Below, piece by piece: positions 1 through 64,000 of a stretch of 64,000 nucleotides of DNA. How positions within the stretch are numbered: the first letter of the stretch is position 1; every line of letters starts with the position of its first letter. Both the position numbers and the translations under genes were made by a program. The stretch comes from a virus, in IMG/VR virus record IMGVR_UViG_3300043446_002688, one strand, 5' to 3'. The notes beneath the pieces were generated by a model. The model worked only from the letters and a program-made list of their open reading frames with translations. It did no database searches and had not been told where the DNA came from.

Positions 1-240
1 GTGATTTTTAAACACTATGGTGATCCTGTGAATGTACGAACAACATTTGATTTTGTGCATTGCTTGCCTTATTATGATTCCAGAGATGACAAATTGTATA
101 TTTCAAGAGAGCAATATGATTGTTGCGTGAACAAAACATTACTTAATAATGGAGGCAATATGCCATCACATTGGAGAGTAGATAAATTTACAAGAAGAGG
201 TTACAGATATGGCGATAATAAAATCTTCCGGAACACCTGA
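1..240 (+). CDS. Hypothetical protein, probably 5'-truncated by the window edge
   Basis: ORF from base 1 (GTG); stop overlaps the next gene; no motif recognised. Confidence 0.55.
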   Translation: MIFKHYGDPVNVRTTFDFVHCLPYYDSRDDKLYISREQYDCCVNKTLLNNGGNMPSHWRVDKFTRRGYRYGDNKIFRNT

Positions 241-628
241 TTATAAGTTTCAACCAAATCATAGTGTTATCTCCCAATCCACGCCATTGCCAGCAGGCAC
301 TGGTTCTAATGGTTATATCACCGCATCTAATTGGAGTAATACAATCTTAAATCCAATAGAATATCATATTCAAGGTAAGATGGTTGTCGTTTCTAGAAGT
401 TATGATTTTTCACATAGGATGAATTCACCTTTAGATGATGATGCATATAATAGTGTTATTAAGAAACAATTGATTGAAGATTTGGTTAATGAACTTTGGA
501 AAAATAAACATATTGAATTCACAAAAACAGAAGATCCTAGTAATTATGCCTATATGTACCGTGCCAGAGTTTGCACGGTGCCGGATACCCAAGTCCGTAT
601 ACTAAGGGAACAAGGCTTGCCAAAATAA
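209..628 (+). CDS. Hypothetical phage protein
   Basis: 139-aa ORF with GAGG SD upstream, tightly packed. Confidence 0.7.
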   Translation: MAIIKSSGTPDYKFQPNHSVISQSTPLPAGTGSNGYITASNWSNTILNPIEYHIQGKMVVVSRSYDFSHRMNSPLDDDAYNSVIKKQLIEDLVNELWKNKHIEFTKTEDPSNYAYMYRARVCTVPDTQVRILREQGLPK

Positions 629-645
629 CCTGGTTGTGTTATAAT
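617..645 (+). promoter_or_regulatory. Sigma70-type promoter TTGCCA-N17-TATAAT with extended -10 TG
   Basis: ttgcca 617-622, tataat 640-645, TG at 637-638; GGAG SD and ATG 667 follow. Confidence 0.8.
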
Positions 646-666
646 ATACACATACTGGAGAAGTAG

Positions 667-1521
667 ATGAAATTTGCATTATGTTCGGACCTACACTTAG
701 AGTTTGGTCCTATTGAATTATTGAACACCGAAGGTGCCGAAGTGTTGGTACTTTCTGGTGATATTTGTGTTGCCAAGGATGTGCGTCAGCGTTATGATTC
801 TAATATCATGGACCACAAAGGCATGAACGTGCGTATCCATGATTTCTTTGACAATGTTTGTTCAGAGTTTGAAAATGTTATCTATGTGATGGGTAACCAC
901 GAGCACTATCATGGTGATATCACAAAGAGTTATGACCGTTTGCGTGAGCATTTGGGTTACCGCACAAATCTACATATCATGGAAAAAGAATTCATCCGTC
1001 TTGGTGATGTAACATTTGTTTGTGCTACATTGTGGACTGATATGAACAAGGAAGACCCATTGACATTGCAAACTGTCTGGGGTTATATGAACGATTATCG
1101 TATCATTTCCAATGGTGCGATTGTTAGTCATTTCCGTGATAATGATGGCAATTCACAAATACGGGTTGCTGCGTTGGCACCTGATGATACTGTGGTTGAA
1201 CACAAGGCGACCTTGAAGTTTATTGCTGATGTTGTTGATGTTGAACCTACTACCAAGTTTGTGGTTGTTGGCCATCATGCGCCTAGCAAATTGTCTACAA
1301 AACCAAGATATGAAAAAGATGTGCAAGTGAACGGTGCATACAGTTCCGATTTGTCTGAGTTTATTCTGGATCGTCCGCAAATCAAAGTGTGGACACATGG
1401 ACATACACATGACAACTTTGATTATATGATTGGTTCTACCCGTGTGGTTGCTAATCCTCGTGGTTATGATGGTTACGAATCGCAAGCGGATAGATTCAAA
1501 TTGCAATACATAGAGGTTTGA
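667..1521 (+). CDS. Calcineurin-like metallophosphoesterase
   Basis: DLHLE, GD, GNHEHY, HHAP and GHTH metal-binding motifs in the correct order. Confidence 0.9.
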   Translation: MKFALCSDLHLEFGPIELLNTEGAEVLVLSGDICVAKDVRQRYDSNIMDHKGMNVRIHDFFDNVCSEFENVIYVMGNHEHYHGDITKSYDRLREHLGYRTNLHIMEKEFIRLGDVTFVCATLWTDMNKEDPLTLQTVWGYMNDYRIISNGAIVSHFRDNDGNSQIRVAALAPDDTVVEHKATLKFIADVVDVEPTTKFVVVGHHAPSKLSTKPRYEKDVQVNGAYSSDLSEFILDRPQIKVWTHGHTHDNFDYMIGSTRVVANPRGYDGYESQADRFKLQYIEV

Positions 1522-1522
1522 T

Positions 1523-1783
1523 ATGACTATGCCATACATTCCTATGAAGTTAGTGCCGAAGTTGAAATATATGGACTTCATCACTTATCTGCTTTTGAAC
1601 ATTGAATGGAATAAACAGATTCGTGATGAATCTTTCAATGATTTTGATAAACGATGGAAACAAGGTCAGATTGATATGTTACAAACCATCATTGATGAAA
1701 TGTTGGGTATTGAATATGACCACATGGAAAAAATCGTACTGTTGATGGAAGAAATTCACGAGGCTTTTAATGAGAAACAGTGA
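1523..1783 (+). CDS. Hypothetical protein
   Basis: 86-aa ORF coupled to neighbours. Confidence 0.65.
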   Translation: MTMPYIPMKLVPKLKYMDFITYLLLNIEWNKQIRDESFNDFDKRWKQGQIDMLQTIIDEMLGIEYDHMEKIVLLMEEIHEAFNEKQ

Positions 1784-2114
1784 TGTTCAACGAATGATTG
1801 ATATGACAACAGAAGGATTGAAAATGGAAAAGAAACTATATTTGGTTGAAGTTGCGTCCACATTCCGTATGCGGTATGTTGTTGAAGCTCGTGAAGAAAG
1901 TCATGCGCTCGATGAGGTGGTGTGCCGTGAATCTGATACAGAGTTCAAAGAATTCTCACAAGAGCATATTGGCACACACATCTTTTCTTCCCGTGAATTG
2001 TCGGCCACAGATTTTATGGAATTGTTTGCTAAAGATAATGATTATTTGGCAGAATGGCCTATTGCAAAGAAAATGAATTACATCAATACGATTGATTACA
2101 AGGATGAAGAATGA
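1770..2114 (+). CDS. Hypothetical acidic phage protein
   Basis: 114-aa ORF, ATGA overlap with the next gene; true start may be the internal Met (MEKKLYLVEV). Confidence 0.7.
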   Translation: MRNSDVQRMIDMTTEGLKMEKKLYLVEVASTFRMRYVVEAREESHALDEVVCRESDTEFKEFSQEHIGTHIFSSRELSATDFMELFAKDNDYLAEWPIAKKMNYINTIDYKDEE

Positions 2115-2971
2115 GTAAAAAGATTTTGATTACTGGTGGTGCAGGTTATATCGGCAAACACCTCGCAACATTTTTGGTTTCTCGTAACTATACTGTTGAT
2201 GTGATTGACCGAAAATCAAACGATGGTGATTTGTGTCCATGGGTGAAATACATTCAACAAGATATCTTGGACAACAAACGCCTTGATGATGCATATGATA
2301 CTGTCATTCATTTGGCTGCATTGGTGCAAGTTGGTGGTGGCCAGATGGCCGCCATGGATTACTACCGCACCAATGTGGTTGGCACTATGAATATGTTGGA
2401 ACGAGTTGACTATGATAATTTTATCTTTGCATCAACTTGCCAAGCAAACGAAGCCCATGTTTATGGTCACACCAAGCATATTGCAGAAGGTATCGTTCGT
2501 CAATATTGTGGACTAAACAATAAGAAACACACCATCTTCCGTTTTGGTAATGTTGTTGGTCGTGATTATGATTATAATCCAACCAATACTGACGGTTTGA
2601 TGTATAATCTAATGCAGGCCAAAGAAACAGGTGTTTTTAATCTGTATGGTAATGATTATAACACATTTGACGGCACAGCATTGCGTGACTACATTCATGT
2701 AATGGAAGTTTGTTATGCAATAGAAAAGGCAATCAACCGAGCAAGTTGTGTACCTGCGGCTGAGATTCAACCAGTCTTTGAATATCTTGGCCGTGCTATG
2801 CCTGTTTCTGTTATGGATTGTGTTAATGCGTTTAAGAAGGCAAATGAATGTGATTTTGAAGTTGTTGTGAAACCACGCCGTGTTGGTGATAAGGGTGAAA
2901 CAAAAACATACATAGTTTCTCCTTATATGCCACAAAACAAATTTACAGTTGAAGAAATGATGAAGATATGA
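2111..2971 (+). CDS. NAD-dependent epimerase/dehydratase (GalE-like extended SDR)
   Basis: ILITGGAGYIG Rossmann motif, VIHLAA, YxxxK (YGHTK), FRFGNV, RDYIHV. Confidence 0.9.
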   Translation: MSKKILITGGAGYIGKHLATFLVSRNYTVDVIDRKSNDGDLCPWVKYIQQDILDNKRLDDAYDTVIHLAALVQVGGGQMAAMDYYRTNVVGTMNMLERVDYDNFIFASTCQANEAHVYGHTKHIAEGIVRQYCGLNNKKHTIFRFGNVVGRDYDYNPTNTDGLMYNLMQAKETGVFNLYGNDYNTFDGTALRDYIHVMEVCYAIEKAINRASCVPAAEIQPVFEYLGRAMPVSVMDCVNAFKKANECDFEVVVKPRRVGDKGETKTYIVSPYMPQNKFTVEEMMKI

Positions 2972-3570
2972 AAATCTATAAATCAAATTATCGTAACCAC
3001 TGGCTTTCTCCATATACAATCTTGGAGAAAGTATTTTTCTGGAAAGAAATTGACTTTGATGATCCGTTCATTGAGAAATGGGCAGACCGTTTAATGCCGT
3101 TCTGCCAAGTATGGCAAAAGGTGTTTGATTTCATTCGTCCACAAATCAATTATGTGAAAATTAACCATTACGATACATGGTCAATGGACCACACCTTGGC
3201 TGATATTATTCTTCCAATGTTGAAACAACTAAAGGCGACCAAACACGGTTCACCTGCTGTTGATGATGAAGATGTACCGTTTGAATTGCGTTCATACTGT
3301 GCATGGCCTGTTGAATCGTGGGAAACTGATACTAACTGGCACAAGCGTTGGGAATATGTCCTCGATGAAATGATTTGGGCATTTGAACAAAAAGTAAATG
3401 GTGATGATGAATCTCCATACTTTGACCATGGCGAAAACTGGGACACTAAACCTTGGGACAAAGATTATGAACCACCAAAAATTGATTGGGCTGGTTTGAA
3501 AGCACATCAAGAACGCCGTGCAAATGGATTCCGTTTGTTTGGTAAATATTACGAAGGACTGTGGGACTAA
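2968..3570 (+). CDS. Conserved hypothetical phage protein (Trp-rich)
   Basis: 200-aa ORF with ATGA overlap; DTWSMDHTLADIILPMLKQ and W..VLDEMIWAFE blocks resemble myovirus hypotheticals. Confidence 0.75.
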   Translation: MKIYKSNYRNHWLSPYTILEKVFFWKEIDFDDPFIEKWADRLMPFCQVWQKVFDFIRPQINYVKINHYDTWSMDHTLADIILPMLKQLKATKHGSPAVDDEDVPFELRSYCAWPVESWETDTNWHKRWEYVLDEMIWAFEQKVNGDDESPYFDHGENWDTKPWDKDYEPPKIDWAGLKAHQERRANGFRLFGKYYEGLWD

Positions 3571-3743
3571 TGAAACTATACTTGCGTTATTGGTGGAAAG
3601 TGTGGGCAAAGGCCTTAGGTGAAAAGGCACACCACAACGACAAGTTTGCCGACCGGGTGGCTATCATTAGGACAATAATTGTGTTATCATACTTGGTCAC
3701 AAACGGTTTTATTATTGCAGGCGTCATACGCCATTGGGGTTGA
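3561..3743 (+). CDS. Small membrane protein
   Basis: 60 aa with one hydrophobic helix; start may be ATG 3570. Confidence 0.6.
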   Translation: MGLMKLYLRYWWKVWAKALGEKAHHNDKFADRVAIIRTIIVLSYLVTNGFIIAGVIRHWG

Positions 3744-3744
3744 T

Positions 3745-3999
3745 ATGTTATGTTATCTTGATTATATTTCGGCTTGCAGGCGCCTGCATGAGGTTGAAAA
3801 GACTGTCGCCATGTTGAAAACGGAGAAGTATTCTGAACGTGATGTACCTGTTCAGGTACTTGCACAACGAGACTTCATTAAGAAGGAAAAAGAATACTAT
3901 GGTGAAGAATGTGTCAAATGGAATTTCATTCTATTCATGTTATTCTGGATTGGTCTTTTTGCTTGGGTTTTTGCACATAAAGTTTTAGGAGTATTTTGA
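3745..3999 (+). CDS. Small protein with C-terminal TM helix
   Basis: In ORF 3679-3999; ATG 3745 follows the previous stop; hydrophobic C-terminus. Confidence 0.55.
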   Translation: MLCYLDYISACRRLHEVEKTVAMLKTEKYSERDVPVQVLAQRDFIKKEKEYYGEECVKWNFILFMLFWIGLFAWVFAHKVLGVF

Positions 4000-4253
4000 T
4001 GTTTGACAAATTTAAGGTGTTCGTAAGTAATTCGGTGTTGAGAAACATTATGGATTTTACCATTTTAATTGCCGTTTTATACTTTTTCTTTTTTATGCAA
4101 CCTGTACAGAAAGAAAACCCAGCATTAAAAGAATACAAAGATGGTATTCAAAATCACCTGACCTGGTCAATCAAAGGTGAATGTTTTTTTGTACGACCGA
4201 ACGATGATGTGACCGTATACTTGGTGCGTGTCCCTGATTGTGATAGAAAATAA
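3996..4253 (+). CDS. Membrane-anchored hypothetical protein
   Basis: N-terminal TM segment, two Cys in the soluble part. Confidence 0.65.
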   Translation: MMFDKFKVFVSNSVLRNIMDFTILIAVLYFFFFMQPVQKENPALKEYKDGIQNHLTWSIKGECFFVRPNDDVTVYLVRVPDCDRK

Positions 4254-4262
4254 GGAGTAATT

Positions 4263-4430
4263 GTGAAAACGGATAAGAACTTCAAGTTCCCCCAAAAATA
4301 TAAATTATTGGTGCGCCTAACTAAAGGTTCAGACGAACTAAGGTCGTTATGGAAAAAGTCCTTCATCGAAGCCACATTGGCCGAAGAAGATTATCGAAAA
4401 GCAAAAATCAGTAAAGAAAAGAGAGATTGA
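4263..4430 (+). CDS. Small basic protein, 55 aa (not in the ORF track)
   Basis: AAGGAG SD then GTG 4263: MKTDKNFKFPQKYKLLVRLTKG...KEKRD*; fills the gap exactly. Confidence 0.7.
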   Translation: MKTDKNFKFPQKYKLLVRLTKGSDELRSLWKKSFIEATLAEEDYRKAKISKEKRD

Positions 4431-4432
4431 TT

Positions 4433-4738
4433 ATGGCATTATTTGTAGAAGTTGATTCAACTGAAAAAAATTGTCCTGTTATTATTAACTTGGACCATAT
4501 TGTAGAGATTGCACCGTTGGTTGATGGTGGTTGCGTATTGTTTATGATGGATGGTGCAGGTGTTAACTCACGCCATGGATTGAAGGTTAAAAATGGTTAT
4601 GATTCTTTCAAACAATTTGCAATGCAAACTGTAACAGCAGAAGATATTGCACGCCGTTTCCCTAAGGTATCGAAAGACGAAGCACCAGCAAAGAAAAAAA
4701 CACCTGTTGATGCACCTTTAGATATTCCTAAACTGTAA
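4433..4738 (+). CDS. Hypothetical protein
   Basis: ORF 4427-4738, ATG at 4433. Confidence 0.7.
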   Translation: MALFVEVDSTEKNCPVIINLDHIVEIAPLVDGGCVLFMMDGAGVNSRHGLKVKNGYDSFKQFAMQTVTAEDIARRFPKVSKDEAPAKKKTPVDAPLDIPKL

Positions 4739-5031
4739 TGAATGATATAGTCGCCGGCATTTTTGACTGGATTAAAAATGACTACAAAACAAACCGAGTT
4801 CGATTCTTTGTCGAACTGTTGGCCTGGGGAGCCTCAATCTTTTGCAGTATCGGTATGGCGTACACTATGCCTAATCCTCCTCTTATTCATTTTTACCCTG
4901 CTTGGATTACTGGGTGTGCCCTTTATGCTTGGGCTGCTTGGTCTAGAAAAAGTTTTGGAATGCTGGCGAACTACATCCTCTTAACAACAATTGATACAAT
5001 TGGATTGATTAGATTATTATGGAACACTTAA
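4738..5031 (+). CDS. Small integral membrane protein (about 3 TM helices)
   Basis: Three hydrophobic segments; TAATG coupling. Confidence 0.7.
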   Translation: MNDIVAGIFDWIKNDYKTNRVRFFVELLAWGASIFCSIGMAYTMPNPPLIHFYPAWITGCALYAWAAWSRKSFGMLANYILLTTIDTIGLIRLLWNT

Positions 5032-5297
5032 ATATACAAACGGTAACTACGAATTATAATGCACCACCATCAGTATATCAAAGTGGTGGTGCATTTAAGG
5101 TGGAAATACCACAATCTAATGTAACGGTGCCCAAACCATTGACCTATAAATTCCGTGTGGCGGAATATGAAAATGGTGGTGAGGTTGTTAAGGTGGGTTT
5201 GCAGGTGCAGACTTGGGAACACGACAACTATGGTAGTGCCATATTGAAAAAAGACTGGACAGATGTGGAAAGAGTGCGCTTGCCATATACCGATTAA
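5019..5297 (+). CDS. Hypothetical protein
   Basis: 92-aa ORF overlapping the previous stop. Confidence 0.65.
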   Translation: MEHLNIQTVTTNYNAPPSVYQSGGAFKVEIPQSNVTVPKPLTYKFRVAEYENGGEVVKVGLQVQTWEHDNYGSAILKKDWTDVERVRLPYTD

Positions 5298-5310
5298 TGT
5301 GAATATGGAT

Positions 5311-5961
5311 TTATAGTCCTCGTAAATATCTTTTTCCTGTATTTGGATTTAGATTATACAACATAAAGAAATCTTTTCTACTGAGACCACTTTCAATAAA
5401 AAGGTTTCTATAATGTTTTTTTCTTTCTTCCATTTCTTCGGATCTTCTCTTATATTCATTTTGTTTGGCCAAAATCATATTTTTTATATGTTCATCACTC
5501 TTTTTCTTTCCTTTAAGAGAATTTGAAATATTTTGTGCATGTAGTTGTGATTTGGGTTTTTTATAATTATCTTTGTTCTTTTTCGGCACTCTCAATTTTT
5601 CTTTAACATATTCTGGCCTAGAAACACCTCTTAAAGCATTTGACCTGGCTAGTTTGGTCAATTCATACATCTTGGATGAAATTTTCCTATTTTGGTGTTT
5701 ATTATTTACTGCCATCATAGAAAATGCATGAGCTAATTTTTTGTTGTCTGGAAAAGATTTGTATAATAAAAAGTGTAATATAAAATGTACCCTTACAGGG
5801 ATTAATATTAAATTATCCACAGAATCATTTCCACCCATACACCTCGGAACAATATGGTGTTTCTCACAAAAACCTTCCATTGGATTTTGTTTATAGTGTT
5901 GTATAAATGATACATAACGGTTATAAAAGTGGTAATTTATTTGGTATTTTATTTTTTCCAT
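5311..5961 (-). mobile_element. Free-standing HNH homing endonuclease (Mob-like) with basic NUMOD3-like repeats
   Basis: EKHHIVPRCMGGNDSVDNLILIPVRVHFILH HNH motif; Lys-rich repeats; antisense to flanking genes; AT-rich. Confidence 0.85.
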
Positions 5962-5962
5962 G

Positions 5963-6001
5963 TTGACTTTTTCTTGTTTTTAGTGTATAATCTTATTTAT
6001 G
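5963..6001. promoter_or_regulatory. Face-to-face promoters: sigma70 TTGACT-N17-TATAAT (+) and late-type CATAAATA (-)
   Basis: ttgact 5963-5968 and tataat 5986-5991; plus-strand tatttatg 5994-6001 reads CATAAATA toward the HNH gene. Confidence 0.7.
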
Positions 6002-6016
6002 TAAAACAGTATCTTT

Positions 6017-6601
6017 ATGGAGATAAAAATTAATATTTTTTACTTATCACACGATCCTACTGAATGTGCTCGTTGGCACGTAGACAAACATGTAATTAAA
6101 CAAATTTTAGAATATGCTCAACTACTTTCTACCGCTCATCGGGTGCTTGATGGCACTCCTACTATTGATAGGGGAGGCGCAGCTGGCCGACAACGAACCA
6201 CGTATATACTCCCTGATAATCGTGATACTGTGCTTTATCGGGCTACTCACATCAACCATCCTTCAGCAATTTGGTGTCGCCAGTCTTATGCCAACTATGT
6301 CTGGCTATCTAAACTGTTGACCGAATTGTGTAAAGAATACACCTATCGTTATGGTAAAGTCCATAAAGTTGAACGTGATGGCCTTGAAGAAGAATTGATG
6401 TATACACCAATGAATATTCCTGCACATGCACCTTTTACAGAACCTACACCAGCAATGCCTGATGAGGTAAAAATCAAAGGCGATTCTATCAAATCATATC
6501 GGAATTACTATATAATGAATAAGCAACACTTGGCCTCTTGGTCAGGTAAAATTAATTCTCGTAAAGTACCGGAGTGGTTCGATGAAGCAGTTAGTGTGTG
6601 A
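6017..6601 (+). CDS. denV: Pyrimidine-dimer DNA glycosylase / endonuclease V family protein
   Basis: NIFYL..DP..CA..HVDKHVIKQILEYAQLLSTAH, YRATHINHPSAIW, YTYRYGKVH, PTPAMP, YRNYY. Confidence 0.75.
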   Translation: MEIKINIFYLSHDPTECARWHVDKHVIKQILEYAQLLSTAHRVLDGTPTIDRGGAAGRQRTTYILPDNRDTVLYRATHINHPSAIWCRQSYANYVWLSKLLTELCKEYTYRYGKVHKVERDGLEEELMYTPMNIPAHAPFTEPTPAMPDEVKIKGDSIKSYRNYYIMNKQHLASWSGKINSRKVPEWFDEAVSV

Positions 6602-6794
6602 TTTTTGTGACTCAGTAAGAATCGGTGTAAAAGTCGGTTACAAACAATTTAAGAAAAGTTTTCAAGAATGCCGTAAAGTGAGAAAGTACACTAAAGCAAA
6701 TTCTTTCAAAACTGATATGTTTGAGCCACAAGTAAATAAGAAAGTGCAAGAGGTTAGAGAACTTGCACAGAAAAATTACAGAGAACAAATCTAA
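6582..6794 (+). CDS. Small basic hypothetical protein
   Basis: 70-aa ORF, TAATG-coupled to the next gene. Confidence 0.5.
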   Translation: MKQLVCDFCDSVRIGVKVGYKQFKKSFQECRKVRKYTKANSFKTDMFEPQVNKKVQEVRELAQKNYREQI

Positions 6795-7069
6795 TGATTT
6801 ATACATTTCTTAATAAAAATACAAATGAGATTGAAGAACATACGATGCGTTTGTCTGAGTATGATAAATTCAAAGAAGATAACCCACACCTAGAGCGTTA
6901 TTTCTCCATAGAAGGTCTTGCAGGTCTTGGTGACGGACAGCGTATGTCCGTTCCAGGTATTGCACAACCACATGCTGCGTTTGAAACTGGTGTTATTCAA
7001 CGTATGCAAGAAACTATTCCAGGAAACACCATGTCTGGTCACAAAACAAAACGACCAAGAGAGTGGTAA
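6794..7069 (+). CDS. Conserved T4-like hypothetical protein (FmdB-like N-terminus without Cys)
   Basis: MIYTFLNKNTNEIEE...YDKFKEDNPHLER; sits just before phoH. Confidence 0.65.
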   Translation: MIYTFLNKNTNEIEEHTMRLSEYDKFKEDNPHLERYFSIEGLAGLGDGQRMSVPGIAQPHAAFETGVIQRMQETIPGNTMSGHKTKRPREW

Positions 7070-7212
7070 TGGCACAGATACCAGCATTATTTCTTCCAAA
7101 AAGGAGTGACAGTGATAAAAAAACCACCGTGAAGAAAGAAACCCCTAAAAAAAGACAATTCAAAAAGAAGGAAGAAAAGCAAACTAAAGCAGTTGCTATG
7201 TTATTATCATAG
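7069..7212 (+). CDS. Lys-rich 47-aa peptide (not in the ORF track)
   Basis: TAATG-coupled; MAQIPALFLPKRSDSDKKTTVKKETPKK...; stop overlaps the phoH SD. Confidence 0.5.
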   Translation: MAQIPALFLPKRSDSDKKTTVKKETPKKRQFKKKEEKQTKAVAMLLS

Positions 7213-7221
7213 GGAGTTTTA

Positions 7222-7986
7222 ATGGCGACAAAAAAACAGATTAGTAGAGAAGATGTTATTGAAGAACAAACTACTAAGACAAGACACCAAGCAGTAAGTA
7301 ATTCACTGAAAATAAAAATAAACGACTTAAAAACATTTGAGCCATTAACAGAAAATCAGAAGATATTTTTTGACGCCTACAAGCGTGGAGATTATTTCGT
7401 TGCACTTCACGGTGTGGCAGGTACGGGTAAAACCTTCTGTGCATTATACAAAGCATTAGAAGAAGTATTGGATAAATCAAATCCATTTAATAAGATTATT
7501 ATTGTCCGTTCAGCGGTACAGTCTCGTGAAATGGGACACTTGCCAGGTGATGTTGATGAAAAGATGGAAATCTATCAACAACCATATGTGCAAATCTGTC
7601 ACACATTATTTGACCGTAAAGATGCCTATGCACGATTGAATGAACAGGGTTATATTGAGTTTATCTCCACCTCATTCATTCGTGGTATGTCATTCGATGA
7701 TGCCATCATTATCGTGGATGAAATGCAAAACTTGACCTTTGAAGAAATTGACACAGTTATGACCCGTGTTGGTTATCGTTCAAAGATTATCTGGTGTGGT
7801 GATTATAGACAAACAGATTTGAATAAACGAAAGAATGATATGTCGGGCATTTTGAGGTTCTTTGATATTGCACACCATATGTCGGCATTTACACGAATTG
7901 AATTTACACCAGAAGATATTGTTAGAAGTAGTCTTGTGCGTGATTATATTTTAGCAAAAATGAATTATGAGGATTCACAAGATTAA
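7222..7986 (+). CDS. phoH: PhoH-family ATPase
   Basis: GVAGTGKT Walker A, VRSAV...GHLPG, FIRGMSF, IIIVDEMQN, IIWCGDYRQTDL, DIVRSSLV. Confidence 0.93.
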   Translation: MATKKQISREDVIEEQTTKTRHQAVSNSLKIKINDLKTFEPLTENQKIFFDAYKRGDYFVALHGVAGTGKTFCALYKALEEVLDKSNPFNKIIIVRSAVQSREMGHLPGDVDEKMEIYQQPYVQICHTLFDRKDAYARLNEQGYIEFISTSFIRGMSFDDAIIIVDEMQNLTFEEIDTVMTRVGYRSKIIWCGDYRQTDLNKRKNDMSGILRFFDIAHHMSAFTRIEFTPEDIVRSSLVRDYILAKMNYEDSQD

Positions 7987-8636
7987 TGTTTACATATTGC
8001 CCACCCAAAGAACTCGCTGACCTAATATCACAAACATTCCCTGACGGTAAACGATACTACACCACACCTGATGGTGTTAAGTTGCCGTCCGTGACTACGG
8101 TCATTGGTGCCAAGGGCAAACAGGCCATTTTAGAATGGCGCAAAAGAGTTGGTGAAGAAGAAGCAAACAAGATATCACGCAAGGCCACTTCACGTGGTAC
8201 TAATGTTCATACACTATGTGAACGATACTTGAACAACGAATCACTTGGTAATATCATGCCTGACGCCAAGGAGATGTTCCTGCCACTCAAACCATTACTG
8301 AATAGAATCAACAACATTCATTATCAGGAATGTGCGTTGTGGTCTCTCCAGTTAGGTATGGCAGGTCGTGTTGATTGTATTGCAGAGTTTGATGGTGTAT
8401 TATCTGTTATTGATTTTAAGACCTCACGCCGTCCTAAGAAGGCGGAAGACATTGATAATTACTTTGCCCAATGCGTTGCTTATGCCTGTATGTATGAAGA
8501 ATTGATTGGTGTTGGTATCGACCAAATCGTCATTATCATGGCCGTGGAAGGTTCGGAACCTCTACTTTTTATTGAAAAGACTGAGGATCACCTAAATACC
8601 TTGTTGGATTATATAAAATTTTACAAGGAAAATTAA
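7986..8636 (+). CDS. PD-(D/E)XK exonuclease (Cas4/RecB-like)
   Basis: LPSVTTVI, RGTNVHTLCE, AGRVDCIAE, VIDFKTS, YFAQCVAYA. Confidence 0.88.
   Translation: MFTYCPPKELADLISQTFPDGKRYYTTPDGVKLPSVTTVIGAKGKQAILEWRKRVGEEEANKISRKATSRGTNVHTLCERYLNNESLGNIMPDAKEMFLPLKPLLNRINNIHYQECALWSLQLGMAGRVDCIAEFDGVLSVIDFKTSRRPKKAEDIDNYFAQCVAYACMYEELIGVGIDQIVIIMAVEGSEPLLFIEKTEDHLNTLLDYIKFYKEN
8592..8598 (+). promoter_or_regulatory. Late-type promoter CTAAATA inside the exonuclease gene
   Basis: Same heptamer precedes structural genes elsewhere in the window; 38 nt before ATG 8637. Confidence 0.45.
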
Positions 8637-9599
8637 ATGGCTTTACCATCAAGTGGTGCTATAAGTTTTTATGATTTACAAAACGAATTCGGTGGTTCAA
8701 ATCCTATTGGAATAAACGAATACTACATGAATGGTGGTATTGTTCCTAACGGCACGATAAATGTAAACAACAACTCTTTACCAACTTCGGGTCAAATAAG
8801 TCTCAGTACTTTTTATGGATCTAAACAGATTCCCACATCTTTATCTGTTAGAGCATTGATAGTCGGTGGAGGCGGCGGTGGACATTCCCGTTATTCTGGT
8901 GATAATAACGCTATGAACGGTGGCGGCGGTGCTGGTGGCGTAGTTGATGCAACTTTTAATTTGCCTAAAGGATCATACACATTCATTATTGGTTCGGGTG
9001 GTTATCAAAGTAGTGGTGGAGATACTTTAGCTTTTGGATACACTGCTTATGGTGGTGGCATGGGTGGTGGATCTGATGGTCAACCAGGTTTTGATGGTGG
9101 TTCAGGAGGCGGCGGTGCCGGTACCAGAGGCGGTAATGCTGCATCAGGTAATTCAATACAACCAAATCCAACAAGTGGTGATTATGGCAATCAACCAGCT
9201 TATGGTAATGCTGGTGGTTATTATTCTGGTTCTGGTGGCGGTGCAGGTGGTGCAGGCTCAGGTATCAATGGCGGTCCAGGTAGACAATGGATAAACGGAA
9301 TATATTATGCTGGCGGCGGTGGTAATTCATATGGTGGTGCTGGCGGCATAGGTGGTGGTGGTACTGGACCAGGTCAAAACGCATTTTACTACGGCGGCGG
9401 AGGTAGTGGTGCTTCAAGTAGAAACGGCGGCCTAGATGCAACTTACGGTTATCAAGGTATCGTGATAGTTTCATATCAATGGGACTTCCAACTTATGTCG
9501 GGTGGTTCTGTCACATTTGTTAACGGCAGTGGAGGTCCAGGTGCTACATATAGATACTACCATACCTTCACATCAAGTTCGCAGTACCTTACTTTTTAA
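8637..9599 (+). CDS. Glycine-rich adhesin / tail-fibre tip-like protein
   Basis: N-terminus MALPSSGAISFYDLQNEFGGSNPIGINEYY; LIVGGGGGG...GGGGAGG...GSGG polyglycine loops; C-terminal GIVIVSY. Confidence 0.75.
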   Translation: MALPSSGAISFYDLQNEFGGSNPIGINEYYMNGGIVPNGTINVNNNSLPTSGQISLSTFYGSKQIPTSLSVRALIVGGGGGGHSRYSGDNNAMNGGGGAGGVVDATFNLPKGSYTFIIGSGGYQSSGGDTLAFGYTAYGGGMGGGSDGQPGFDGGSGGGGAGTRGGNAASGNSIQPNPTSGDYGNQPAYGNAGGYYSGSGGGAGGAGSGINGGPGRQWINGIYYAGGGGNSYGGAGGIGGGGTGPGQNAFYYGGGGSGASSRNGGLDATYGYQGIVIVSYQWDFQLMSGGSVTFVNGSGGPGATYRYYHTFTSSSQYLTF

Positions 9600-9615
9600 T
9601 TTTTAGGATTTTATA

Positions 9616-10176
9616 ATGTTAAATATAATTGATGATTTTGTTAAACCTCGTGTTCAAGATGAGATAGAAAAAATATTGACGGGAACAAATTTCCCCTATT
9701 TTTATAGTACTGAGTCTGTTCATTTAGATATCACCGATACTGTAATGCCAGATAGTAATGCTCTCGATGTGCCACAATTTTTTCATATGTTTGTTATAGA
9801 TGGAAAAATAAATTCACAACATTACAATGTAGTCTCACCAGTTACAAATAAACTAACTGAAACGCTTGATGAGGATTGTTATATACTCCGTTGTAAGGTT
9901 AATCTGAATACACTCGACACACGATTTGGTGACAGATACCATACACCACATATTGATAATGCTTTTGAAGAACAACTAACAGCAATCTATTATGTGAATG
10001 ACTCTGACGGCGATACCTATTTCTTTGATGAAAATGGAAAAGTTGCTCAGAGACTTACACCCAAAAAAGGACGATTGGTTTGGTGGAAGGGTAGAATCTT
10101 TCATGCAAAATCGTCACCCATTAAAACACCACAGAGACTTGTATTAAATATTAATATGTTGCCATTTAATCGTTGA
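9616..10176 (+). CDS. 2OG-Fe(II) dioxygenase
   Basis: HxD (HTPHID), TAIYYVNDSDGDTYFF, PKKGRLVWW, distal H (FHA) and R (RLVLNIN). Confidence 0.85.
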   Translation: MLNIIDDFVKPRVQDEIEKILTGTNFPYFYSTESVHLDITDTVMPDSNALDVPQFFHMFVIDGKINSQHYNVVSPVTNKLTETLDEDCYILRCKVNLNTLDTRFGDRYHTPHIDNAFEEQLTAIYYVNDSDGDTYFFDENGKVAQRLTPKKGRLVWWKGRIFHAKSSPIKTPQRLVLNINMLPFNR

Positions 10177-11078
10177 TTGATATGACGAATGAGAAATTGA
10201 TAATTATTGTACCTGATGACCATTATCACAAAAAACATAACTACACATTTCTTGTATATGATTTTGAAAATGGAAATTTAATACACAAAAGTCCATACAA
10301 TCCTGATTTAGATTGTAAAGAATTGGAAGGTCAAGGTAGACCAACTTTTAGACCTTATGGCATAACATATGATGATGATTACATATACATTGCCTCACAT
10401 AAAAAAATTGCAAAGTATGATAGAAAAACTTTTGAGTATTGTGGATTAGTTGGCATATCAATGTATATTAACACACATAGAATGTTAAAGAGTGGTGATG
10501 ACTTTTATGTGACACATACATCAGTCAATACAATTGGTGTCCATGGCAAAACAAACAAATATTTTAATGTCGTTTCTTTTGAATGGGTTGAAGCACCTGA
10601 ACATCCAGATGCAGCTGAGAGCCATGACATTACACACCTAAATTCTATAACAGAACATGAAGGAAAAATTTATTTTTGCCTAAACAATTTAAGTGTGAGG
10701 CCTTCAGAATTTGGTTATTTGAATAAAGCCACAGGTGAACACACAATGATTGGATCAGCTGGTGCTGGTTGCCATGATTTGCAAATTATAGACAATAAAC
10801 TATATTCATTATCAACTTCTACGGGTCATATTATTGAAATTGATTTGGCCACACGACAAACATCACAATATAAAGTTGTTAAAAAACTAAAAACATTCTT
10901 GCGTGGTATGGATGCATTAGACGGTAAAATAATTTTTATCGGTTCCAACCACTATTCACATGGTATTGTTGAAATGAATAATTGTTTCGTTGCCAGTTTT
11001 GATATATCAACAAAACAAACTAAACGACTATTCAATATCACTCATGCGGACACAGTTGCCTGTATGAAACTGGTATAA
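10173..11078 (+). CDS. Beta-propeller protein (DUF4915/TIGR03032-like)
   Basis: Blade motifs RPYGIT, THLNSI, GCHDLQ, FLRGM; start probably ATG near 10182. Confidence 0.55.
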   Translation: MIDMTNEKLIIIVPDDHYHKKHNYTFLVYDFENGNLIHKSPYNPDLDCKELEGQGRPTFRPYGITYDDDYIYIASHKKIAKYDRKTFEYCGLVGISMYINTHRMLKSGDDFYVTHTSVNTIGVHGKTNKYFNVVSFEWVEAPEHPDAAESHDITHLNSITEHEGKIYFCLNNLSVRPSEFGYLNKATGEHTMIGSAGAGCHDLQIIDNKLYSLSTSTGHIIEIDLATRQTSQYKVVKKLKTFLRGMDALDGKIIFIGSNHYSHGIVEMNNCFVASFDISTKQTKRLFNITHADTVACMKLV

Positions 11079-11091
11079 GTAAAATTTGGTG

Positions 11092-11120
11092 TTGCCAAAT
11101 TACAAAGAATGATATATAAT
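11092..11120 (+). promoter_or_regulatory. Sigma70-type promoter of the tmRNA gene
   Basis: TTGCCA 11092-11097, N17, TATAAT 11115-11120; predicted start near 11127. Confidence 0.85.
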
Positions 11121-11126
11121 CCTTAT

Positions 11127-11430
11127 ATGGTTGTATGAAGCAACTTGAAAAGTATTCTGGACGGGGGTTCGACTCCCCCCATCTCCACCAAAAACATTCT
11201 TCCACTCTAACGGGATAGGAGTTGGCCACCTTAAACGGTCGAAGTTTGTTTTTGATGGGGATGCCATGGTTTCGACAGGGTAAAGAGTATAGAAGTGGAC
11301 AACTTATCAGAGAAGATATAAAAACTAAATCAAAGTAAATGCAAATGACGAAAGTTACCGCATTGCTGCCTAATTGAGGCACTAGGGTTTTTGACAGTTT
11401 ATCCTCGTAACAGAATTAAACTGTCTTTTT
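11127..11430 (+). ncRNA. ssrA: Circularly permuted two-piece tmRNA: acceptor piece about 11127-11190, intervening segment 11191-11256, coding piece 11257-about 11430
   Basis: T-arm GGGGG-TTCGACT-CCCCC 11163-11179; CATCTCC-A-CCA 11180-11190 pairs with GGGGATG 11257-11263 giving G3-U70; P2 pairings AGGGTA/TATTCT and ACAAC/GTTGT; tag ORF 11341-11373 ANDESYRIAA*. Confidence 0.95.
11393..11430 (+). terminator. Hairpin plus U-tract ending the tmRNA coding piece
   Basis: GACAGTTTA / TAAACTGTC stem followed by TTTTT. Confidence 0.8.
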
Positions 11431-11805
11431 GGTGTGTTGATTGTTTGATGGTTTACCAAGTCTAGCAATTGACATTTTTTGTAAAGTTTCTTGTGAGTAA
11501 ATGTTTTTCTTGCCTTTGTTCCAAGGTTCAGTTCCAACTGGCCTGCCATTTTTGAGATTGTAGTATTTTTTACCAAACTCAGATTCTTTAATCATGCGAA
11601 GAAATCTAGCCTCTTCTTTTCTGGCTGTCTTCCTATCATTAAAGGTTTTGATTATTTTACGTTTGAAGTCGTTAGGTCTGTATTGGTGTTCTCCATTGAA
11701 CCAACGTGATGAAGATATATAACCATCGGTTATGTTTCCTTCATGCATACCAACATAGAACATTTTTCGGCATTTGTCGTACCAGATGTATAAAAAGTAT
11801 TGCAT
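11416..11805 (-). mobile_element. Free-standing GIY-YIG homing endonuclease (Seg-like) with NUMOD3-like tail
   Basis: Start ATG 11805 with GGAGGA SD; FLYIWYDKCRKMFYVGMH, GYISSS, FKRKII, E..FL, YYNLK, PWNKGKK, SQETLQKMS. Confidence 0.85.
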
Positions 11806-11834
11806 TATAATCCTCCAAGATATATAATGTATAT

Positions 11835-11907
11835 AGTAAACGCAAACTTTTAAGTTTGCATTTACAGGGTTTGCTCGTAGGTTTTCCCAGTAACAGAATA
11901 AGCCTAC
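11835..11907 (+). repeat. Diverged second copy of the tmRNA resume region and 3' hairpin
   Basis: AGTAAACGCAAAC vs AGTAAATGCAAAT; AGGGTTT in both; GTAACAGAAT at 11407-11416 and 11890-11899, each inside a different stem. Confidence 0.65.
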
Positions 11908-11934
11908 TACTATGTTTAACAACTAGGAGTTTTA

Positions 11935-12486
11935 ATGAAGAAAATCTTATTCGCAACTTTGGCCTCTTTGGCATTCGCCGCATCAGCAGCAGACTATGTT
12001 TCTGTTGATGTTGATAATGTATTGGGTCGTAACGGCGCAAAAGACAGCACAGCACAATATATCCGTGCTGGTAAAGAAATTGGTGGCATCCAGTATGGCC
12101 TACAAGGTCGTACCGCTACAATGAAAGACAACTCAGGTATTTTATCTAGTGTTGAAGTTACAGCAGCAAACAACAAATTCAATGTTGCAGGTGTAACACC
12201 ATTCGTTGGTGTTGGCCATGACAATGGATTCAATGGTGGTACTGCATATAACTATGGTCTTGTTGGTGCAACCTATGGATTGAAAGCAGGTCCAGGTTTC
12301 TTGTTGACTGGTGTTAAGACTCGTGTTGGTTCTACCGAACACGGCGCTCGCACTAAGCAAACAGTTGGTTTCGCTACATACAGCATTCCAGTTGCTAAGA
12401 ATGTTGCATTTAACTTGAACGCAAGCCGTTCTGGTCAAACCATCAAAGAGAACGCATTTGGCGTTGGTTTGGGTTTTAGTTTCTAA
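11935..12486 (+). CDS. Secreted outer-membrane beta-barrel (porin/OMP-like) protein
   Basis: Signal peptide MKKILFATLASLAFAASA; alternating amphipathic strands; C-terminal GVGLGFSF (BAM-type terminal Phe). Confidence 0.7.
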   Translation: MKKILFATLASLAFAASAADYVSVDVDNVLGRNGAKDSTAQYIRAGKEIGGIQYGLQGRTATMKDNSGILSSVEVTAANNKFNVAGVTPFVGVGHDNGFNGGTAYNYGLVGATYGLKAGPGFLLTGVKTRVGSTEHGARTKQTVGFATYSIPVAKNVAFNLNASRSGQTIKENAFGVGLGFSF

Positions 12487-12501
12487 AAACCTAAATAATA
12501 A

Positions 12502-12547
12502 ATCCTCTAAAGGATCGTGGTTGGAGGTAACCACGTTAACAACCTCT
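12502..12547 (+). promoter_or_regulatory. Structured 5' leader (two hairpins, possible H-type pseudoknot)
   Basis: ATCCT/AGGAT; CGTGGTT/AACCACG with loop GGAGGT complementary to ACCTCT 12542-12547; CTAAATA upstream. Confidence 0.45.
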
Positions 12548-12566
12548 CATCATAAAGGAGAAAAAA

Positions 12567-13046
12567 ATGAAGAAATTCATTCTAATAACTCTGTTTGCGA
12601 TGTTACCTGTAGTTTCACATCAGCAACCTTTATCAGAAACACAGGAAGTATCCATGGATATGGCCAAACAAATTCTATGCATGGCCAAGAATCTATATTA
12701 CGAAGCAGCCAAAGAACCATTTGAAGGTAAACTGGCAGTGGCACAAGTCACAATGAATCGTGCAAACAGTCCGCAATTCCCTAAAACCGTTTGTGAAGTT
12801 GTCTATCAAAAGACTAACAACACATACCAATTCAGTTGGGTCGGTGAAAAAGTGGGAAAAGTTACCAACGAGTATGCATGGCAAGAATGTATGATTGTAG
12901 CAAGGATGGCCTTGACAGAATACAAACTGCATGATACAATATACAGAACGAAAGCAATGTATTATCACAACACATCGGTGAACCCCGCATGGAAGTTGAA
13001 ATATGTTGCCAAGATTGGTAACCATTTATTTTACACACGAGCATAA
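12567..13046 (+). CDS. SleB-like cell-wall hydrolase (Hydrolase_2)
   Basis: Signal peptide; CMAKNLYYEA..EPFEGKLAVAQVTMNR...FPKTVCEVVYQ...QFSW; IGNHLFY. Confidence 0.92.
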   Translation: MKKFILITLFAMLPVVSHQQPLSETQEVSMDMAKQILCMAKNLYYEAAKEPFEGKLAVAQVTMNRANSPQFPKTVCEVVYQKTNNTYQFSWVGEKVGKVTNEYAWQECMIVARMALTEYKLHDTIYRTKAMYYHNTSVNPAWKLKYVAKIGNHLFYTRA

Positions 13047-13267
13047 TGCCTACAAAGAATGAAATTAGTGAATTTAGTGATTTGGTCAATAAGATAGCCG
13101 ATGAACATGGCATGACAAGGATGGATGCAATTATTCACCATTGCGAGCAAACTGGCATGGAAGTGGATGTTGCATCTACCCTCATATCTTCAGCACTTAA
13201 ATCTAAAATCCGTGAGGAAGCACAAGAGCTTAATCTACTAAAGAAAACAGCACGATTGCCTCTATGA
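13046..13267 (+). CDS. gp33: Late transcription co-activator gp33-like
   Basis: DAIIHHCE...VASTLISSALKSKIREEAQELNLLKKTARLPL; located upstream of gp59 and gp32. Confidence 0.75.
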   Translation: MPTKNEISEFSDLVNKIADEHGMTRMDAIIHHCEQTGMEVDVASTLISSALKSKIREEAQELNLLKKTARLPL

Positions 13268-13845
13268 TTGAATTGATGCAAGTGAAAACACCAGAACAAA
13301 AAGAACTGGTGAAGAATATTATTGAAAACAATCATTCATATGTACCTACGAATTCTTCCGTTGGCCGTAGAATAGATTGGTTGATATATCACCAAGAAGA
13401 AGATATGGTTCTGCCTGAATGTATTGGCATGATTGGCCTTGGTTCGTCTGTATATCCACCACCAAAGGATATACTGCGGCATCTTGGCATGTCTAAGCAA
13501 GAATATAAAGTGGCTTTCAATAGTATTGCCAACAACTGGCGTTTCTGTTTCAGTAAAAGAATCAAAAATGCTGGCACGCAAGTATTGAAACAACTTAGAC
13601 AGAAAGCACCAGGTGCATGGAAAGAAAAATATGGTGATGACCTTAGGTGTATAATCACCTTTGTGGGTGCAGGTAAAAACGGTGCAGTATATTTGGCCGA
13701 TAATTGGAAACAAATCGGTGAAACTGCTGGACTTCCTGCACACAAGTCATCTTCTATGAAATGGCACACAGGTGAAGAACTGAAAGAATTATTTGTTAAA
13801 CCAACAGGTGAAAACAAAAAGATAATTTTGATTAAGGATTTGTAA
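13264..13845 (+). CDS. Mom/DUF4338(DruA)-like putative GNAT-fold protein
   Basis: NNWRF...NAGTQVL...WKEKYGDDL...ITFVG...GAVYLADNWKQIGETAG resembles the GxxYxAxNWxxxGxTxG motif. Confidence 0.55.
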   Translation: MIELMQVKTPEQKELVKNIIENNHSYVPTNSSVGRRIDWLIYHQEEDMVLPECIGMIGLGSSVYPPPKDILRHLGMSKQEYKVAFNSIANNWRFCFSKRIKNAGTQVLKQLRQKAPGAWKEKYGDDLRCIITFVGAGKNGAVYLADNWKQIGETAGLPAHKSSSMKWHTGEELKELFVKPTGENKKIILIKDL

Positions 13846-13846
13846 T

Positions 13847-14467
13847 GTGATAACCGAAAACACGGGTTTCGCTTCTTTTGCTTTATACAATGCGATTAAA
13901 CTTCATTTTACTTCTGATAGTTACGATTTTTTTAAGTATGGTGGCAAAACCAACGTATCAAAGTCCAACTTTGCCGTTCGGAAGGACAAGTATTCATTCT
14001 ACAAACTATCCAGAAAATATAACCTACAGGATTTGAGGGATTATTATATTGCCAATTTCCTGGTAAAGAATGTTTCTTGGATTGGTGAGATTGCCAACGA
14101 AGAAGGTGAGTCCAATTACAAAGAATGGCAAAAAAGAAACCAGAGCTTGACATATCGGTTCAAAGAAGATATAATGTATATACTTGATGAAACAGATGGA
14201 AATCCAAATGAATCATTAAAGGTTGTAGACGGACAACATCCACAATTATTGCGATATGTGTGGGGCCACGATGTTAGTATTGAAACATTGGTGATACTGA
14301 ACAACATTCTAAATTTCTTACCAATGTGGGACAAAAAGATTACAGACACAATCGTTTGGCCCGAATGGAAAAGAAAGATTGATAGTTATAGTCCGTTTGT
14401 AAATTATGATAAGGACAAGTTTGTGTCCATTTTGAAAGAAAGTTTAAAAGACTATGCTGATAGATAA
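13847..14467 (+). CDS. gp59: Helicase loader gp59
   Basis: LYNAIKLHFTSDSYDFFKYGGKT...F..RKDKYSFYKLSRKY; IETLVIL. Confidence 0.9.
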   Translation: MITENTGFASFALYNAIKLHFTSDSYDFFKYGGKTNVSKSNFAVRKDKYSFYKLSRKYNLQDLRDYYIANFLVKNVSWIGEIANEEGESNYKEWQKRNQSLTYRFKEDIMYILDETDGNPNESLKVVDGQHPQLLRYVWGHDVSIETLVILNNILNFLPMWDKKITDTIVWPEWKRKIDSYSPFVNYDKDKFVSILKESLKDYADR

Positions 14468-14954
14468 AATCTATGTTGATATGGATGGAGTTCTATGTAA
14501 CTTTGAGAAACGATATACAGAACTATATGGCCATATTTCTGATGATGTTCGCCGTAGCACATTCAGGTCAAACTTTACAAACTTCATTGAGACTGACCAG
14601 TTTGCAACATTGGAAATTATGGAAGATGCTCGTTTCTTAATTGATGCACTAGACTTCTATGTTATGCCAAAAGAGATTCTATCATCTACCGCATACGAAG
14701 AAGTGTATGAAAGCATTTCAATGCAAAAGGCTCGTTGGCTTGCAACACACAACATTTCCTGGAAACAAAACTTTGTACCTGGAAAGAGGCACAAGTACAA
14801 ATGGGCAACACCAACTTCTGTGATTATTGATGATACACCAAGTGTTATTGATGATTGGAGAAAAGCAGGTGGGATTGGTATTCTTCACAAGAATACTGAA
14901 CAAACCTTGGCAGAGTTAAAATGCTGCCTAAATAAAGATATACATTATGCATAA
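14454..14954 (+). CDS. HAD-family 5'(3')-nucleotidase
   Basis: IYVDMDGVL motif I, ILSST, K..WL, IIDDT, W..AGGIGILH. Confidence 0.85.
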   Translation: MLIDKIYVDMDGVLCNFEKRYTELYGHISDDVRRSTFRSNFTNFIETDQFATLEIMEDARFLIDALDFYVMPKEILSSTAYEEVYESISMQKARWLATHNISWKQNFVPGKRHKYKWATPTSVIIDDTPSVIDDWRKAGGIGILHKNTEQTLAELKCCLNKDIHYA

Positions 14955-14961
14955 AGTGGAC

Positions 14962-14992
14962 AATCCGTTTATATTCCGTTATATTCCGTTTA
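14962..14992 (+). repeat. Three tandem about 10-nt repeats (ATATTCCGTT) in the gp32 leader
   Basis: aatccgttt, atattccgtt, atattccgtt just before the SD. Confidence 0.75.
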
Positions 14993-15011
14993 ATAAGAAA
15001 GAAGGTAAATT

Positions 15012-15896
15012 ATGGTAGATTTCGCCAAATTGAAAAAGAGTTCAGGCAATCTGGACAAACTCACTAAAGCCGTAGAAGCACTCAACGCTTCGTCAGACGG
15101 TAAATCCGACAAAGAGAACTATTGGAGACCAGAAGTAGATAAAGCCGGTAACGGTATGGCTACTATTCGTTTCTTGCCAGCTGCAGCAGTAGATGGTGAT
15201 GATGGTCTGCCTTGGGCAAAAATCTTTGAACATGGATTTCAGGGACCTGGTGGTTGGTTAATCGACAAATGTTTAACCACAAAAGGTCAACAATGTCCTG
15301 TTTGCGAACACAACAACAAATTGTGGAACTCAGGCATTGAAGCGAACAAAGATATTGTTCGTAAGCAAAAGCGTAAACTAAGTTACATCGCCAATGTGTA
15401 TATCGTATCTGATCCAAAGCATCCAGAAAACGAGGGCAAAGTTAAATTGTTCAAGTTCGGTGCCAAGATTTTTGAGAAGATTACAGAGGCAATGAACCCA
15501 CAGTTTGAAGATGAAACACCAATCAATCCATTTGATTTGTGGAAAGGTGCCAACTTCAAGTTGAAGATTACTAAAGTTGCTGGTTATCAGAACTATGACA
15601 AGTCTGAATTTATGTCACCATCAGCACTGTTGGATGACGATGATGAACTTGAAAAGATTTGGAAGTCTCAACACTCATTGTCAGTATTGACAGAGGACAA
15701 AGAATTCAAATCATATGATGACTTGAAGGCTCGTTTGGATAAAGTTTTGGGTGCAACAGAAATGCCTAAGACTACTGTTGAACAGGTTAAGGCTGCTGCA
15801 CCAAAAGCAAAAGTTGCTGCTGATGATGCACCTTGGGAACCAGATGTGTCTGAAGATGACGATATGGCATACTTCTCTAAGTTAGCCGAAGATTAA
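15012..15896 (+). CDS. gp32: Single-stranded DNA-binding protein gp32
   Basis: YWRPEVDKAGNGMATIRFLP, HGFQGPGGW, C..T.GQQCPVCE, LFKFGAKIF, NPFDLWKGANFKLKI, acidic tail YFSKLAED. Confidence 0.97.
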   Translation: MVDFAKLKKSSGNLDKLTKAVEALNASSDGKSDKENYWRPEVDKAGNGMATIRFLPAAAVDGDDGLPWAKIFEHGFQGPGGWLIDKCLTTKGQQCPVCEHNNKLWNSGIEANKDIVRKQKRKLSYIANVYIVSDPKHPENEGKVKLFKFGAKIFEKITEAMNPQFEDETPINPFDLWKGANFKLKITKVAGYQNYDKSEFMSPSALLDDDDELEKIWKSQHSLSVLTEDKEFKSYDDLKARLDKVLGATEMPKTTVEQVKAAAPKAKVAADDAPWEPDVSEDDDMAYFSKLAED

Positions 15897-15916
15897 ACTG
15901 TTGTCGTAAACCGTTT

Positions 15917-15941
15917 AACCCCGCCTAGTGCGGGGTTTTTT
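15917..15941 (+). terminator. Rho-independent terminator after gp32
   Basis: AACCCCGC-CTAGT-GCGGGGTT followed by a T-run. Confidence 0.9.
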
Positions 15942-15946
15942 ATTGG

Positions 15947-17362
15947 TTAAACAACTCTAGTCGAATCAAATATCATTCGTAAGAAAGAATCCTCTTGGTT
16001 TCTGACTGAAGGAATTTGTTTCTTAACTGGTGTAGTTTCTATCTTTTTGTTTACGTTTGTTTGTGTATTTTGTTCAGGTTGTGATTTGTTTAATTTGCCA
16101 ACACTTATTCTATTGTTTAAATTTTCATTAGCTGCAGCATTTAATCTAGAACCAACATTATCATTATTGCCAACTGGAACTCCAGTTGCTGTGGCATTTT
16201 GTCTTTGAAGTTTTGCATTTTCATTAGCATAATAAGTGTTTTCATCAATTTTTAATCCTGTAACAGGATCAAATTTTCCACCCCAGGTTCTGTCCCATTC
16301 CTCAGCACTTCTTAAATTTTTACCTTCAGATGTGTCTGGTCTAGGAACGACTTTAGTTATGGTTTCATTTTTGAATCTCATATCTTTTGGAATTTTTACA
16401 TTTTTTTGTTTTACAACCTTCTCTAAAAATTCCTTGCCGCCAGCCTGATTCATTTCCACTTCATCATTACGTTCCAATATTTCTGCGGCTCGAGCGGGAC
16501 CATTAATTATAATATCTTTTAACGCTTCTTCACCACCTAATTTAACAATATCACGTTCAGAAGCATTCTCTAAGGCCGCTGCAGCTTCTTCAGGACTAAT
16601 AACATTTCTGTTTGCAATTCTTTTTACACTCCAAGCCAATAGTTCAGCCAAACCTAAAATGGTTGCAACTGTCAACACGGCAGGATTCATTAAAACAAAT
16701 CTGAATAAACTGGAACCCAAAAATCTTAATAATGATCCAAACACCTTCATTCCACCGAAAATATCGGATATAATTTTTTTGAAATCGAAATTGGCCATAA
16801 AATTTTTCAACCAATCGGTTAAACTATCAAATCGGTTTCCTTTTCCAGATTTTTTAATTTTTCCACCAGAAAGAACTGTTAGTAATTCTTTGTGGCGTCT
16901 TTCTTCTTCCAGTTGGTGTTCTTCTTCTAAGTTTTTGGCCAGTTCAAGACGCTTCAAATTATCTTCATGTACACCAGATAATAAATTATGCATCTTTTTC
17001 AATGTTTCTGACAATCCAGACATCTCTTGTGTTTTATCAACAGGACCCAATTTAGTCAACTTATCACCAGTTTTTTCACGAATTGGTTTCAAACGACCTG
17101 TGAAATATTGAATGTCTTTTGCATCTCTACCCATCATGTGTCCCAATAGTGCAGGACCTAAGGATGAACCAAAGGTCAACATTTTTGCAATATTGAGAGG
17201 ATCAAATTTTTGTGTGATGCCTTTAACAGAAGCACGTGTTTTCAGGGAAATTGTTTTCTTAATTGCTGTACTAATCTTCTTTTCATACATCAATTGGTCA
17301 GCAAACAGGCTCATCAAGCCTGTATTTCTAATTCGTTTGGCTTGTTGGTATGTAATACTCAT
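15947..17362 (-). CDS. Tape-measure/baseplate-hub-like protein (gp29-like), second paralog
   Basis: Helical, with a hydrophobic central segment; follows the gp26/51-like locus. Confidence 0.55.
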   Translation of the reverse strand: MSITYQQAKRIRNTGLMSLFADQLMYEKKISTAIKKTISLKTRASVKGITQKFDPLNIAKMLTFGSSLGPALLGHMMGRDAKDIQYFTGRLKPIREKTGDKLTKLGPVDKTQEMSGLSETLKKMHNLLSGVHEDNLKRLELAKNLEEEHQLEEERRHKELLTVLSGGKIKKSGKGNRFDSLTDWLKNFMANFDFKKIISDIFGGMKVFGSLLRFLGSSLFRFVLMNPAVLTVATILGLAELLAWSVKRIANRNVISPEEAAAALENASERDIVKLGGEEALKDIIINGPARAAEILERNDEVEMNQAGGKEFLEKVVKQKNVKIPKDMRFKNETITKVVPRPDTSEGKNLRSAEEWDRTWGGKFDPVTGLKIDENTYYANENAKLQRQNATATGVPVGNNDNVGSRLNAAANENLNNRISVGKLNKSQPEQNTQTNVNKKIETTPVKKQIPSVRNQEDSFLRMIFDSTRVV

Positions 17363-19347
17363 ACTGTCCTACTCTTTCTTTCGTATGCGGATCTATCATC
17401 ATACTTTTCATTAGGTGTTGCAGAACTTTGTTTCTGAATCATATTAATATTATTCTGATTGATTGTTGATGATGCAACTTTTGTGGAATTCAAACTATTA
17501 TGCAATTCTTTGTTTTCTATACTACTTTCACCCAATTTAATTTCGTTTGGTTGAATTGCTGGTGGCGGCACACCTATTTCGCCGGACATTTTTTGTCGTT
17601 TTAAAATCCTAGCTTTCAATCCTTCAATGAACCTTTTTGGATCTTTGGCGTTTGATATGGCAGTACCAAAAGATTTTTCTATCGTAGATAAATCATATTC
17701 ACTTATCTTATCAATAAATTCCAACGACGTGGTTGAATTTTTTGAATGTTCTAATGCACGTTTTAATCCAACAGCATTCATTTGGTCATACCTGTCGGAC
17801 ATATAAGCAATTACACGTGGATCTTTGGCGATACTGTCGGATATTCCAGAATTACTCAACAATTTTACGGTTGGTTTGTAGACATGTTTTTCATACCATA
17901 TCAACTGAGCATCATACATTTCCTGTGCTCTGGTTGCAGCCACTTTCCTAAACTCAGCATCAAACTCAGGAGTTGCAGGTTTTGATTTAAAACCAAATTG
18001 TGGATTTTCTGCAACAAATGATTGTATTGATTGTGAATTTGGACCTGAATTCAATCCCAACATACCGTAAGATGTTATTCCTGGTGCTGGATCGTTTGGT
18101 ACAACCTGACCGACTCTATCCGACAAAGATCCTCTATGGCCGGTTTCGCCAGCAATAGTAATATTGGCCGCTGCCAAGACTTCAGCACTTACAGCTGACG
18201 AAGCTACGACCGCAGCGGCCGCAGCACCTCCCTTTATAGCATTTTTGCCCACTGATGATACTGGTGGTGTGCCAGAAACTTTTGGTGGAGGAGTTGGTGT
18301 GTTCGGTTTAGTTTCAACCTTTTTTGGTTTGTCAGGTACCTTTTTTTGTTGTTTACTTACTTTTGGTGGTGTCTGTTTAGTGACTTTCGGTGTACCTGTT
18401 GGTGTTGTTCTTGGTGTCGGAGTTGCCGGTGGTGTCGTGGGTGTAGTTGCAGGCTTTGCAGCTGGTGTTGAAGGTGTTTGTGGTGTAGTTGCAGGCTTTG
18501 CTGCTGGTGTTGCCGGTGTTTGTGGTGTAGTTCCGGTTGGTTCAGTTTTAGCTGCTGGTTTTGGTTTTCCTCCGGTCGATAATTCGGAAGGTTCTGTAGC
18601 CTTTTTCTTTTTACTGACCATTTTCTTTCTCTTGCCGAAATTCAAAATAGTCAAAGCTTCAATTATTTCTTTGTGTTTTTTTTCAGTTCTTATTTCTTTT
18701 TGTTCGGCCTGATTTTTGGCCATTTCCCATCTAAGTTTATCGTCAACTTGAATTTTGACCATCAATTTATAAATTCCACCGAGAATTTGTTCCGCATTAG
18801 CGCCTTCTGGTACAGAATTTTTATCAATACTATTGTTGATTGTTTTTAATATTTTAGAAATATTTTTTTGTGTTACAGGTGATGTTTTTTGTGGACCAGT
18901 TAAAACATCTTTCTCTTGTACATTACTTGGAACATCATTCTTTTGGTTTGAAGATGTTGATTTTTGACCACCAGTTGAACCAGCAATCATTTTAGCCATC
19001 AAAGGTGTAAGAATAGACTCTTTATAACCTTTCTTTGTAGCCATTTGCATTTGGCGTTGCAACATATTATCATCAGATTGTTGTTTGGCCAACTTTTTAA
19101 CCAAATCTATCTGTTCTTTTGTTAAGTCGTGGCCACCATTACTCATCAATGTTGCAACATCACCACTTGTAAACAATTGGTAAAATGTCTTATCGTCCAT
19201 CTTACGCATATTTTTTTCAGAAGGTAAACCACCAGTCATAGCAGTTCCAGCACCTTCAATTGAAAAAGAAGATGTTGAAGTTGGATTTTTACTAGGATGC
19301 AAAGCATTGATAGTTTTGACAATCCCTTTTGATATTCTACTTACCAT
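17359..19347 (-). CDS. Tape-measure-like protein with Pro/Ala/Thr linker and putative lysozyme-fold domain
   Basis: Helical N-terminus; PAAKPATTPQTP repeats; ETG...DP.PGITSYG resembles VgrG3-type muramidases. Confidence 0.55.
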   Translation of the reverse strand: MVSRISKGIVKTINALHPSKNPTSTSSFSIEGAGTAMTGGLPSEKNMRKMDDKTFYQLFTSGDVATLMSNGGHDLTKEQIDLVKKLAKQQSDDNMLQRQMQMATKKGYKESILTPLMAKMIAGSTGGQKSTSSNQKNDVPSNVQEKDVLTGPQKTSPVTQKNISKILKTINNSIDKNSVPEGANAEQILGGIYKLMVKIQVDDKLRWEMAKNQAEQKEIRTEKKHKEIIEALTILNFGKRKKMVSKKKKATEPSELSTGGKPKPAAKTEPTGTTPQTPATPAAKPATTPQTPSTPAAKPATTPTTPPATPTPRTTPTGTPKVTKQTPPKVSKQQKKVPDKPKKVETKPNTPTPPPKVSGTPPVSSVGKNAIKGGAAAAAVVASSAVSAEVLAAANITIAGETGHRGSLSDRVGQVVPNDPAPGITSYGMLGLNSGPNSQSIQSFVAENPQFGFKSKPATPEFDAEFRKVAATRAQEMYDAQLIWYEKHVYKPTVKLLSNSGISDSIAKDPRVIAYMSDRYDQMNAVGLKRALEHSKNSTTSLEFIDKISEYDLSTIEKSFGTAISNAKDPKRFIEGLKARILKRQKMSGEIGVPPPAIQPNEIKLGESSIENKELHNSLNSTKVASSTINQNNINMIQKQSSATPNEKYDDRSAYERKSRTV
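18420..18555 (-). repeat. About 39-bp coding tandem repeat (TPQTP[A/S]TPAAKPAT)
   Basis: tgtggtgtagttgcaggctttgc recurs with 39-nt period. Confidence 0.75.
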
Positions 19348-19350
19348 TTA

Positions 19351-19539
19351 TTAAGTTCTCATTTGTTCTTTTATTTTTTTATTTTCTTCCTCAAGATATT
19401 GTATTAACATAGTAACATATATGTCCCTTTCCCAAGGTATCATATTTTCCAATTCAGTTAGACTATACTTATGGTGTTGCATCATCGCAAAATTAGTCTT
19501 ATAATAGTTTCCCAAATCATCATAACGAAGTATTAACCG
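19351..19539 (-). CDS. gp51: gp51-like frame (not in the ORF track); -1 relative to the upstream gene
   Basis: RLILRYDDLGNYYKTNFAMMQHHKYSLTELENMIPWERDIYVTMLIQYLEEENKKIKEQMRT*; first ATG only at 19485. Confidence 0.8.
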   Translation of the reverse strand, partial: RLILRYDDLGNYYKTNFAMMQHHKYSLTELENMIPWERDIYVTMLIQYLEEENKKIKEQMRT

Positions 19540-20273
19540 AAAAAATCTTCAAGGCCCTCCACCTCAAAGTTGTGTACATAACCACACTTTTTACAAGTCA
19601 TTTGAATTTTTTGTGTCATTCTAGGCATATTGTTGAAAAATTCTTCTAGTTTTTCAAACTGTTCTTGATTTAAATTTTCCACAAATTCAATAAGTTCTTC
19701 TTCGGATATCTCACTTGAATAATAAAATTGTTCTCCGTCAAAAATATGTTCTATACAACTTGCAATCATCTTAAAGGTTAAAGATGCAACATCACTGTAA
19801 TCAACATCTGCATTTAATAACCTAAATTCTGGATATTTCATCTTAATTACAATTTTTTCGGTCAGATGTATTTCAGGATCAACAATTTTATCTTGTACAG
19901 GTAGAATTTGAGTTAAATTAATTTTTGTTTCAATTATATTGCCACATTCTTTCGTGTTTCCATCTTCTTTTATCACTTCATTGTTGCAACGGTATTTGGA
20001 TTCCACAATTTCGCCTACCGATTTGGCACGCAATTGTAAAAACAAATACTCAATATCAATGATAGGAACAGAAGAAATATTAAATTCTGGTGTTAAAATA
20101 CAAGTGTTCAGAACATCCAAAATGGAAGACTGAATTGTTTTACTATCTTTTGATTCCATTGCCATCAATAGAATCTTTTGTTCCTTTACTAAGAAAGGAC
20201 GATATTTAATCGTTTTCTTTGATATGGGTAATTCAAGTTCATAAGTTGGCACTTCAAGTTTTGGTAAAGCCAT
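19533..20273 (-). CDS. gp26: Baseplate hub assembly protein (gp26-like)
   Basis: MALPKLEVPTYELELP...IKYRPFLVKEQKILLMA, DIEYLFLQLRAKSVGE, two Cys pairs, FFNNMP, EGLEDFF. Confidence 0.88.
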   Translation of the reverse strand: MALPKLEVPTYELELPISKKTIKYRPFLVKEQKILLMAMESKDSKTIQSSILDVLNTCILTPEFNISSVPIIDIEYLFLQLRAKSVGEIVESKYRCNNEVIKEDGNTKECGNIIETKINLTQILPVQDKIVDPEIHLTEKIVIKMKYPEFRLLNADVDYSDVASLTFKMIASCIEHIFDGEQFYYSSEISEEELIEFVENLNQEQFEKLEEFFNNMPRMTQKIQMTCKKCGYVHNFEVEGLEDFFG

Positions 20274-20288
20274 AATAACTCCTCAAGG

Positions 20289-20843
20289 TTAAAATATATT
20301 AAAGAATGAATTTTGATTCCAGGAATTGTTTCTCCATTCAGTATATGCAAATGTTACAGTTAAACGGTGGTATCCATCTGAACTCCAGTCCAAATCTAAT
20401 TGGTTGACTGATATTGGATAAGCCTCATGCAATTCAACTGCATAAGACAATTTGTTTGAGACATCATATTGATTGATAAAGACAGTTGTGCAATAATCTG
20501 ACCTAAAATTAAAATCGTTTGTTGTTCTAGGATTGACCAATTCTAGCCAACCATCAAAAAAATACTTTGTTGCCATCGTATCATCAACAATAAAAGTCAA
20601 ATCCAAATCATTATATGTGGTCAAATATGGTAACTTTTCAATAGGACCATATGTTTTTCTTTCGGTTGTTGCAAGTGTTCGACCTGGTAGTTCCGCATTT
20701 TCACAACGATACATCAATTCTCTGGATGTTGTAAGTGTCGATGCAACCAATGTTAATGGTGCAATAATACGCACATCAAAACGACTTGAACGTGCAGGGT
20801 CTCTGGTAAAACTGGATTTGAATTCGGATATACTTCCGGCCAT
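20289..20843 (-). CDS. Tail-tube-like baseplate protein (gp54/gp19 family)
   Basis: RSSRFDV, CENAELPGRTLAT, YNDLDLTF, FFDGWLE, EAYPISVN...L, LTVTFAY. Confidence 0.8.
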   Translation of the reverse strand: MAGSISEFKSSFTRDPARSSRFDVRIIAPLTLVASTLTTSRELMYRCENAELPGRTLATTERKTYGPIEKLPYLTTYNDLDLTFIVDDTMATKYFFDGWLELVNPRTTNDFNFRSDYCTTVFINQYDVSNKLSYAVELHEAYPISVNQLDLDWSSDGYHRLTVTFAYTEWRNNSWNQNSFFNIF

Positions 20844-20844
20844 T

Positions 20845-21465
20845 TTATAAAGTCCTTATTTCGTTGACTGATTCTTGCCAAACTGCCTTGGCTTGTTCTT
20901 TTTTGAATTGATGTACAGGTAAATACATCGCAATATCCCATTCCTGTGGTTCAACCGCAAGAATTCTCGATTTTATGTGAGAATACAGATATTTTTTCAA
21001 ACATGGTCTGAATTCTTTATACTTTGATGAGGCATTCAATATAGGATAAGTTATCCTGATTCTTTTTATTTCATCATCATCGTTGTAAATTGCAAGTGGC
21101 AATAATTTCTTTGCAAAAATGATTCTATGTCTGATTGGTAAATAATGAAAGTTCAAACCCAAGAAACCATCAGATTCTCTTTTTAGAGGCATCACTAATG
21201 GAAATCTGTCATAGTATGGCATATCATCTTTGCCCTTAGGATCATATACAAAGTAATATAATCCACCCATAAGAAACTTCTGTTTGTCACTTGCACGTGT
21301 GAAACGAGACTTTTCTTTGGTGATTGGTAAGGCCAACCTTGAGGGGTTCCTCAGGTCACTGATTCGCTTCATCAACCAAGAAAGAGCATCACGGCTCATC
21401 GTTTGATATTCAAGGTCAACTTTTTCTTGGTGTAGTGTTGTAAGTATGGATGGTTTTGTAGTCAT
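20845..21465 (-). CDS. gp2: DNA end protector protein gp2
   Basis: LYYFVYDPK...PYYDRFPLV...GFLGLNFHYLP, PCLKKYL. Confidence 0.88.
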   Translation of the reverse strand: MTTKPSILTTLHQEKVDLEYQTMSRDALSWLMKRISDLRNPSRLALPITKEKSRFTRASDKQKFLMGGLYYFVYDPKGKDDMPYYDRFPLVMPLKRESDGFLGLNFHYLPIRHRIIFAKKLLPLAIYNDDDEIKRIRITYPILNASSKYKEFRPCLKKYLYSHIKSRILAVEPQEWDIAMYLPVHQFKKEQAKAVWQESVNEIRTL

Positions 21466-21469
21466 CTCA

Positions 21470-21476
21470 TATTTAG
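21470..21476 (-). promoter_or_regulatory. Late-type promoter CTAAATA for gp2
   Basis: plus-strand tatttag just upstream of ATG 21465. Confidence 0.6.
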
Positions 21477-21477
21477 G

Positions 21478-21912
21478 TTATAGTCCGAGGTGATCCTCTG
21501 TAAAGATTTTGAATTCCCATCCACGGTCTAGACAGTATTCAGTAGCGGCTTTCCACTTTGCTTGATTAACACCCCAGGTTGTAACTTCTTGTATATACTG
21601 TTTGGTGATTCGTTTTTTCTTTTCTGGTTCTTTGGTTTGTTTCTTGGGTTTGACCTCAATCATCATGGTCTTGGTCTTACCGTCAGCAGTTTTAACTTTG
21701 ACAAGAAAATCTGGGAAATATCTATGTTTTTTGCCGTCCACAGGTGAAACATATGGCACAATCAATTCTTCTGATGCCCAAGATACCACATTTGGGTTTT
21801 TGTCAAGCCAAGTCATCACCCGACATTCCCATGACGAGCGGTATATGATATTTGTGTGGTCTCCTGCGTATTTTGCGGGATTTGTAGGTCTAAATGTTCC
21901 AGAATATGCCAT
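21478..21912 (-). CDS. gp4: Head completion nuclease gp4
   Basis: Start ATG 21912; YSGTF.P.NP.KY.GD..NIIYRSSWE, YFPDF, IEVKP, NQAKWKAA..YC..RGWEFKIFTE. Confidence 0.93.
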   Translation of the reverse strand: MAYSGTFRPTNPAKYAGDHTNIIYRSSWECRVMTWLDKNPNVVSWASEELIVPYVSPVDGKKHRYFPDFLVKVKTADGKTKTMMIEVKPKKQTKEPEKKKRITKQYIQEVTTWGVNQAKWKAATEYCLDRGWEFKIFTEDHLGL

Positions 21913-21944
21913 AAATACTATGTATAATCTTTTCCTAAAATAAA

Positions 21945-23057
21945 ATGACAAATCTCACACAAGATGAACTAGCACAACACTATCGTGATGAATTAAAAAT
22001 GAGGCAAACATCACAACCTCTGAGTCCCACAGAAAGTTCTGGTGATGTAAGTCAGGGGACATCTTATTCAACCACCAGAACTCCTTTTGGTGGAGGAGTT
22101 AGTGTTCAAACAAATAACGATTCGGTTACCGGACCGATGGCGTCACTTTATAAAAACAAGTATACTTATACAAGTCTGATATATCCCTTGGATGTTGGTT
22201 CTATTGGCAAAGGACACACCATACAGTTTGATATCAGTGACATAAAACCTGTCGAATTAAAAGATGTTGAAAATACCGTAAATAATATGGTCGACCAAGC
22301 CAAAGCTTCTTTTGGAACATTAGCTGCAGCACAAACCACTGTAACAACAGCAGCTGGCCAAGTGGTCGATGCAGCAACTCAAGCTGGTGAATATATAAAA
22401 AATAATACAGCAGGAAAAATCGTTAATGATTTTGTGGATTCTTTGGCAAATGCTCCAAAATTAGATTATGGTCCAGAAGTCACAAAAACAGTATCAACAA
22501 TACGATTGAGTATGCCAGATACTTTGAATTTTTCATATGGTATACAATATGATAAATTAAGTGTGGCTGATGCAGCTGGTTCGGTTGTACCTTTGGTAGG
22601 AACAATTGCACGTGCTATTACATCTGGTATAGGTAAAATGGCGTTGAATAAATTGGGTTATGTATTTAACCCACAAGAACAACAAATCTTTGAAGGTATT
22701 GATTTCCGTGAATATGAAATGACTTTTATTTTCACACCAATTTCACAAAGAGAAGCGGATACAGTCAAAGAAATTATCAAAACATTCAGAAAGTATGCAG
22801 CGCCAACAATCAATAACAAATTGTCTGGTTTCTTCTTTACACCACCTTCTGTTTTCGATGTTTCTTTCTTTTTCAATGGTCAACCAAACTATAACTTAAA
22901 TCCAATCAGAAGAAGTGTGGTAACAAATATTTCTGTGGATTATGCACCAAATGGCTGGGCTGCACTTAGAAACGGTGCACCTGTACAAACAACAATGACA
23001 GTTTCATTCAGAGAAACAGAACTTGTCGATAGAACATCAATAGAGTCCGAAAGATGA
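21945..23057 (+). CDS. gp48: Baseplate tail-tube cap gp48
   Basis: L.MPDTLNFSY, NPQEQQIFEGIDFREYEMTFIFTP...EA..VKEII..F, F..PSVFDV. Confidence 0.85.
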   Translation: MTNLTQDELAQHYRDELKMRQTSQPLSPTESSGDVSQGTSYSTTRTPFGGGVSVQTNNDSVTGPMASLYKNKYTYTSLIYPLDVGSIGKGHTIQFDISDIKPVELKDVENTVNNMVDQAKASFGTLAAAQTTVTTAAGQVVDAATQAGEYIKNNTAGKIVNDFVDSLANAPKLDYGPEVTKTVSTIRLSMPDTLNFSYGIQYDKLSVADAAGSVVPLVGTIARAITSGIGKMALNKLGYVFNPQEQQIFEGIDFREYEMTFIFTPISQREADTVKEIIKTFRKYAAPTINNKLSGFFFTPPSVFDVSFFFNGQPNYNLNPIRRSVVTNISVDYAPNGWAALRNGAPVQTTMTVSFRETELVDRTSIESER

Positions 23058-23641
23058 AATATTTCCAAAGTACTCCAAAAATAGCGGTAACAGACAAATA
23101 TGGTAATTCTGTTATATACAGAAATATCATGGCCAGACTGAGCATCATTCCTGCCGTTTTGAAAAATCCATTATTGTATTATGAATATGATGTGCAAGAA
23201 GGCGATACACCAGAGATTGTTGCACACAAATATTATGGTAATGTTAATCGTTACTGGATTGTGTTGTTCAGTAACCAAATGATGGATCCACAATGGGATT
23301 GGCCACTAGATTATAGAAATTTGGCATCTTATATTGAGGACAAATATGAGAATCCAGAAGCTATACATTCATACCAAAAGATTATAACATTAACCAATTT
23401 GTTGGAAAACAACACAACCGTAAACACATATACCATAAGTGAAGCGGAATATAATGATATTGTGGAAGAAACAAAAACGATTGAAATGGCTAGTGGTGTT
23501 GTTATCTATCAATTAGAAAAGAAATCTTTAACAAATTATGAATATGAAGTTGAATCTAACGATTCAAAGAGAAGTATCAAATTGTTAAATAGAGATTATG
23601 CTTCACAATTAGAACAAGAGTTTCAGGCTCTGATGAGTTAA
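23054..23641 (+). CDS. gp53: Baseplate wedge protein gp53
   Basis: MKYFQ..P, YDVQEGDTPEIVAHKYYG...YWIVL..N...DPQWDWPL. Confidence 0.9.
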   Translation: MKYFQSTPKIAVTDKYGNSVIYRNIMARLSIIPAVLKNPLLYYEYDVQEGDTPEIVAHKYYGNVNRYWIVLFSNQMMDPQWDWPLDYRNLASYIEDKYENPEAIHSYQKIITLTNLLENNTTVNTYTISEAEYNDIVEETKTIEMASGVVIYQLEKKSLTNYEYEVESNDSKRSIKLLNRDYASQLEQEFQALMS

Positions 23642-23642
23642 T

Positions 23643-24980
23643 ATGGATGATTTCTCAGATACAACCGGCACTTACTCAACACAAGATGCTGGTATAGATA
23701 AAATTTCATTAACCACCGCTGGTGGTGATGTAGTTGATTTGAAAAGATTAGTTATTGAATTGTCCTATTTTGAGGACATTTATAGTTTTTCTGCTTCTGG
23801 TTATGTTATGTTGAGAGATTCTTTGGGTTTGATTGAAAAAATGCAAATTACCGGTAAAGAATTGATTGACATTTCTTTTGGTAAGACGCAAGATGGTGAA
23901 AGAAATATTAAGAAAACTTTTAGAATATACAAAATTGGTGATAGAAAACCAACCGGCAACCTGAGTAGTGAAACTTATAAATTATACTTTTGTTCGGAAG
24001 AATTGATACTATCTGAACAAATCAAAGTATCCAAGTCATATACAGGTTGGAAAATATCTGATATGGTTTCTGATATATTATTTCACAAATTAAAAACGCC
24101 AAATAATAAAATATACAACATCGAACAGACAACTGGTCTTTATGATTTTGTTGTTCCTTTATTAAAACCATTTGAAGCAATCAGTTGGTTGTCATTATAC
24201 GCAAGACCAGCTTATACTGATTTGGTTGGTGCAGATATGTTGTTATTTGAGAACAAAAATGGATTTAATTTTAGGTCTATCTCAACAATGATGGCACAAA
24301 ATCCATATACAACATATATCTACCAACAAAACAACTTAAAAAAAGATATACAGAATTTTAATAGTAGAACAAGGTCTGTTCTAAATTTTGAAGTCAAAAA
24401 AACATTTGATGCACTCAACGAAACATCGTCTGGTGCATATGCAAATAGAACGATTACGATAGACCCACTCACAAGGTCATATAAAGTTACCGATTTTGAC
24501 TACAACCAATACACAAAACAGATTAAACCTATGAATGGTTCTGGTGTATTACCCAATTCTACCAATAGATTGGGACTGAAACCAAATCAAGCATATGAAG
24601 GTTCATTAAAAGTTCTATGGGGAAATTCGGAAGAAGAAAAGAACCCATACATAAAGGAACGTGCAGGTTCGGTAGCAAAAGACATATTTGCAGAAACCTA
24701 TGTTCGTTATAGAACTGCACAGATGGCATTAGCAAATCACACGGTGTTGAAACTGGTGATTCCTGGTGACCCTGGACTGGCAGCAGGTAGCACAATAACA
24801 TTTAATGTGTTTTCTTTAACAGGTGGTACCGACAAAGATATCGACAAATTTTATTCTGGTAAATATTTGGTAACGGCAGTCAGACATATTTTACAATCTC
24901 AAGGTGTATACCAAACGATTGTTGAAATCGCAAAAGAAAGTTCGATGGCTGCATATCAATCCGTATCTACAACTAAGTGA
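23643..24980 (+). CDS. Baseplate hub protein (gp27/gpD-like)
   Basis: Between gp53 and gp5; YFEDI, LLFENKNGFNF.SI, IPGD..LAAG, SGKYLVTAVRH. Confidence 0.6.
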   Translation: MDDFSDTTGTYSTQDAGIDKISLTTAGGDVVDLKRLVIELSYFEDIYSFSASGYVMLRDSLGLIEKMQITGKELIDISFGKTQDGERNIKKTFRIYKIGDRKPTGNLSSETYKLYFCSEELILSEQIKVSKSYTGWKISDMVSDILFHKLKTPNNKIYNIEQTTGLYDFVVPLLKPFEAISWLSLYARPAYTDLVGADMLLFENKNGFNFRSISTMMAQNPYTTYIYQQNNLKKDIQNFNSRTRSVLNFEVKKTFDALNETSSGAYANRTITIDPLTRSYKVTDFDYNQYTKQIKPMNGSGVLPNSTNRLGLKPNQAYEGSLKVLWGNSEEEKNPYIKERAGSVAKDIFAETYVRYRTAQMALANHTVLKLVIPGDPGLAAGSTITFNVFSLTGGTDKDIDKFYSGKYLVTAVRHILQSQGVYQTIVEIAKESSMAAYQSVSTTK

Positions 24981-24987
24981 GAGATAA

Positions 24988-26130
24988 ATGGGAAATTATG
25001 TAACTAAATCTACAAACATATGGACTGGTGTTGTTGAAGATACAAAAGATCCATTAAATCTTGGTCGTTGCAAGGTGCGTGTTTTTGGTGTTCATTCAGA
25101 TAATCTGCGTGAAGTTCCAACTTCCACATTACCTTGGGCAACACCAATTTATTCTCCAAACACAGGAAAAACATTCTCAACCTTGGTAGAAGGTGATTAT
25201 GTTATTGGTTATTTTCAAGACGGTGAAGGTTCTCAAGTTCCAGTTATTTTGGGTATAACTCCAGGTATTCTTGCTCAAGCATACAATAAAGCCAAAGGGT
25301 TTTCACCACAAAGCAAAGATCCAATCAAAACAGATTTACCAACAGGACAATCACACGGTCCAGTTACAACACCACCATCAGCAAGAAGTGATATTGCAAA
25401 TACAGCAATATATTACACAAACAAAGTTACAGACCATGCTTGTGATTTTAGATACCAAATAAACTTAGATGTGGGTTTAGGTACATTTATCAATCCTGTT
25501 ACAGCTATACAAGACGCAATTAAGGCAGGCAAAAACAGAGCTGCTATGCAAATGCGCTTATTGGTTGGTGTGTTGGCAGATAATTTGAGAAAAGCGGTCA
25601 ATGCAATTATTGCTGTATTAGGTTTGGACAAGACTGGTGTTTTGTCTATGAGTTATTCGGTAGCAAAAGACATTTTCAGAAAAATCAATGAAATGACAAT
25701 GAAAGTTGCTGAAGTTGTGGAAATGGCCGCATATTATACTTCATTGGTAAAAGAAATACAACAAATTATTGATTATCTAAAGAGTTTGCCATCAAGAGTC
25801 TTGGCAATGGTACAAGATTGTATCTTTGGTTTTGTGAATTCGATTAAAAACTTCGTAACTCAGGTAAAGGCTATTCCTGGTGCCGTTCAAAGTTCTGCGG
25901 AAAACATTTTCTCACAATTATCAAGTTCTGCAAACGAGACTCTAAATTTGGTAACTCAAAGTGCAACAGCCAATCCTGTGCCAGCATCGTTGTCTACTCT
26001 AATCAGTAATCCATCTGCGGCATCTGCAAATTTAGCAAATACATACTTGAGTACATTTGCAAACACAGAAACGACATTGGCAAATAGTACAGCAAATTCA
26101 TACAATAAATCCAAAACACAATCGCCATGA
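24988..26130 (+). CDS. gp5: Central spike gp5, N-terminal OB-fold part
   Basis: WTGVVEDTKDPLNLGRCKVRVFGVH...LPWA, EGDYVIGYFQDGE..QVPVILG; helical C-half, no T4-lysozyme motif seen. Confidence 0.85.
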   Translation: MGNYVTKSTNIWTGVVEDTKDPLNLGRCKVRVFGVHSDNLREVPTSTLPWATPIYSPNTGKTFSTLVEGDYVIGYFQDGEGSQVPVILGITPGILAQAYNKAKGFSPQSKDPIKTDLPTGQSHGPVTTPPSARSDIANTAIYYTNKVTDHACDFRYQINLDVGLGTFINPVTAIQDAIKAGKNRAAMQMRLLVGVLADNLRKAVNAIIAVLGLDKTGVLSMSYSVAKDIFRKINEMTMKVAEVVEMAAYYTSLVKEIQQIIDYLKSLPSRVLAMVQDCIFGFVNSIKNFVTQVKAIPGAVQSSAENIFSQLSSSANETLNLVTQSATANPVPASLSTLISNPSAASANLANTYLSTFANTETTLANSTANSYNKSKTQSP

Positions 26131-26963
26131 GTGAAAAACCAAGTTTTTACAAAGGGTTCTTTGAACCAGAATCAGCAGCAAATACTGATTATCAACCAGA
26201 ATATCGTTACAACAATGTGACGGCCACACCTCGTGGTCATATGTTTGAGTTGGACGATACACCAACCCGTGAACGCATTAGACTTTCACACCGTTCAGGC
26301 ACTTTTATTGAAATGCATCCTAACGGTGATGAGGTGCATAAGGTTTTTGGTGATGGTTATGAAATTACAATCAAAGACAAGAATGTATTAATCAAAGGTA
26401 CTTGTAATATCACCATCGAAGGTGATTGTAATATGCATATTATGGGTGACAAGGTTGAAACAATTGATGGTAATCTGGAACAACATATTAAGGGTAACTA
26501 CACACAGGTTGTTGAGAAAACAAGTAATATTACCACAGTAAACAATATGAGAATAACTGCTGGAGCTGGTATTGCTGGCAGTTTGACTATTTCCACAGGC
26601 GACTGTTTGATGTTGAATTGTGACTTATCAACTGAAGGTGAGATTACAGCCAACAAGATTACTTCACGCACCCGTATTGATGCTTTCACTGGAATGAGTG
26701 CAGGTGTCGATGGTTTCGTCACATTAACTGGTGGCGTAGGTGTTGGTGTTCCTGTTGCGGTACCAACAAAAGTTATATGTTCAACAGATGTTATTGCTGG
26801 TGCCACAGTTGATGCAGGAGTTGCAGTCAACTCACCAAGTGGTAATTTTGGTGTTATGAATGCTATTTTGATGACGGACGAAATGAATACAACAATATAC
26901 GATACGCACATTCATCCTTCACCAAAGGGTCCTACCGGACCACCAACATCACCGATGCTTTAA
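26127..26963 (+). CDS. Central spike beta-helix (gp5C-like) with C-terminal HxH
   Basis: YRYNNV..TPRGHMFELDDTP..ERI...HRSGTFIEMHPNG, beta-helix repeats, THIHPSP.GPTGPP. Confidence 0.8.
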   Translation: MSEKPSFYKGFFEPESAANTDYQPEYRYNNVTATPRGHMFELDDTPTRERIRLSHRSGTFIEMHPNGDEVHKVFGDGYEITIKDKNVLIKGTCNITIEGDCNMHIMGDKVETIDGNLEQHIKGNYTQVVEKTSNITTVNNMRITAGAGIAGSLTISTGDCLMLNCDLSTEGEITANKITSRTRIDAFTGMSAGVDGFVTLTGGVGVGVPVAVPTKVICSTDVIAGATVDAGVAVNSPSGNFGVMNAILMTDEMNTTIYDTHIHPSPKGPTGPPTSPML

Positions 26964-26972
26964 GGAGATATT

Positions 26973-27776
26973 ATGGGTATTTTTGAAAGACTAGGATACA
27001 ATTCGGCAGCGGTGGGAAACAATGTAATTGAGTTTTCCGCAAATGTTATTGCCTATATGAACACTTTGCCACCTTTACTGGAAACATGGCAAATGGAAGA
27101 TATCGCAAATAATGATGTTGGTGGATACTTCAAAAATCCAGTGGCCAATGTCACAAACAATATCTGGACAACCTGTAATACGATAATTTCGATAACCGGA
27201 CTCAGTTCTTCAAATATCAATGCAATTTATGTGGTGAGTTCAAATTTATCAGCAAACATCACTCCATCCTTCAAGGATCACACGGATAGATTGTCTGGTG
27301 TTTCTCCTGTCTCAGGAAATACAGCCGAATTACCACATTATAGTACCGCAATCGCCTCAGGTAAACTATTGACAAACTTAATATACCAATCTGATGGAGT
27401 TCAAAATAACGCACCAATTGTTGGCAATTTTACTAGTTTATACACAGAAAATGACTTGGTCTCTTATTATTCAACAATTCAAAACTATCCAACAATCATA
27501 CAAAACAGTATGATTTCAACAAGTGATGGATTGGGTGGTTACACATATTCATCAAATCTATCACAGGCAACTGCAAATGCGATGGTTGCCAATTTGACTA
27601 GTATCGCAACATTTATGAATTCCAGAAGAAACGGTGATGTTAGTTTTTACAACAATTCTCAGAATGTAATCAGAGACTACAAATCAGTTAGGGAGTTCAG
27701 TAACATGGGACAAACGCAAACCGAAATGATTAATTTGGTCGGATCTGACAAACTGAAAGAAAGACTAAATTCCTAA
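26973..27776 (+). CDS. Hypothetical virion-module protein
   Basis: 267-aa ORF with AAGGAG SD inside the baseplate cluster. Confidence 0.7.
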   Translation: MGIFERLGYNSAAVGNNVIEFSANVIAYMNTLPPLLETWQMEDIANNDVGGYFKNPVANVTNNIWTTCNTIISITGLSSSNINAIYVVSSNLSANITPSFKDHTDRLSGVSPVSGNTAELPHYSTAIASGKLLTNLIYQSDGVQNNAPIVGNFTSLYTENDLVSYYSTIQNYPTIIQNSMISTSDGLGGYTYSSNLSQATANAMVANLTSIATFMNSRRNGDVSFYNNSQNVIRDYKSVREFSNMGQTQTEMINLVGSDKLKERLNS

Positions 27777-27858
27777 AATTTCGATTTTTCACTTTCCGGC
27801 CCAAGAATTTTCTCCGACAGCTTCAAAGTTCCAAAAAGCGATTTTACTCCTACACTAA

Positions 27859-27866
27859 CATAAATA
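27859..27866 (+). promoter_or_regulatory. Late promoter CATAAATA for gp25
   Basis: One mismatch to T4 TATAAATA; directly before ATG 27871. Confidence 0.7.
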
Positions 27867-27870
27867 AAAG

Positions 27871-28263
27871 ATGGCAAACTTACAAAAGATTTACTCCGAT
27901 ATAGACTTCACGTTCACAAGAAACCCTGTGACGAGTGATGTTGCCTTGAGTTACGACAGGCAAGCGGTGATTCGTTCTATCAGAAATCTATTGCAAACAA
28001 AACACTACGATAGACTTTTTAATCCTGACCTAGGTTCAAATGTAGACGCAATTTTATTTGAAAATATGTCAGACATGACTGCAATGACCTTGCAGAGAGA
28101 AGTTTCTTCTTTAATTAAAACATATGAACCGAGAGCTATACTTAAAGAAGTGACTGTTTCTCCATTATTTGATAAAAATGCATACAATGTCAGTGTAACC
28201 TTTTTTATTGAAAATGCCACGCAGTCCACAACCGCAACAATTCTTTTAGAGAGAAACAGATAA
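27871..28263 (+). CDS. gp25: Baseplate wedge gp25
   Basis: YSDIDFTF..NPVT.DV, AVIRSIRNLL.T...RLFNP..GS, YEPRA. Confidence 0.92.
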   Translation: MANLQKIYSDIDFTFTRNPVTSDVALSYDRQAVIRSIRNLLQTKHYDRLFNPDLGSNVDAILFENMSDMTAMTLQREVSSLIKTYEPRAILKEVTVSPLFDKNAYNVSVTFFIENATQSTTATILLERNR

Positions 28264-28264
28264 A

Positions 28265-30349
28265 ATGGCAGGTGCAAATTCTAATATTCAAATAACAGAT
28301 TTGGATTTTGACACAATCAAAAACAATCTAAAGACATTCTTACGTTCACAAACAACTTTGCAAGACTATGACTATGAAGGTTCTGCATTGTCAACATTGT
28401 TGGATGTCTTGGCATATAACACACAATATAATGCATACTATTTGAACATGGTTGCCAACGAAATGTTCCTGGATACAGCAATTATGAGAAATTCTGTTGT
28501 CTCACAGGCAAAATTGTTAAATTATGTACCAAAATCTATCATTTCTCCATCAGCCAATGTCAATATCACAGTAAACGGTGTCACATCACCCACACTAACA
28601 TTGACCCGTGGTACAAAGTTAATGTCTGAATCTATTGATGGTGTTAATTACACATTTACAACCACAGATGATAAAACAGTTGAAGTTAACTTAGCAACCA
28701 ATGTGGCTGAGTTCAACAATGTCGAAATTAAACAAGGCGTCATTTCAACTGCAAGTTTTGCAGTAAACAATGCTGTTAATAAAAATTCTTTGTTTAGTAT
28801 ACCTGATGCAAATATTGATGTTACAACTATGACTGTAACTGTTGCACAATCAAGTTCCAATACCGCATTTGATGTTTACAAAGAATCAAAATCATTTCTT
28901 TCATTGAACAGTTCTTCTAAGGTATATTTCTTACAAGAAGGTTTGAATGGAAACTATGAAATATATTTTGGTGATGGTATATTAGGTAAAAAATTAGTTG
29001 ATGGAAATATTGTAACAATAACCTACATCAGTTCTAGTGGCACAGCATCTTCTGGTGCGAACAGTTTCATTTTAATGGACACAGTTGGCGGTTACTCAAA
29101 TGTTTCCTTTTCTAGTGTTACTGCGGCTTCTAAAGGTGCAGAAAGGGAAAGTATTGATTCTATTAAATTCCAAGCACCAAAAGCATACTCTGCCCAAGGT
29201 CGTGCAGTAAGTAAGGACGATTATATTACAGCCATTCAACAAAACAATCTAGGTTATTCTTTTGATGCTGTTAATGTTTGGGGTGGAGAAGATAATGATC
29301 CACCATCATATGGTTCAGTATTCATTTCTTTGAAACCAACTGGTGCATATGCATTTACACAAACACAAAAAGAAAAGTTGATTAATGATGTTGTGAAACC
29401 AATTTCTGTATTGACTGTCGAACCAAAAATTGTGGATCCAGATTACACATATCTACAATTAACAGCCAATGTTTTGTTTGATCCAAAGAGAACAAACTTA
29501 ACAGCAACACAACTACAATCAAATATCAAGGCTGCAATATCAAGTTATGCCAACACATCATTGAATACATTCAATTCAACATTCTCCGTGACAGATTTCA
29601 ATGAAGTTGTTAGAAATACCAATCAATCCATCATTGCAAATGAGATTGAAGTAAAAGTGCAGAAGAAATTCTATCCAAATTTAACAACACCAACAACCTA
29701 CAATCTATATTATGGAACAAAATTGAAGAAGGGTATGTTTGAAAGTGGTGTTAATTCTTCGCCATCTTTCCAACTTAGAAACCCACTAAACCTTGCACAG
29801 ACAATTGATGGTGTATTCATTGAAGAAGTTCCTTCATCTACTGGTGGTGTCGAATCAATTTCAATTTTGAATCCAGGTTTTAGTTATCAATCCACACCAA
29901 CAGTTACAATCAAAGGTGATGGCAAAGGCGCAACAGCAATTGCTACATTGAATACAAATGGAACAATCAAGTCGGTTAAAGTAACAAATTCTGGTTCGGG
30001 TTATACATCAGCGATTGCGGAAGTTACACCAGCAGCAAGTGATACAACAGGACAATCTGGTTCTTTAGTTGTCAACTTGGAAGGTCGTTACGGTACATTA
30101 AGAACATACTACAATAACACAAAGAATGTTAAAACTGTGTTAAATAATAATGTTGGTACAATTGATTATCAAGCAGGTATAGTTACATTAAACTCATTCA
30201 ACCCATTGAATGTGAACAATGAATTGGGTCAATTTACCATTACTGCCAATCCAACCACAACAATCATTTCATCTTCATTTAATAGAATCATAACAGTTGA
30301 TCCATTCGATGCAAGTGCTATTGTTGTTAATGTTACTGCCAAAACATGA
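28265..30349 (+). CDS. gp6: Baseplate wedge gp6
   Basis: LDFDTIKNNLKTFL...DYDYEGS.LS.LLDVLAYNT.YNAYYLNM..NEMFLD; QGRAVSKDDY. Confidence 0.95.
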   Translation: MAGANSNIQITDLDFDTIKNNLKTFLRSQTTLQDYDYEGSALSTLLDVLAYNTQYNAYYLNMVANEMFLDTAIMRNSVVSQAKLLNYVPKSIISPSANVNITVNGVTSPTLTLTRGTKLMSESIDGVNYTFTTTDDKTVEVNLATNVAEFNNVEIKQGVISTASFAVNNAVNKNSLFSIPDANIDVTTMTVTVAQSSSNTAFDVYKESKSFLSLNSSSKVYFLQEGLNGNYEIYFGDGILGKKLVDGNIVTITYISSSGTASSGANSFILMDTVGGYSNVSFSSVTAASKGAERESIDSIKFQAPKAYSAQGRAVSKDDYITAIQQNNLGYSFDAVNVWGGEDNDPPSYGSVFISLKPTGAYAFTQTQKEKLINDVVKPISVLTVEPKIVDPDYTYLQLTANVLFDPKRTNLTATQLQSNIKAAISSYANTSLNTFNSTFSVTDFNEVVRNTNQSIIANEIEVKVQKKFYPNLTTPTTYNLYYGTKLKKGMFESGVNSSPSFQLRNPLNLAQTIDGVFIEEVPSSTGGVESISILNPGFSYQSTPTVTIKGDGKGATAIATLNTNGTIKSVKVTNSGSGYTSAIAEVTPAASDTTGQSGSLVVNLEGRYGTLRTYYNNTKNVKTVLNNNVGTIDYQAGIVTLNSFNPLNVNNELGQFTITANPTTTIISSSFNRIITVDPFDASAIVVNVTAKT

Positions 30350-33171
30350 TAGTAAGTAATAATAAGACCTCATTATTGGTAACGCAACAGTTACCAGAAT
30401 TTGTCAGGGATAACCCAGACTACGCCAACTTTTCTCTGTTTCTGAAGGCATACTATGAATGGATGGAACAAACAGGTCAAGTTACAGAAGGTTCTAAGAA
30501 CCTTTTGTCGTATAAGGACATAGATAGAACTGCAAACAATTTCTTGCAGTATTTCACCAACGATTTTCTACCAAACTTTCCAAAAGAAACTTTGATTGAT
30601 GAACAACAGGCAATAAAAGTTGCCAAACAACTGTACAATTCTAAAGGTACACCTGCATCATATCAATTTCTCTTTAAGATTCTTTTCAATTCTGAGTTTG
30701 AATACTTTAATACAAAAGATGCCGTGTTTAAGGCATCTGATGGCATTTGGTATGTTGCAAAGAGTTTGAAGTTGAACACACAAGATGAACGTTTTTTGCA
30801 GATAGATAACTATCGTATCATTGGCGAAACAACTAAATCTATTGCAACAATCGAAAACTCAGTTGTTTCTGGTAATAAAATTGATGTATTCATTTCAAAC
30901 ATCGAACGATTATTTCAATCTGGAGAGTTTGTTCGTGTTGTAGACAACAACAATCAAGATATCATTATCAATGGTTCAAACCTTAGAGCAAAAGTTGTGG
31001 GTCAAGTCAGTCAATTAAGAGTTGATCCGAGAGCCAGAGGTTTACTATACAAAGTTGGTGATCCAGTAATTGTTTTTAACGGTCTGAGTTCAAACACTGG
31101 AATTGAAGCTACTGCTGAAGTTTCTGCAACAACTAGAGGTTCTATTCAGCGTATTAACGTTGTGAGTGGTGGTTATGGTTATACATACACACCAAATACT
31201 GTGATTGATATCACAGGTGATGGTTTAGGTGCGAAAGCAGTTGTAGGTTCTTTTGATCCAGACTTACGCAAACGAGCTAATGTCACCTTTGCACCAACAA
31301 GTTCTATTACATTAGCCAGATTCACCACAATCGGCAATACAAATTATACTTTCTTACAGAACCATCCAACCGCAAATGCCAACACATCGTTAGCAAACGC
31401 ATTTTCTTTTGCATCTTTTACCACTTATCCTCTATCATCCATTTTAGTTGAGAATGGTGGTGGAGGATTCTCAACAGTACCAACAGTATCAGCCACATCA
31501 ACTTATGAAAATGATACTGGTGGATTTGATGACATTAGTAAGTTGGGTATCTTATCACCAATACAAGTGTCTGTCCGTGGCCATGGTTACAGAGCAAACG
31601 ACAAGATTATTATTGAAGGTGGTTCTGGTGTTGGTGCATATGCCAATGTTATTTCTGTTGCGGCAAACGGCGCCATTCTGAATGTTGCATATGTTTATGA
31701 CCACACACAAAACATTCCAACATATCCTTTGGGCGGCCTTGGTTTCAGAAACGAAAACTTACCAACACTTAGAGTTGTATCTGCAAACAATCAAGCTGCA
31801 AATGCGGTACTGACTGTGCCTAGTGTTCTTGGTACTGGTGCATCATTCTCTGTTATTGTAGACCGTGCAGGTTCAGTAACATCAATTAAATTATTGACAG
31901 CGGGTGAAGATTATGTATCTACACCAAATGTTTCATTGAAGGTGCAAGATATTGTTGTATCTAATGTTTCTATCTTGGATCTTCCAAGAAAAGGTGATGT
32001 AATATACCAAGGTAGTAATGTTGAAGTATCATCCTACCGTTCAATGGTTAATTCAGTGTCATTATTGACACCATATAATAATCCTTCGCAGTCACTATAC
32101 AATTTGCGTGTGTTTAACTACACATCTAATCCTGATCCAACACTGAATCTAAAGATTGATAGAAACATCAACCTAATTATGGCAAATACTGCCATAGATT
32201 CTTCATACAACCAAAATGGTGTTAAGAATTATGGTGATGGCGCAGCAAAAGCAACGGCATCTTTCTTAAATGGTTTGTCATTAAGTCAAGGACAATACTT
32301 GAACGCACAAGGTCAACCAAGTTCATTTAGTGTATTGCAAAGTGAAAAATTCAACAACTATACTTATGAAATTACAGTTGAAAAAGAAATTGAGAAGTAT
32401 AGAAATGTGTTGAAGAGCTTGATACACCCAAGTGGTATGAAAGTTATTGGTAGGATGGCAGCCAAGATTCCATCAAACTTTGATTATCATGTACAGAAAG
32501 CTTTGTTTGATGCACGACCATTCTATTATTATGTTGGTGCAACTGGTACAACGGCAACAATTGCAACAGATTTTACCAACAAGAGCAACAACATCATCAA
32601 GTTTAATAACTTACTTGGTGCAAACCTTGCAAACATTATCTTTGCAAACTCAACAATCATTTCATTAGAGTCTGCACACGGCCCTAATGTTATGGCTCAA
32701 GTAACAAAAGTGGATTCAGTTTCAGATACAATTACGGTTGCAGGTAATGTTTGGTTGACATTCACAAATGTGGCCACAGCAACTGCAAATTCTGGTTCAA
32801 ACACCATAAATATTACAAGAGTTATAACCGACTCATACAATGTTGTTAACAACGGCACTTACAGTAACACCGCATATCCTTTGATGGATATATTATATCC
32901 TGGTGATACAGTATTGGTCGCAAACAACACAGCAAAAGTAATTAGTTCGGTAGACTATGCAAACGGTAAAATTTATCTGACAAGTAATTTGTCGAGCGCA
33001 GCAAACTCTTATTTGCATGTCAGAAGAACATCATGGATTGCAAACAGTGCAATTGTAGGAAACCAAATTAGACTATTAGGTCCAGTCGGAACAGTATACA
33101 TACCAGAACTTATGACAGAAGATGGTAGAATAATAATAACAGAAGATGGCAGAACAATTATATTGGGGTAA
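30346..33171 (+). CDS. gp7: Baseplate wedge gp7-like protein
   Basis: QLPEFVR, FLKAYYEWME, LYNSKGTPASY.FLF..LF, YTYEI, LIHPSGMK; follows gp6. Confidence 0.7.
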   Translation: MIVSNNKTSLLVTQQLPEFVRDNPDYANFSLFLKAYYEWMEQTGQVTEGSKNLLSYKDIDRTANNFLQYFTNDFLPNFPKETLIDEQQAIKVAKQLYNSKGTPASYQFLFKILFNSEFEYFNTKDAVFKASDGIWYVAKSLKLNTQDERFLQIDNYRIIGETTKSIATIENSVVSGNKIDVFISNIERLFQSGEFVRVVDNNNQDIIINGSNLRAKVVGQVSQLRVDPRARGLLYKVGDPVIVFNGLSSNTGIEATAEVSATTRGSIQRINVVSGGYGYTYTPNTVIDITGDGLGAKAVVGSFDPDLRKRANVTFAPTSSITLARFTTIGNTNYTFLQNHPTANANTSLANAFSFASFTTYPLSSILVENGGGGFSTVPTVSATSTYENDTGGFDDISKLGILSPIQVSVRGHGYRANDKIIIEGGSGVGAYANVISVAANGAILNVAYVYDHTQNIPTYPLGGLGFRNENLPTLRVVSANNQAANAVLTVPSVLGTGASFSVIVDRAGSVTSIKLLTAGEDYVSTPNVSLKVQDIVVSNVSILDLPRKGDVIYQGSNVEVSSYRSMVNSVSLLTPYNNPSQSLYNLRVFNYTSNPDPTLNLKIDRNINLIMANTAIDSSYNQNGVKNYGDGAAKATASFLNGLSLSQGQYLNAQGQPSSFSVLQSEKFNNYTYEITVEKEIEKYRNVLKSLIHPSGMKVIGRMAAKIPSNFDYHVQKALFDARPFYYYVGATGTTATIATDFTNKSNNIIKFNNLLGANLANIIFANSTIISLESAHGPNVMAQVTKVDSVSDTITVAGNVWLTFTNVATATANSGSNTINITRVITDSYNVVNNGTYSNTAYPLMDILYPGDTVLVANNTAKVISSVDYANGKIYLTSNLSSAANSYLHVRRTSWIANSAIVGNQIRLLGPVGTVYIPELMTEDGRIIITEDGRTIILG

Positions 33172-33174
33172 ACA

Positions 33175-34995
33175 ATGTCAACAGTAAAGATTTCGGAATT
33201 ACCATTAATTACGGCACTTAATGCCAACACAGCACAGACAATATTCTTGGCTGTGGACACCATCACCGATGTGACTGGTAGATTTACTGGTACAACACTA
33301 GCACAAGGCTTATATTCACACAATGTGTTGAATGTGGGTAACAATGCTGTTGTTTTACCCAATATCACCGGACAATTTGCTGGGTCATCGGACTATTATC
33401 TACAACTAAACCTACAAAATAATAGTGGTAATGGTTCAGGTGACATTGTTATTACCGCAAATAACGGTACAGATTCCACATATTATATTGATATGGGTTT
33501 AAATGGTTCAACATACAACTATGATGGATATACCTACGCAAAACCTCTGGACGGTTATCTGATTGTTCAGGGTGATACATCTGCGTTGCCTGGTGGTAAC
33601 CTGGTGATAGGTACAACTACTCCAAATAAGAATGTATCGTTTGTTTTGGGAACCACAGATGCAACTGGCATCATTGCACAGTTTGTACACAACCAAGGTT
33701 TCAAAATGATTGGCAAACCAATCATCTTTCAAGACAACACTTCTCAGAATACCGCAGCGGCACCTTTCATATACAGTAACGCATCATTCTTACATGCCAA
33801 CTCCGGTTTCGTTCACGCAAACGCAGCCATTCTAAAAGCAAACGCAGCATTTATTGTTGCAAACTCGGGCGCAGCATTTGCCAATACTGTTGCTGATACT
33901 GCCGCACAGGCCATCATCAACGCCGCAACAGCAGATTCTAAGGCAGTTACTGCTGGTAACTATGCAAACTCAGCATTCTTAAAGGCGAATACACCAACAC
34001 ATGTTGCAAACTCTGCTGCGTTGTATGCTAACGGTGCTTTCATAAAGGCAAACGCTGCATTTGCATCTGCTAACGCAACAGATTCTTATGCATATTTTGG
34101 TTACACACACGCAAACTCTGCATTTGCCAAGGCCAACTCTGCACTTGCAAATACATCTGGTACATTTGCTGGTTCAATGACAATTACAGACAACTTAAAT
34201 GTTAATGGTGTCATCAAGTTTGCAAACTCATCATTCGGTTCAAGTCAGGCATTGGTTACAATTAGTGCATCAAATACAGGCATAACACAAACTCCAGGTG
34301 GTGATGGTTATGTTCTGCATATTACAGGCAAACATAATGTTTCAACAAGAGTTATTTCAGATTCTTATGGTGCTAACGGACAATTAGTTTTTCCTATATT
34401 TGGTGGCCGTGCAGCACGAGGTAATGTATCACATCCATCTGCTGTTCAGACTGATGATGTATTGACACGCATCGGCGCAAGCGGTTATGGGGCGACCGCA
34501 TGGCAATCTGGAGGAACATCAAGAATTGATTTTGTTGCAACAGAAAATTATACAGACACAACTCGTGGTTCAGCAATCAAGTTCTACAATGTTGAGAACG
34601 GTTCAAACACACTAGTAAATATTGCAACCTTCAATGCAAATAATGTTTCATTTACTGGTTATGTAAATCCATCGAAAGGTGTCGTATATTCACCAAGATT
34701 ACCAGCAGGTCCACAGACTGCAATCACGATTGACTATATATCAGACTCGGTGATTAAAGCCAACTGTGCTGCTGATGTAACAATTTCACACAGTAACTAT
34801 GTTGCAGGTAAAATTGTTGAAATGTGGTTAGTCAATACAGACAACTCAAACCACACCATCACACACGGTTGTGCTGCGTTGCGTTCAACAAACAAATCAA
34901 CTACTGTCACAATTACTGCGGGAAGTTCTATGTACATGAAGTTCTTTAGTATTGACGGTGATAATGCAAACACATTCGTTTCTATTAATGGTTAA
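33175..34995 (+). CDS. Baseplate-associated fibre
   Basis: MSTVKISELP N-terminus, ANxA heptads, beta-rich C-terminus. Confidence 0.7.
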   Translation: MSTVKISELPLITALNANTAQTIFLAVDTITDVTGRFTGTTLAQGLYSHNVLNVGNNAVVLPNITGQFAGSSDYYLQLNLQNNSGNGSGDIVITANNGTDSTYYIDMGLNGSTYNYDGYTYAKPLDGYLIVQGDTSALPGGNLVIGTTTPNKNVSFVLGTTDATGIIAQFVHNQGFKMIGKPIIFQDNTSQNTAAAPFIYSNASFLHANSGFVHANAAILKANAAFIVANSGAAFANTVADTAAQAIINAATADSKAVTAGNYANSAFLKANTPTHVANSAALYANGAFIKANAAFASANATDSYAYFGYTHANSAFAKANSALANTSGTFAGSMTITDNLNVNGVIKFANSSFGSSQALVTISASNTGITQTPGGDGYVLHITGKHNVSTRVISDSYGANGQLVFPIFGGRAARGNVSHPSAVQTDDVLTRIGASGYGATAWQSGGTSRIDFVATENYTDTTRGSAIKFYNVENGSNTLVNIATFNANNVSFTGYVNPSKGVVYSPRLPAGPQTAITIDYISDSVIKANCAADVTISHSNYVAGKIVEMWLVNTDNSNHTITHGCAALRSTNKSTTVTITAGSSMYMKFFSIDGDNANTFVSING

Positions 34996-35005
34996 TAAAT
35001 AAATC

Positions 35006-36385
35006 ATGGCAAATAAATCACTCATTACATATGGCGCAAAGGTTGGACAGGTCGAACAGACCTACTATGCGCCTGTTGCTGTAGTTCCACCAGCGAACAC
35101 ATCTATCAGTCAGTCATATTGTTTCTTGGCAAAGGCAGAACCTTGGCCAGATGAAAACAATCCGCCTATACCATCACAAGATGTTAAGTCATTGAAGTTA
35201 ATCTTCAAGAACATTTTTGCTGCAAAACATATCACATCAAATGATATTGCACCCGTAATTAAACGATATGATTGGGTGTCAGGCACAGTTTATGACCGTT
35301 ATATTGACACGGTTGACATGTTTGAGTTGGACGAAAACGGAAACCCAACTAAATTTTACTATGTGAAAAATAGATACGACCAAGTATTTAAATGCCTATG
35401 GAATAATAATGGTGCAGCTTCGACTGAAGAACCATACTTTGAACCAGGTACATACAATGCAAGTAACATTTTCCAAGGTACAGATGACTACAAGTGGAAG
35501 TATATGTACACAGTTGACGCTGGTTCTAAATTGAAATTCATGGACTCATCTTGGTTACCAGTACCAATTGGTAAAAACATACCAAACCCATTGGACAATA
35601 CGGCTGGTGCAGGTAACATTGATGTCATCAACGTATTGGATGGTGGCCTTGGTTATGATCCTGCCAACTCAGTTGTTTCCGTAGTGATTACAGGCGATGG
35701 TAAAGATGCGGCCGCAACGGCCGTAGTTTCAGGTGAAGTCATCACAGACATTCTCGTGACCAATGCAGGTAGTAATTATACATACGCAAACGTTGCAATC
35801 TCAACTTCTATTGGTTTCGGTGCAATCTTGGAGTGTTCCACATCACCAATTGGTGGCCACGGGTTTGATCCAATCTCAGAACTAGGTTGCAATCATGTTA
35901 TGTTGAGTGTTGAGTTTAATGGTTCTGAGAGTGGTATTATACCAACAGACATTGACTATCACCAAGTAGGTATCATTGTAAATCCAACCACAAAAACATT
36001 AGATGAAGCCTACGCAAACTATATTCCTGCATCAGGCAACATCTACAAAACAACAACAGACTTCGTTGTGGCGCCAGGTTTTGGTTTATTTACAAACGAT
36101 GAGATTGTATATCAAGGTCCAGACCTTGCAACTGCATCATTTTTTGGAAGAGTTTTGAGTTTTGACCCAGCAACCAATGTGGTAAGACTTCTAAATATGA
36201 CAGGAACACCAACAATCAACTCGCCGTTGAAGGGTGACACATCAACAACAACAAGAACAATATTATCATACAGTGAACCAGACTTTGCAATTTTCTCCGG
36301 TTACATATCACACATCGAGAATAGAGCTGGAGTTTCTAGAAGCACTGATGGTATAGAACAATATAAATTTGTATTAGGTTACTAA
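35006..36385 (+). CDS. gp8: Baseplate wedge gp8
   Basis: RYDWVSGTVYDRY, VFKCLWNN, YKWKYMY, PIGGHG.DP..ELG, ENRAGVSR. Confidence 0.85.
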   Translation: MANKSLITYGAKVGQVEQTYYAPVAVVPPANTSISQSYCFLAKAEPWPDENNPPIPSQDVKSLKLIFKNIFAAKHITSNDIAPVIKRYDWVSGTVYDRYIDTVDMFELDENGNPTKFYYVKNRYDQVFKCLWNNNGAASTEEPYFEPGTYNASNIFQGTDDYKWKYMYTVDAGSKLKFMDSSWLPVPIGKNIPNPLDNTAGAGNIDVINVLDGGLGYDPANSVVSVVITGDGKDAAATAVVSGEVITDILVTNAGSNYTYANVAISTSIGFGAILECSTSPIGGHGFDPISELGCNHVMLSVEFNGSESGIIPTDIDYHQVGIIVNPTTKTLDEAYANYIPASGNIYKTTTDFVVAPGFGLFTNDEIVYQGPDLATASFFGRVLSFDPATNVVRLLNMTGTPTINSPLKGDTSTTTRTILSYSEPDFAIFSGYISHIENRAGVSRSTDGIEQYKFVLGY

Positions 36386-36394
36386 AGGAAAAAA

Positions 36395-39300
36395 ATGGCT
36401 CTGTATTTTAACGTTGATCCTTACTACGATGATTTTGATTCAACAAAAAACTTCCATCGTATTCTTTTCAAGCCAGGTTTTGCGGTTCAGGCTAGAGAAT
36501 TAACACAGGCACAAACCATCCTTCAAAACCAAGTTACAAAGTTTGCAGATAACATCTTCAAACAAAATTCACCCGTAACTGGTGGTCAGGTAACAACCAA
36601 CTTCGATTGTTACTATATCAAATTACAATCTACCTACAATAATGTTGCAATTGATGTAACACAATGGGAAGGTTTGTTGGTACAAAGTGCAGAAGGTGAT
36701 GTTATTGCACGAGTTCTGCAAGTGGCTGTACCAACCGGTACTGGCGGTGAAGGTGATCCACCAACATTGGTTGTTGCATATAAGACCGGCACACACTTCA
36801 CAGACAATGATGTAATCTATGATGTGAATTCTAACCTTGCTGTTCAGGCCTTAGCAAATAGTTCCACAGGCAAATCTTCTGTTGCATCTATTGCTGATGG
36901 TGTATTCTATATTGAAGGACACTTTGTTCAGATTCAATCACAAACAGTTATCATTGACAAGTACAATGATGCACCAAGCAGACGCATTGGTTTGAATGTT
37001 GCAGAAACAATCTATGATTATGTCAACGATGCATCGTTGTTGGATCCAGCCGTTGGTTCTTCCAACTATCAGGCACCAGGTGCAGACAGATATGTTATAC
37101 AATTAACATTAGAGACTCGTCCAATTCAGTTGGGTGATGATGATGCTTTCGTGGAATTGGTTCGTGTGACCAATGGTTCTGTTGCCAAATTGGTAGACGG
37201 ATCAGTATACAATGTTATTGATGATTACTTTGCTAAACGTGACTATGAAACCAATGGTGATTATGTTGTAGAAGATTTCAAACTAACACCAAAAACAAAC
37301 GAAGATACAACCAAATACACACTATCGGTTGGTAAAGGTTTGGCTTATGTACACGGATATCGTGTAGAGAATCCAACAGCAACTGATTTGGTATCCAATC
37401 GTGCAAGAACAACCGCAACCCGTGGAAATGGTCCTGTTTATATTGACTATGGTTCTTATGTCTATGTTGATACTGTTCGTGGCAACTCACAAGACTTTTT
37501 CGATTTCACTACTGCACAACCAATAGATTTACATTGTGTTAATGTAAACAATGTAAATAGAACAAACACAACCACATACGGCGCAACAACAGTTGCTTCA
37601 GGTTACATTCGCAATTTGGTTTATACTGGTGCATCCAATAGTGCAAACGCAAACACATACATCTACAAAGCATATGTTTATGGGTTACAAAATGGTGCAC
37701 CATCAGCAAATGCAACCGCAGGTTCAACAAATACAATCACTTTGCCTGGTACATTCTCTGCAACAAGCAATGCATATGATGGTGTAAATATTACCATCAC
37801 AAATGGTACCAACGCAGGTGACACTAGAACCATCACAGGTTACAATGGTACAACTCGTGTTGCATATCTAAATCAAAACTGGACAACAACACCTGATACA
37901 ACATCAGTATTCGTATTGAATTTTGATATCAAAGATACTGAAGCTTTGGTGTCTGTGGATGGTAGTTTCAATGTTCTCGGTTCATCTTCTATCAACACTC
38001 AAGGTAAAACAAATGGTGTTGGTTCGGGAGATACAGAACTAAAAAATCCTGGTTCACCAGAACTAATCTTTAATGTTGGTAATCCTTATATTTCCACAAT
38101 ATCAGATACTTCATACACCACTCAACAAGTGTGGAGAAACTTATCATTCACATCTGCTGGTGGATCAGTTACAGCTGAAGTGAATTACAGTAACGCATTA
38201 CAAGGCATCTTCACACACTTTGGAACACCAAGTTCTGTATTGAGTGATGAAACAGTAATGGAAAATTTTACAGTCATTGTAACAGACAAAGGTTCAAACA
38301 CCACAATTAAAAATGGTGACATTGTACCTTGGGTTTCAGCAGAAAGAACTGTGACTTTAGACAGTACATCAGCTGTTGCAACATTAGCTGCAACAGATTT
38401 ATTACCGTTCACCGCAATGGTTATTGTAAAAGTATTTGTTGTGAACGCAGACAACACAGGTTATGTGTTAAGGTCTAAGAACTTAATTGAAGCAAACACA
38501 ACTGCGGTAAACATTTCTGGTACACAAGTTAACACATATACATTTGTTGATGATGCAGCATTAACTTCTAAAGGTCAAGTGTATATTCAAAATGGTGGAC
38601 TAGTATCACCAGGACAAAAACAAACATTATATTTGTCTGATGTTAAACGTATTGTAAAAATAATTGATACAAAAGCATCCGGCACAACACCAACATCTGG
38701 TATGTTGTCGAGTCCAACATATGATATTACAAACAACTATACATTCGATAATGGTCAAAGAGATGGTTACTATGACCATGCCTCTATCACATTAAAACCA
38801 GGTGCACCACAACCTGTTGGTAACATCTTAGTATTGGTAGATTACTACCAACACACAGGTGGTGACGGTTACTTTGCAGTAACATCATATACAAGTTCAA
38901 CTCTTCCAGAAGATTATAGAAGTATTCCTTCTTATAGAAGTAATGGCGGTACTGTTTATAGTCTGCGTGATTGTTTAGACTTTAGACCTGCAAGATTAAA
39001 TGCACAAGCAGATTTCACTTTCCGATTCTCAACAACAGGTACACAGAACTATGGTTTGAATTTGCCAGTTGACTTGACAACATTCGTTGGTGATTCTGAG
39101 TATTATCTTGGTAGAAAAGATAAGTTGACTCTAAGTAAAGACCGTCAATTTAATATCATTGAAGGTTCTCCTTCATTAACACCATTACCACCAACAGAGC
39201 CAGATGGTTCATTGGTATTGGCCAACATCGAACATGCACCTTACACAGGTTATATTCCAACAGAAGTACCAGCAGGTTTAATTTCTGACCTGTCTATCGA

Positions 39301-42300
39301 AAAAGTACAACACAAACGTTATACTATGCAAGACATTTCTGGTTTGGAATCCAGAATCAACAAGGTTGAGTACTATACTTCATTGAACTTGTTGGAACAA
39401 AAAGCACAGTCTCTACAAATTTCCGATTCATATGGTCTAAACAGATTCAAGAATGGCATTTTAGTTGATGACTTCTCAAGTTATGCAGCTGCTGATACTA
39501 TGAGTTCAGATTATTCTGCCTCTATCAACCGCAGAGACCGTATACTGAGTGCATCACATACAGTTAAAAACTTCCCATTGAAATCAACCGCATTGGTTAA
39601 TAACATCGGCAAGTTGGCTGCAAACTCAGCAGCATCTTTGGGTTATGAAATTGACAGTAGTGGTTTGGTAAACTACTTCAGTCTACCATACTCAACATCA
39701 AATGTGGCAACACAAAAATTTGCATCACGCACCGTGAATGTTAACCCATTCTCATTTATTTCCAGACAAGGTGTGGTAGATTTGACACCTAACATTGACA
39801 ACTGGGTTGATACCGACTATGCACCAGCATTGTTGGTGGTTGATCCTAACCTACAGGTGTACAGCCAATCTAATACCATTACAACAATGTCTGTTGGTGA
39901 CTGGAAGGGTATTCCTGGAACACAGACAAAAAAATTAACAGAAAAAGTAACTAGTGGTCTAAACTTTACAATTACCAATACCACAACCGATACTTATGAA
40001 AACAAATTACAACAAAATCTTCTTGGTGCATACCAGAAAATAGATAACACATACTCAATTAATAATGGTTACATAACTGATATTACAATTTTACCATATA
40101 TTCGTCCACAACAGGTCGTTATTCGTGGTAAAGATATGTTGTTGAACACAACAGTTAATAACTATTTTGATGATGTTAATGTTGATAAGTATGTGCGTAA
40201 GGCCAACATCATTGAATTGACAGGAGTTTCTGGTACATTCAATGAGAATGATGTGATTGGTTATTACACAGGCGGTGTGTTCACACCCACTGGTCGTATT
40301 TTAGGTGTCTATAAGAAAACATCTACAACAGTAAGATTGTATGTTGCTGCTGATGGTAAAACATCATCTTATACAACCAACGGCGTTATACAAAATGGAT
40401 TCTTCAACTCAAGTGGTACATACACATCATCTACCGCATCAGGTTCGTTGAGTTCAACATCACACTTTGGTGGTCAGATTGCATACGCTCAGACAGCAAC
40501 AAAGATTGTTCTGACTGGTACTGCATCAACAACAAATGATTACTATGTTGGCAATACAATCTACATCAATACAGGTTCTGCTGCAGGTCAATCTGCAACC
40601 ATTTCTACATACTATGGTGCAAACCAAACAGCAGTATTGAGTACAAGTATTGGTACTGCCAACGGCGATATCTATTCTATGGGCACATTCAAGACAGACC
40701 AAACTGGTTCAATGTATGGTGTTTTCAGTATTCCACCAAATACTTTCCATACAGGTCAACGTGTTCTACGCATTGATGATTCTAATGGAAATTCAGGATC
40801 ACAAAGTACATTTGCAAGAGGTACATTTTACTCCGAAGGTCTTCACACCAGAGCGCAACAATTGGACTTTGGTGCCTCACCAGCTGGTGCAAAAGGTACA
40901 TTCATTCAAAATAACTATGCGAACAATGTATTAATATCTTCATCAACCTCAACACTTGAAAATCGTTGGGATCCTATTGCACAAACATTTATCTTTGATA
41001 AAGACAATTATCCAAATGGTTTATTCCTAAGTTCAGCAACATTCTTCTTCAAGACCAAACCAACTTCTGACAGTTCACCAATTATGTTGTCTATCGTTGG
41101 TACATTAAATGGTTATCCAAATGGTGAAACATTAGACAACTCTATTGTAAGTTTGATACCAGAACAAGTTAATATTTCAGACACACCACAATTCTTGGAC
41201 AAAACAACTGCAACAACATTCCAGTTCCCTGTTCCAATTTACATTCAACCTGGCGTGTTGTATTCTTTCATTCTGAAATCAAACTCTAAAGAGTATACAG
41301 TTTGGACCGCATCAAGTGGTGATACAGCTTTAACATCTTCAGTTAAGAATCAACCAAGCGATCCAACACCATCAACAATCACCAAGATTGGTGGTGCACC
41401 TTATGTTGGTGGATTGTTTGTGTCTCAAAACTCACAGACATGGACTGCTGACCAAAATCAGAGTCTGATGTTTGTGATAGACCGTTGTGTCTTTGATACA
41501 ACTGCCACACCTACATTACAGTATGTGGTGCCTAAGAAGTTGCCACAAAGAACATTGGTTGAACAAGGCATTCAATACTACCTAAATGCAAACAATATTT
41601 CTGGTGTAATTGATTCTGTGTCTAACACAAGCATTTATGCTGATGCATTTAACATCACAACAACAGACTTCTTGCCCACAACAACAGCAATCAACTACAC
41701 ATACAATGCAACATTGGTTGGTGGTACTGCTGCGGGTACAGTAAACATCCGTCCTGGTAAATTCGGTACACCATCATCTGATGACATTTACTTGAGTGAT
41801 GGTAAAGGTAAGCGTATGTTGGATGCAAATAGTGGCACCTCATTCTCATTATATGCACAGTTATCAACAAACGATAACGCAGTAAGTCCTATCATTTCTG
41901 ATGCAGGCCTTTCTACATATGCAATCAAGTGGAACATCAACAACTGTGAATTGTCTAACAACTTAATCACAGTAACAAATGGTGGAAGTAACTTTAATGC
42001 ATCAAATGCTGTTGTGACTTTCTCTGCACCAACGGGTACAGGTGGCACACAGGCTTATGGTGTTGCAAATGTGGTTTCTGGCAAAGTCGATGCAGTTTAT
42101 GTGACACAACCAGGTTCTGGTTATATTACCACACCTACTGTAACAATTACGGCATCATCTGGTTCTGCAACAGGTGCCACAGCAATTGTTTCAGGTGAAA
42201 CATCTAAGTCTGGTGGTAATGCGACTGCAAAATATGTTACTAAGAAGGTAGTATTGGATGCAGGTTTCGATTCTGGTGACTTGAATGTTTACTTGTCTGC

Positions 42301-42646
42301 ATATCGTCCAGTCAACACAGACATTCATGTGTACTACAAGATTCTAAATCGTAACGACACACAACGATTTGATGATGGTTCATGGCAATTGATGACACCA
42401 ATTAACAGTTCTGGTTCTAAGTATTCTACTGGCCGCAATGATATTATTGAGTATTCATTTGCACCAGGAACAAACGGTACAGACCAAGGTTATGTAAAAT
42501 ACACCAGTACAAATGGACAAACATACTCATCGTTTAGTCAATTTGCAATTAAAATTGTATTTACATCATCAGACAGTACATATGTACCGTATGTAACCGA
42601 TTTGAGAGCAATTGCATTGCCTTCTAACGTTAACACCACATTCTAA
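36395..42646 (+). CDS. Large virion structural protein (DUF4815/VrlC-like), 2083 aa
   Basis: FNVDPYYDDFD..KNFHRILFKPG.AVQARELTQ.QTILQNQ; APGADR; RFKNGILVDDF; LRAIAL. Confidence 0.85.
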   Translation: MALYFNVDPYYDDFDSTKNFHRILFKPGFAVQARELTQAQTILQNQVTKFADNIFKQNSPVTGGQVTTNFDCYYIKLQSTYNNVAIDVTQWEGLLVQSAEGDVIARVLQVAVPTGTGGEGDPPTLVVAYKTGTHFTDNDVIYDVNSNLAVQALANSSTGKSSVASIADGVFYIEGHFVQIQSQTVIIDKYNDAPSRRIGLNVAETIYDYVNDASLLDPAVGSSNYQAPGADRYVIQLTLETRPIQLGDDDAFVELVRVTNGSVAKLVDGSVYNVIDDYFAKRDYETNGDYVVEDFKLTPKTNEDTTKYTLSVGKGLAYVHGYRVENPTATDLVSNRARTTATRGNGPVYIDYGSYVYVDTVRGNSQDFFDFTTAQPIDLHCVNVNNVNRTNTTTYGATTVASGYIRNLVYTGASNSANANTYIYKAYVYGLQNGAPSANATAGSTNTITLPGTFSATSNAYDGVNITITNGTNAGDTRTITGYNGTTRVAYLNQNWTTTPDTTSVFVLNFDIKDTEALVSVDGSFNVLGSSSINTQGKTNGVGSGDTELKNPGSPELIFNVGNPYISTISDTSYTTQQVWRNLSFTSAGGSVTAEVNYSNALQGIFTHFGTPSSVLSDETVMENFTVIVTDKGSNTTIKNGDIVPWVSAERTVTLDSTSAVATLAATDLLPFTAMVIVKVFVVNADNTGYVLRSKNLIEANTTAVNISGTQVNTYTFVDDAALTSKGQVYIQNGGLVSPGQKQTLYLSDVKRIVKIIDTKASGTTPTSGMLSSPTYDITNNYTFDNGQRDGYYDHASITLKPGAPQPVGNILVLVDYYQHTGGDGYFAVTSYTSSTLPEDYRSIPSYRSNGGTVYSLRDCLDFRPARLNAQADFTFRFSTTGTQNYGLNLPVDLTTFVGDSEYYLGRKDKLTLSKDRQFNIIEGSPSLTPLPPTEPDGSLVLANIEHAPYTGYIPTEVPAGLISDLSIEKVQHKRYTMQDISGLESRINKVEYYTSLNLLEQKAQSLQISDSYGLNRFKNGILVDDFSSYAAADTMSSDYSASINRRDRILSASHTVKNFPLKSTALVNNIGKLAANSAASLGYEIDSSGLVNYFSLPYSTSNVATQKFASRTVNVNPFSFISRQGVVDLTPNIDNWVDTDYAPALLVVDPNLQVYSQSNTITTMSVGDWKGIPGTQTKKLTEKVTSGLNFTITNTTTDTYENKLQQNLLGAYQKIDNTYSINNGYITDITILPYIRPQQVVIRGKDMLLNTTVNNYFDDVNVDKYVRKANIIELTGVSGTFNENDVIGYYTGGVFTPTGRILGVYKKTSTTVRLYVAADGKTSSYTTNGVIQNGFFNSSGTYTSSTASGSLSSTSHFGGQIAYAQTATKIVLTGTASTTNDYYVGNTIYINTGSAAGQSATISTYYGANQTAVLSTSIGTANGDIYSMGTFKTDQTGSMYGVFSIPPNTFHTGQRVLRIDDSNGNSGSQSTFARGTFYSEGLHTRAQQLDFGASPAGAKGTFIQNNYANNVLISSSTSTLENRWDPIAQTFIFDKDNYPNGLFLSSATFFFKTKPTSDSSPIMLSIVGTLNGYPNGETLDNSIVSLIPEQVNISDTPQFLDKTTATTFQFPVPIYIQPGVLYSFILKSNSKEYTVWTASSGDTALTSSVKNQPSDPTPSTITKIGGAPYVGGLFVSQNSQTWTADQNQSLMFVIDRCVFDTTATPTLQYVVPKKLPQRTLVEQGIQYYLNANNISGVIDSVSNTSIYADAFNITTTDFLPTTTAINYTYNATLVGGTAAGTVNIRPGKFGTPSSDDIYLSDGKGKRMLDANSGTSFSLYAQLSTNDNAVSPIISDAGLSTYAIKWNINNCELSNNLITVTNGGSNFNASNAVVTFSAPTGTGGTQAYGVANVVSGKVDAVYVTQPGSGYITTPTVTITASSGSATGATAIVSGETSKSGGNATAKYVTKKVVLDAGFDSGDLNVYLSAYRPVNTDIHVYYKILNRNDTQRFDDGSWQLMTPINSSGSKYSTGRNDIIEYSFAPGTNGTDQGYVKYTSTNGQTYSSFSQFAIKIVFTSSDSTYVPYVTDLRAIALPSNVNTTF

Positions 42647-42648
42647 TC

Positions 42649-42867
42649 ATGTTACTTAAAGTCCAAGGTACAGAATTTGTCCGTGACACAAACTCCACGG
42701 CCCTCATCAATAGAGATGCAACGGGCCTAGAGGAGTACTATAAGAAAAGACGCATGATGGCTGCCCAAAAGGATGAAATAAATAACCTGAAGAAAGAACA
42801 CGAGAACATCAAAATGGAATTATCCGAAATCAAACAACTGATGTTAAAACTATTGGAAAAAAACTAA
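42649..42867 (+). CDS. Small coiled-coil hypothetical protein
   Basis: VRDTNSTALIN; EIKQLMLKLL. Confidence 0.75.
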   Translation: MLLKVQGTEFVRDTNSTALINRDATGLEEYYKKRRMMAAQKDEINNLKKEHENIKMELSEIKQLMLKLLEKN

Positions 42868-45660
42868 ATGGCTAATACAGTTTCACTTTTAAGTTATGCA
42901 AACACCTTTGGTGAATGGGTTGTTAACACAAACACTCTTGCAAAAGAGAACAATGACCTTGCTGCAAACAACTACACAAAAACCACAGGAACTCTGTTCT
43001 TAAATGATAACTCTCTTGGTCTACAAGTTGCCAATAATTCTATTTTTGGCGGACAATTCCAGGTACAAGGTATAGGTTCTTCTGCATATGTACAAAACAA
43101 CCTGAGAGTTGACGGCCAAGTTTATTTTACCAACACAACACTAGGTCTAACCAATACAGGACAAGCAAACATTGGTGGTCCTCTACTTGCTTTAGGTTTA
43201 AACACAGGTTTGACAGTTGCCAATACCGCAAACGTTGGTCGCAACCTAAATGTTACAGGAAATACCACAGTTGGTGGTAACTCTAGTGTTGTTGGTGATT
43301 CCCATTTATATACAGTAACTGCCACAGGTGCTGTGCGTGTTGCAAACAATATATCCGTTACACAAAATGCATACATTGATGGTTCATCTTTTGCTGACCA
43401 CTATTATGCAAACATTGATGTTGTGTCGCCACGAATTGTGGTAACAAATGCTGTATATGGTCCAACCGCACGAGCCGACTTTGATATTTTTTATGCAAAT
43501 ACAACAACATTATCCGTTGCATATATTACAACATTACAAGCAAACTCATCTATTAACACACAGACATTAAATGCCAGAACATTTTATGCACAATCTGTTT
43601 CTACACCAAGTGCAAATGTGACCGGTTTAATTGATGCTAATAATGCAACAGCATACATTAATAACCTACAAACAAATGGTCAGTTGAGTGTTGGTGGTAA
43701 TTTTGTTATCAATGGTGCAACAATATACAACTCAAATGAATTTACAATTAATGCTGGTTCAACTACAGGACAATATAGTTCATTTATTGTAAATCGTGGT
43801 ACTGACGGTTCAAATGCCGCAATTCGTTGGAATCAACCACTTGGTTATTGGGACATTAAAAATGTTACATCAAACACATTCTATCGAGTTGTAACAAACG
43901 AATATATTAATGACACATTAACATCCACAAGTAATACAGATTTTGCCACAGCAAACGTTGCTAACACATTGAATAATGTTATTACTGCCGCAAATACATT
44001 CTTGCAGGCAGCAGTTGCATCAGCAGGTTCATATGCTAACTCAGGTTTCTTACATGCTAATGCAGCATTTGCAGCTGCAAACAATGTGGCACCACAGATT
44101 GCACCAGCATTTAGCCAAGCAAACGCAGCCTTCTCAAGAGCAAACACATCTGCAAATGCCATTTTAGGTACAACAGGTTCCGGAATCACACCAACAAGTG
44201 GTGGTATAACTTTTGCAAGTAATAACGGTGTTGTAATCTCAACACCAGGCGGTAACACAGCCTTCATTAGCACATCACAAGACCTAAGAACATCTGCAAC
44301 ACCAACCTTTGCAGGCCTAAGTCTATCTAATCCTTTGGCAGTAACACAAGGTGGTACTGGTGGTTCTTCTTCTACCGCAGCATTGATTAATCTATTACCA
44401 GATGCATCTAGTGCTCCAGCAGGTTACGTTCTTGCTACTGGTGGTGTTGGTAGTTATTATTGGGCAGCTGGTGGTTCAGGTGGCGGTGGCGGCGGCACAC
44501 AACCTGGTACCAGAATTAACACAACAAGATTGTTTCCAACTGTTAACACAAATCAAACAGTATTCACCACACCAACATATACAACCGGTACAGGTCAACT
44601 TAGAGTTTATATAGATGGTGTTCGTCAATATCCATCCGACTATACGGAAACAAATTCAACTTCTGTAACATTGGGTTCAACAATACCAGCTGGATCATCT
44701 TTAATGATTGAAGTAGATGCATACACATCATATGCATACTATGCGAATAACATTCCATTCACTTCACCATTTGGTGGAATCGTTACAACCGCAAACACAA
44801 TTCAGTTGGCAATACAGGATGTTGAGACTAGAAAAGCCACATTGGCATCACCAACATTTACTGGTTTAGTTAATGTGCCTACAGCACCAACAACCACAAG
44901 TAATACGGTTGTTGCATCAACTGCATATGTAACAAATCGTTTGGGTGACGGTGGCACATACGCACACAGCATTACAGGAAATGCAGGCACAGCCACTACA
45001 GCTGCTGCGGTACCTGCAAGTGGTATTACAGGCCAAACTGGTATGTGGACAAGTTCAGTTCGTCCAGGACCATATAGATTATATCGCCGTGATAACAACA
45101 GTGATTATTCTGTACAAACATATTGGACAGGTAGTTACTGGAGATTATATGGTTATAGTGGTGACACTGCTCACGCTGACACACATGTTGGTTATGCAGA
45201 TTCTGCTGGTAGTGCATCATCAGCATCAACAGCTAGCACAGCAAACGCATTGAACACTGGTAACAACTATCAGATGAATGCTTTGTGGGTTGGCTCAGGA
45301 TCACCATCTTATTCATCCAATGAAATAAAATCAGTTGGAAATATTACCGCTTATGTTTCAGACGAAAGATTAAAAAACAATCTGGGTAAAATTGAAAACG
45401 CATTAGATAAGATTGAACAACTGACAGGTTTCTATTATGAACTAAACGATGTTGCAAAAAGTCTTGGTTTAGAATCAAAAGGCCGTGAAGTTGGTGTGTC
45501 TGCACAGAAAGTGCAATTAGTCCAACCCGAAGCAGTAGCACCAGCACCAGTTGATGAAAATTATTTAACAGTTCGTTATGAAAGATTGGTTCCACTTATT
45601 ATTGAAGCAATCAAAGAATTGAAATCAGAAGTCGAAGTGTTAAAAGGACAAATTAAATGA
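42868..45660 (+). CDS. Tail fibre with C-terminal intramolecular chaperone (peptidase S74)
   Basis: YVSDERLKNN...ALDKI..L.G..Y, GVSAQ.V..V.PEAV, VRYERLVPLIIEAIKEL. Confidence 0.88.
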   Translation: MANTVSLLSYANTFGEWVVNTNTLAKENNDLAANNYTKTTGTLFLNDNSLGLQVANNSIFGGQFQVQGIGSSAYVQNNLRVDGQVYFTNTTLGLTNTGQANIGGPLLALGLNTGLTVANTANVGRNLNVTGNTTVGGNSSVVGDSHLYTVTATGAVRVANNISVTQNAYIDGSSFADHYYANIDVVSPRIVVTNAVYGPTARADFDIFYANTTTLSVAYITTLQANSSINTQTLNARTFYAQSVSTPSANVTGLIDANNATAYINNLQTNGQLSVGGNFVINGATIYNSNEFTINAGSTTGQYSSFIVNRGTDGSNAAIRWNQPLGYWDIKNVTSNTFYRVVTNEYINDTLTSTSNTDFATANVANTLNNVITAANTFLQAAVASAGSYANSGFLHANAAFAAANNVAPQIAPAFSQANAAFSRANTSANAILGTTGSGITPTSGGITFASNNGVVISTPGGNTAFISTSQDLRTSATPTFAGLSLSNPLAVTQGGTGGSSSTAALINLLPDASSAPAGYVLATGGVGSYYWAAGGSGGGGGGTQPGTRINTTRLFPTVNTNQTVFTTPTYTTGTGQLRVYIDGVRQYPSDYTETNSTSVTLGSTIPAGSSLMIEVDAYTSYAYYANNIPFTSPFGGIVTTANTIQLAIQDVETRKATLASPTFTGLVNVPTAPTTTSNTVVASTAYVTNRLGDGGTYAHSITGNAGTATTAAAVPASGITGQTGMWTSSVRPGPYRLYRRDNNSDYSVQTYWTGSYWRLYGYSGDTAHADTHVGYADSAGSASSASTASTANALNTGNNYQMNALWVGSGSPSYSSNEIKSVGNITAYVSDERLKNNLGKIENALDKIEQLTGFYYELNDVAKSLGLESKGREVGVSAQKVQLVQPEAVAPAPVDENYLTVRYERLVPLIIEAIKELKSEVEVLKGQIK

Positions 45661-46343
45661 CAACAAAAGTAAAACCATCAGTACTAGCAGACACCGCAGT
45701 AACAGCAGGTACATATGGTGGTTCAACACAACACACAGTATTTACAGTTGACGAACAAGGTCGGTTGACATATGCAGCCAATGCCACACCAAGTATTGCA
45801 ACTTCACAGTTGACTGGTACTATTTCCGCAACGCAGGTAGCAAATAACCAAACATATGGTATCAATGTTAGTGGTAACTCCGGCACTGTGACAAATGGTG
45901 TATATACCAGTGGTTCTTACTCCGATCCTTCATGGTTAACAATTTCAAAATCTAAGGTTGGCCTAGGTAATGTAGACAATACAGCTGATGCCAGCAAGAG
46001 TGTGAGTTATGCAGCAACCGCAGGCACCGCAGGCAATGGTGGTGTAACATCAGTTAACGGAAGCACAGGTGCTGTAACTGTTAACGTGGCAGCTACAACC
46101 GCAGGGTTGGCAGTAGGTGCTATTGGATCATATGCACTTTTGTATACTGGTCCATCAACCGGTGGAATAGAAGGAGCTCTAATTGCAGGTTCCAATCTCT
46201 ATTATGCTGCAGCGAATGACGGTAACAGTAGTAGTAGGAATGTACAACCATCAGGAACCTGGAGAAGAATGGGTGTATCTTCTGGTCCCGGTGGTGCTTC
46301 TGGTTATGGTACATTTACAACCGTTTATTTAAGAGTGTCTTAA
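45657..46343 (+). CDS. Short tail-fibre protein
   Basis: VTAGTYG...TVDEQGRLT, SKSKVGLGNVDNT, VTSVNGSTGAV, GTWRRMG, YLRVS. Confidence 0.75.
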   Translation: MTTKVKPSVLADTAVTAGTYGGSTQHTVFTVDEQGRLTYAANATPSIATSQLTGTISATQVANNQTYGINVSGNSGTVTNGVYTSGSYSDPSWLTISKSKVGLGNVDNTADASKSVSYAATAGTAGNGGVTSVNGSTGAVTVNVAATTAGLAVGAIGSYALLYTGPSTGGIEGALIAGSNLYYAAANDGNSSSRNVQPSGTWRRMGVSSGPGGASGYGTFTTVYLRVS

Positions 46344-46357
46344 TAGGAAATTAATTT

Positions 46358-46747
46358 ATGAAATTGAAATACGCAAAAAATCCAAAATGGATGAACGAAG
46401 AAAAAACATTGATTGATGTTGTCGTTCGTTTTGAGGAAATAGAGGAAGAATTGCCATTCACAGCCAACAAAAATGATGTTGAGGAACATGGGCGCAACAT
46501 ATTTGAATTGTGTGTTGCAGGACAATTCGGAAAAATTCAAGATTATATTCCTCCAACAAGAGAACAATTATCATTCCATATAAAAATCAAAAGAGACACA
46601 CTATTAAATAATACAGATTGGACACAGTTGCCGGATGTTGCAGAAGAAACAAAACAAAAGTGGTCCACATATCGTCAAGCTCTAAGGGATATTACTAAAC
46701 AAGAAGGTTATCCAAAAAATGTCACTTGGCCGACAGAACCAACATAA
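46358..46747 (+). CDS. Tail-fibre assembly chaperone
   Basis: LPFTA..ND.E.HG..IF; RD.LL..TDWTQLPD...W..YRQALRDIT.Q.GYP..V.WP. Confidence 0.85.
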   Translation: MKLKYAKNPKWMNEEKTLIDVVVRFEEIEEELPFTANKNDVEEHGRNIFELCVAGQFGKIQDYIPPTREQLSFHIKIKRDTLLNNTDWTQLPDVAEETKQKWSTYRQALRDITKQEGYPKNVTWPTEPT

Positions 46748-46768
46748 CATTTTATTTTTGGTATGTCT

Positions 46769-46776
46769 TATAAATA
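46769..46776 (+). promoter_or_regulatory. T4 late promoter TATAAATA
   Basis: Exact consensus 23 nt before ATG 46800. Confidence 0.85.
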
Positions 46777-46799
46777 ATACAATAATATAAAGATAAAAA

Positions 46800-47153
46800 A
46801 TGGCCGCAGGATATCAAAATTTATACTTAGAACAGGGCGCCACATTTGAAATTTCGATTGCACTAGATGATGTATATGGCAACAACTATGATTTGACAGG
46901 CGCAACAGCCAAAAGTCAAATAAGAAAATCATATTATTCTGCAAACACAACTGCGGAATTCACAAGCACGATTGATGTAACTTCAGGTACCATTGCACTA
47001 TCACTTTCTTCAACGACAACCGCAAACATTGCACCAGGTCGTTATCTGTATGATGCGGCCATTTCTATTCCTGGTGTTCCTGGAACCGCAAACACGGTCA
47101 TTCGTGTGTTAGAAGGCACCATGGATGTTTCACCTAGAGTAACAAGGTTCTAA
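46800..47153 (+). CDS. Small virion structural protein
   Basis: NLYLEQGATF, DLTGATAKSQIRKSYYS, GRYLYD, RVLEG...VSPRVT. Confidence 0.75.
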   Translation: MAAGYQNLYLEQGATFEISIALDDVYGNNYDLTGATAKSQIRKSYYSANTTAEFTSTIDVTSGTIALSLSSTTTANIAPGRYLYDAAISIPGVPGTANTVIRVLEGTMDVSPRVTRF

Positions 47154-47154
47154 A

Positions 47155-47376
47155 ATGGCAACAACACCTCCATCCACAGTACGTGTTACCATAGGACAAA
47201 ACAATCCTTCCGTAACATCTTTAAGTTATGGTACCAGAACACTAAAGAGTGCTTCTGATTTAAGTTTGACGAACGCACAAGATGGGTTCCCAATCATTTA
47301 TCGTGCAAACACAAATAGTTTTGTGGTTGGTCCTGCTACTGCCGAAATTCTTACAATTGATAACGGGTTCTTCTAA
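47155..47376 (+). CDS. Small structural protein
   Basis: 73 aa, coupled to neighbours; ends IDNGFF. Confidence 0.65.
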   Translation: MATTPPSTVRVTIGQNNPSVTSLSYGTRTLKSASDLSLTNAQDGFPIIYRANTNSFVVGPATAEILTIDNGFF

Positions 47377-49853
47377 TGGCAAATACCAGTACCATACAGA
47401 TACTAAGGTCTTATGCAAACACCGCACCGACATTCCTGTATGACGGTCAGTTAGCTTACTCTTTTGTAAACGACACATTATACATTGGTAATACTGCACA
47501 GAATGTTCGTGCAATCGGTGGTAATAACTTTGTAGGTCTAACATTAGGTGCATACAATAGAGCCAACTCAGCAGCAAACGTTGCACAACTTGCATTTGAT
47601 ACTGCTAATGCGGCAGGCACAAGTTCAACAGTTAATGCCGCCTTCTTACAAGCCAACTCATCATTCAGACACGCTAACGCTGGTTATACACAAGCTAACA
47701 CAGCAACAACATTAGCACAGGCAGCATTCAACGCAGCAAATACAGGTGCTGTTGCACAATCAGCATTCACACAAGCTAATGCAGCATTTAATACCGCCAA
47801 TAGTGCAGGTGCCGGTATCATAGAATTGTCTAATATTGATGCATACCAAAACGGTGTCATTTCTGCGGTAAATACTTTCGCAGGGGCAGCATTCAATAAG
47901 GCCAACGGTGCAATTGCAAATACTGGTGGTACAATCACTGGTTCTTTGAATGTTACAAGCGACCTTTCTGTAACAGGTTCATTGACAATTTTAGGTAATA
48001 CATTTACTGTTAATGCAACCGATTTATATGTAAATGATTCCTTAATACACCTTGCAAATAATAATGTCACAGATGTTGTTGACATTGGTGTTATTGGTCA
48101 ATATAATAATGGCACAACAAATGCTACAACAGGTATAATCCGTGATGCTACCTTGAAAGAATTTATATTCTTCCAAGGTTATACCGCAAGAATATCATCC
48201 AACAACCTAATTAATATTGCACATCCAACATTTGCATATGCAAACGTATATGCATCTACTTTCAAAGGTAATGTTGTTGCAAATACAGTATTTGTTGGTG
48301 GTATTAATGTACAACCATTCTTAACATCTTCTTTTAATCAGGCAAATACTGCATCCAATAATGCTACAAGTGCGGGTTTGTATGCCAACGGTGCATTTGT
48401 ACAGGCTAATGCTGCGTACACACAGGCAAATACTGCCACAACTAATGCACTGGCAGCCAGTTCCTATGCCAATTCTGCATATGCAGCTGCCAATTCAGCA
48501 TCTTCTGGTGGTACATTGGCTGTGGCCGCATTTATACAGGCCAATGCTGCATTTGCATCAGGCAATACAAATGCCAATAATATAACCGTAGCTGGTTCTT
48601 ATGCTAACTCAGCATTCACTAGAGCAAATAGTGCATTTGCTGCTGCAAACAATGTTGAAGTTTTAACTGGTGTTGCATACGACACCGGTGCAGCAGCACA
48701 AGTTACTGCAAACAAGGCTTACGCTCATGCAAATGCTGCGTTTGATAAGGCAAATACTGGTGCAACACCCGCAACAACAGACCAATATGCCAGAGATACT
48801 GCGAACATTGCTTATATCAAAGCAGATTCTGGTCAATTATATGCTAACGGTGCCTTCATTCAGGCAAATGCTGCGTTCGCAGCGGCCAATGCTGCATCTT
48901 CTGGTGGCACATTAGCTGCATCAGCATTTATACAAGCAAACGCAGCATTCTTACATTCAAATTCAACTGCATCTAATGTTGCAACAGTTGGAATATATGC
49001 CAATGGTGCCTTCATACAGGCCAATGCAGTATACAGTTTCGCAAATACAACCGCAAACAACTCCGTGTCTGCCAGTTTATATGCCAACGGTGCATTTATA
49101 CAAGCCAATGCTGCGTTTGGAAGTCAAAATGTAACCGGCACTTATGCCAATTCAGCATATGCTGCGGCAAACTCAGCTGGTGTATATGCAAACGGTGCGT
49201 TCTTAAAGGCCAATGCAGCACAGACTCATGCTCAAGCAGCATTTAATACTGCAAACACCACTGGTTCAAGTATCATTGAACTAACAAACATTGAAACATA
49301 TCAGAATACTACAATCAGTAATCTGAATACATATGCACAAGCAGGTTATGCAACTGCAAACTCAGGCGCTTTGTATGCAAATGGTGCATTTGTACAGGCT
49401 AATGCTGCCTTCTTTGTTGCCAATAATGCTTTACCATTATCTGGTGGTACAATTACAGGTGCGTTGACAGTACAAGGTCAAACCACATTACAAGCAAACA
49501 CTTATGCAGTACACTTCTTACCTGCAGCAAACGTAACTTATGATTTAGGTTCTCCTACAAGACGATGGAGAAAATTGTGGATTGCTGGTAATACCATTGA
49601 CTTGGGTGGCGCACAAATTTCCGCAGAAGGTGGTGCAATCTCTCTTGCAAGTGATACTGGTGCATCATTCACAGTATCAGGTACAGCAGGTTCAAGTCTA
49701 GGTAACTTTGGTGCAATCGTGGCAAATTCACAGATTGCTTCTACTAACACCACATCAGGTACAATTGTTGTTGATGGTGGTATTGGTGCAACAGGTAATG
49801 TAATTTTAGGTGGTACACTCCGAGCTAATTTGATTTCCGGTGGCATGTTCTAA
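47376..49853 (+). CDS. Fibre with ANxA heptad coiled coil
   Basis: IQILRS...DGQLAYS...LYIG N-terminus; long ANxA(F/Y) repeats. Confidence 0.8.
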   Translation: MANTSTIQILRSYANTAPTFLYDGQLAYSFVNDTLYIGNTAQNVRAIGGNNFVGLTLGAYNRANSAANVAQLAFDTANAAGTSSTVNAAFLQANSSFRHANAGYTQANTATTLAQAAFNAANTGAVAQSAFTQANAAFNTANSAGAGIIELSNIDAYQNGVISAVNTFAGAAFNKANGAIANTGGTITGSLNVTSDLSVTGSLTILGNTFTVNATDLYVNDSLIHLANNNVTDVVDIGVIGQYNNGTTNATTGIIRDATLKEFIFFQGYTARISSNNLINIAHPTFAYANVYASTFKGNVVANTVFVGGINVQPFLTSSFNQANTASNNATSAGLYANGAFVQANAAYTQANTATTNALAASSYANSAYAAANSASSGGTLAVAAFIQANAAFASGNTNANNITVAGSYANSAFTRANSAFAAANNVEVLTGVAYDTGAAAQVTANKAYAHANAAFDKANTGATPATTDQYARDTANIAYIKADSGQLYANGAFIQANAAFAAANAASSGGTLAASAFIQANAAFLHSNSTASNVATVGIYANGAFIQANAVYSFANTTANNSVSASLYANGAFIQANAAFGSQNVTGTYANSAYAAANSAGVYANGAFLKANAAQTHAQAAFNTANTTGSSIIELTNIETYQNTTISNLNTYAQAGYATANSGALYANGAFVQANAAFFVANNALPLSGGTITGALTVQGQTTLQANTYAVHFLPAANVTYDLGSPTRRWRKLWIAGNTIDLGGAQISAEGGAISLASDTGASFTVSGTAGSSLGNFGAIVANSQIASTNTTSGTIVVDGGIGATGNVILGGTLRANLISGGMF

Positions 49854-49886
49854 ATATAAGATAATTATTTTAAGAGTAAGGTAACA

Positions 49887-52800
49887 ATGGCACAAGCCAA
49901 TTCAACCCCGATTCAGTTATACTATTCAAATACCAGTGGTAATCAACCATTGGCAAGTACGCTTATTCCCGGTGAATTAGCAATTAACATAATGGATGGA
50001 AAGTTATTCTTCCTAGATGGAAATAACTCTGTCAATTTAATTGCCACTCGTGCTGCAACATCAGGTGAATTCCCTCAAGTAAGATTTACAGGCGACAGTA
50101 CAATTCAAGTAACTGCTGCTGCGCCTTATGCCTACTCAAACGCATCTTTCTTAAAAGCAAACTCTGCTTACGCCAGTCAAAATACAACTGGTGTATATGC
50201 CAACTCGGCATTTGACCGTGCCAACACAGGAATATCAAATGCAGGTGGTGCATCCTTATATGCCAACGGAGCATTCACACAGTCCAACGCAGCATTCATT
50301 ACTGCAAACAACAATACACAAAGTATCACCGCACTGCAAGGTGTAGACTTAACACAGAATACTAATATCACCAACACTTTGACATTTGCGGGCAAGGCTT
50401 TTGACCAAGCAAATACAAATGCGTTGAACATTATTAATATACAAGGTGTTGATGCAAAACAAAATACAGATATTGCATATGCTAATGCTCATGCTGAAGC
50501 TGCGTATGCATATGCAAATACTTTGGCTGGTGGTACCGCATCTGACGGTGTTGCTAGAACAACTGCAACAGCAGCTTTCATACAAGCAAACTCTGCATAT
50601 GCAAAGGCAAACGCAGCAGTAGCAAACACATCAACAATTACTGTTGCAGGTTCATTAACTGTACCTGGTCAAGCAAACGTATTCCAAAGACTTGCTGTTG
50701 GTACAGGTTCATACCAAATATTACCTAACCTGATTGCACAATTTACTGGTACATCAGATTACTATTCACAAGTTAACCAACAGAACCTATCAGATAAAGG
50801 TACAAGCGACTTTGTTTTGACTGCTGATAATGGTACCGACAATGTTAACTATGCAGACTTTGGTTTTGCTGGTAGCAATTACGATAACACCACACCTAAT
50901 GCATTTAGTTTCGTAAAACCAAACGATGGTTACATGATGGTTGTTGGCAATCCAGGTCAAAACTATGGCGGTAATATATACTTTGGTACAACAGGTTCAT
51001 CAGCTTATGCAGATATTGTTTTTATTCAAGGTTCTGGTTATGATGAGGTTGCAAGATTTAAGAACGGTGATAAATTAGAAGTCTATCGTCCTTTGGTTGC
51101 AAATAGTTTCACCACAAAAGATGGTGTAAACGTTATCACATACACTAATACAGCCAACACATACTTACAAACTCTTATTTCAGGTAAAGTAAGTAAGTCT
51201 GGTGATACAATCAATGGTGTTTTGACCGTAAGTAACACAACAAGTGCAAACGCATTGGTTGTTACTGGTAATGTGGTTATTTCTCAAGACTTACGTGTAT
51301 CCGGTAACTTGTATTTGGGTGGCAATGCAACCACTATCACTTCAAACAATCTGACACTAACCGATTCATTAATTTATCTTGCTGATAATAATCCTTCAGA
51401 CCTTGTTGACATTGGTTTCGTTGGTGCATACAATGATGGCACATACAAACACACAGGTTTGGCTCGTGACCATTCAGATGGCAAATGGAAATTATTTAAT
51501 TCTGTAACAGATGAGCCTACCACGACAATCAATTTTGGCCAAGCAACATATGGTACATTAAAAGTTGGTGGATTAGAATCAAATACCGCAATCATCAAAG
51601 GTGTTAACCTATTTGATTACGCAAATACAATACACACACATGCAAATGCGGCATTCATCAGAGCAAATGCAGTTGTACAATCTGTAACAGTTGTTTCTAC
51701 GAGCAGACTTGCACAAAGCGCAACAACAGGCAATCTAACAATCGACCTTGCAACATCAGGTGTAATTGGTGGTACATATAGTTACCCAGAAATTAGTGTT
51801 GATGCTTATGGTCGTGTTACTTCTATTGGTAACCAAACACCAGTTACAACATTCAACACTAGAAGTGGTGCAGTTACATTATCATCAGCAGATGTTACAA
51901 CTGCATTAACATTTACACCAGAAAATGCAGCATCAGCGGTAGCCAACTTGGCACTGATTGCAGGTATAAATGCATCACAAAATACGGATATATCAGGCGC
52001 ACTTGATGCTGGTTTAACAGGTCAAGTTATTGCCTTGGGTGCATTTGGCCAAGCAAACTCTGCTGCATCTTATGCCAATTCAGGTTTTACTGCTGCAAAC
52101 TCAGCGGGTTCATACGCCAATTCATCATTTACTACTGCAAACGCTGCATATACTTTATCGACAGTTGGTATTGCAGATGCGTTATCTGCAAGCACATACG
52201 CAAATGCATCATTCGTAAAAGCAAACTCATCATATTCTAGCCAGAATGTAACTGGTACATATGCCAACTCGGCATACAACCAAGCAAACTCTGCTGCATC
52301 ATATGCAAATAGTTCTTTTGTTAAGGCCAACTCAGCATACTTTAGTCAGAACACAACAGGAACATATGCCAACTCAGCATATGATAAGGCTAATGCAGCA
52401 TTTATATTGGCACAAGGTGCATATGATACTGCCAATGCAGGTGTAACTGCTGCGTTCGCATTTGAAAAGGCTAATGCTGCTTTCTTAAAGGCAAACTCTG
52501 CATATGAATCTCAGAATGTAACTGGCATATATGCAAACAACTCTTACACTCAGGCAAATACAGCAACGAATAATGCTGCAAGTGCATCTTTATATGCCAA
52601 TGCTGCGTTCTTAAAGGCAAATTCAGCCTATGCATCACAGAATGTAACAGGAACATATGCTAATGCTGCATACTCACAAGCAAACTCTGGTACGATTCTA
52701 GCACAGGCAGCATTTGCTTTCGCCAATAACATTGCCATCGGTTCAAACTTCTTAACAACACTTACATACAAGGTCGATAGTTTTGTTGGTGATGGTACAA

Positions 52801-53936
52801 CTACAAGTTTTGTTTTGGCTGATGCTCCAGTTGGTGCAAATAATATCAGCATCAACTACAACGGTGCAACAGTACTAAAGAGTGACTTCACTCTCGTAAA
52901 CAAGACTGTAACATTCTCTAGCCCACCGGCAAACAATGCTAAGATAGAAATTACCACTGCTGTGCCTTTAGTCAATGAGAGTTACTTCAGCAACTCTACC
53001 ATTTCTATACAGTTTGCAAACGACAATTCAAACTCAGCATACATTCATGCTAATGCGGCGTTTACTCAGGCAAACTCAACAATTAGTGCAGCTGCAGGTC
53101 CATCCTTGTATGCCAACGGTGCCTTCATACAGGCAAATGCGGCATACACAAATTCAAATACTGCCAATAGTAATGCGATAACCGCAGGTTCATATGCTAA
53201 CTCTGCTTTCTCTAGAGCAAACACCGCAGCAAATGATGGTGCAGGTGCATCTTTATATGCCAATGGTGCTTTTGTACAGGCTAATGCCGCATACTCAAGT
53301 CAAAATACAACAGGCACATATGCCAACTCAGCATACACTCAGGCAAATACTGGTGTAACAAATGCTGCGACTGCTGATTCTAAAGCAGTGTCAGCAGGTT
53401 CATATGCCAACTCAGCATTTGCTGTGGCAAACTCAGCATCAACATATGCAAATGGTGCCTTCTTACAGGCCAACTCAGCATATGCAGCAGTTAATGCAAT
53501 ATCAAATTCAATTTCTTCATCAAATGTTATTGCATCTAGTGTCTATGCAGGCAGTCTATTTGTTTCTGGTTGGACAACACTGACAGAAACAACAGAACTG
53601 TTAGCAACAAAAACTGGTGGCACAGGCACAGTTGTTCATAATTTGAATGAAGGTACAATTTTCTATCATAGTTCTATTGCAGCAAATATGACTGCAAACT
53701 TTACAAATGTACCAACAACAAACGAAAGAGTTACATCTGTCGCATTGATTCTGGATCAAGGAACATCACCATTCTATGCAAGTGTTGTACAGATTGATGG
53801 TGCATCTCAAACAATTAAGTGGTTAAATAACCAAACACCAACATTATATCCAAATAAAACACAAATAGAAACACTAACATTGATAAGAGTTGGTAACGCA
53901 TGGGTCGTTACTGGTCAAATGGCTACTTATGGTTAA
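49887..53936 (+). CDS. Long fibre, 1349 aa
   Basis: T4 gp36/37-like N-terminus (PGELAINIMDGKLFF); ANxA repeats; VTTFNTRSGAV; beta-sandwich C-terminus; CTAAATA upstream at about 49850. Confidence 0.8.
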   Translation: MAQANSTPIQLYYSNTSGNQPLASTLIPGELAINIMDGKLFFLDGNNSVNLIATRAATSGEFPQVRFTGDSTIQVTAAAPYAYSNASFLKANSAYASQNTTGVYANSAFDRANTGISNAGGASLYANGAFTQSNAAFITANNNTQSITALQGVDLTQNTNITNTLTFAGKAFDQANTNALNIINIQGVDAKQNTDIAYANAHAEAAYAYANTLAGGTASDGVARTTATAAFIQANSAYAKANAAVANTSTITVAGSLTVPGQANVFQRLAVGTGSYQILPNLIAQFTGTSDYYSQVNQQNLSDKGTSDFVLTADNGTDNVNYADFGFAGSNYDNTTPNAFSFVKPNDGYMMVVGNPGQNYGGNIYFGTTGSSAYADIVFIQGSGYDEVARFKNGDKLEVYRPLVANSFTTKDGVNVITYTNTANTYLQTLISGKVSKSGDTINGVLTVSNTTSANALVVTGNVVISQDLRVSGNLYLGGNATTITSNNLTLTDSLIYLADNNPSDLVDIGFVGAYNDGTYKHTGLARDHSDGKWKLFNSVTDEPTTTINFGQATYGTLKVGGLESNTAIIKGVNLFDYANTIHTHANAAFIRANAVVQSVTVVSTSRLAQSATTGNLTIDLATSGVIGGTYSYPEISVDAYGRVTSIGNQTPVTTFNTRSGAVTLSSADVTTALTFTPENAASAVANLALIAGINASQNTDISGALDAGLTGQVIALGAFGQANSAASYANSGFTAANSAGSYANSSFTTANAAYTLSTVGIADALSASTYANASFVKANSSYSSQNVTGTYANSAYNQANSAASYANSSFVKANSAYFSQNTTGTYANSAYDKANAAFILAQGAYDTANAGVTAAFAFEKANAAFLKANSAYESQNVTGIYANNSYTQANTATNNAASASLYANAAFLKANSAYASQNVTGTYANAAYSQANSGTILAQAAFAFANNIAIGSNFLTTLTYKVDSFVGDGTTTSFVLADAPVGANNISINYNGATVLKSDFTLVNKTVTFSSPPANNAKIEITTAVPLVNESYFSNSTISIQFANDNSNSAYIHANAAFTQANSTISAAAGPSLYANGAFIQANAAYTNSNTANSNAITAGSYANSAFSRANTAANDGAGASLYANGAFVQANAAYSSQNTTGTYANSAYTQANTGVTNAATADSKAVSAGSYANSAFAVANSASTYANGAFLQANSAYAAVNAISNSISSSNVIASSVYAGSLFVSGWTTLTETTELLATKTGGTGTVVHNLNEGTIFYHSSIAANMTANFTNVPTTNERVTSVALILDQGTSPFYASVVQIDGASQTIKWLNNQTPTLYPNKTQIETLTLIRVGNAWVVTGQMATYG

Positions 53937-53938
53937 TT

Positions 53939-56779
53939 ATGGAAAGAATTAGTTCATTATTTTCTCCAACAATTGTTGCAGCTTCTATACAAAAAGCATT
54001 TCAATATCCAGTAGTGGGTGAAGCAATATACACGGGTGTAGGACTAAACACATGGACCTGTCCTGCTGGTGTTTATTCTGTGTCAGTAGTTTGTGTTGCT
54101 GGTGGAGGAGGTGGTTTTTACAATGCCCAAAACTCTGCAACCGGTGGCGGCGGTGGCGCATTAGCTTATAAAAATACTATTTCTGTTGTTCCTGGTGTAA
54201 CTTATAACTTACAAGTTGGTGAAGGCGGATATACTTCCACAACTGGAATACGCATGTTAGCAACCAATAGCTGGTTTGGAAACACATCAACCGTCTTTGC
54301 TGAGAGAGGTCAGTATGGAAGAACCGCAACAGGAGCAACAACTGTTCAAAGCATAACACAAGGTGGTTTTGGTGGACAAATCTATATTGGTGATGGAGGT
54401 GGACCAGGAGGAAACTGCGGATTACCAACAGTAACGGGCGCACTCAATAATGGTTTAGGTGGCGGCGGTGCAGGTGGTTATAGTGGTTCAGGTGGATCAG
54501 GCGGTTCATCAAACAGCACTGTTGCTTTGAATGGAACTAGCGGAAGTGGTGGTGGTGGTGGCGGCGGCGCCGGTGCTCTGTCTATTAGTGGTGGTGCCGG
54601 TGGCGGTGTGGGTTTATATGGTGAGGGAACTTCTGGAGCTGGTGGTCAAGCTGGAGTAGCATCTAACAGTCCTCTAAGAGCTGGTCAACCTGGTTCAAAT
54701 GGTTCACCATTAGTCGCCAACACAGTAGGTACAACAATCTATAACATTGGTGGTGATTATGGTGGTGGCGGTGGTGCTGGTTACATATATGCTAGCAGAG
54801 GTGCAAACGGTGCAATTCGTATCGTATGGCCTGGAGATTTCAGAACTTTTCCATCACAGAATTTAGAAACACATACAGTTACACAAAACTATCAATATGC
54901 AAACTTACAAATGGGTTATGCTGTATCTTTAAAACCAGTATCAATCTCAGGTAATATTGGACCAGTAACATATACAATATCACCATCCATACCAGCAAAT
55001 ACAAACATAACATTTAATGCAAATACAGGTATACTTTCAGGAAATGCTGCACTTGGATATCCAGAAACTTCACACATAATTTCAACAGTAGATTCTGTTG
55101 GACAATCTTCATCCAATACATTAATAATATCCATTGGTGCACCGTCAGACCAAGTTGTTTTTTCTGGTGATCCTGGTGGTATAGCATTCAACACACTACA
55201 AACAACATGGACAGTACCAGCAAATGTTTATTCAATCAGTATGATTGCAGTTGGTTGTGGTGGTAGTACACTAATCGAGGCTAATGGTTATTCTTCACTA
55301 TCAGGTGCAGGCGGCGGCGCAACAGCATTTGTAAACAATTACAAAGTTACACCAGGACAAGTGTTAGATATTTACATTGATAAACCAAAAATTGGTTATA
55401 ATGTTGTATCAAATGGAACAACTGTCAGTTACAATGGTTCAACAATATGTAAAGCGAATTCTGGTGGAAATTCTACCGCATATTATACAGGACGAGGTTT
55501 TGCAGGAACTTTTGTAACAGGCCAATATGGTTATAATGGTGGAAATGGTGGTAATGTTGGCAGTGGTTTCTATAAAGGTGGCGGTGGCGGCGCAGCTGGT
55601 TATTCAGGCGACGGTGGAGCTGGAGCTCAAGCACTACTAAGTGGTTCTGGTGGAGCTACAGGTAGTGGTGCTGCTGGTGGAGGTGCGCCATCAAATGATG
55701 CTACCGCAACTGGTAAAGGTGGTGGCGGCGGCGGTATTGGATTACAAGGCCAAGGCGCAACCGGCGGCGGCACCTCATATGTAGCAGGTACGGCAGTTGG
55801 TGCACACGGTAGAAATGGATCGTATAGAGGTGATATAGTGCAACTGGTCAGCACCAACCTTGGTGGTGATTATGGTGGTGGTGCTGGTGGTGGAAACTAC
55901 AATACATTAAATGCTGGTGGTTATGGTGGTCCAGGTGCAATTCGTATCATGTGGCCTGGAACACTTAGAAGATATGATGCAAACACAAGAACTGAAGATA
56001 CACAACCAGTTGGTCAAGTAGAATTCACCACTTATGGTGCATACACATGGACATGTCCAGAGGGTGTGTATTCTGTTTCTGCTGTTTGTATTGGTGCTGG
56101 TGGCACCGCTGCGGCAAGTCAGTTTGGTATTGTACAGGCATATGCGGGCGGCGGCGGTGGATTAGGTTATAAAAATAATATTCCTGTTGTTCCAGGACAA
56201 ACTTATACAATTCAAGTTGGTCGAAGAGGTGAATGGGTTGCAAATAACTATGCGTTATTAAGTACAGATTCTTATTTTATTGCAAACACAATTGTTGCTG
56301 GTTTGGCACCGAAACCCTCTGCATGGAATGCTGGCGGTTATGTTGGTGATGGCGGCGGCAATGGCGGCACAGGCGGCACAGCTAGCCAAGGAGCAACAGG
56401 TGGCGGCGGTGCAGGTGGTTACTCAGGTAATGGCGGTAATGGTGGATCTCCTAGTTCTAGTGCTGGAGGCAACGGTTCAGGTGGCGGTGGCGGCGGTGGT
56501 GCTAACTATGGTTCATTATCTGGTGTCAATTATGTTGGTGGCAAAGGCGGCGGCACAGGAATTTATGGACAAGGAACAAGTGGTACAGGCGGTTCAGGTT
56601 TTGTAAGATTATCAACCACATATTATGCAAACAATGGTACTGCTGGTTCAGGTGGTTCTAATCAATTATATGGCGGCGGTGGCGGTGTATATGCTAGTTA
56701 TGGTGGCGATGGAGCAGTAAGATTAATATGGCCCGGCGACCAAAGACAGTTCCCTTCAACAAGAACGGCCAACGAGTAA
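53939..56779 (+). CDS. Glycine-rich adhesin with three tandem Gly-rich domains and an Ig-like spacer
   Basis: Three units from WT(C/V)P..VYS to GA(I/V)R(I/L).WPG; start ATG 53939. Confidence 0.8.
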   Translation: MERISSLFSPTIVAASIQKAFQYPVVGEAIYTGVGLNTWTCPAGVYSVSVVCVAGGGGGFYNAQNSATGGGGGALAYKNTISVVPGVTYNLQVGEGGYTSTTGIRMLATNSWFGNTSTVFAERGQYGRTATGATTVQSITQGGFGGQIYIGDGGGPGGNCGLPTVTGALNNGLGGGGAGGYSGSGGSGGSSNSTVALNGTSGSGGGGGGGAGALSISGGAGGGVGLYGEGTSGAGGQAGVASNSPLRAGQPGSNGSPLVANTVGTTIYNIGGDYGGGGGAGYIYASRGANGAIRIVWPGDFRTFPSQNLETHTVTQNYQYANLQMGYAVSLKPVSISGNIGPVTYTISPSIPANTNITFNANTGILSGNAALGYPETSHIISTVDSVGQSSSNTLIISIGAPSDQVVFSGDPGGIAFNTLQTTWTVPANVYSISMIAVGCGGSTLIEANGYSSLSGAGGGATAFVNNYKVTPGQVLDIYIDKPKIGYNVVSNGTTVSYNGSTICKANSGGNSTAYYTGRGFAGTFVTGQYGYNGGNGGNVGSGFYKGGGGGAAGYSGDGGAGAQALLSGSGGATGSGAAGGGAPSNDATATGKGGGGGGIGLQGQGATGGGTSYVAGTAVGAHGRNGSYRGDIVQLVSTNLGGDYGGGAGGGNYNTLNAGGYGGPGAIRIMWPGTLRRYDANTRTEDTQPVGQVEFTTYGAYTWTCPEGVYSVSAVCIGAGGTAAASQFGIVQAYAGGGGGLGYKNNIPVVPGQTYTIQVGRRGEWVANNYALLSTDSYFIANTIVAGLAPKPSAWNAGGYVGDGGGNGGTGGTASQGATGGGGAGGYSGNGGNGGSPSSSAGGNGSGGGGGGGANYGSLSGVNYVGGKGGGTGIYGQGTSGTGGSGFVRLSTTYYANNGTAGSGGSNQLYGGGGGVYASYGGDGAVRLIWPGDQRQFPSTRTANE

Positions 56780-56811
56780 ACTAAATATTAGATAACTATA
56801 AGAACATATAA

Positions 56812-59487
56812 ATGTCAATCACCCAATTACAACCGTTTAACTTAGATAGCACCAAAGACTATTCATTAGCAAACGTTAGTGCTAATAATATTGTTGCGAC
56901 AGGAAATATTACTTTTTCTGGTGCAAGTGTTTCTTTGGGTGGTGTGGCCAATCTACACATTACTGGTGGTAGTACAGGTCAATTACTACAAACAGATGGT
57001 GCAGGCAATTTAACATTCGTAGATAATCCATCTAGCACATCATCATCAGCAGGTGTGTATGCGAACGGTGCTTTTGTACAAGCTAATGCAGCATACGCAC
57101 AAGCAAACACAGCAACCAATAATGCTTCTGGTGCATCGTTATATGCTAATGGTGCTTTTATACAGGCAAACTCAGCATACGCATCACAAAATGTAACTGG
57201 CACATATGCTAATGCAGCATATACACAAGCAAACACAGCAACCAATAATGCTGCAGGTGCTTCTTTATATGCTAACGGTGCATTTATTGCCGCAAATACA
57301 AATGCAACCAATATCACTGCGTTGCAAGGTGTAAACCTAACACAGAACACAAACATAACTGTTGCAAATACAAATGCAATAGGTGCAGGACTGTATGCCA
57401 ATGCAGCATTTATACAGGCCAATGCAGCATTTGAATTTGCAAATGCATTATCGGGTGGTACCGCAACAGACGGACTGGCAAGAGCAACTGCAACTGCTGC
57501 ATTGACTGCTGCAAATGCGGCATACAATCAAGCCAATACAGCCACCACAAATGCCGCAACAGCAGACTCTAAGGCTGTTACTGCTGGTTCTTATGCCAAC
57601 TCAGCATACACACAGGCAAATACTGCAACAGCATATGCCACTTCAGCAGGTTCATATGCTAACGCAGCCTTTACTGCTGCGAACAATGCAGGTTCAAGTA
57701 CAACAGTTGTTGCAGCTTTCTTGCAGGCAAATGCGGCATTCATACAAGCCAATAGTGCATATGATTTGGCAGGTACAGCAAATATCGTTGCAACAATTGC
57801 TGATTCTAAGGCAGTAACATCTGGTTCGTATGCCAACTCGGCATTTATTCATGCAAATGCAGCGTTTGCCTTTGCAAATACAATTGTAAGTGACACACAA
57901 ATTGATCCTTTTGCGAGAACCAATTCTAATGCGGCTTTTGATAAGGCAAATACAGCAACCAATAATGCCGCTGGTGCTTCGTTATATGCTAATGGTGCCT
58001 TTATTCAGGCAAATACAGCAACCACAAATGCATCTGTCGCTGACGGTAAAGCAGTAACTGCTGGTTCATATGCCAATTCTGCATACACTCAAGCAAATAC
58101 AGCCACAACCAATGCGTTGGCCGCCAGTTCTTATGCCAACTCAGCGTTCTTGCAGGCCAACACAGCAACTACTAACGCTGCGACTGCTGACGGTAAGGCA
58201 GTAACTGCTGGTTCATATGCCAACTCTGCTTATACTCAGGCCAACACAGCAACTACTAACGCTGCGACTGCTGACGGTAAAGCAGTAACTGCTGGAAGTT
58301 ATGCTAACTCAGCATATACACAGGCTAATACTGTTACAACAAATGCATTGGCAGCCAGTTCATATGCCAATTCAGCATTCTTGCAGGCAAATACAGCAAC
58401 CACCAATGCAGCAACAGCAGACGGCAAAGCAACTTCTGCCGGTGTATATTCCAACGGCGCCTTTATACAAGCCAATACAGCAACCACCAATGCAGCAACA
58501 GCAGACGGCAAAGCAACTTCTGCCGGTGTATATGCCAACGGTGCATTTATACAATCCAATTCTTCATTCTCAACTGCCAATTCTAAGACATTTGTTTTCT
58601 ATCAGAATACGGCACCATCTACAGCCAATGTAAGAGACTCGTGGATCAATAGTGATACAGGTATAAAGTATGAGAACCTTAGTGGTACAACTCCAGTATG
58701 GGTTGAATTAGGACCAACAACAGCAGTTTCAGAATCACCAATTGCACAGGCAGCATTTGATAAAGCAAACACAGCAATCACCACATCAGGTGGTTCAATT
58801 ACTGGTACATTAAACGTTGCATACACACCTGCAAGTGCAGTAGGTACAGCATTAACAGTAAGAGCGGCCAACACAATTGGTGGTACTGGTTACGCCGATG
58901 TTTTGAAGTTTACAAACAGTTCTGGTGGAGCAACCAATACAAATAAAACTATTCGTATGAATAATTTGGGTGCTTTAGAAATTATTAACAGTGCATACAC
59001 ATCATCGTTGTTATTAATACAAGACAACGGTGATACAACCTTTGGTGGTAACGTAACAATTAATGGTATCAGTTCAGGTTATTCACCCAATCGTCCAGCA
59101 TTCCGTGTTGTCGGTGGTGGAACAACTAACATCACTGCAACAAACACACTAACAAGCAGTAACTTTACAGTTGACTACAATCAAGGAAGTTACTTAAACA
59201 CTTCTACTGGTATATTCACTGCACCCGTTGCTGGTCTATATCAAATTGGTCTTGTTGCAAGATTTTCTGGTTCCGCTAGCATAGCAGCCATTCAAGTACA
59301 AAAGACAAGTGGTGGAACCACCACCACACAAGTGTATCTAGAATGGGCAGGTAATTCAACAGCTTATCACATGGGTGGTGCCGGTATTGCCAAGTTGGCA
59401 GTAGGCGATACACTTAAACTGGTTGTTACAAGTGGTACAGTTACTTTTGACTCCAATGATAGTTGGTCTGTGGCATACATTGGCTAA
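56812..59487 (+). CDS. Fibre with ANxA repeats and a C-terminal C1q-like domain
   Basis: RPAFRV...VDYNQGSYLNTSTGIFTAPVAGLYQI...L.VGDTL...SWSVAYIG; CTAAATA upstream at about 56781. Confidence 0.8.
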   Translation: MSITQLQPFNLDSTKDYSLANVSANNIVATGNITFSGASVSLGGVANLHITGGSTGQLLQTDGAGNLTFVDNPSSTSSSAGVYANGAFVQANAAYAQANTATNNASGASLYANGAFIQANSAYASQNVTGTYANAAYTQANTATNNAAGASLYANGAFIAANTNATNITALQGVNLTQNTNITVANTNAIGAGLYANAAFIQANAAFEFANALSGGTATDGLARATATAALTAANAAYNQANTATTNAATADSKAVTAGSYANSAYTQANTATAYATSAGSYANAAFTAANNAGSSTTVVAAFLQANAAFIQANSAYDLAGTANIVATIADSKAVTSGSYANSAFIHANAAFAFANTIVSDTQIDPFARTNSNAAFDKANTATNNAAGASLYANGAFIQANTATTNASVADGKAVTAGSYANSAYTQANTATTNALAASSYANSAFLQANTATTNAATADGKAVTAGSYANSAYTQANTATTNAATADGKAVTAGSYANSAYTQANTVTTNALAASSYANSAFLQANTATTNAATADGKATSAGVYSNGAFIQANTATTNAATADGKATSAGVYANGAFIQSNSSFSTANSKTFVFYQNTAPSTANVRDSWINSDTGIKYENLSGTTPVWVELGPTTAVSESPIAQAAFDKANTAITTSGGSITGTLNVAYTPASAVGTALTVRAANTIGGTGYADVLKFTNSSGGATNTNKTIRMNNLGALEIINSAYTSSLLLIQDNGDTTFGGNVTINGISSGYSPNRPAFRVVGGGTTNITATNTLTSSNFTVDYNQGSYLNTSTGIFTAPVAGLYQIGLVARFSGSASIAAIQVQKTSGGTTTTQVYLEWAGNSTAYHMGGAGIAKLAVGDTLKLVVTSGTVTFDSNDSWSVAYIG
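57940..58560 (+). repeat. Coding tandem array of 84-bp (28-aa) and 63-bp (21-aa) units
   Basis: 44-nt identity at 58153/58237 and 60-nt identity at 58390/58474, both with 84-nt period. Confidence 0.9.
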
Positions 59488-59521
59488 ATAGATAAGAAGA
59501 AAATAAAAAGAGTACTCAATA

Positions 59522-62185
59522 ATGGCATTAAGTTTTCCAGTATCACCGTCACTAAACCAAACATACACGGTAGGTTCAAAAACATGGACATGGAATGGTT
59601 CTGCATGGTCTTTACTTGCAGTAACAGGAACATCATCAGATAGTACCGCAAGACAATCAGCATCAGATGCGGCAAACACAGCTGCAGCTGCATTTACTCA
59701 AGCCAATACCGCAGTTTCTAATGCTGCAGGTGCATCACTATATGCTAACGCAGCTTTCTTGGCAGCTAACGCCGCAGGTTCTTCTGCAACAGTTACAGCT
59801 GCATTTTTACAAGCCAATGCAGCATTCAATCAGGCCAATACATCAATCTCCAATGATATTGGTAATGGCCTTTATGCCAACGGTGCCTTCATACAAGCAA
59901 ATGCTGCATATACATTAGCCAACTCAACATCTTTGCGTACAGATGCTGCGTTCATTCAGGCCAACTCAGCATTTACTGCCGCAAATATTGGTAAAACATT
60001 TGTACAATCAGGTGGTACAATCACTGGTACTGTTACAATTTCACAAAACTTAAACGTAACTGGTAACCTTACCATTGGTGGTAACTCTACAACCATTTCT
60101 TCAAATAATTTATCATTAACAGATTCTTTATTGTATCTTGCAGACGGAAATTCTGGCAATACTATTGATATTGGTTTGGTTGGTGCATTTACACAAGGTA
60201 GATATCAACATACCGGTGTTGTTCGTGACCACCTAGACGGCCGTTGGAAGTTTTTCAGTAATGTTGTTGCAGAACCAGTAACAACAGTAGATTTTGCAAA
60301 CGCACAATATGATATTATTAAATCTGGTGGTCTTGAAACCGTAGGTTCAATAAACATTGGTACCGTGGCCTTCGTTGGTTCAAATACAGGCAGTGCATTA
60401 GGTGGTGCAACTAACCCAATCATCGGTTCTTTGGGCAGTTCATCAGGTTATATTCAATCTTATATCTACAACACAGCCAACGGCACATCATCTTCTGCCG
60501 ACTTAGTGGCATATCCAAACAATGGTGCTGACACCAGTGGTTGGATTGATATGGGTATCACATCCAATAACTTCACAGATGCAACCTATAATGTAACTGG
60601 TCGTAATGAAGGTTATGTATTCATGTCAGCACCAAGTGGTGCACAAACATCCGGTAACTTAATTCTAGCAACAGATTCTACTGGTGTACACAATGCGGTT
60701 GAAGTATATGTTGGTGGTTTTGCACAAGGTAAAACTAACCCAGCATTGTTGATTAATAACACAACATTTAAGACAACAAAACCAATTGTTTTTGTAGATA
60801 ACACATTACAAAATACTGCTGCGGCACCATATACATTTACAAATGCCAGTTTCACCACAGCCAATACTGCATTAACAACAGCAACTTCAGCTGGTGTGTA
60901 TGCTAACGGTGCTTTTATTCAGGCAAATACAGCCACAACCAACGCCGCAACGGCAAATACTAATGCTGCAACAGCAGATAGTAAAGCTGTTACAGCTGGA
61001 AATTATGCTAACTCTGCATACTCTCAGGCAAATACAGCAACCACTAATGCTGCAACTGCGGATAGTAAAGCGGTAACTGCTGGTTCATATGCTAATGGTG
61101 CCTTTATTCAGGCAAATACTGCAACCACTAATGCTGCGACTGCTGATGGTAAGGCAGTAACTGCTGGTTCATATGCTAATAGTGCTTATGTACAAGCCAA
61201 TACTGCAACCACTAATGCATCAACGGCAGATAGTAAAGCGGTAACTGCTGGATCATATGCCAACTCGGCATATCTACAAGCAAACACAGCCACAACCAAT
61301 GCAGCAACAGCCGATTCTAAGGCAGTATCAGCGGGTTCATATGCTAACTCAGCATTTGGTGTTGCTAATACTGCCACAAATAATGCCGCTGGTGCATCAT
61401 TGTATGCCAATGGTGCATTTACGCAAGCCAATACTGGTGTAACAAACGCAGCAACGGCAGATAGTAAAGCGGTAACTGCTGGTTCTTATGCCAACTCTGC
61501 CTATCTCCAAGCAAATACCGCTACAAGTAATGCATCCGTTGCAGATGGCAAAGCAGTAATAGCAGGTCAATATGCTAACTCGGCATTTACTGTTGCGAAT
61601 AATGCCTTCACAAATGCAGAAGCAGCAAGTTCTTATGCTAACTCAGCATTCTTGGCCGCCAACAACGCAGGATCTTCAACGACAGTTGTTGCCGCTTTCT
61701 TACAAGCAAACGCAGCATTCATACAGGCTAATGCCGCTTATGCACAAGCAAATACAGGCGGTTCAGGTACAGATTCTTGGGCAAGAACACAGGCCAATGC
61801 GGCCTTCATACAAGCAAATGCTGCATTTGCACAGGCAAACACCGGCGGCGGTATAAGTGGTGGCAATTCAACATTTGTAACTAGAAATTATACTGCTGAT
61901 GGTACAACAACTAATTACACTGTAACAGCAAATACGAATGTCAATAATGTTATTGTCACCGAAAATGGTGTTGTTCAGACACCAACAACAGACTATACGA
62001 TTTCAGGAACAACATTATCGTTTGTTGGAGGAGCACCTGTTAGTGGTGTAAAAATTCAAATTAGAGAGATTGGTGCTTCAGAGGATAGCTTTGCAAGAAC
62101 ACAAGCCAACTCAGCATATGCAAAAGCAAACACTGGAACAACATTAGGTAAAGCTATTGCCATGACAATAGTATTCGGAGGATAA
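59522..62185 (+). CDS. Fibre with ANxA repeats
   Basis: MALSFP.SP.LNQTYT...WTWNGSAW N-terminus; ends GKAIAMTIVFGG; CTAAATA upstream at about 59484. Confidence 0.8.
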   Translation: MALSFPVSPSLNQTYTVGSKTWTWNGSAWSLLAVTGTSSDSTARQSASDAANTAAAAFTQANTAVSNAAGASLYANAAFLAANAAGSSATVTAAFLQANAAFNQANTSISNDIGNGLYANGAFIQANAAYTLANSTSLRTDAAFIQANSAFTAANIGKTFVQSGGTITGTVTISQNLNVTGNLTIGGNSTTISSNNLSLTDSLLYLADGNSGNTIDIGLVGAFTQGRYQHTGVVRDHLDGRWKFFSNVVAEPVTTVDFANAQYDIIKSGGLETVGSINIGTVAFVGSNTGSALGGATNPIIGSLGSSSGYIQSYIYNTANGTSSSADLVAYPNNGADTSGWIDMGITSNNFTDATYNVTGRNEGYVFMSAPSGAQTSGNLILATDSTGVHNAVEVYVGGFAQGKTNPALLINNTTFKTTKPIVFVDNTLQNTAAAPYTFTNASFTTANTALTTATSAGVYANGAFIQANTATTNAATANTNAATADSKAVTAGNYANSAYSQANTATTNAATADSKAVTAGSYANGAFIQANTATTNAATADGKAVTAGSYANSAYVQANTATTNASTADSKAVTAGSYANSAYLQANTATTNAATADSKAVSAGSYANSAFGVANTATNNAAGASLYANGAFTQANTGVTNAATADSKAVTAGSYANSAYLQANTATSNASVADGKAVIAGQYANSAFTVANNAFTNAEAASSYANSAFLAANNAGSSTTVVAAFLQANAAFIQANAAYAQANTGGSGTDSWARTQANAAFIQANAAFAQANTGGGISGGNSTFVTRNYTADGTTTNYTVTANTNVNNVIVTENGVVQTPTTDYTISGTTLSFVGGAPVSGVKIQIREIGASEDSFARTQANSAYAKANTGTTLGKAIAMTIVFGG
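60880..61600 (+). repeat. Second array of 28-aa TATTNAATADSKAVTAGSYANSAY.QAN units
   Basis: gatagtaaagcggtaactgctgg recurs; same unit as 57.9-58.6 kb. Confidence 0.85.
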
Positions 62186-62189
62186 TTAA

Positions 62190-62552
62190 ATGGCTCAAAT
62201 GAACGTAGTAAATGTATCTACAATTTATGGCAATACAAACGGTATGGTCGTTTCGACTGTGCCCACATCAATAGTTACAAATCCCGCAAACAGCAATTCG
62301 GTTTACAAGATAAATAGTCTTGTGGTATCCAATATCTCTGGTACAGGTGCAGCGAGTGTTACTGTTGATGTGTATAAAAATCAATCAACAGCCTATCGTT
62401 TATCGTATCAAGTATCGGTTGCCGCAAATACATCATTCACACCGATTGATAAAGGTCTGATTATGTATTTACAAGAAAACGATTCAATTAGATTGACTGC
62501 AAGTGCAAATAGTTTCTTGGAGGCAGTCTGTTCATACGAGGCTATTAGTTAA
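62190..62552 (+). CDS. 120-aa fibre-associated adaptor-like protein
   Basis: NVVNVSTIYG, NSVYKINSLVVSN, IDK...YLQENDSI, VCSYEAIS. Confidence 0.75.
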   Translation: MAQMNVVNVSTIYGNTNGMVVSTVPTSIVTNPANSNSVYKINSLVVSNISGTGAASVTVDVYKNQSTAYRLSYQVSVAANTSFTPIDKGLIMYLQENDSIRLTASANSFLEAVCSYEAIS

Positions 62553-64000
62553 TGTACAATTCTGGTCGCAGAGGTAAAAGAGCAAATGATGGATATGGTA
62601 TACTTTCTCAGGCTGATAGATTTAATCAGACAGAATATCCAATACCAATCGTCACTTCGTTTGCCGTAACAGATGGTTCATATGTACCACTAGATGATAC
62701 CGCAGCATCTACTGCTGGCGGACAAACTATCGTTGTATATGGATCCGGTTTTGCACCAGGAGCCACCATTATGGTCGGTGGAACCACAATAAGTTCTGTA
62801 ACATACTTAGACCAGGGTAGATTAACCTTTACTTCTCCTGCAAATACATCTGGTAGTTATACTATTATTGTTATAAACGCAAATGGTGGTACCGGTATTT
62901 TGGTACCAGGACTTGTATATTCTGGCGTACCAACATGGTCAACATCGGCGGGTTCTGTTGGTTCAGTATATGAAAGAACAAGTGTAAGTTCAACTTTTGT
63001 GGCCACAGGTGATGCACCTGTAACATATAGTATTTTGTCTGGTAGTCTGCCACCAGGAACAACATTGTCTACAACAGGCGTGTTGTCTGGTTCTGCTCCA
63101 GCAGAATCTGGTTCTACAACATACTCATTTACTATTCGTGCAACTGACGGACAATTACAAGATTCAGACCGTTCATTCAGTCTGACAATCAACACAGATG
63201 TGGTTTCTTGGTCTAGTCCAACAAACAACCAAGTCATATCTAGTTATGAATATACACCAATTTCAAATGTAACCGCCTCAGCAACATCTGCAGCTGGTTA
63301 TGGTGTGGTCTATTCCGCAAACGCAGTACCAACTGGCATCAATTTAAATGCGTCAAGTGGTGTAATTTCCGGTACAGTAAATACTGTTGGTAATACATAC
63401 ACAAGACTAACAGCAACTGCAAACACAACAACAAGAACTGCAATCCGTGATGTAGTATTCAATATTAACTCCGATGTGGTTACATGGAATACACCTGCAA
63501 ACAATTATGTAATTAGTGCATATGAGTATTCTGCCATTTCTAATGTTACCGCAAATGCAACCAGTGCTGCTGGATTTGGTGTACTTTATTCAGCGAACAC
63601 AACACCAACCGGTATCACATTAGATGCAAACACTGGTTTAATTTCTGGTACACCAACAACAGTTGGCAATACATATGCATTATTGACTGCAACAGCCAAT
63701 ACAACAACTCGTTCAAATACAAGAAACATTATTTATAATGTTAATCAAGATTTAGTGACATGGAGTTCACCAGCTGACCAAACTGCATATTCGTTACAAG
63801 GTGGTTCTCCAATAGCTAACGTAACATTAAGTGCAACTAGTGCAGCAGGCAGAACAATCACATACACAGCCAATGCTTTACCTTCAGGTTTGGCAATTAG
63901 TGGTAGTGTTATTTACGGAACTCCAGATACAGCACAGACAGTTACAACACTATTGACTGCAACAGCAAATACAACTAATAGAACTGCAACAAGAACAATC
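62552..64000 (+). CDS. IPT/TIG plus tandem putative-Ig-domain virion protein, 3'-truncated (not in the ORF track)
   Basis: TAATG-coupled ATG 62552, open to the window end; GGQTIVVYGSGF, LPPGTTLSTTGVLSG, PTGINLNASSGVISGT repeats. Confidence 0.85.
   Translation, partial: MYNSGRRGKRANDGYGILSQADRFNQTEYPIPIVTSFAVTDGSYVPLDDTAASTAGGQTIVVYGSGFAPGATIMVGGTTISSVTYLDQGRLTFTSPANTSGSYTIIVINANGGTGILVPGLVYSGVPTWSTSAGSVGSVYERTSVSSTFVATGDAPVTYSILSGSLPPGTTLSTTGVLSGSAPAESGSTTYSFTIRATDGQLQDSDRSFSLTINTDVVSWSSPTNNQVISSYEYTPISNVTASATSAAGYGVVYSANAVPTGINLNASSGVISGTVNTVGNTYTRLTATANTTTRTAIRDVVFNINSDVVTWNTPANNYVISAYEYSAISNVTANATSAAGFGVLYSANTTPTGITLDANTGLISGTPTTVGNTYALLTATANTTTRSNTRNIIYNVNQDLVTWSSPADQTAYSLQGGSPIANVTLSATSAAGRTITYTANALPSGLAISGSVIYGTPDTAQTVTTLLTATANTTNRTATRTI

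Follow-up and report, generated by a model that had tools for sequence, protein, structure and literature searches.

Why is the 3′ end of a phage tmRNA gene present twice, with an endonuclease gene lodged between the two copies? This arrangement occurs in the window, the 64,000-nucleotide stretch of phage DNA analyzed here (IMG/VR record IMGVR_UViG_3300043446_002688), where a preliminary description had placed a GIY-YIG gene between the tmRNA 3′ end and a diverged duplicate of that end; all these features were recovered at their positions. We conclude, with a probability of about 80%, that the locus harbors a mobile homing endonuclease cassette of ~0.5 kb (roughly 11340–11865) in the 3′ part of the two-piece tmRNA gene of a T4-like phage.

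The tmRNA Gene and the Antisense Endonuclease

The tmRNA gene (11098–11430, plus strand) is of the two-piece, circularly permuted type, i.e., an acceptor piece is followed by an intervening segment, the coding piece and, finally, a terminal hairpin (hairpin A) with a T-run. ARAGORN identifies a permuted tmRNA with the tag ANDESYRIAA at 11098–11464, and the Rfam models tmRNA_permuted (RF04321) and beta_tmRNA (RF01850) match with 126 bits (cutoff 47) and 115.6 bits (cutoff 84), respectively; between them, ARAGORN and Rfam recover a CCA-ended acceptor piece ahead of the coding piece, the tag ORF and the conserved tRNA-like domain. The sigma-70-type promoter, TTGCCA-17-TATAAT (11092–11120, plus strand), has 11 of the 12 consensus matches in a consensus scan, and TTGACA-N17-TATAAT is found at the equivalent position in relatives. 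The resume-codon motif AGTAAATGCAAAT (11334–11346, plus strand), contained within AAAGTAAA, leads into the ANDESYRIAA tag ORF with its stop codon (11341–11373, plus strand; copy A). The gene closes with hairpin A (11393–11425, plus strand; −10.9 kcal/mol), in which the 9-bp stem GACAGTTTA (11393–11401)/TAAACTGTC (11417–11425) encloses the loop TCCTCGTAACAGAAT and is followed by TTTTT (11426–11430); the conserved 3′ hairpin of the beta_tmRNA model aligns with exactly this segment.

The endonuclease gene (11416–11805) is encoded on the minus strand, with the ATG at 11805, the coding sequence at 11805–11419 and the stop codon at 11418–11416, so that its last codons and stop overlap the 3′ arm of hairpin A; that the gene stops inside the terminal hairpin had been noticed at the outset. 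A Shine-Dalgarno sequence, GGAGGAT on the minus strand (11810–11816), can be read from the sequence and is conserved in the cassettes described below. No promoter was found for this gene: the window shows no enrichment of TATAAATA or CTAAATA, and a consensus scan gave only a minus-strand match, the −10 element of which overlaps the start codon. A late-promoter-like ATAAATA lies upstream of more distant cassettes (L061, L063, and L070) and is absent from the window.

The 129-aa product is most probably a GIY-YIG/NUMOD3 homing endonuclease, with predicted cleavage activity. It matches phrog_314 ("homing endonuclease") at 2e-11, the Pfam GIY-YIG domain (PF01541) at E = 0.026 (15.3 bits, below the 22.6-bit cutoff) and NUMOD3 at 0.02; among 15 members of the family, Pfam GIY-YIG matches 10 at E ≤ 0.1 (best 2.2e-5), NUMOD3 matches nine, and SegE_GIY-YIG three. 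The two signature motifs appear near the N-terminus as YIW (residues 6–8) and YVG (residues 17–19), about 10 residues apart, with Y6, Y17, and G19 invariant across the 15 members, and the likewise invariant R43, E65, and N83 are candidate counterparts of R27, E75, and N90 of I-TevI. The AF2 model (pLDDT 77.6) has the I-TevI catalytic domain (1LN0/1MK0) as its best PDB match (Foldseek E = 0.2, probability 0.85; VIA Z-scores 5.7 and 5.2, below 8, rmsd 3.8 and 3.7 over 81 and 83 residues), with the GIY-YIG domains of PD-T4-3 and UvrC ranking next. A profile of the family retrieved neither a GIY-YIG structure nor any other relative from the PDB, so that the link to I-TevI comes from the fold comparison. 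Rhizobiophages encode distant homologs that carry the annotation of homing endonuclease.

A Second Copy of the tmRNA End

Just beyond the endonuclease gene, at 11835–11907, the tmRNA segment that starts with the resume codon and closes with the terminal hairpin is present a second time, in tag-deleted form. Its first part, the fossil tag (11835–11865, plus strand), combines the resume motif AGTAAACGCAAAC (11835–11847) with a tag region reduced to GCA AAC TTT TAA, and forms a 14-bp palindrome with 93% complementary arms (11836–11849 and 11852–11865). The second part (11866–11907, plus strand) consists of AGGGTTT and hairpin B, which has the loop TCCCAGTAACAGAAT and the stem GTAGGTTT (11877–11884)/AAGCCTAC (11900–11907). 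The preliminary description had pointed to motifs in the same order and to hairpins with a common core on different stems, and this was borne out: the two resume motifs are the only matches to AGTAAAYGCAAAY in the 64 kb (0.05 expected), GTAACAGAAT occurs only at 11407 and 11890 (0.27 expected), and AGGGTTT precedes both hairpins. A spacer with a ribosome-binding site (11908–11934, plus strand) and an ORF for a 183-aa porin-like outer membrane protein (11935–12486, plus strand) follow. Homologs of the porin are encoded at 29 IMG/VR loci, many of which adjoin a tmRNA gene; a tblastn search of these loci and the window detected no second copy of the endonuclease.

A per-sequence stem search showed that the 15-nt loop TCCTCGTAACAGAAT is nearly invariant over 18 sequences, while the stems that close it are fully complementary and of at least 14 different kinds. 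This combination of a constant loop with varied, compensated stems indicates that hairpins A and B of the window are homologous structured elements, and chance similarity of the two 3′ ends is ruled out by the comparative evidence. RNAalifold recovered no structure from the terminal hairpin alignment because MAFFT had placed the stems out of register; it is the per-sequence search that revealed the covariation.

Endonuclease-Free Relatives and the Empty Site

It had been proposed that relatives lacking the endonuclease would have a tmRNA that ends in a hairpin of the 11866–11907 type directly before the next gene, and this is what they show. In L002, L008, L015, and L020, there is one tmRNA end, located directly before the porin gene, and a single hairpin of this type directly before the next gene is also present in L089/L095, L097–L099, L101, L102, and L103; hairpin B is the only tmRNA end in the endonuclease-free L089/L095, L097, L098/L099, and L101 (five contigs, as counted). 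None of the endonuclease-free relatives examined carries both hairpins at the tmRNA. The spacer that follows the single end in such relatives is also conserved, with TATGTTTAACAACTAGGAGTTTTAATG common to the window, L103, and L020.

The closest endonuclease-free relative, L103, is 90–92% identical to the window over 6029–8623 and 12566–15985. On the left, its tmRNA body matches the window through AAAGTAAA, where the left mosaic junction falls, with one difference and diverges abruptly thereafter; on the right, the match extends from AGTAAACGCAAAC/AGGGTTT on through the spacer. The identity is 89% over window positions 11883–11946 vs. 77% over the tmRNA up to end A. The tmRNA of L103 is the empty site for the cassette, which is thus present and absent at one site in near-isogenic backbones. 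L002 (about 82% identical) similarly lacks the endonuclease at the same tmRNA and has a single end. Comparisons with L103, L089, and L049 show that the displaced end is closer than the inserted end to the single end of the relatives (the single ends in L089 and L049 match hairpin B at 93–97% identity, with the upper value in L049).

No pair of genomes with and without the cassette was found at more than 95% identity. Pairs sought by tmRNA body identity reached 80% at best, a ceiling that is due to the hypervariable intervening segment. A DNA search of the phage collection yielded short tmRNA matches only and no close relative among cultured phages, and neither a search with the upstream 301-aa protein nor exact-pattern scans of the metagenome collection uncovered closer relatives.

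These comparisons also bear on the possibility that the tmRNA 3′ end was first duplicated in tandem, independently of the endonuclease, and that the endonuclease gene was inserted between the drifting copies later. Two collinear copies in one genome are what such a history would leave behind, but the stems differ and are internally compensated, each copy is closer to the ends of other genomes than to its partner, two ends are invariably accompanied by the endonuclease, and no endonuclease-free relative has two ends at its tmRNA. On this comparative evidence, we reject in situ duplication as extremely improbable.

Mobility of the Cassette

Evidence that the segment moves comes from L087, an unrelated contig which has in common with the whole 64-kb window only the region 11126–11865. 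Its identity to the window, about 70% up to 11330 (the resume codon), is about 90% from there on and drops after 11869, with the match ending at 11865, the end of the fossil tag. Hence the same element is present in otherwise unrelated backbones with sharp boundaries, at ~11330 and ~11866. The inserted unit is about 0.5 kb long and its sole ORF is the 129-aa endonuclease; inspection of the ORFs and the Pfam and phrog searches detected no tyrosine integrase in it, in accord with the original reading of a system without an integrase.

A homolog of the endonuclease is encoded at 57 IMG/VR loci. Among the 45 loci at which the homolog is ≥53% identical, there are at least 41 where the 3′ end of the endonuclease ORF abuts a permuted tmRNA encoded by the opposite strand. 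Aquatic metagenomes are rich in this family (176 protein clusters), and none of these clusters bears a functional name from its source. These loci define a family of predicted homing endonucleases dedicated to phage-encoded two-piece tmRNA genes.

The fossil tag is present in 15 of the 15 distinct close cassettes (≥70% identity) with readable upstream sequence and, more generally, at every IMG/VR locus where the sequence upstream of the endonuclease start can be read; the second terminal hairpin is found in 14 of the 15. The distant cassettes L061, L063, L070, and L073 contain a longer fossil that includes the 3′ half of the tag and the stop codon. The stretch that runs from the resume motif to TTTAC has been conserved along with the endonuclease in different backbones and is therefore now part of the mobile unit. 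The claim that a cassette invaded the 3′ end of ssrA and left a relic is supported by the L103 empty site and the L087 segment, with the amendment that this stretch of the relic is not decaying freely in place. Equating the fossil tag with the former end of this genome would be an oversimplification, and its conserved part may have a function.

The proposal that the cassette supplied the replacement 3′ end is supported by the divergence of L103 after the resume codon and the ~90% identity of L087 from 11330 on. Hairpin A is 100% identical in L035, L042, and L058, and 10 IMG/VR contigs whose tmRNA bodies differ greatly all have the identical 30-nt ANDESYRIAA tag sequence. However, this tag with a similar hairpin is also found in the endonuclease-free phages L088 and L096, which implies that copy A is not unique to the cassette and that the distinction between "foreign" and "native" is blurred by pervasive mosaicism. 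In addition, near-identical endonucleases are accompanied by four different types of hairpin A, and hence the replacement end is not strictly co-inherited with the endonuclease ORF.

Such observations could be accommodated if end A were the native end of an intact tmRNA gene, with the endonuclease an ordinary free-standing Seg-like insertion after it and the downstream partial copy (the fossil tag, perhaps with hairpin B) a homology arm or operator carried by the cassette rather than a displaced resident end. This alternative, which we consider unlikely, draws on the conservation of the fossil tag with the endonuclease, on the ANDESYRIAA tags with type-1-like hairpins in endonuclease-free phages, on the different hairpins A beside near-identical endonucleases, and on the 97% identity of hairpin B and the spacer between the window and L049, for which the porin genes score about 65% in the same alignment. 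It is contradicted by the abrupt switch from the L103-like sequence at the resume codon, the collinearity of hairpin B and the spacer with the single ends of L103 and L002, the termination of the L087 match ahead of hairpin B, and the L061 locus, in which the fossil runs seamlessly into a native end of the L008 type.

Yet another interpretation is that 11820–11907 acts mainly as a functional RNA or a regulatory module, either as a promoter and 5′ hairpin leader of the gene downstream or as a small RNA with a 3′ arm antisense to the tmRNA resume site, and that selection, rather than descent from a displaced end, maintains the likeness. The −10-like element ATATATAAT (11820–11828, plus strand), a candidate outward promoter of the cassette, has the form of the −10 region of the tmRNA promoter (11112–11120), its only other occurrence in the window, and is retained in cassettes as GAT(A/G)TATAATGT. 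The palindrome has been retained: L042 shows a compensatory change, and L064 and L069 have other, perfect palindromes of 9 bp. In addition, an 11-nt stretch is exactly complementary to 11335–11345, and endonuclease-free relatives lack a separate promoter for the downstream gene in the interval between hairpin and ribosome-binding site. Nevertheless, the −35 region is poor and the consensus scan calls no plus-strand promoter there, the palindrome is mismatched in many cassettes, and the element is never found without the endonuclease. As an explanation of the locus in its own right, such a module appears very improbable, and it is compatible with a mobile cassette rather than exclusive of it.

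Proposed Mechanism

Under the mobile cassette scenario, the inserted unit comprises four parts: a complete replacement for the last part of the tmRNA, which includes the resume codon, the tag ORF and the terminal hairpin and keeps the tmRNA whole; the antisense endonuclease gene, the end of which is accommodated in the 3′ arm of the replacement hairpin; a short control region with the putative −10 element; and the shortened target "fossil," with the resume motif and truncated tag that now make up the palindrome. Beyond the cassette, the resident terminal hairpin, spacer and downstream gene continue unaltered. During mixed infection, the enzyme would cut endonuclease-free tmRNA alleles in or beside the tag ORF, a position to which only the mosaic boundaries point. 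The break would then be repaired from the cassette-bearing genome, with the tmRNA body providing homology on the left and AGGGTTT with the terminal hairpin on the right, and the repair would copy the cassette in and replace the tag. Acquisition of the cassette would explain the mosaic nature of these phage tmRNA genes, and it calls for caution when hosts are inferred from the phylogeny of phage ssrA, as has been done for phage Melnitz (PMC9004378).

Comparison with Known Systems

The closest analogy is with the mobile ORFs of fungal mitochondria, which carry a C-terminus for the gene they enter and leave the native C-terminus downstream; gene ends are replaced in this manner in atp6 of Allomyces macrogynus and in atp6, atp9, cox2, and nad3 of Glomus (PMC3630166). 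The order of the parts, i.e., gene core, foreign 3′ end, endonuclease ORF (GIY-YIG in Glomus atp9) and displaced native 3′ end (PMC3630166), is the order observed in the window, and in both cases the displaced end resembles the single end of relatives, the inserted end is divergent and no integrase is involved. The differences are that the host gene in the window is a phage tmRNA gene, that is, an RNA gene, rather than a mitochondrial protein gene; that the endonuclease gene runs antisense and into the replacement hairpin, whereas the mitochondrial ones are fused in frame; and that an internal deletion, linked to the cassette, creates a palindrome in the displaced copy of the window. Thus, the "bring your own gene end" strategy would extend to a structured RNA gene in T4-like phages, with neither intron nor integrase.

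Among phage enzymes, the Seg endonucleases of T4-like phages are the natural counterparts, in particular T4 SegB, a free-standing GIY-YIG enzyme that targets a tRNA gene region (PMC2330249, PMC2988022). Here too, a small free-standing GIY-YIG gene resides beside stable RNA genes in a T4-like phage and would be expected to spread in mixed infections via double-strand break repair with co-conversion of flanking markers. Unlike SegB, the enzyme from the window would target the tmRNA gene, part of which is duplicated in its cassette, and at 129 aa it is shorter than the Seg proteins and I-TevI (about 200–250 aa). The locus points to a compact predicted nuclease with a conserved, predictable target.

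Integrase-mediated islands and prophages in tmRNA genes also enter at the 3′ part of ssrA, provide a replacement 3′ end and leave a displaced fragment downstream (PMC4383910, PMC11915505). These elements reside in bacterial chromosomes and employ site-specific recombination, in contrast to the single-ORF, 0.5-kb unit in a lytic-type phage genome, which includes neither an integrase nor an island and would move by homing, that is, break repair. That ssrA can be home to homing endonucleases is known from LAGLIDADG genes inside group I introns of tmRNA genes (PMC11915505), but those are self-splicing introns in the T-loop of standard bacterial tmRNAs, whereas in the window there is no intron, the enzyme belongs to a different family and function would be preserved by duplication of the gene end.

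Finally, I-TevI is controlled by an operator, a sequence similar to its homing site that lies over its own promoter (PMC2988022). In the window, the sequence that immediately precedes the endonuclease ORF is a degenerate target copy, which is reminiscent of this arrangement and may serve as an operator.

Tag Variants and Proposed Immunity

The naive tag core, TTCGCATTGGCnGC, is confined to endonuclease-free alleles. It is truncated in the fossils, and the functional tags that adjoin the endonuclease all differ from it in nucleotides, including those that encode FALAA with other codons. Given that both tag-like sequences of the cassette differ from the naive tag in this way, the carrier allele would be immune to its own enzyme.

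A tentative extension of the mobile cassette scenario, possible although on balance doubtful, is that an arms race between endonuclease and tmRNA diversifies the tag and the terminal hairpin, and that the conserved fossil tag is kept as a homing-site-like operator, comparable to that of I-TevI, or as a 5′ leader controlling the endonuclease or the downstream gene. If so, these phages could be a natural system in which a selfish element shapes a degradation tag. Patterns consistent with this reading are the apparent spread of resistant tags into endonuclease-free genomes, possibly via partial gene conversion, the recoding of FALAA, and the variation of the tags by compensated indels (EKFALAA, EKFRIAA, ESYALAA, and ESYRIAA).

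Architecture of the tmRNA locus

The single RNA gene called by ARAGORN in the whole 64 kb is a permuted (two-piece) tmRNA on the plus strand (11098-11464) with the tag ANDESYRIAA, which is recognized by Rfam as tmRNA_permuted (126 bits) and as beta_tmRNA (115.6 bits over 11072-11440), with a sigma-70-type promoter (TTGCCA-17-TATAAT) at 11092-11120 on the same strand. The segment 11393-11425 aligns to the conserved 3' hairpin of the beta_tmRNA model and forms terminal hairpin A (stem GACAGTTTA, 11393-11401, and TAAACTGTC, 11417-11425; loop TCCTCGTAACAGAAT). Since TTTTT comes right after this hairpin, transcription of the tmRNA probably ends here. The endonuclease ORF lies on the minus strand (ATG at 11805, coding to 11419, stop at 11418-11416), its stop and last five codons falling within the loop edge, 3' arm and T-run of hairpin A, and the reverse complement of its Shine-Dalgarno sequence is located to the right of the ORF start (11810-11816). 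Further to the right, in tmRNA orientation, follow ATATATAAT (11820-11828); AGTAAACGCAAAC (11835-11847), which opens a 14-bp palindrome (11836-11849/11852-11865, 93% complementary); AGGGTTT (11866-11872); and a second hairpin, B (11877-11907; stem GTAGGTTT/AAGCCTAC, loop TCCCAGTAACAGAAT), separated by a 27-nt spacer with a ribosome-binding site from a porin-like gene (11935-12486, 183 aa). The ORF, its stop within the hairpin, the repeated motifs and the second hairpin are all as the preliminary description placed them. We denote the ~0.5-kb unit with the endonuclease gene (roughly 11340-11865) the cassette, and 11835-11865, the resume motif with a shortened tag, the fossil tag.

Within the window, AGTAAAYGCAAAY (0.05 occurrences expected) and GTAACAGAAT (0.27 expected) are found only as the two tmRNA-end copies. 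The terminal hairpin was compared in 18 copies, drawn from the window and from related contigs: its 15-nt loop is nearly invariant and is closed by at least 14 different stem sequences of 6-10 bp, all of them complementary. Judging from this pattern, hairpins A and B are homologs of a single structured element shaped by selection, and neither is a recent, sloppy copy of the other.

The endonuclease

The 129-aa protein belongs to phrog_314 of PHROGs (‘homing endonuclease’, 2e-11) and scores below the Pfam cutoff for GIY-YIG and NUMOD3. Among 15 family members, Pfam matches were obtained with GIY-YIG for 10 (best 2.2e-5), with NUMOD3 for 9 (best 1.9e-4) and with SegE_GIY-YIG for 3, and Y6, Y17, G19, R43, E65 and N83 are invariant in the family. 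A profile of the family retrieved no relative from the PDB by sequence. The best PDB match of the AlphaFold model (pLDDT 77.6) is the catalytic domain of I-TevI (Foldseek probability 0.85; VIA-align Z of 5.7, a modest value, rmsd 3.8, 81 aligned residues), followed by the GIY-YIG domains of PD-T4-3 and UvrC. We accept it, at a modest structural Z, as a short GIY-YIG/NUMOD3 protein and a predicted nuclease.

Association with tmRNA genes and mobility

Homologs of the endonuclease are encoded in 57 IMG/VR loci identified by protein search, and 176 protein clusters in a large protein collection match it, none with a functional name from the source. The association with tmRNA is family-wide: in at least 41 of the 45 loci with homologs of 53-91% identity, an opposite-strand permuted tmRNA (ARAGORN or Rfam) abuts or overlaps the 3' end of the ORF, the remaining loci being truncated or having a split tmRNA. 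The tags at the endonuclease loci vary (ANDERFLMAA, AANDSRFALAA, ANDNVWALAA, ANDSDYRLAA, ANEESFLMAA, ANDSVYSLAA, ANDEKFLMAA). Homologs with at most 44% identity in cultured rhizobiophages are annotated as homing endonucleases; they are free-standing genes that sit between structural genes and not at a tmRNA, so it is a subfamily that is defined by the association with tmRNA. In four IMG/VR loci (L064, 3477-4169, and also L065, L067 and L068), the endonuclease-side tmRNA is detected only as two sub-threshold pieces ~240 nt apart and looks interrupted or degenerate.

The loci L087/L035 share with the window an identical hairpin A, an endonuclease of 90% identity and a tag region of 96% identity; their tmRNA body is only ~70% identical, and the rest of their 8.9 kb has no match to the 64-kb window. 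The L087 match stops at 11865, the palindrome end, with steps in identity at ~11330 and ~11866. The cassette is common to different backbones, and comparison of these sequences indicates that it moves.

The empty site

Searching with the porin protein identified 29 IMG/VR loci on large contigs from phages, the longest of 374 kb, in many of which a permuted tmRNA adjoins the porin gene and none of which encodes the endonuclease. In L002, L008, L015 and L020, the tmRNA carries the tag ANDEKFALAA or ANDERFALAA, and its single end hairpin immediately precedes the ribosome-binding site of the porin gene. A search with hairpin B found it as the sole tmRNA end in the endonuclease-free L089/L095, L097, L098/L099 and L101 and, in L049/L100, also on the right-hand side of the endonuclease.

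The best comparator is L103, which comes from a 176-kb contig and is 90-92% identical to the window over 6029-8623 and 12566-15985. Up to AAAGTAAA, its tmRNA coding piece differs from that of the window at one position; beyond this point come the naive tag CGCAAACGATGAAAAGTTCGCATTGGCAGCCTAA, AGGGTTTCGG, a single hairpin and a spacer, TATGTTTAACAACTAGGAGTTTTAATGAAGAAA, that is also present in the window. L103 thus corresponds to the window on the left as far as the resume motif, and on the right from AGTAAACGCAAAC and AGGGTTT onward, and is an empty site. No pair of genomes of >95% identity with and without the cassette was found.

The preliminary description had proposed that a cassette invaded the tmRNA 3' end and named relatives that lack the endonuclease yet carry both hairpins as grounds for refutation; among the loci examined, none without the endonuclease has two ends at its tmRNA. 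This observation is also at odds with an in situ tandem duplication of the tmRNA end, as is the finding that each of the two copies is nearer to ends elsewhere than to its partner.

Fossil tag and anatomy of the cassette

Past the endonuclease start, every close cassette contains ATCCTCC, then GAT(A/G)TATAATGTAT(A/T)TAG and AGTAAAxGCAAAC-TTT(C/T)AAG-xxxGCATTTAC, and continues with (T)AGGGTTT(CGG) and a terminal hairpin, the stem of which varies by locus. A double compensating change in the palindrome is present in L042 (GCAAATGCG/CGCATTTGC). The fossils of this close group have a common 17-18-nt deletion; more distant cassettes keep a longer fossil. That of L061 reads GCAAAC-ATTTCA-GTTCGCATTGGCAGCCTAAACGCTGAC-TAGGG, with GATGAAAA as the only altered part of the naive tag, and continues into an L008-type hairpin. 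In L064 and L069, a perfect palindrome of 9 bp with another sequence (AATGCGTGA/TCACGCATT) precedes GCATTAGTAGCCTAA. The fossil is therefore a former resident tag that now travels with the endonuclease.

Less probably, end A is native, with the downstream partial copy brought in by the cassette. The linkage of the fossil to the cassette, the A-like ends of endonuclease-free phages and the four types of hairpin A that adjoin near-identical endonucleases all speak for this possibility. Against it, the window departs abruptly from L103 at the resume codon, both L103 and L002 are collinear with hairpin B and the spacer, and L087 matches no further than 11865. We assign hairpin B and the spacer to the backbone (or a co-converted tract) and 11835-11865 to the cassette, which refines the relic of the preliminary description. 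Given the pervasive mosaicism, ‘native’ and ‘foreign’ are relative terms.

A putative homing mechanism

We propose that, in mixed infection, the enzyme would cut within or next to the tag ORF of naive tmRNA alleles, and that break repair would copy the cassette from the carrier genome, with homology provided on the left by the tmRNA body as far as the resume motif and on the right by AGGGTTT with the terminal hairpin. The two homologies bracket exactly the ~45-nt tag of the naive allele. The carrier allele would be immune to cutting because the naive core TTCGCATTGGCnGC is missing from all functional tags beside the endonuclease (FLMAA, YRIAA, or FALAA written as TTCGCTCTAGCAGCT) and is truncated or altered in the fossils; the tmRNA would stay functional through the replacement end. 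Pairing of the right break end with copy A, not the fossil, would convert the tag alone, which would explain why ANDESYRIAA, with all 30 nt identical, is found in endonuclease-free tmRNAs that differ greatly in their bodies and have native hairpins; in L089, for example, this tag joins hairpin B at AGGGTTT.

Compensated single-base indels, an unusual mode of variation for a 10-codon ORF, link the endonuclease-free tags ANDEKFALAA, ANDEKFRIAA, ANDESYALAA and ANDESYRIAA (L097, L098/L099, L089, L020). The tmRNA of L005 (4590-5078) has a much longer tag, ANANTKGEVVINGRGVKIAGLGSAVLA, and is situated downstream of the porin gene instead of upstream.

The order of gene core, inserted end, endonuclease and displaced native end is the same as in mitochondrial mobile ORFs, such as those of Allomyces atp6 and Glomus atp6, atp9, cox2 and nad3 (PMC3630166). 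T4-like phages typically have free-standing GIY-YIG Seg enzymes, among which SegB targets a tRNA gene region (PMC2330249, PMC2988022). Integrase-borne islands target tmRNA genes and regenerate the 3' end (PMC4383910), group I introns with LAGLIDADG endonuclease genes are known in tmRNA genes (PMC11915505), and two-piece tmRNAs have been described in aquatic T4-like phages, e.g., Melnitz (PMC9004378). Full-text searches combining tmRNA with homing endonuclease or GIY-YIG did not turn up this arrangement.

A possible regulatory role

The element ATATATAAT is the only other copy in the window of the -10 string of the tmRNA promoter; cassettes keep it as GAT(A/G)TATAATGT. In endonuclease-free relatives, the next gene lacks a promoter between the hairpin and its ribosome-binding site. 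Hence this conserved, sole second -10 copy may, despite a poor -35, allow the downstream gene to be transcribed again, from a start at the palindrome. Alternatively or additionally, by analogy with I-TevI, for which a homing-site-like operator has been described (PMC2988022), the fossil could be such an operator. The downstream element might even be primarily a functional RNA or regulatory module, which is compatible with insertion of the cassette and does not exclude it.

Neighboring genes

Directly upstream of the tmRNA, the window contains ~2.5 kb (8624-11090) that are extra relative to L002 and the near-isogenic L103, with three genes encoding 320-aa Gly-rich, 186-aa and 301-aa DUF4915/Kelch-like proteins; in L103 and L002, the tmRNA comes directly after the sequence homologous to window position ~8623. 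The porin-like protein matches nothing in Pfam or PHROGs, yet it is conserved, in most cases next to the tmRNA, across at least 29 phage contigs. Its gene (11935-12566 region) is present or absent between close relatives: in L103, the tmRNA spacer runs straight into a cell-wall hydrolase gene, without the porin. The window porin and the L103 hydrolase are preceded by an identical spacer and ATGAAGAAA start, and in the window a 28-nt direct repeat (D1) is formed by the starts of the porin and hydrolase genes, which suggests that a gene cassette was exchanged with the start codon as the junction.

ARAGORN detects no tRNA with the anticodon CTA within the window. Six related contigs (L003, L007, L009, L012, L017 and L019) carry one (labeled tRNA-Pyl; amber-suppressor-type) 0.4-3.7 kb downstream of the porin homolog, which might mean that some of these phages read through or recode TAG.

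What the first reader, a model, noticed from the sequence alone, without database searches (positions are those of the whole stretch)
19351..19560. Candidate -1 frameshift fusing the gp26-like and gp51-like frames just upstream of the tape-measure-like genes
Seen: gp26-like ends GAT TTT TTC GGT TAA, i.e. an in-register U-UUU-UUC heptamer (plus-strand 19539-19545), with GGAGG (19556-19560) exactly 10 nt upstream. The -1 frame is open for 62 codons. Its gp51-like sequence (YYKTNFA) begins before the first ATG, and it ends TAA TAA ATG at the next gene. Established: dnaX uses an SD about 10 nt upstream to stimulate -1 slippage; lambda, P2 and Mu have a G/G-T chaperone frameshift between the tube and tape-measure genes. 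Inference: a 246-aa product plus a 307-aa fusion, extending the G/G-T rule to T4-like phages and explaining short gp51 annotations. I do not know of a description for this group.
Basis: partly seen in the sequence, partly recalled or inferred. Interest (0 to 1): 0.82.

Follow-up and report, generated by a model that had tools for sequence, protein, structure and literature searches.

The report
Frameshift in baseplate-hub chaperone gene
One tail-assembly gene of this T4-related phage very probably makes a short (246 aa) and a long (307 aa) protein, because some ribosomes slip back one base on a strictly conserved TTTTTTC run. Phage T4 makes the same pair from two separate genes (26 and 51), and the shared part folds like the tail assembly chaperones of other long-tailed phages.

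Summary
The gp26-like gene (19533-20273, minus strand; Pfam T4_baseplate, E 8e-63) ends GAT TTT TTC GGT TAA. The -1 frame is open for 62 codons from the heptamer (19539-19545) and encodes a gp51 C-terminal domain (phrog_634, E 3e-30).

Comparison supports a programmed -1 frameshift:
- Six Ts are invariant in all 89 junctions I could read. These include GC-rich phages and at least 12 distant T4-superfamily lineages.
- Codon periodicity switches from frame 0 to frame -1 at the heptamer.
- The conserved peptide FFR(L/I)...NYYKTNF lies upstream of any conserved start codon.
- T4 keeps Phe-Phe as the non-slippery TTC TTT and encodes gp51 as a separate full-length gene. T4 gp51 has the predicted fused architecture and aligns without a gap across the junction.

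AlphaFold models place the first ~90 residues of gp26 nearest the HK97 tail assembly chaperone and YqbN (Z 6.9-7.8), which supports the lambda G/GT analogy.

Three claims are not supported. The upstream GGAGG is not conserved. This window has no downstream hairpin. The 662-aa downstream protein is not shown to be a tape measure.

I found no published description. This scan has already flagged the same feature in at least 128 other genomes. There is no experimental evidence.

The parts
19533..20273 (-). gp26-like gene, frame 0: 246-aa short product (baseplate hub assembly chaperone family). The stop TAA is at 19533-19535.
   Evidence: ORF list. Pfam PF12322 T4_baseplate E 7.9e-63, 212.5 bits against a cut-off of 24.5. 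phrog_150 'baseplate hub' E 1.7e-66. BLASTP to T4 gp26 E 4e-14. AF2 model pLDDT 93.6.
19539..19545 (-). Slippery heptamer T_TTT_TTC, in register X_XXY_YYZ with frame 0: the proposed -1 shift site, one sense codon before the stop.
   Evidence: Sequence. T46-T51 are invariant in the 48 unique junctions of alignment A1. NNT TTT TTC GNN stop is present in all readable IMG/VR relatives. T_TTT_TT(C/T/G) is present in 14 named phages of distant lineages.
19549..19551 (-). TGA in the -1 frame. It closes that frame two codons upstream of the heptamer, so any entry into the -1 frame must occur between 19548 and 19536.
   Evidence: Translation of the -1 frame: GGP*RFFRLIL.
19354..19539 (-). -1 frame extension of 62 codons (RLILRYDDLGNYYKTNF...), a Gp51_C domain predicted as three helices. 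The stop TAA is at 19351-19353.
   Evidence: phrog_634 'baseplate hub assembly catalyst' E 2.6e-30, and a match to the C-terminal end of phrog_150. BLASTP to T4 gp51 residues 200-245, E 5e-7. Relatives carry PF28602 Gp51_C. Third-position variability is in the -1 frame. 29 of 64 columns are invariant in the clade, including residues before any start codon.
19556..19560 (-). GGAGG, 10 nt upstream of the heptamer. It is a possible local stimulator but is not conserved.
   Evidence: Sequence. It overlaps the conserved Glu-Gly codons. Relatives read GAAGG, GAGGG, CAAGG, AAAGG or ACGAA at this place.
20289..20843 (-). Upstream neighbour (context): a 184-aa tail-tube-fold protein of the gp54/gp19 type.
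   Evidence: Pfam Phage_TTP_2 E 1.3e-6. phrog_45 'tail tube' E 1.9e-35. The equivalent gene is annotated 'baseplate tail tube initiator' in phiM9, RL2RES and AS-szw.
17359..19347 (-). Downstream neighbour (context): a 662-aa protein with a Pro/Thr-rich linker and a VgrG3-like_C (cell-wall hydrolase) domain. Its identity as a tape measure is not shown.
   Evidence: Pfam PF21277 E 5.5e-6, 26.9 bits against a cut-off of 27. Atlas neighbours carry PF21277. No PDB sequence match, no PHROG match, and no similarity to T4 gp29.

Best explanation
This is a programmed -1 ribosomal frameshift. Most ribosomes translating the gp26-like gene read GAT TTT TTC GGT and stop, giving the 246-aa short form. A minority slip back one base while the two Phe tRNAs sit on U_UUU_UUC. 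They then read CGG UUA AUA... and add a 62-residue helical Gp51_C domain, giving a 307-aa long form with the same first 245 residues. The two forms correspond to T4 gp26 and gp51, both listed as hub assembly chaperones, and I infer that they act like the G/GT pair of other long-tailed phages. The shared N-terminal TAC-like domain would hold the growing hub or tape-measure assembly. The rare long form would add a second binding module. The slip rate would fix their ratio. Shown here: the sequence anatomy, its conservation, the change of coding frame at the heptamer, the architecture of T4 gp51, and the fold similarity. Inferred: that slippage occurs, its efficiency (probably low here, since there is no hairpin), and the binding partners.
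For: (1) Six Ts are invariant and the heptamer is in register in all 89 junctions found, including 48 unique ones. The preceding codon varies in amino acid (N/S/D) but always ends in T. GC-rich phages ACP17 and DLP6 still use GAT/AAT TTT TTC. (2) The base after the heptamer is G and the stop is TAA, TGA or TAG. As a result frame -1 always reads F-F-R-(L/I/M), while the frame-0 residue varies among G, V and A. (3) In the window clade, third-position entropy lies in frame 0 upstream (1.22 against 0.42 and 0.32). It lies in frame -1 from the stop onward (0.97 against 0.27 and 0.16). (4) No start codon is conserved before the conserved NYYKTNF. The -1 frame is closed two codons upstream of the heptamer. 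S-RIM2, ACG-2014e, C48C1, AS-szw, ACP17 and SRB7757 also have no nearby ATG. (5) Natural controls: T4 and Cronus gp26 keep Phe-Phe as TTC TTT and have no downstream -1 ORF. (6) T4 gp51 is PF12322 over residues 1-201 plus a tail of about 48 aa that aligns to the window's -1 peptide. Trans-frame products of 11 lineages align with three T4-type gp51 proteins with no gap at the junction. (7) Of the 150 best cluster representatives, the complete ones end at the junction. (8) Residues 1-95 of two independent AF2 models match the HK97 tail assembly chaperone 2ob9 (Z 7.7 and 6.9), YqbN 3klu (7.3) and 3fgx (7.8 and 7.7). The next unrelated rows score 4.2-5.0.
Against: There is no experimental evidence: no peptide, reporter or ribosome profiling data. 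This window has no significant downstream RNA structure (-2.7 kcal/mol, z +1.5), and RNAalifold finds no consensus structure, so efficiency may be low. The GGAGG is not conserved. Ackermannviridae and Vibrio phage D495 lack the heptamer. Two of these three (Ds25CZ, D495) express the small domain from its own ATG (TAATG), so a free Gp51_C can be functional. Several heptamer-bearing phages also have an ATG at the stop. The fold Z-scores are below 8, and no sequence or profile link to TAC families was found.
Confidence: 0.85

Rival explanations
1. There is no frameshift. The gp51-like domain is made only as a small free protein, by re-initiation or coupling after the gp26 stop, at TTG 19515, ATG 19485 or a non-canonical codon.
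For: Dickeya Ds25CZ and Vibrio D495 have no heptamer and a TAATG overlap start, so a free domain works in those lineages. D482, phiM9, RSP15, RL2RES, DLP6, P-SSM2 and S-SKS1 have an ATG at or near the stop.
Against: In the window clade the TTG equivalent is TTA or CTG in 15 of 34 members, and the ATG equivalent is ATA in 4 of 34. Neither has an SD. Amino-acid conservation and frame -1 periodicity begin at the heptamer, upstream of these codons. This reading does not explain why NNT TTT TTY is invariant, even in GC-rich genomes, while T4 uses TTC TTT.
Confidence: 0.06
2. The long form arises by transcriptional slippage. RNA polymerase adds one extra U on the T6 run, so a fraction of mRNAs carry the two frames fused.
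For: The conserved element is a homopolymer run. The protein outcome would be almost identical. Rare contigs carry T7 or neighbouring indels that fuse the frames.
Against: From general knowledge, productive transcriptional slippage usually needs runs of about 8-9 or more, and here the run is 6-7. The element always fits the X_XXY_YYZ register with frame 0. Several lineages add a hairpin 6 nt downstream (P-SSM2 z -3.9, ACP17 -3.7), which is the geometry of a ribosomal stimulator.
Confidence: 0.05
3. It is a sequencing or assembly error in a homopolymer, or a recent pseudogenising mutation. The true gene would be a single fused ORF.
For: Six singleton proteins of 294-302 aa carry both domains in one frame.
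Against: The same split arrangement occurs in 89 independent loci, in isolate genomes from many laboratories, and in nearly all of the 150 best cluster representatives. The fused contigs differ by 1-2 nt indels at or next to the run. Two of them are nanopore assemblies polished with Pilon.
Confidence: 0.01
4. The T run is conserved for another reason, for example as a pause or coupling signal for the downstream genes or as a DNA-level signal, and no fusion is made.
For: None directly. It is the residual possibility, because no product has been observed.
Against: It does not account for a frame -1 coding signal that starts exactly at the run, or for the colinear match to T4 gp51 across the junction.
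Confidence: 0.03

Closest known systems
Phage T4 gp26 (208 aa) and gp51 (249 aa), hub assembly chaperones (Leiman et al. 2010, PMC3004832, Table 2)
   Same: The family is the same: PF12322 covers all of gp26 and residues 1-201 of gp51. The window's short form matches gp26 (E 4e-14). The predicted long form has the architecture of gp51 and aligns with it across the junction. T4 and Cronus gp26 even keep FF(E/R)LL at the C-terminal end.
   Different: T4 encodes the two forms as separate, divergently transcribed genes with no slippery site (TTC TTT). Here one gene plus a frameshift would give both, and the short and long forms share an identical N-terminal part.
Lambda gpG/gpGT and the conserved -1 frameshift of tail assembly chaperone genes in long-tailed phages (Xu, Hendrix and Duda 2004, Mol Cell 16:11, cited from memory and listed as ref. 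38 of PMC9024508). P2 E/E+E' slips on TTTTTTG (from memory).
   Same: There are two overlapping frames with the second in -1. An X_XXY_YYZ heptamer sits at the very end of the first ORF. The short and long forms share the N-terminal part. A tube-fold gene lies upstream. The N-terminal ~90 residues fold like the HK97 tail assembly chaperone and YqbN/XkdN. phiM9 and RL2RES use TTTTTTG.
   Different: The Pfam family is different, and I found no sequence or profile link. gp26 carries an extra ~150-residue beta/zinc-ribbon domain. The downstream gene is not shown to be the tape measure. T4 genetics ties the family to hub assembly, not to tube length.
E. coli dnaX -1 frameshift (A_AAA_AAG with an upstream SD and a downstream hairpin; established knowledge)
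   Same: This window has a GGAGG 10 nt upstream of the heptamer.
   Different: The SD-like element is not conserved among relatives. There is no downstream hairpin here. The shift extends the protein, whereas in dnaX it truncates it.

Membership tests
T4 gp26/gp51 family (Pfam PF12322 T4_baseplate, with PF28602 Gp51_C) | The frame-0 product matches PF12322 above the gathering score. | tested here: met
   212.5 bits against a cut-off of 24.5, covering profile positions 2-218 of 219.
T4 gp26/gp51 family (Pfam PF12322 T4_baseplate, with PF28602 Gp51_C) | The C-terminal extension is homologous to the tail of T4 gp51. | tested here: met
   phrog_634 E 2.6e-30. BLASTP to T4 gp51 residues 200-245, E 5e-7. 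Close relatives carry a precomputed PF28602 Gp51_C hit. PF28602 is not in the local Pfam copy, so the window's own peptide was not scored against it.
T4 gp26/gp51 family (Pfam PF12322 T4_baseplate, with PF28602 Gp51_C) | Required for baseplate hub assembly and absent from the finished particle. | not testable with these tools
   This needs genetics and virion proteomics. The T4 data are quoted from PMC3004832.
Frameshifted tail assembly chaperone pair (lambda G/GT type) | The second ORF is in the -1 frame, overlaps the end of the first, and has no conserved start of its own. | tested here: met
Frameshifted tail assembly chaperone pair (lambda G/GT type) | An in-register X_XXY_YYZ heptamer near the 3' end of the first ORF, conserved among relatives. 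| tested here: met
   Found in 89 of 89 junctions that carry the -1 ORF without a full-length gp51 paralogue. The six Ts are invariant.
Frameshifted tail assembly chaperone pair (lambda G/GT type) | TAC fold of the shared N-terminal part. | tested here: met
   VIA-align against 48,161 chains with two independent models. 2ob9_B (HK97 tail assembly chaperone): Z 7.7 and 6.9, rmsd 3.8-4.0, 85 of 104 residues aligned. 3klu_A (YqbN): Z 7.3. 3fgx_B: Z 7.8 and 7.7. The next unrelated rows score 5.0 and 4.2. Caveats: Z is below 8, Foldseek found nothing, and there is no sequence-level link.
Frameshifted tail assembly chaperone pair (lambda G/GT type) | The gene pair lies between the tail tube gene and the tape measure gene. 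| tested here: inconclusive
   The upstream gene has a tube fold. The downstream 662-aa protein shows only a marginal VgrG3-like_C domain and no match to gp29 or to any tape measure family.
Frameshifted tail assembly chaperone pair (lambda G/GT type) | Both products are made, with the long form a minor fraction. The short part binds the tape measure and the extension binds tube protein. | not testable with these tools
dnaX-type stimulated -1 frameshift | A conserved upstream SD-like element and a downstream stem-loop. | tested here: not met
   GGAGG is present here but is replaced by GAAGG, CAAGG, ACGAA and others in relatives. The 55 nt after the heptamer fold at -2.7 kcal/mol, z +1.5. There is no consensus structure.

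The most novel reading that the evidence does not exclude
gp26 and gp51 are the T4 superfamily's homologues of the G/GT tail assembly chaperones. The frameshifted single gene would be the ancestral state, kept in Kyanoviridae, Pootjesviridae, the KVP40-like and Aeromonas-65-like Straboviridae and this phage. T4 and its close kin would have replaced the frameshift by duplicating the gene and fixing one copy in the fused frame. The 'catalytic' gp51 of T4 would then be a GT-type chaperone, and the conserved tail-chaperone frameshift would extend to essentially all long-tailed phages.
Probability: 0.5. Interest if true: 0.75.

Novelty: new member of a known kind. Interest (0 to 1): 0.66.

Why it matters
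T4 gp26 and gp51 have been essential proteins of unknown mechanism for decades, and T4-like phages were the main long-tailed group without a recognised tail-chaperone frameshift. If the slip is real, three things follow. The conserved G/GT logic extends to the T4 superfamily. It gives a concrete, testable model for T4 hub assembly, with gp51 as a GT-type chaperone. It also corrects the annotation of hundreds of marine and freshwater T4-like genomes, in which 'gp51' is called with arbitrary starts (57, 45 or 34 aa) or not at all. T4 would serve as a natural experiment in which a frameshift was replaced by two genes.

Tried and rejected
- RNAalifold on 48 aligned junctions found no consensus structure. 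Single-sequence folds show a hairpin only in some lineages and none here, so I dropped a conserved RNA stimulator.
- SD stimulator: rejected as a conserved feature.
- Foldseek against the PDB gave nothing at E <= 0.001. A profile of A2 against PDB sequences gave nothing relevant.
- 662-aa and 471-aa downstream ORFs: no PDB sequence hit, no PHROG hit at E <= 0.1, and no similarity to T4 gp29. I therefore do not call either a tape measure.
- In-frame fused ORFs were considered as evidence that the split is an error. I rejected this after reading their junctions and after the representative search.
- A second gp26/gp51 copy was looked for in the window and not found. No whole genome is held, so a separate gp51 elsewhere in this phage cannot be excluded.
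- Megablast of 12 kb of the window against the phage collection found no close relative.
- Literature: six searches combining gp26, gp51, frameshift, cyanophage, baseplate hub and tail assembly chaperone found no report for T4-like phages.

Full report
**Observation.** On the minus strand the 246-aa ORF 19533-20273 ends GAT TTT TTC GGT TAA.
- The heptamer T_TTT_TTC occupies 19545-19539, in the X_XXY_YYZ register of frame 0.
- GGAGG lies at 19560-19556, 10 nt upstream of the heptamer.
- The -1 frame carries TGA at 19551-19549 and is then open through the heptamer for 62 further codons, to TAA 19353-19351. A second TAA follows, then the ATG of the next gene.
- A slip on the heptamer would give a 307-aa protein (245 + 62) with junction ...EGLEDFF|RLILRYDDLGNYYK.
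- Slippery heptamers are not rare in this 38% GC window. There are 34 in register in ORFs of 100 aa or more. Only this one sits one codon before its stop with a long -1 frame behind it.

**Identity.**
- The frame-0 protein is a T4_baseplate family member (PF12322, E 7.9e-63; phrog_150) and matches T4 gp26 (E 4e-14).
- The -1 peptide matches phrog_634 'baseplate hub assembly catalyst' (E 2.6e-30). It also matches the C-terminal end of the gp26 profile phrog_150.
- Relatives carry the newer Pfam family PF28602, Gp51_C.

**Conservation of the shift site.** Relatives from IMG/VR have gp26 55-73% identical to the window's. Every readable junction among them reads NNT TTT TTC GNN stop, followed by about 60 open -1 codons.
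- T_TTT_TTC occurs in P-SSM2, S-SKS1, S-RIM2, ACG-2014e, Vibrio D482 (KVP40-like), Stenotrophomonas DLP6, Acidovorax ACP17, Aeromonas AS-szw and Nitratidesulfovibrio SRB7757.
- T_TTT_TTT occurs in Sinorhizobium phiN3, Ralstonia RSP15 and C48C1.
- T_TTT_TTG occurs in phiM9 and RL2RES.
- In an ungapped alignment of 48 unique junctions the six Ts are invariant.
- The residue before Phe-Phe varies (N, S, D) but its codon always ends in T. GC-rich genomes that otherwise prefer C-ending codons still use GAT or AAT TTT TTC.
- The next base is G and the stop varies among TAA, TGA and TAG. Frame -1 therefore always reads F-F-R-(L/I/M), while the frame-0 residue varies among G, V and A.

**Coding frame.** In the window's clade, third-position variability lies in frame 0 upstream of the heptamer (entropy 1.22 against 0.42 and 0.32). 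It lies in frame -1 from the stop onward (0.97 against 0.27 and 0.16).
- In the -1 peptide, 29 of 64 columns are invariant, including F1, F2, R3, R7, L11, N13 and Y15.
The TTG 19515 equivalent is TTA or CTG in 15 of 34 clade members. The ATG 19485 equivalent is ATA in 4 of 34. Neither is preceded by an SD.
- Database annotations of 'gp51' start at different places (57, 45 or 34 aa) or are missing. This is expected if the true N-terminus is not a start codon.

**Natural controls.**
- T4, Aes508 and Cronus have gene 26 and a full-length gene 51 as separate, divergent genes.
- T4 and Cronus gp26 keep Phe-Phe as TTC TTT and end FF(E/R)LL*.
- T4 gp51 residues 1-201 cover the whole PF12322 profile (E 3.9e-52). 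Its residues 200-245 align to residues 2-49 of the window's -1 peptide (E 5e-7).
- Trans-frame products from 11 lineages align with the three T4-type gp51 proteins with no gap at the junction. T4 gp51 therefore has the architecture predicted for the frameshift product.
- Ackermannviridae (Ds25CZ, EP75) and Vibrio D495 lack the heptamer. Ds25CZ and D495 instead start the small ORF at a TAATG overlap. A free Gp51_C can therefore function, which keeps independent initiation alive as a minor rival.

**Single-ORF fusions are exceptions.** Only six singleton proteins of 294-302 aa carry both domains.
- The three junctions I read differ from the canonical one by indels of 1-2 nt at or beside the T run. 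Two of them are Pilon-polished nanopore contigs.
- A search of 1.84 billion representatives with one such fusion gave 5198 hits. Among the best 150, the complete proteins are 230-250 aa and stop at the junction.

**Stimulators.**
- The GGAGG overlaps conserved Glu-Gly codons and is GAAGG in most of the clade. It is only RGG or absent in other lineages.
- A stable hairpin starts about 6 nt after the heptamer in P-SSM2 (z -3.9), ACP17 (-3.7), S-SKS1 (-2.5), phiN3 and RSP15.
- The window's 55 nt after the heptamer fold at -2.7 kcal/mol (z +1.5), and there is no consensus structure.
- Here the heptamer, the nearby stop and perhaps the GGAGG would act alone. This suggests a low slip rate, consistent with a long form needed only in small amounts. 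That last step is inference.

**Fold.** Two AlphaFold2 models were made. One is of a natural fusion (pLDDT 89.5) and one is of the window's own gp26 (pLDDT 93.6).
- Gp51_C is three helices joined to the body by a low-confidence linker.
- Foldseek found nothing.
- An exhaustive alignment against 48,161 PDB chains put the same entries on top for residues 1-95 in both models: 3fgx_B (Z 7.8 and 7.7), the HK97 tail assembly chaperone 2ob9_B (7.7 and 6.9; 85 of 104 residues aligned) and YqbN 3klu_A (7.3).
- The Vibrio PLE ORF19, 5ir0, came next (4.9 and 5.7), and unrelated rows followed at 5.0 and 4.2.
- YqbN is the skin-prophage paralogue of XkdN (from memory). PMC9406221 calls XkdN the PBSX tail assembly chaperone.
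- The Z-scores are moderate and there is no sequence-level link. The hits are nevertheless consistent in function, reproducible, and cover whole target domains.

**Synteny.** The upstream gene has a tube fold (Phage_TTP_2, phrog_45). The downstream 662-aa protein shows only a marginal VgrG3-like_C hydrolase domain. Nothing links it to gp29 or to tape measure families. The 'upstream of the tape measure' part of the finding is unproven.

**Conclusion.** The most likely reading is a programmed -1 frameshift that yields gp26-like and gp51-like forms from one gene (confidence about 0.85).
- The rivals are independent initiation only (0.06), transcriptional slippage (0.05), another role for the T run (0.03) and sequencing error (0.01).
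- I found no publication describing it.
- Leiman et al. [quoted passage not shown]
- This scan has already recorded the same feature in at least 128 other genomes, and earlier follow-ups reached the same reading. I had stated my own reading before seeing them.
- No whole genome is held for this window, so a separate gp51 elsewhere in this phage is not excluded. There is none in the 64 kb.

Noticed in passing
window 17359-19347 (-): The 662-aa protein after gp51 has a Pro/Thr-rich low-complexity linker and a marginal VgrG3-like_C cell-wall hydrolase domain (26.9 bits against a cut-off of 27). Its Atlas neighbours include phage Gp5_OB + VgrG3-like_C proteins. It could be a hub/spike-associated hydrolase or a tape measure carrying a hydrolase.
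   Followed up: partly
window 19536-20010 (-), gp26 residues 88-242: The C-terminal two-thirds of gp26 is a beta-rich domain with two Cys pairs (C..C at about residues 96-110 and CKKC at 227-230). It gives repeated weak matches to DnaJ/Hsp40 C-terminal peptide-binding domains (3agz, 7zhs, 3lz8, 1nlt, 6jzb; Z 2.7-3.7). This is a weak lead towards a chaperone-like zinc-ribbon module.
   Followed up: no
L100 (Escherichia phage EP75) 1930-2102: This Kuttervirus has neither the slippery heptamer nor the TAATG start of its relative Ds25CZ. It reads TAATT. The conserved peptide IFEIDLLSYF... still continues in the -1 frame upstream of the annotated start. How this domain is translated there is unexplained.
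   Followed up: no
L101, L102, L103 (metagenome contigs): These are rare contigs in which gp26 and Gp51_C are in one frame through indels of 1-2 nt at or next to the T run. They may be assembly errors, or natural mutants that make only the long form.
   Followed up: partly
L004 (T4) 2803-2830 and L094 (Cronus): T4-type gp26 ends FF(E/R)LL*. It thus keeps the first three residues of what is the -1 extension in other lineages. This fits descent from a fused or frameshifted ancestor.
   Followed up: partly
L001 1535-1565 and L002 1726-1756: The hairpins after the heptamer in P-SSM2 and S-SKS1 differ by a compensatory change (GGCUCA...UGAGUC against GGCGCA...UGCGUC). This hints at a selected stimulator in cyanophages. 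It was not tested on a larger cyanophage set.
   Followed up: partly
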